A DNA stretch of 10,976 nt from the UHGV virus genome UHGV-0119342, one strand, 5' to 3'. This DNA comes from a virus. The position numbers and the translations under genes were made by a program. Under the pieces are notes generated by a model. That model saw nothing but the letters and a program-made list of their open reading frames with translations, was not told the origin of the DNA and did no database searches. Positions 1 through 10,976 of this stretch are shown piece by piece. How positions within the stretch are numbered: the first letter of the stretch is position 1; every line of letters starts with the position of its first letter.

Positions 1-12
1 AGGAACAAACGC

Positions 13-61
13 TTAATCGCGGTTTACATCAGCGCGGCGTTAATCGGGTGATTTTCATCAG
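13..61. repeat. Imperfect tandem direct repeat upstream of the recombinase gene (ttaatcgcggtttacatcag at 13-32; ttaatcgggtgattttcatcag at 40-61)
   Basis: Two copies read directly, both starting with ttaatcg and ending with catcag, 27 bp apart; aatcgcg recurs at 93-99. Function not established. Confidence 0.4.
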
Positions 62-124
62 ACACGTTTAAATACACCATCTAAAGCGATACAATCGCGC
101 TATTAGTTTTTATGGTGGTAAAGA

Positions 125-1528
125 ATGAAACGTGTAATCAGCTACATCAGATTCAGTTCTGAGCGACAAGCCAAAGGCGACTCACTACGCAGACAGTCTA
201 AGATGGTTAATGACTGGCTTAAGGCTCATCCTGAGTACTACCTTGACCAAGATTTATCCTTCCGTGATTTGGGGGTGAGTGGGTTCACTGGTAAGCACTT
301 GAAAGGTGGCTTAGGTGACTTTTTAACCGCTATCGAGAAAGGGCTTGTTAAAGCTGGTGATACGCTCTTGATAGAATCTCTTGACCGTCTGTCACGTCAA
401 GATGTAGACCAAGCAAGTGAGCTACTCAGAAACATTCTTCGCTCTGGTGTAGATGTGGTCACCTTGTCCGATGGTGAACATTACACACGAGAATCTCTTA
501 AAGACCCGTTAGCTCTGATTAAAAGCATTTTGATAATGCAGCGGTCGCATGAGGAAAGTTTGAGGAAGTCTGAGCGTATACAAGCTGCATGGGATGCAAA
601 GAAAGAAGCTGCTAAAGCCGGTATCAAGATTTCTAGGCGTTGTCCTGCATGGCTTAAGCTTAATGATGACCGTAAAAGCTTCTCTGTGATACCTGAGAAG
701 GTAGAAACTGTGAGGAGATGCTTTCAATTACGGTTAGAGGGTAAGTCTATCTGGGAGATTGTCCGGATTCTTAATGATGAAGGTCACCAGACACTTAACC
801 AGTACAAAGCAGGTAAGTTTGGTCAAACCTCAGTGCAAGACCTTCTGAAAAATCGCTCTGTAATTGGTTACTTCACACCTAAAGGCTGTGAGGAGATAGT
901 TGGTTATTTCCCCCCTATCATCCCTGAGACTGATTTCTACAAAGTCCAGCAACTATCATATTCTCGTTATGGAAGAAAGCCTGCTTCAGATAAACCATTG
1001 AGTGTGAATCTTTTCAAAGGTGTTATCCGTTGTTCTGAATGTGGTCATGCTCTGATTATCACAGGCTTTAGCGATACAAGAAGCGGTATATATCGCTGTC
1101 CTTCTCGAAATGAAAACCGTTGCAATGCCAAAGGGCTGTCACGTAAGCAAACCGATGGTACATTACTTGCCCTGCTATCCCGTATAGACCGATTTGATAG
1201 CGATATGACGAATACCATAGACACACTGAAGCTACACCGTGAACACATCTCAAGCAATATTGAAAAGCTGGTACAGCTATCACTTGAAATTGAAGACTTG
1301 TCCGCTATTACCAGCAAACTAAAACAGTTAAAAGGTGAGCTATCACAGGTTGATGCGGATATCGAGAAGGAGACACAACGCCTTAAATCTATTGATGTGG
1401 GGTGTTTGTCTGATTGTGACTTGACTACAAAGGCGGGAAGGATTGAAGCACAACTGATAATCAAAAGTGCTGTTAAAGAGGTCGTTTTGAATACTGCTAA
1501 ACGTCGATGTAACTTTTCACAACGGTAA
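125..1528 (+). CDS. Large serine recombinase (integrase/resolvase family)
   Basis: 467-aa ORF. N-terminal resolvase-type catalytic region (YIRFSSERQ with candidate catalytic Ser; LIESLDRLSRQ), Cys-rich zinc-ribbon-like segment (CSECGH...YRCPSRNENRC), C-terminal coiled-coil-like stretch. GGTGG about 8 nt upstream of ATG. Confidence 0.85.
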   Translation: MKRVISYIRFSSERQAKGDSLRRQSKMVNDWLKAHPEYYLDQDLSFRDLGVSGFTGKHLKGGLGDFLTAIEKGLVKAGDTLLIESLDRLSRQDVDQASELLRNILRSGVDVVTLSDGEHYTRESLKDPLALIKSILIMQRSHEESLRKSERIQAAWDAKKEAAKAGIKISRRCPAWLKLNDDRKSFSVIPEKVETVRRCFQLRLEGKSIWEIVRILNDEGHQTLNQYKAGKFGQTSVQDLLKNRSVIGYFTPKGCEEIVGYFPPIIPETDFYKVQQLSYSRYGRKPASDKPLSVNLFKGVIRCSECGHALIITGFSDTRSGIYRCPSRNENRCNAKGLSRKQTDGTLLALLSRIDRFDSDMTNTIDTLKLHREHISSNIEKLVQLSLEIEDLSAITSKLKQLKGELSQVDADIEKETQRLKSIDVGCLSDCDLTTKAGRIEAQLIIKSAVKEVVLNTAKRRCNFSQR

Positions 1529-1554
1529 GGTAATTGACCTACCAATAACAGAAG

Positions 1555-1613
1555 ACCCCTCGGAGGATGTTACAGAGGCTATACAGTCGCTTTCTGAAGT
1601 CACTGAGAGGGGT
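1555..1613. terminator. Candidate structured terminator region between the convergent recombinase and 254-aa genes
   Basis: Perfect 7-bp inverted repeat acccctc (1555-1561) / gaggggt (1607-1613) with a 45-nt spacer that contains the motifs gttacagagg and agaggctatacag; T-rich flank on the minus-strand side. Long spacer makes terminator function uncertain. Confidence 0.3.
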
Positions 1614-1657
1614 TTAATAGATGTTGATGAGGTTATCATATAGTTGAGATTCTATCG

Positions 1658-2422
1658 TCAGTAGCGCTTGTTAGGATTCACAGAAAACTTCCGTAAAGCA
1701 TTACCCGACTTAAGCACCTTTGAAGCTTGCTCATTAGCTGAGGCTGTGAAGGTGCTCTCACCATTTTTAACGCTAACGCTCTTAGAGCACGTTACACGGG
1801 CTTTTAGCGCTTCATCTGATAACTCACTTGCCGAATAGCTAAAAAGCTCTTTACAGGTCAGCATAGGGCTTCCAAGGCTCGTTGTAGTGTTGCCAGTGTT
1901 CTTTTTACTGGTAGAACCGCCATCATTCGTGGTAGCGACCTTTCCAGTAGCTGCTGAAACATCAGTTTGCCCTACGATTGAACGAAATTCTACACCTTGG
2001 AAGGTCATCTGAATACGAAGACCATTAGCAATGGTATGCTCTTTACTCGCTTTAAACTGAGTAATGATACTATCAGTGATAGATATTCCATCTTTACAAA
2101 CAATAGTGATGATTTGCTTCTGGTCTCGCCATTGTTCAACCGTAGAAATAAAGGTCTCTACAAGTTGCCCCTGTCTGGTTAATAGAACTGAACCCGTCGA
2201 ATCAACCACTACAACACCGCTAATAGAGATGGTCTTAGGTGCTCTCTGAACATTATCAGTGATAGTTTGCCCCGATTGCATAGCCTGAGTTGTCACCATC
2301 ATCGGTGAGTCATAGTCCATCTGTTCAGTAGCTGTTAAGGCAAGAAAAGATTCTACATTATCTCTAAGGTGAAAATAGATACCATCTTTACCTGAGTATC
2401 TAATTTGCTTTGTGTCAAACAT
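1658..2422 (-). CDS. Hypothetical protein, possibly tail-associated (immediately downstream of the tape measure gene)
   Basis: 254-aa ORF, AGGA 9 nt upstream of ATG, Ser/Thr/Gly-rich C-terminal half. Functional guess from position only. Confidence 0.6.
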
Positions 2423-2441
2423 TGTTGTTATTCCTATTCTG

Positions 2442-2487
2442 TTAAGCGTGAGCTACGTGAAATCTAATTTTTGATGTTGGTATCTGC
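2442..2487 (-). promoter_or_regulatory. Conserved promoter-like element, copy A, about 20 nt upstream of the 254-aa gene start
   Basis: Minus-strand reading gcagataccaacatcaaaaattagatttcacgtagctcacgcttaa is about 70 percent identical to a 46-bp element upstream of the tape measure gene; contains a -10-like TAGATT after an A-tract, no canonical -35. Confidence 0.5.
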
Positions 2488-2553
2488 TCAGAAGAAATCA
2501 CGTAGCATTCGACTATTCATAGTTGAATCGTCATACTAGATAAAGATTAATAG

Positions 2554-2571
2554 ATTGCCATGTGTGGCAAT
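2554..2571 (-). terminator. Candidate hairpin 25 nt downstream of the tape measure stop
   Basis: Perfect 7-bp inverted repeat attgcca / tggcaat with 4-nt loop tgtg; AT-rich but not pure U tail on the minus strand. Weak terminator or attenuator. Confidence 0.3.
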
Positions 2572-2595
2572 AAATATTAGTAGTTCTAACATTGT

Positions 2596-4662
2596 TTATT
2601 CCTCTGGGTAAGCGGAGCTAATCAAGGTATCTTCCTGCATACGATTAATATGCGATGTGGTTCTTTCATCAATAACCTTTCCATCAAGTACCGTCTGAGT
2701 TGTGATATTGATTGTCTGAGGCTGAATATTTACTGACGGCTTGATAACCTTTAAATCTTGTGTGAATGTTTCCACTCGACCTTTCAGATTATTTAATGCT
2801 TCAGGTGAAAACTGTGGAACATCTTTTGATTTGCCATGAACCATAGCCCATAAAACAGCAGCTAAAGAGTTCATGTCACCAGTCAATGCTTGGTCTGTGG
2901 GTTCCACCTTTGACCTTACAACTTTGTCAATTGGATTATCTGACTTACTCATCTGACGTTCATAGAACGGTTTAACAATGGAGTTAATCACATCAGTTGC
3001 CATACCGACAATCATTACTTTGGTAATTGCATCAGCTACAGATAATTTTCCTTTACCACCTTCAACACTACCGGAACGTGAATTAATTCTTCCCGCTGCT
3101 GTATTTGCTACATTTCCAAGCATGGAAATAGCCCTAATTAAGTTCCAGATACCACCTACAGCACCAATACCAGACCTTACAGCGACAATACCAGCAAGTC
3201 CCTTTAATGCACTTAACAGGCCATTTGCGATACCATCAGCTACAGCTTTTTGAGTGTCATTTAATTCTCTGTAAGCAAGGGTCACTCTGTCAAAGAATCC
3301 CTGCACTCGGTAGCTAATCGTGGTTAAATCATCAATACCGTTTGACATGCTTTTCATCAGGTCGCCAAAATGTTCACCAAGATTTTTAGATTGACCACCT
3401 AGTGAATTAAGTAAATTAGTCAGTGACCTTGTAAAGTCTGTTAAACCTTCCTGTGAACCGTCGAACATTAAGGCCAGATTATTATTCCATGAATTAGAAA
3501 GGCGGCCTAACTGCGTCTGAGTAGAGTTAATAATCTTTTCCCATCCACCAGCTTTATCAATCATCCTTCCCATTTCAGCGGATACTTTAGGAAGAACATC
3601 TTTAGAAAGAACTTTACCGTTCTTCATAGCTGCATCTAATTGCTCGGTAGTCATCCCAAGGCTTCTGGCAAATAACTGGAAAGCACCTGCCATTCTGTCA
3701 CCTAATTGACCACGTAGCTCTTCAGCCTGAATCTTCCCTTTAGAAGCCATCTGCTCGAAAGCTTTCAGAATCCCGTTAATTTCATCAGTGCTTAAACCCA
3801 TTAGTCGGGATGTACCAATCACATTAGAAAATAAGGATTCTTTCTGGTCTGCATTCATATCACCAGCACCAGCGGAAAACTTAGCAAAGCTACTTAATGT
3901 TTCAATCTGGTCTACACCTGTATTATTAGCAAGATTCTTAACGAAGTCTGTAGCTCGTTTAGCGCCTTCATCGCCTAATACAAATTGTGCCGCTCGTTGT
4001 GATGCTTCTTTTTTCAGACCAATCTCCATAATCTTCCTATAAGCTTCTAAGGCTGTCTGAAAACTATAAATGGCTGTACCTGCTTTGATTGCACTTGTAG
4101 CTAATACATCTAAACCATTTGAAGCATTTTCACTGTGATTGTTTTTGCTGGTGGTCTTATTAAACTTAGAAAGTGTTTCACGTAGATTTTGATTTAACTT
4201 TGCTAACTCACGATTAAAAGCTTCGTTCCCAAGTGTCTTGGATTTACCGCTTAAGCTGTAATACTGGCTTCTAAAATACTTCTCAAGTAGAGGATTAAAG
4301 TCACGAAGCTTGCTCATATTCACGCTATGCGCTGCTGTGATTGCTCTGTTGCCGCTAATTCGTGGTTGCCTTGCTGCTTTAACAGTTTCTTCAACCTGAG
4401 TTTTGAACTTAAAGACCTTCGTAGATTTGGCTCTTTCCTCCAGCTTATTAAAAGTCTGGTTAATCTTCTTTTCCATATTCCCCAAAGAGGCTGTTAAATC
4501 CTTATCCATGCTCTTTGGGTTAACTTTAAATGCTCTATTCAAATTGCGTTCAATTCTTTGTGCTGACTGCAAAGCTGCCTTTTCAACTCTTTGCAGTCCC
4601 TTAATAACGTTTTCATTGAAGCCTAGCTCAACGATAAAACTATCAACTGTGAATTTGCTCAT
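2596..4662 (-). CDS. Phage tail tape measure protein
   Basis: 688-aa ORF. Coiled-coil-like N-terminal region, central segment resembling the conserved tape-measure domain (GKIQAEELRGQLGDRMAGAFQLFARSLGMTTEQLDAAMKNGKV), Gly-rich hydrophobic segments near the C-terminus. AGAGGTG 10 nt upstream of ATG. Confidence 0.8.
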   Translation of the reverse strand: MSKFTVDSFIVELGFNENVIKGLQRVEKAALQSAQRIERNLNRAFKVNPKSMDKDLTASLGNMEKKINQTFNKLEERAKSTKVFKFKTQVEETVKAARQPRISGNRAITAAHSVNMSKLRDFNPLLEKYFRSQYYSLSGKSKTLGNEAFNRELAKLNQNLRETLSKFNKTTSKNNHSENASNGLDVLATSAIKAGTAIYSFQTALEAYRKIMEIGLKKEASQRAAQFVLGDEGAKRATDFVKNLANNTGVDQIETLSSFAKFSAGAGDMNADQKESLFSNVIGTSRLMGLSTDEINGILKAFEQMASKGKIQAEELRGQLGDRMAGAFQLFARSLGMTTEQLDAAMKNGKVLSKDVLPKVSAEMGRMIDKAGGWEKIINSTQTQLGRLSNSWNNNLALMFDGSQEGLTDFTRSLTNLLNSLGGQSKNLGEHFGDLMKSMSNGIDDLTTISYRVQGFFDRVTLAYRELNDTQKAVADGIANGLLSALKGLAGIVAVRSGIGAVGGIWNLIRAISMLGNVANTAAGRINSRSGSVEGGKGKLSVADAITKVMIVGMATDVINSIVKPFYERQMSKSDNPIDKVVRSKVEPTDQALTGDMNSLAAVLWAMVHGKSKDVPQFSPEALNNLKGRVETFTQDLKVIKPSVNIQPQTINITTQTVLDGKVIDERTTSHINRMQEDTLISSAYPEE

Positions 4663-4679
4663 TCATATTTTTCACCTCT

Positions 4680-4725
4680 TTAAGCGTGTTGTACGTAAAT
4701 TCTATTTTTCAGTGTGGGTATTAGC
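4680..4725 (-). promoter_or_regulatory. Conserved promoter-like element, copy B, about 18 nt upstream of the tape measure start
   Basis: Minus-strand reading gctaatacccacactgaaaaatagaatttacgtacaacacgcttaa; -10-like TAGAAT after an A-tract; both copies end in CACGCTTAA just before the RBS. Confidence 0.5.
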
Positions 4726-4779
4726 TTTACAGATTTCATGAGGATAATTCTTATCCGAATCATCACGTAGCACACATAC

Positions 4780-4821
4780 AAAAAAAGGGAGAGCTACCGA
4801 TGTCACTCGATAATCTCTCCC
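4780..4821 (-). terminator. Rho-independent terminator (minus strand) between the 71-aa gene and the tape measure gene
   Basis: Perfect 7-bp GC-rich stem GGGAGAG / CTCTCCC (4787-4793 / 4815-4821), 21-nt loop, followed on the minus strand by a run of 7 U (4780-4786). Confidence 0.55.
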
Positions 4822-4871
4822 CGTACTATAGATTCGATAGAACCTATCTCATATACCCAACCAATTCTTTT

Positions 4872-5087
4872 TTAATGTCTGACAAGATAATGTAATTCCG
4901 TTTCACCTATGATTTGAGCATCAGAAGGAATACGGTCAATACACCACTTTGGAATCTTGCGTGTTTTTGGTTTGTGTGAGGTGATAACTTGACGTTTGTT
5001 TTTAATTCTTAAGGCTGGCTTAGTTTGTAACTTTAAGTTTTCACAAGCCGACTTAATAGTTTCATAACGCTGTTGCAAATCAATCAT
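4872..5087 (-). CDS. Hypothetical small basic protein
   Basis: 71-aa ORF, GAGGT 6 nt upstream of ATG, starts 23 nt after the stop of the upstream 234-aa gene; Lys/Arg-rich C-terminal half. Confidence 0.6.
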   Translation of the reverse strand: MIDLQQRYETIKSACENLKLQTKPALRIKNKRQVITSHKPKTRKIPKWCIDRIPSDAQIIGETELHYLVRH

Positions 5088-5110
5088 TCATCTACCTCAC
5101 ATATGCATAA

Positions 5111-5815
5111 TCAAACAGCCTTGCTAAATTCTCGTGGAACACTCAGAAAATCATTGAAGCTGATAATCTGTGCCAACTCTTGACGGTACTCCTTAGCCAG
5201 CGCTTGATGGTCACTAATCAGCTTAGCCAGTCTTGATTTCAGCAAATTAATCTCATTTTCTCTTGCTTTCATCAGTTTCTCTTTGGCAATTTCTTCAAGC
5301 TCAGCTTGTGATTTATCAGCAACAATTAGAGACAATCGATGTGGTGCTCTGACAGCTCTTTCCGTACGAATAACCCTTTGACCTTCTGGTAAATCTGCAA
5401 TCACTTTACCAATCTCTACAGGGTCATACCCCCAACCGTCACGGTCTAGTCGAGAGAAATAAGCATAAGAATTGGTTTGAAGCTCCATTAAAATAGCCAT
5501 TTCGTCAATTTCGTCTTCAAGCTTGGACTGAATTTTCTCGTAAACACTTCTCATTGCTTCTTGAGAGTCTTTAATAGCTTGGAAATATCGGCGTTGTAGC
5601 TTCAACTTCAAATCAAGTTCACAACTTTCGTTCATAGAAAAATCAATTTCAACTCTTGGAATCTCGAGTGGTTCTGGTGGAATATATGGACCTTTATTTA
5701 CTTCGTGTGATTCCCGCCAAGCTCTATCAAAAGATTCACGCAAAGTTAATTCGTGAATATCAAGTGCACTTGGTCGGCTTTCAATAATCATTTCATTTTC
5801 ATCACGGATAGCCAT
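5111..5815 (-). CDS. Hypothetical acidic protein with coiled-coil-like C-terminal half
   Basis: 234-aa ORF, AGAGGAAAGG 5 nt upstream of ATG; heptad-like helical C-terminal region. No recognisable catalytic motif. Confidence 0.65.
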   Translation of the reverse strand: MAIRDENEMIIESRPSALDIHELTLRESFDRAWRESHEVNKGPYIPPEPLEIPRVEIDFSMNESCELDLKLKLQRRYFQAIKDSQEAMRSVYEKIQSKLEDEIDEMAILMELQTNSYAYFSRLDRDGWGYDPVEIGKVIADLPEGQRVIRTERAVRAPHRLSLIVADKSQAELEEIAKEKLMKARENEINLLKSRLAKLISDHQALAKEYRQELAQIISFNDFLSVPREFSKAV

Positions 5816-6020
5816 TAATACCTTTCCTCTTCTAAGATAATTTATGTTTCAGTTTTTAAAAAGCACACCTGACATCCTCGAACTTAGAAGAGGCTTAAAA
5901 GGCGTTTGCCAAGTATGCTTTTTAAAAGCTGAAAAGGCCCTAGATAACTAAAACGCTATAAAGGGCTAAGGTGAAGAAATTAAAACATCTAAAGGATTCA
6001 ATAACGAATGAACAAGAGTA

Positions 6021-6069
6021 CTTTTCGAGATGACCTCTCAGGTTATATAAGAGGTCATGTAGCGAAAAG
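6021..6069. repeat. Nested palindrome in the leader upstream of the 234-aa gene
   Basis: Inner perfect 9-bp inverted repeat atgacctct / agaggtcat (6030-6038 / 6050-6058) with 11-nt spacer, flanked by outer arms cttttcg (6021-6027) / cgaaaag (6063-6069). No U-tract on either strand. Confidence 0.45.
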
Positions 6070-6155
6070 CATTGCACCTTTCCAAATCAGAATATCCATC
6101 CATCGGATTATTGAAAATATGATTTTAGGAAGAGTTGCTCTTCCCTATAATTAAA

Positions 6156-6184
6156 ATTATGTCATACTTAAGGTTATTTGTCAA
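6156..6184 (-). promoter_or_regulatory. Candidate sigma70-type promoter (minus strand) for the 234-aa / 71-aa genes
   Basis: Minus-strand -35 TTGACA (6179-6184), 17-bp spacer, -10 CATAAT (6156-6161); implies a leader of about 330 nt. Confidence 0.4.
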
Positions 6185-6462
6185 CAGCCTTTTAACAGAT
6201 TGGTAACATCAATTTCTATTTACTGTGTTGCCTACCCAGCAACCAACAAATAAGCCAAGCAACGTCCAAGCAATTATTAAGCCCATTAGTGAACCCTCAC
6301 AGAATCCGTAACCAAAATATTGTCGCCGTACAGGATTGTCACAGCACCTTTCAAAAATTGCTCTGGGGAAATACTGTATTTGTTCGTTTGCTCGATAACC
6401 AATCTTTTCATGTCGCTGTCTGCAATTGGTAGCATCATTCGAGGCTCGTTAAACTCCACCGA

Positions 6463-6609
6463 CTAAATAAAGTCAGAGATGTTTTCTGCATTATCAGCCA
6501 TCAGCTTTAGTAATTTATCAAAATTAATTGCGATACCTGCATCACTGAAAGCCTGAATCATCAGAGCGGTGTCGTTATCAACGAAAATCTGTAATTCGTA
6601 ATTGCTCAT
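6463..6609 (-). CDS. Small acidic hypothetical protein (48 aa, not in the supplied ORF track)
   Basis: Hand translation MSNYELQIFVDNDTALMIQAFSDAGIAINFDKLLKLMADNAENISDFI; AAGGAG 9 nt upstream of ATG. Confidence 0.4.
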   Translation of the reverse strand: MSNYELQIFVDNDTALMIQAFSDAGIAINFDKLLKLMADNAENISDFI

Positions 6610-6764
6610 TTTTAAAATCTCCTTTTTACCAGACCTCCTCAATCGCTCTGTAACGAGCTAAACAGTCTTTTTCAGGGGTAGCCTGTACAGTGGTATTACC
6701 CACCCTAAAATAAGATAGTTTTTTGCGTTAGAATGCGATTGAGAGCGTCTGAGAAGCTGTTTTT

Positions 6765-7052
6765 CTAATTTCTCTTAAAGTCTCGGACTTGCATAAGATT
6801 TTTTGGTCTGGTATCGGCTCTGTTACCATTTCGATGGATAATTTGCTTATTGGATTGATAGCCATGATAAAGGAACCAGACAACATATTTCACGTAGAAA
6901 GTATATCGGCCTATATTAAATGTTTTGTTGCCGTAGTCGTCGGTATTTATCGTGACTGACTCTCCATCAGACCAGCACAGGGAATCACTGGATTCATCAT
7001 AGATAAGGTGTTCTGTAAAATATCGTCTAACATCTTCATGCCAAGGTTTCAT
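6765..7052 (-). CDS. Truncated HNH-like protein, paralogue of the N-terminal part of the 9540-10064 endonuclease
   Basis: 95-aa ORF, GAGGAGG 4 nt upstream of ATG. Shares KPWHEDVRRY with KAWPEEVIRY and VVWFLYHG...IIHRNGNRADTRPKNL with VIFYLYHG...IDHIDGDPLNNAISNL, but ends before the final HNH Asn and has no AP2 domain. Confidence 0.65.
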   Translation of the reverse strand: MKPWHEDVRRYFTEHLIYDESSDSLCWSDGESVTINTDDYGNKTFNIGRYTFYVKYVVWFLYHGYQSNKQIIHRNGNRADTRPKNLMQVRDFKRN

Positions 7053-7264
7053 AAAACCTCCTCACCCCAATAACCTAATTCAATCTTGTGACGCTCAAAC
7101 CATTCTGGCTTGACTGCTGCTTTCAGTACTTCATTTGGGCCAATGGCTTTAATGAAAATATCTTTTGAGTTATGGATGTCACCGAATCCGTTTCCTTTAA
7201 TCAGGAGGTCGGAGATGTAGCGAATCATTTTATCTGTGTGGTATTCAAAGGTAACGCATAGCAT
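7049..7264 (-). CDS. Hypothetical protein
   Basis: 71-aa ORF, GGAGG 4 nt upstream of ATG; start overlaps the stop of the upstream gene by 1 nt, and its stop overlaps the start of the 95-aa gene by 4 nt. Confidence 0.55.
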   Translation of the reverse strand: MLCVTFEYHTDKMIRYISDLLIKGNGFGDIHNSKDIFIKAIGPNEVLKAAVKPEWFERHKIELGYWGEEVL

Positions 7265-7542
7265 TAAACCTCCAGAGACAGCTTGTGAATTTTAAGACTC
7301 AATAGACGGGCAATATCAATCTTAAAGCCGTTAAGCGCCTTCAAAGTAGCTAAAGCGTCCTGACTAATTCGGATGTGTTTACGACCTTTAGAGACTGGAT
7401 ATTTCAGTAAATCCGACTCAGTAACCTCTTTAGCAATTGCAAGCTGCATAACAGTTTGATGAGGGAGGTTAGTTGTCTGTTTAATTCGGGTAAGCTCGTG
7501 AAAGGCTTCTTCTGAAATACGGGTCAAAGTGTGTTTCTTCAT
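7264..7542 (-). CDS. Ribbon-helix-helix (CopG/Arc-like) DNA-binding protein, putative regulator
   Basis: 92-aa ORF, AGAGGA 8 nt upstream of ATG. N-terminus MKKHTLTRISEEAFHELTRIKQTTNLPHQTVMQLAIAKEV fits the RHH strand-helix-helix pattern; a second similar segment (HIRISQDALATLKAL...) may be a tandem repeat. Confidence 0.55.
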   Translation of the reverse strand: MKKHTLTRISEEAFHELTRIKQTTNLPHQTVMQLAIAKEVTESDLLKYPVSKGRKHIRISQDALATLKALNGFKIDIARLLSLKIHKLSLEV

Positions 7543-8100
7543 TTAAAATTCCTCTGTAACTAAATACGGGTCAAACTCAAAGTCTGGTTGCTCGTTTTCC
7601 ATTGGCTCAATATTTCCAACGGCAATATGATGCTCAACAACACCAATTAACTTTGCGCACATTACAGCAAGCAATGCACAATATTTATCGCTTGGTAATT
7701 CGTAGCTAAGTCTGGTTGCTTGTCGCTGAAGATGATTTGTCACGGTGGCTGAGTTAATTTCATCAAGGTTCTTTAGGAGATAAAATAGCTTCTTGTTGTA
7801 TTTCGGGTGACCTTCACCTCTACAGAATCCAATGAAAATATCATCAAGCTTACTTGGTAATTGTTCGTAGCTGTCAAAGTTAGCCAGATAATTTTTGATG
7901 CTGTTCTTTGTTGTTTTGCGTACTGACATATAACGACTCCTCGGTGTAATTGCCCGAATTACTTCGTCAATGCCTTTGCGCTCTGCTCTGGTGAACTTGG
8001 GTACTTCGTGACTGGTGGGGGAGTTTGTGTAAGCGTAGGAGTTGTGCTTGTTGCGTTCTCTTGATGCCTGAAGCATCGCTCTAAATTCTCTGTCGTTCAT
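7543..8100 (-). CDS. Hypothetical protein, first gene of the leftward operon
   Basis: 185-aa ORF, GAGGG 11 nt upstream of ATG; stop codon directly abuts the next start (TAAATG). Acidic/aromatic C-terminal tail (DFEFDPYLVTEEF). No recognisable domain. Confidence 0.6.
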   Translation of the reverse strand: MNDREFRAMLQASRERNKHNSYAYTNSPTSHEVPKFTRAERKGIDEVIRAITPRSRYMSVRKTTKNSIKNYLANFDSYEQLPSKLDDIFIGFCRGEGHPKYNKKLFYLLKNLDEINSATVTNHLQRQATRLSYELPSDKYCALLAVMCAKLIGVVEHHIAVGNIEPMENEQPDFEFDPYLVTEEF

Positions 8101-8151
8101 TCATGTTCTGACCCTCATAAGATGTTATTATTCTGTTAACTTATATATACA

Positions 8152-8180
8152 ATCTTAGCAGTTTCAAAGACTAATGTCAA
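8152..8180 (-). promoter_or_regulatory. Candidate sigma70-type promoter for the leftward operon
   Basis: Minus-strand -35 TTGACA (8175-8180), 17-bp spacer, -10 TAAGAT (8152-8157); back-to-back with the plus-strand promoter. Confidence 0.3.
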
Positions 8181-8187
8181 GCATTTT

Positions 8188-8217
8188 TTAACATTTCATT
8201 AACATCTGTGGTATAAT
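8188..8217 (+). promoter_or_regulatory. Candidate strong sigma70-type promoter with extended -10
   Basis: -35 TTAACA (8188-8193), 18-bp spacer, TGg + TATAAT (8209-8217); points toward the small ORF at 8348. Confidence 0.5.
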
Positions 8218-8347
8218 GGTTTTATGAGAGAGGGAAAATATAAAGGCGTGGCTATGAGGTTTATTCGATAGGGGTTGGTACAAGCCCAACTAACCGAATC
8301 AACTATGTATTTGGTCACATGGTATTGCATTGCACACAGGAAATTTA

Positions 8348-8524
8348 ATGGTAAATCTCCCTCCTGAGCTGGGGTCACCTGATGTATGGGCTGGTGGAGG
8401 TGTTGGGCTGATTGCAGGCCTGCTACTTCGCTATGTCCTCGTCAGAGTGCTTGTTGTCTTTAAACTGTTCGGTCGTACATGGACGCTTGACCTTAAGGAT
8501 AATGACCACACAGACCCCCGTTAA
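8348..8524 (+). CDS. Small single-pass membrane protein (58 aa from the ATG; the ORF track begins at a TTG at 8330)
   Basis: AGGA 6 nt upstream of the ATG at 8348; hydrophobic segment WAGGGVGLIAGLLLRYVLVRVLVV; locally GC-richer than its surroundings. Confidence 0.45.
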   Translation: MVNLPPELGSPDVWAGGGVGLIAGLLLRYVLVRVLVVFKLFGRTWTLDLKDNDHTDPR

Positions 8525-8538
8525 ACTCCCTCCAAAAC

Positions 8539-8570
8539 CCCCTGTACGAGATAGTATAGGGGTGTCTTTA
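8539..8570 (+). terminator. Candidate terminator after the small membrane-protein ORF
   Basis: Imperfect 8-bp stem cccctgta / tatagggg (one mismatch), 8-nt loop, followed by tgtcttta. Confidence 0.3.
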
Positions 8571-9453
8571 GCATTTTGTGCTATCTATTAAAAAATAGCT
8601 TGACAGAACAGGAAAGCTGTATCTATCAAGTATTCACCTCTCTGACAGTAATTTCTAAAAGTTCTTATTTTTCAATAAGTTGTAATTAGCCAATATATAA
8701 GGCTGTCCAGTACCTTCACAGAAAAACTTCAGAAGCCTTCTTAATCAATCCACTAAGCGAGAGAGAGCGATAACCCCAGAGAGGGAAGCTCCCTTCTTAA
8801 AAACCTTCTTGACAATCTTTACAGGCCTTGTTCAAGGTAATCGCAATAGTTTTTCTTCCCTCGGTTTCCCGTGTTCCTCGGTTTGCCTATTGAGGTTTGA
8901 AAGACCTCTGTAACTTCCCTCTTAGACAGGGAAGAATAATATTGGTGACACAAGCGAAGCGCCCCTCTAAAAAGATTTTTTAGCTATTTTGTTTAAAAGC
9001 ACATCAAACGATACATTTTATTGATTTAGGTCAAAGACAAAAGCATTGACAAAATGGTAAGATTGTTCACATGACCTTACTTAACAGATTCTTAAGAGCT
9101 TTGAAGCGGCCTATTTAACAAGGTCACTACCTCTGGTCTTATCGTTCCCTCTCTTCTTGGTAGTTCTGTTAAGTATCTTTTCAGGTATCTCTTACAGTCA
9201 CTGTTAAGATGATACTCTCCCTTCGGGTTATATCGTTACTTTCTCTCCCGTTAAACACTCCTTCCTAACTATCTACATAATCACTTCTAAGAATCTTACA
9301 AGGTAATATCCAGACCTCTTATAGCTGACCTGATACAGAAACATTACAGGCATACTCTCTAGGTTCTGTGTAGTTCCCTTGGTGGGAATAGATGCTCCTA
9401 CAATAAGAGCATCATTAATCTATATAGTCCTCTTCCGAGAACTTAATAGTTTT

Positions 9454-9481
9454 TTGATGTACATCAATCATTATCTAAAAT
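9454..9481 (+). promoter_or_regulatory. Candidate promoter for the HNH endonuclease gene
   Basis: -35 TTGATG (9454-9459), 16-bp spacer, -10 TAAAAT (9476-9481). Confidence 0.3.
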
Positions 9482-9539
9482 ATGATATGAAGTTTCTTGG
9501 TAGTATTACATCAACAAGTTAATTGAAATAAGGAATATT

Positions 9540-10064
9540 ATGGTGACTAGGTATACCAAGGCATGGCCTGAAGAAGTTATAAGATACATCAATGAAAATA
9601 TTACAGCAGATTTTGAATCTGGAACATTATTTAGAAATGGTGTAAAAATCGAGGGTTCACTTGTAAATCCTAAACCAAGACAATATCTGGCTTTTGGTTG
9701 TCGGATTAATGGTAAGTTCAGAATACTTAAGGTGCATCAGGTTATTTTCTATCTATATCATGGTAAACAAGCTAAACTATGGATTGACCATATAGATGGT
9801 GACCCGCTAAATAATGCTATTAGCAATCTTCGCGAGGTTACCAAAGAGCAGAATCAGGCAAACATGATACCCAGAAAGAAAACAAAATCAGGTTACAAGG
9901 GAGTACACCCAAGAGTGGATAACAAGGGGTTCTGGGCTACAATACGCTGTAATGGAAAATCTCATTATCTGGGTCAGTTTAATACAGCAGAAGAAGCTGC
10001 AAAAGCCTATGATGCTGCATCACTGGAATTGCATGGTAAATATGGACACAGGAATTTTAGCTGA
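9540..10064 (+). CDS. Free-standing homing endonuclease, NUMOD4-like N-terminus + HNH nuclease + AP2 DNA-binding domain
   Basis: 174-aa ORF, AAGGA 5 nt upstream of ATG. HNH motif VHQVIFYLYHG...IDHIDGDPLNNAISNLREVTKEQNQAN; AP2-like C-terminus YKGVHPRVDNKGFWATIRCNGKSHYLGQFNTAEEAAKAYDAAS. Confidence 0.85.
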   Translation: MVTRYTKAWPEEVIRYINENITADFESGTLFRNGVKIEGSLVNPKPRQYLAFGCRINGKFRILKVHQVIFYLYHGKQAKLWIDHIDGDPLNNAISNLREVTKEQNQANMIPRKKTKSGYKGVHPRVDNKGFWATIRCNGKSHYLGQFNTAEEAAKAYDAASLELHGKYGHRNFS

Positions 10065-10074
10065 TAGTTAATAA

Positions 10075-10104
10075 AGACCTGACATAAACTTGTCGATAGG
10101 TCTG
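10075..10104 (+). terminator. Candidate stem-loop downstream of the HNH endonuclease gene
   Basis: agacctgaca ... tgtcgataggtct: 10 paired positions with a 3-nt bulge, AT-rich tail (gattaaagtttat); weak as an intrinsic terminator. Confidence 0.3.
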
Positions 10105-10896
10105 ATTAAAGTTTATACAGTGATTTTTCATCTTCTAATTTTTTTATAAAAATCGTAGTACCCCCTCTACATTCCCCTTCACCGATAATCTTAAAAAATA
10201 TCTACACTCAATTGATGGCTGTTAAGTACCCCAGATTCACGATATAGCACCCCCTTTGCAAAAGCAGTTAAAATATCTATAACCAATTATTGACTTTCTT
10301 CATAGCATCTGTTTACCTCCACCTCAAAAAAACCTTCATCACATTTCACAGCATCTATCAAGAAGATTTAACCTATCAATAGCTGTAACATTTTATAGTC
10401 CTGTGAAGTCCTCCCCAGTTTTCTCTGTAACAGACACAAACTTCTGTGACCTTATGTGTCAATGACTTATAAGACATGCTCTCAAGGTGCTGTATAGCCT
10501 CTTATCTTCCAATACATAAAACTCTTATAAATCAGTACTGATATGTATACAGTTCGTTTTTAACATAATAGCTGTTTTACGCACTAAGAAGCATCTACGT
10601 AGATTCTGTATAGAGATTAAGATGTCTCTAAGTGATTTTTTAAGAGGAGATACGAAGGAACTATAACCATCACTTCATAACTTTCACGTAGGTAGCTATT
10701 AAGTAGGTTGATAGTCACTTTGAGGGAATATTGATAGTGACCAACTGCATAGACACCGTTATATAGCCCTGTATATAGCACTATATGTAGTGTCTGGAGA
10801 GGAACGACTAACACGATACAGTTTACCCTGAAAAGAGACTTCACAGATTCTCTATATATTTCAATAAGTTATGATAAAAAGAGACTATATCAATAC

Positions 10897-10955
10897 TGCA
10901 TAGAATCTGTGTAGGATTGCATAGATACTTGGAAAAATGCCTTTAAATTGCATAG
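10897..10955. repeat. Helically phased TGyrTAG repeats (iteron-like or operator-array-like)
   Basis: TGCATAG at 10897, TGTGTAG at 10908, TGCATAG at 10918 and TGCATAG at 10949; spacings 11, 10 and 31 bp. The last two copies sit in a longer direct repeat ATTGCATAG(A/G)TAC. Confidence 0.45.
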
Positions 10956-10976
10956 GTACTAACCTGTTTATGTCCT

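Follow-up and report, generated by a model that had tools for sequence, protein, structure and literature searches.

Positions 10400–10976 of the analyzed DNA (the window, 10,976 nt in full) appear to lie at the right-hand end of a non-coding control region within a satellite-like integrative island of ~11.8 kb. The stretch carries short same-strand repeats within a strongly conserved block, and neighboring DNA in the island is homologous to the direct terminal repeat of Felix O1-like phages (Ounavirinae). We propose, from sequence comparison, that the block is a protein-binding array used together with this neighboring boundary mimic to exploit DNA-end processing and packaging by a Felix O1-like helper phage, a reading to which we assign a probability of roughly 35%. 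The putative functional unit would extend from 10738 to ~10990 and consist of two clusters of same-strand 7–9-mers, of the types (C/T)TG(C/T)(A/G)TAG or TATATAG, around an A+T-rich core. These candidate binding sites would be recognized by a protein shared among all variants, with the helper phage as its most likely source. Acting together with the terminal-repeat-boundary mimic (10100–10292), the block would allow the excised island to be fed into the DNA-end processing and packaging machinery of the helper, in parallel to P4, which carries a P2-like cos site. Protein binding to the block, an Ounavirinae phage as the helper, and packaging rather than replication are what we infer. Since the block is strongly conserved and the island copies parts of the phage genome end, the block is a plausible docking site for phage exploitation.

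Island context and layout of the non-coding region

The features of the window are given below by position and strand.

125–1528, + strand: large serine recombinase (integrase)
1658–2422, − strand: Dit-like baseplate protein, homologue of a Felix O1-like phage tail protein
2596–4662, − strand: tape measure protein (TMP), homologue of a Felix O1-like phage tail protein
9055–9300, − strand: homologous to the interior of the terminal repeat of Ounavirinae; lies in non-coding region nc1 (8101–9539)
9540–10064, + strand: homing-endonuclease-like gene (HNH_3 + AP2), which splits the non-coding region; absent from class B islands
10065–10976 and on for ~15–20 nt past the window, no strand: ORF-free region nc2, with stop codons in all frames
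10100–10292, − strand: homologous to the right boundary of the direct terminal repeat of Ounavirinae and to the adjoining A+T-rich flank, from profile matches
10400–10737, no strand: variable spacer, in 'class A' variants only (21 of 46), with TGTATAG at 10491 and 10607
10738–10976 and to ~10990 past the window, + strand: universal conserved block, common to 46 of 46 distinct variants
10746–10791, + strand: repeat cluster 1 (TGCATAG at 10746, TATATAG at 10760, TGTATATAG at 10770, TATATGTAG at 10783)
10842–10851 and 10902–10911, no strand: perfect 10-nt inverted repeat (CACAGATTCT / AGAATCTGTG), both arms invariant
10897–10955, + strand: repeat cluster 2 (TGCATAG at 10897, TGTGTAG at 10908, TGCATAG at 10918, TGCATAG at 10949)

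The window corresponds to an ~11.8-kb island integrated in yecE of E. coli, and the excised form was represented by a circular 11.2-kb metagenome contig. The integrase is shortened to 467 aa in the window by a 5-nt deletion (507 aa in a near-identical genome), and the tail proteins TMP and Dit show about 69% aa identity to those of Ounavirinae. Only the integrase, TMP, Dit, and two small ORFs are common to all island classes. Hallmarks of a satellite were found in its size (11.8 kb), its large serine recombinase, a tail module consisting of TMP and Dit only, and the circular contig. Matches in a viral-contig collection were limited to prophage-type predictions from isolate genomes. No domain match to TerS or a regulator was obtained among the conserved island proteins, and none of the island ORFs, several of which are of unknown function, contained a Rep, primase, or helicase domain (Pfam, PHROGs, NCBIfam, and PADLOC); a novel Rep might be among those of unknown function. 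Our literature search found no paper describing this island or any Felixounavirus satellite.

Approximately 2.3 kb of the window is non-coding and is divided by the HNH-AP2 gene. This gene lies on one side of nc2, and a variable cargo gene lies on the other, just outside the window (NZ_AP022159.1 context). This genome, of E. coli WP5-S18-ESBL-07, matches 8100–10976 of the window with 100% identity. The right end had been described as ORF-free in the sequence-only reading, and indeed TAA, TAG, and TGA are each present in all six frames of 10065–10976. Recoding of a stop codon is thereby excluded as the cause of the ORF-free appearance. The single ORF listed in the stretch (75 aa, GTG start, 10617–10844, − strand) covers DNA that is missing from half of the variants. 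Neither tRNA nor tmRNA genes were detected in the region, and blastn of 10065–10976 against phage and plasmid records returned no direct similarity. A LexA box was considered by eye and rejected: CTG-N9-CAG at 10538–10552 is one base short of the CTG-N10-CAG spacing.

The flagged region is heterogeneous, with 10400–10737 present in about half of the variants and 10738–10976 in all of them. In the other variants, the slot of the spacer is filled by a small serine recombinase gene. CTGTATAG was invariant at both TGTATAG positions of the spacer in nine aligned E. coli variants.

Of 5426 complete E. coli genomes, 549 (ca. 10%) carry the block, which also occurs in E. albertii and Citrobacter. In a divergent island it was 84.6% identical, while long coding matches there reached only 71–78%, and it was the best-conserved of the non-coding pieces compared in the island. 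Variable cargo begins directly after the block; frequent recombination at this edge of a cargo hotspot could contribute partly to the high conservation. Haplotypes of the block reassort freely among island classes that differ in integrase (35–91% identity), neighboring genes, and cargo. Therefore, the partner of the block would not be a class-specific island protein.

It is very unlikely that the region encodes a non-coding RNA, or that it is a pseudogene in decay or a relic kept only by recent spread. Such an account would suit a long conserved stretch of ORF-free DNA, and the + strand of the whole 930-nt region folded with z = −2.65, a value from just 20 shuffles. However, the block itself folded like its shuffles (z = −0.8 and −1.2), and RNAalifold of 44 haplotypes gave compensatory changes in 1 of 34 and 0 of 38 pairs with a covariance term of 0.26 and 0.28; a stable or conserved RNA structure was rejected on this basis. 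The region gave no Rfam match at E ≤ 1 and contained no convincing promoter or terminator. Indels are not multiples of three, and stops occur in all frames. A neutral relic is disfavored because the block is conserved in E. coli, E. albertii, and Citrobacter above the level of long coding matches.

Repeat motif and organization of the conserved block

The motif TGYRTAG occurs on the + strand at 10491, 10607, 10746, 10897, 10908, 10918, and 10949, and these copies, as well as TGTATATAG at 10770, sit where the sequence-only reading had placed them. In 10400–10976, seven copies on the + strand and none on the − strand were counted, whereas 5000 dinucleotide-preserving shuffles gave 0.26 copies on average and never more than 3. 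When corrected for the free choice of motif (any 7-mer with two R/Y positions), seven or more copies were reached in 1 of 500 shuffles. The enrichment of the motif over shuffled sequence, proposed as a check of the array, was thereby confirmed. The near-palindromes ctacgtag (10595–10602) and tgtataca (10544–10551) are likewise present; the former is not conserved, CTACATGA standing in its place in seven of nine aligned E. coli variants.

Eight RTAG-type 7–9-mers, all on the + strand, form the two clusters of the block, with spacings of 14, 12, and 12 in cluster 1 and 11, 10, and 31 in cluster 2. The helical phasing attributed to the array held for its last four copies (spacings 11, 10, and 31) but not array-wide: the phase concentration of the eight RTAG elements at 10.5 bp was R = 0.63, with p = 0.03 for a fixed period and p = 0.57 when the period was scanned. 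It had also been suggested that the array might continue beyond the window. The conserved block does continue for ~15 nt, where it terminates in the palindrome CCTGTTATT[T/A]ACAGG (also written CCTGTTA-T-TAACAGG), but the cargo DNA thereafter is unrelated, with several unrelated cargo types starting directly after the palindrome.

Within cluster 2, copy 1 (ACTGCATAGAATCTGTGTA) together with TCTGTGTA is almost invariant, and copy 1 keeps to TGYRTAG. Copies 2–4 vary to TGTGTAA, TGCTTAG, and TGAATAG, with drift in ca. 40% of haplotypes, and the triplet is free of indels across haplotypes. The inverted repeat (10842–10911) brackets the most A+T-rich part of the block (10855–10894, 82.5% A+T), an enrichment that is modest against the 66% background.

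The array had been thought typical of an iteron origin or a multi-site operator. A conserved one-strand repeat array in non-coding DNA fits a protein-binding array; however, nothing specific to an origin was found, and the case for an operator was weak. An iteron-type origin, in which the clusters would bind an initiator, the A+T-rich core would melt, and the excised island would replicate during helper infection in the manner of PLE and SaPI origins, is doubtful. The layout, with repeat clusters around a 41-nt stretch of 82% A+T and a 10-nt inverted repeat, resembles that of SaPI, PICI, and plasmid origins. When the island is circularized, its non-coding region separates a leftward operon from the HNH and integrase genes, which run rightward away from it, and the cumulative GC skew has its minimum there. 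The same divergence and skew argument was applied to the PLE origin, which lies inside a 2.7-kb non-coding region with several repeat families (PMC7145576). On the other hand, no RepA_N domain was found in any island ORF, in addition to the lack of Rep, primase, and helicase domains described above, and no candidate initiator is conserved across the island classes. Neither a DnaA box (with up to one mismatch) nor an IHF consensus was detected in 10065–10976. The repeats measure 7–9 nt compared with the usual 17–22 nt of iterons, and three of the four copies in cluster 2 drift as noted. Because of the satellite-like context related to Felix O1-like phages, a helper-directed packaging or replication site is the more informative reading.

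A regulatory region, in which operators and/or a promoter would govern the expression of integrase or cargo or respond to a helper protein, is unlikely. The arrangement of the excised circle would suit such control, since the block there immediately precedes attP and the integrase gene; in a circular contig without cargo, ~30 nt lie between the end of the block and the att core, and 110 nt between it and the integrase ATG. Copies 1 and 2 of cluster 2 form a quasi-palindrome of 19 nt (CTGCATAGA-A-TCTGTGTAG), and a promoter-like site on the − strand (TACACA, an 18-nt spacer, and TG-n-TATAGT) overlaps copy 2. Nevertheless, promoter-like sites occurred at the level of chance (13 compared with 13.3 in shuffles), as did sigma-70 promoters and intrinsic terminators in the region, and the extended −10 TG of the site at copy 2 is missing in most haplotypes. 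The genes on either side of the array in the window converge on it, and between the block and att there is 0.9 kb of cargo on the opposite strand. The genes adjoining the block differ between classes (HNH-AP2 or either of two recombinase types) and haplotypes reassort independently of them, showing no covariation with the integrase type or with neighboring HTH or recombinase genes.

It is quite unlikely that the block is a recombination site or cassette boundary, that is, a res- or hix-like site for small serine recombinases or a homologous anchor for cargo swaps. A small serine recombinase gene (Resolvase + HTH_7) was located within ~85–325 nt of the block in 25 of the 46 variants, in two types that are only 37% identical and oppositely oriented, and, as described above, unrelated cargo types start at the terminal palindrome. 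Sin-type res sites contain direct repeats. Small serine recombinases have been reported as markers of defense-gene hotspots (PMC13552941). However, the block is intact in the class of the window, which has no small serine recombinase, and its haplotypes are independent of the recombinase type. The palindromes of the block have one base at their center, which sets them apart from sites with a 2-nt crossover. Furthermore, the orientation of the block relative to the boundary homologue was constant in 10 of 10 variants with a strong boundary match; thus, these variants show no sign of inversion.

Homology to the genome end of Felix O1-like phages

The direct terminal repeat of Felix O1-like phages lies in an ORF-free region (PMC6454146; PMC3185647) and is annotated in OK539913.1. 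A profile of 10065–10320 from the islands matched this region in eight of eight phages at the same place (E = 1.4e-13 to 1.7e-8), and, conversely, the phage profile matched the islands with E = 1e-15 to 1e-3. A mini-profile of the boundary matched 14 of 14 variants tested. The homologue, in non-coding DNA 450 nt to the left of the block, contains TTTATAAAAAT..., CCCCTTTGCAAAA, and AAAATATC, and the equivalent of the terminal-repeat boundary is predicted near 10226. The interior homologue in nc1 was supported by nhmmer (E = 4e-6 and 7e-7) and by phage profile states 562–812 (E = 4e-9 to 3e-8).

The proposed use of these elements for packaging meets several counterarguments. The two homologues are not collinear with the phage, and no homologue of the left boundary of the terminal repeat was found anywhere in the islands. 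The spacing between the boundary homologue and the block is inconstant, at ~500 to ~1000 nt. The block showed no significant alignment with the phage region (E ≥ 0.11 for a profile of 10400–10976 and E ≥ 0.38 for a profile of the block), so that their likeness is one of motif vocabulary only. In addition, the mismatch between an 11.8-kb genome and a head with a capacity of ~88 kb is unexplained.

TATATAG occurs 13 times in the 1.7-kb ORF-free region of the phage and four times in the other 87.5 kb, and TATATAG/TGTATAG are 70- to 135-fold enriched in the former. The flagged region contains 18 phage words compared with 5.3 in shuffles (1 of 1000), while the part with the TGCATAG triplet (10793–10990) is not enriched in them (p = 0.13). 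In the phage non-coding region, it is the related TRTATAG that is concentrated, and not TGYRTAG itself. Cluster 1 resembles a phased TATATAG triplet present in all eight Ounavirinae non-coding regions examined: Smith-Waterman scores were 29–33 against shuffle means of ~20, and cluster 1 was the top island-wide match of a mini-profile of the phage triplet (E = 0.002–0.18). Other likenesses noted by eye, such as that of CTGTGTAGGATTGCATAGAT to the reverse complement of the phage repeat start ATCTTAACAATCCCTACATAG, scored at shuffle level and were discarded.

The ORF-free region of the phage sits at a convergence of genes. Therefore, a role in genome-end formation or packaging fits this region better than an origin does, and the converging transcription and the terminal repeat inside a region that shares its vocabulary with the block argue for an end function over replication. 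No described function of this conserved 1.7-kb gene-free region was found.

Comparison with known satellites

To our knowledge, PLE of Vibrio cholerae is alone among established satellite families in having a strictly virulent helper. We consider it not far below an even chance that the window represents an undescribed family of satellites of virulent Felix O1-like phages in E. coli and related bacteria, or of parasitic or defensive islands that target such helpers, with the block as the cis capture site. Such a family would be an enterobacterial counterpart of PLE, with its own TMP and Dit and a rearranged copy of the helper terminal repeat, by which packaging or replication would be captured. 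If so, the island, which is present in ca. 10% of complete E. coli genomes, would provide a tractable E. coli model of a satellite lifestyle with a virulent helper, and would hint at a role for the conserved gene-free region of Felix O1-like phages. Phage-therapy cocktails often include Felixounavirus phages, and such a satellite would have a bearing on them. The 250-nt block and the neighboring boundary mimic are small, sharply bounded targets for deletion and binding work.

Both PLE, which is a satellite of ICP1, and the present island are small (18 and 11.8 kb, respectively) and have a large serine recombinase and homing-endonuclease-like genes. In each, divergent gene blocks are separated by a multi-kb non-coding stretch with several repeat families, which in PLE holds the origin (PMC7145576). 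The helper is a lytic myovirus in both cases, presumed for the island and represented by the virulent myovirus ICP1 for PLE. In contrast, the island yielded no RepA_N initiator and has TMP, Dit, and DNA homologous to the helper terminal repeat. The two also differ in host, integration site (yecE for the island), and helper family.

As in P4, the clearest non-coding homology of the satellite to its presumed helper is to the DNA-end or packaging region of the helper. However, P2 and P4 have cohesive ends, whereas Ounavirinae have direct terminal repeats of ~570–613 bp. Of this repeat, the right boundary and an interior portion are all that is recognizable in the island, in rearranged form, and the block shares only the motif vocabulary with the phage.

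In SaPI and PICI origins and in P1 pac, two clusters of short repeats in the same orientation flank a central A+T-rich or cleavage region. The island block, with two repeat clusters around an A+T-rich core, may be analogous to them in layout. SaPI origins adjoin and co-vary with a rep gene, neither of which was seen in the island, and the hexamers of P1 pac are Dam sites, while the island repeats are without GATC. Like the island DNA, the ORF-free genome end of Felix O1-like phages contains TATATAG/TGTATAG, a phased triplet, A+T-rich TTTATAAAAAT, and CCCCTTTGCAAAA. The island differs in that its version is a non-collinear mosaic and in that TGCATAG/TGTGTAG take the place of TATATAG in its cluster 2.

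A satellite-like island inserted in yecE

The window matched an Escherichia coli chromosome segment with 99.9% identity and belongs to an ~11.8-kb island inserted in yecE (DUF72), with yecD on one side and yecN-cmoA on the other. The island was not present in the phage and plasmid collections searched. Its main features are as follows, the small ORFs having no function assigned.

Features of the island in window coordinates
125-1528, large serine recombinase (integrase), at the left end of the island
1658-2422, Dit-like baseplate protein, and 2596-4662, tape measure protein (TMP), both with ~69% protein identity to Felix O1-like (Ounavirinae) myoviruses
8101-9539, 1.4-kb non-coding stretch (nc1)
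9540-10064, HNH-AP2 homing-endonuclease-like gene
10065 to ~10995, 0.93-kb non-coding stretch (nc2), containing the flagged region (10400-10976)

Past the window end lie a 277-aa gene on the - strand and then attR; nc2 is thus located between convergent genes in this strain. The only tail-module genes kept are TMP, Dit, and two small upstream ORFs, and the remaining phage virion module is absent. The island TMP has 688 aa, compared with 746 aa deduced from the gene coordinates of phage SUSP1. Possibly, then, helper tail assembly is altered or poisoned by the island. The integrase ORF encodes 467 aa in the window versus 507 aa in NZ_AP022159.1, a genome of otherwise 99.9% identity; a single 5-nt alignment gap indicates that the window recombinase is probably frameshifted at its C-terminus.

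In nc1, a near-consensus extended -10 promoter (TTAACA-18-TG-TATAAT, 8188-8217) lies upstream of a 64-aa ORF (8330-8524) that encodes a hydrophobic helix, with a terminator-like hairpin (8539-8562) downstream. The ORF is a candidate gene for a small membrane or toxin-like peptide and showed 56-97% conservation in some island variants.

The motif array and the conserved block

All three kinds of stop codon occur in six of six frames of 10065-10976, which is therefore truly non-coding, as the flagged region had been described, and stop-codon recoding was ruled out. Searches of the same stretch gave no tRNA and no Rfam match at E ≤ 1. The seven TGYRTAG copies, TGTATATAG, and the two near-palindromes lay exactly where the sequence-only reading had placed them, and the motif was enriched as proposed: TGYRTAG occurs seven times on the + strand of 10400-10976 and never on the - strand. 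In dinucleotide-preserving shuffles the mean was 0.26 and the highest count 3, none of 5000 reaching seven; after correction for having been free to pick the motif from all 7-mers with two R/Y positions, the best count was at least seven in 1 of 500 shuffles. The proposed helical phasing held for the last four copies (spacings 11, 10, and 31) but was weak as a statistic over eight RTAG elements (R = 0.63 at 10.5 bp; p = 0.03 for that period, p = 0.57 with the period scanned).

We compared ten E. coli loci, E. albertii and Citrobacter loci, and 39 metagenome contigs, which gave 46 distinct sequences. The flagged region consists of two parts: 10400-10737, found in only 21 of the 46 (class A), and a block from 10738 to ~10990, found in all 46. 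The near-palindrome ctacgtag lacks conservation among relatives. The block extends from GTGACCAA to CCTGTTATT[T/A]ACAGG, ending ~15 nt past the window; the suggested continuation of the array is slight. Of 5426 complete E. coli genomes searched with blastn, 549 carried the block, and its identity between divergent island classes was 84.6%, versus 71-78% for long coding matches.

The block carries two motif clusters: cluster 1 (10746-10791; TGCATAG, TATATAG, TGTATATAG, and TATATGTAG) and cluster 2 (10897-10955; the phased triplet and a fourth copy). The segment between them was highly conserved, with the limit that the degenerate anchor pattern used to retrieve the 39 contigs forces conservation at 10806-10851, making it uninformative there. 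In this segment, A+T content peaks at 82.5% (10855-10894), and the two arms of a perfect 10-nt inverted repeat flank the peak. In cluster 2, copy 1 and the start of copy 2 (ACTGCATAGAATCTGTGTA) were near-invariant among haplotypes, the sole common change being C to T, which still gives TGYRTAG. Copies 2-4 drift in many haplotypes (TGTGTAA, TGCTTAG, and TGAATAG), while the internal spacing of the triplet is constant. Fold z-scores were -0.8 and -1.2, and no more than one compensatory pair was seen in 44 haplotypes; that the block is a non-coding RNA or a neutral relic is very improbable.

The element ATAGGGGTTGG[T/A]ACAAGCCCAACTA(ACCGAATCAACTAT) in nc1 (8269-8310) recurs in approximately one-third of haplotypes as an optional 23-nt or ~45-nt insertion in nc2, near 10660 and after 10956 in relatives; it contains a GTTGG/CCAAC hairpin and behaves as a very small mobile or duplicated module would. 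An inverted repeat of 21 nt (90% complementary; 9165-9185 and 10827-10847) links nc1 with nc2 across the HNH-AP2 gene; the direct repeats TATTTTTCAATAAGTT (8666 and 10855) and ACTT[A/C]ACAGATTCT (9079 and 10838) link them as well.

Homology to the terminal-repeat region of Felix O1-like phages

In a sensitive comparison of the island non-coding DNA with SUSP1, the single place matched was a 1.7-kb ORF-free region between convergent gene blocks (NC_028808.2 72920-74613; locus L058 46921-48614). Seven other Ounavirinae have a like region of 1.6-1.8 kb, and its conservation extends to more than 200 Ounavirinae records. It includes the direct terminal repeat: a 570-bp repeat is annotated at both genome ends of Citrobacter phage vB_CbrM_HP1, and several phage records begin at the homologous point, matching at two places. 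A 613-bp terminal repeat has been determined by PhageTerm in a Felix O1-like phage (PMC6454146), and short terminal repeats were inferred in the Felix O1 genome paper, in which the small terminase was not found (PMC3185647). We found no published role for this ORF-free region in the literature.

A profile was built from eight phage regions, with the terminal repeat at states 458-1037. States 562-812 (repeat interior) matched ~9055-9300 on the - strand (E 4e-9 to 3e-8 in islands), and states 943-1160 (across the right boundary) matched 10192-10292 on the - strand (E 1e-3 in the class of the window and 1e-15 to 1e-9 in other classes). In the reverse search, a profile of island 10065-10320 matched 8 of 8 phages at the same boundary (E 1.4e-13 to 1.7e-8), and a boundary mini-profile matched all 14 island variants tested. 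No homologue of the left boundary was found in the islands, and the two pieces with homology are non-collinear with respect to the phage. A two-copy ~80-nt repeat lies within the boundary homologue (10156-10300; TAG[T/C]ACCCCC...AAAATATCTA[C/T]A...CAATT..TTG.CT), with a 24-nt insertion, CAGTTGATTCGGTAGGATCTACCT, in some variants.

By sequence, the block resembles the phage region at the motif level only; profiles of 10400-10976 and of the block gave no significant match to phages. In SUSP1, TATATAG occurs 13 times inside the ORF-free region versus 4 times in the other 87.5 kb (~135-fold enrichment), and TRTATAG at 9.4 versus 0.13 per kb. TAACAAG has 9-13 same-strand copies in the ORF-free regions of Felix O1-like phages. 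The 25 phage 7-mers most specific to the region were also frequent in the flagged region (18 versus 5.3 in its own shuffles, 1/1000); their excess in sub-block 10793-10990, which holds the TGCATAG triplet, was not significant (p = 0.13).

Density of phage words (per kb)
Flagged region (10400-10976): 31
nc2 (10065-10995): 27
Island coding DNA: 3.5
E. coli flank: 1.5

A phased triplet, CTATATAG-N2-CTATATA-N-CTATATAG, was present in 8 of 8 phages, ~430 nt past the right-hand repeat boundary. With its mini-profile, cluster 1 was the best match island-wide (E 0.002-0.18). Smith-Waterman scores of cluster 1 were 29-33, against ~20 ± 2.5 for shuffles, and the likeness of cluster 2 was weak.

Candidate roles, known satellites, and cargo

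In class B (25 variants), the slot from the boundary homologue to the block, non-coding in the window, holds a small serine recombinase gene (Resolvase + HTH_7) directly left of the block (L049 11004-11573; L036 5981-6529; 23 further loci). These recombinases are of two types, 37% identical and in opposite orientations, and block haplotypes showed no co-variation with either this gene or island class. Directly after the terminal palindrome of the block come several unrelated cargo types or no cargo. A recombination site or cassette boundary appears quite unlikely.

One cargo-less metagenome contig (L036; ERZ506742 NODE_633) is circular, with 11,178 bp unique and a 55-nt terminal overlap, indicating that an excised form exists and that the ancestral order is block-attP-int; other contigs have yecE flanks at both ends and represent the integrated form. 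In the circle, the att core lies ~30 nt and the integrase start codon 110 nt after the block, the core overlap AAAGCACTAG being 72-81 nt ahead of the integrase ATG. That the block serves the integrase or cargo as an operator or promoter region is unlikely. An iteron origin, as the sequence-only reading had allowed, is a doubtful but more serious candidate: two clusters with an A+T core match its layout, and the block lies on the circle at a divergence of transcription, the position from which the origin of PLE of Vibrio cholerae was argued (PMC7145576), yet neither a Rep gene nor DnaA boxes were found, and the repeats are not of classical iteron length.

Proteins found throughout the classes are limited to Dit, TMP, the integrase (of three types, 35-91% identical), and two ORFs, one of 71 aa and a fast-evolving one of 234 aa; no Rep, TerS, or regulator could be recognized among them. 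The block fits a cis-acting, protein-bound DNA element with a partner common to all island variants; in view of what the variants share, a protein of the helper phage or the host is a likelier partner than one encoded by the island. We tentatively favor, at a probability of roughly one in three, that the block and the adjacent boundary homologue would act jointly in helper-dependent DNA end processing and packaging, since the only clear phage homology in the island non-coding DNA is to the genome-end region, by analogy with the cos sites of P4 and P2, and since that region lies at a transcription convergence in the phage. The operator, recombination-site, and RNA or relic readings are less likely than packaging and an iteron origin.

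PLE is the closest working parallel: both have a large serine recombinase, a long repeat-rich non-coding region, and a virulent myovirus helper, predicted from sequence for the island. Like P4, the island carries a mimic of a helper DNA-end site. However, it lacks the RepA_N of PLE and the cos site of P4, and genes, host, and helper differ from both; it belongs to neither family. No description of the island or of any Felixounavirus satellite was found in the literature searched, the coverage of which was incomplete, so that an earlier description is possible. The repeat array alone is of moderate interest, and the island context it exposed is more surprising.

The variable cargo lies between the block and attR (L012 12397-13230, right of the window; L003 11502-12422; L007 11477-12304). 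Inspection by eye of the 277-aa protein of the window strain suggested hydrophobic helices at the N-terminus and a tail resembling a coiled coil; other variants carry a 306-aa protein on the + strand or a 275-aa protein. The cargo proteins had no Pfam or PADLOC matches and could be unrecognized defence genes.
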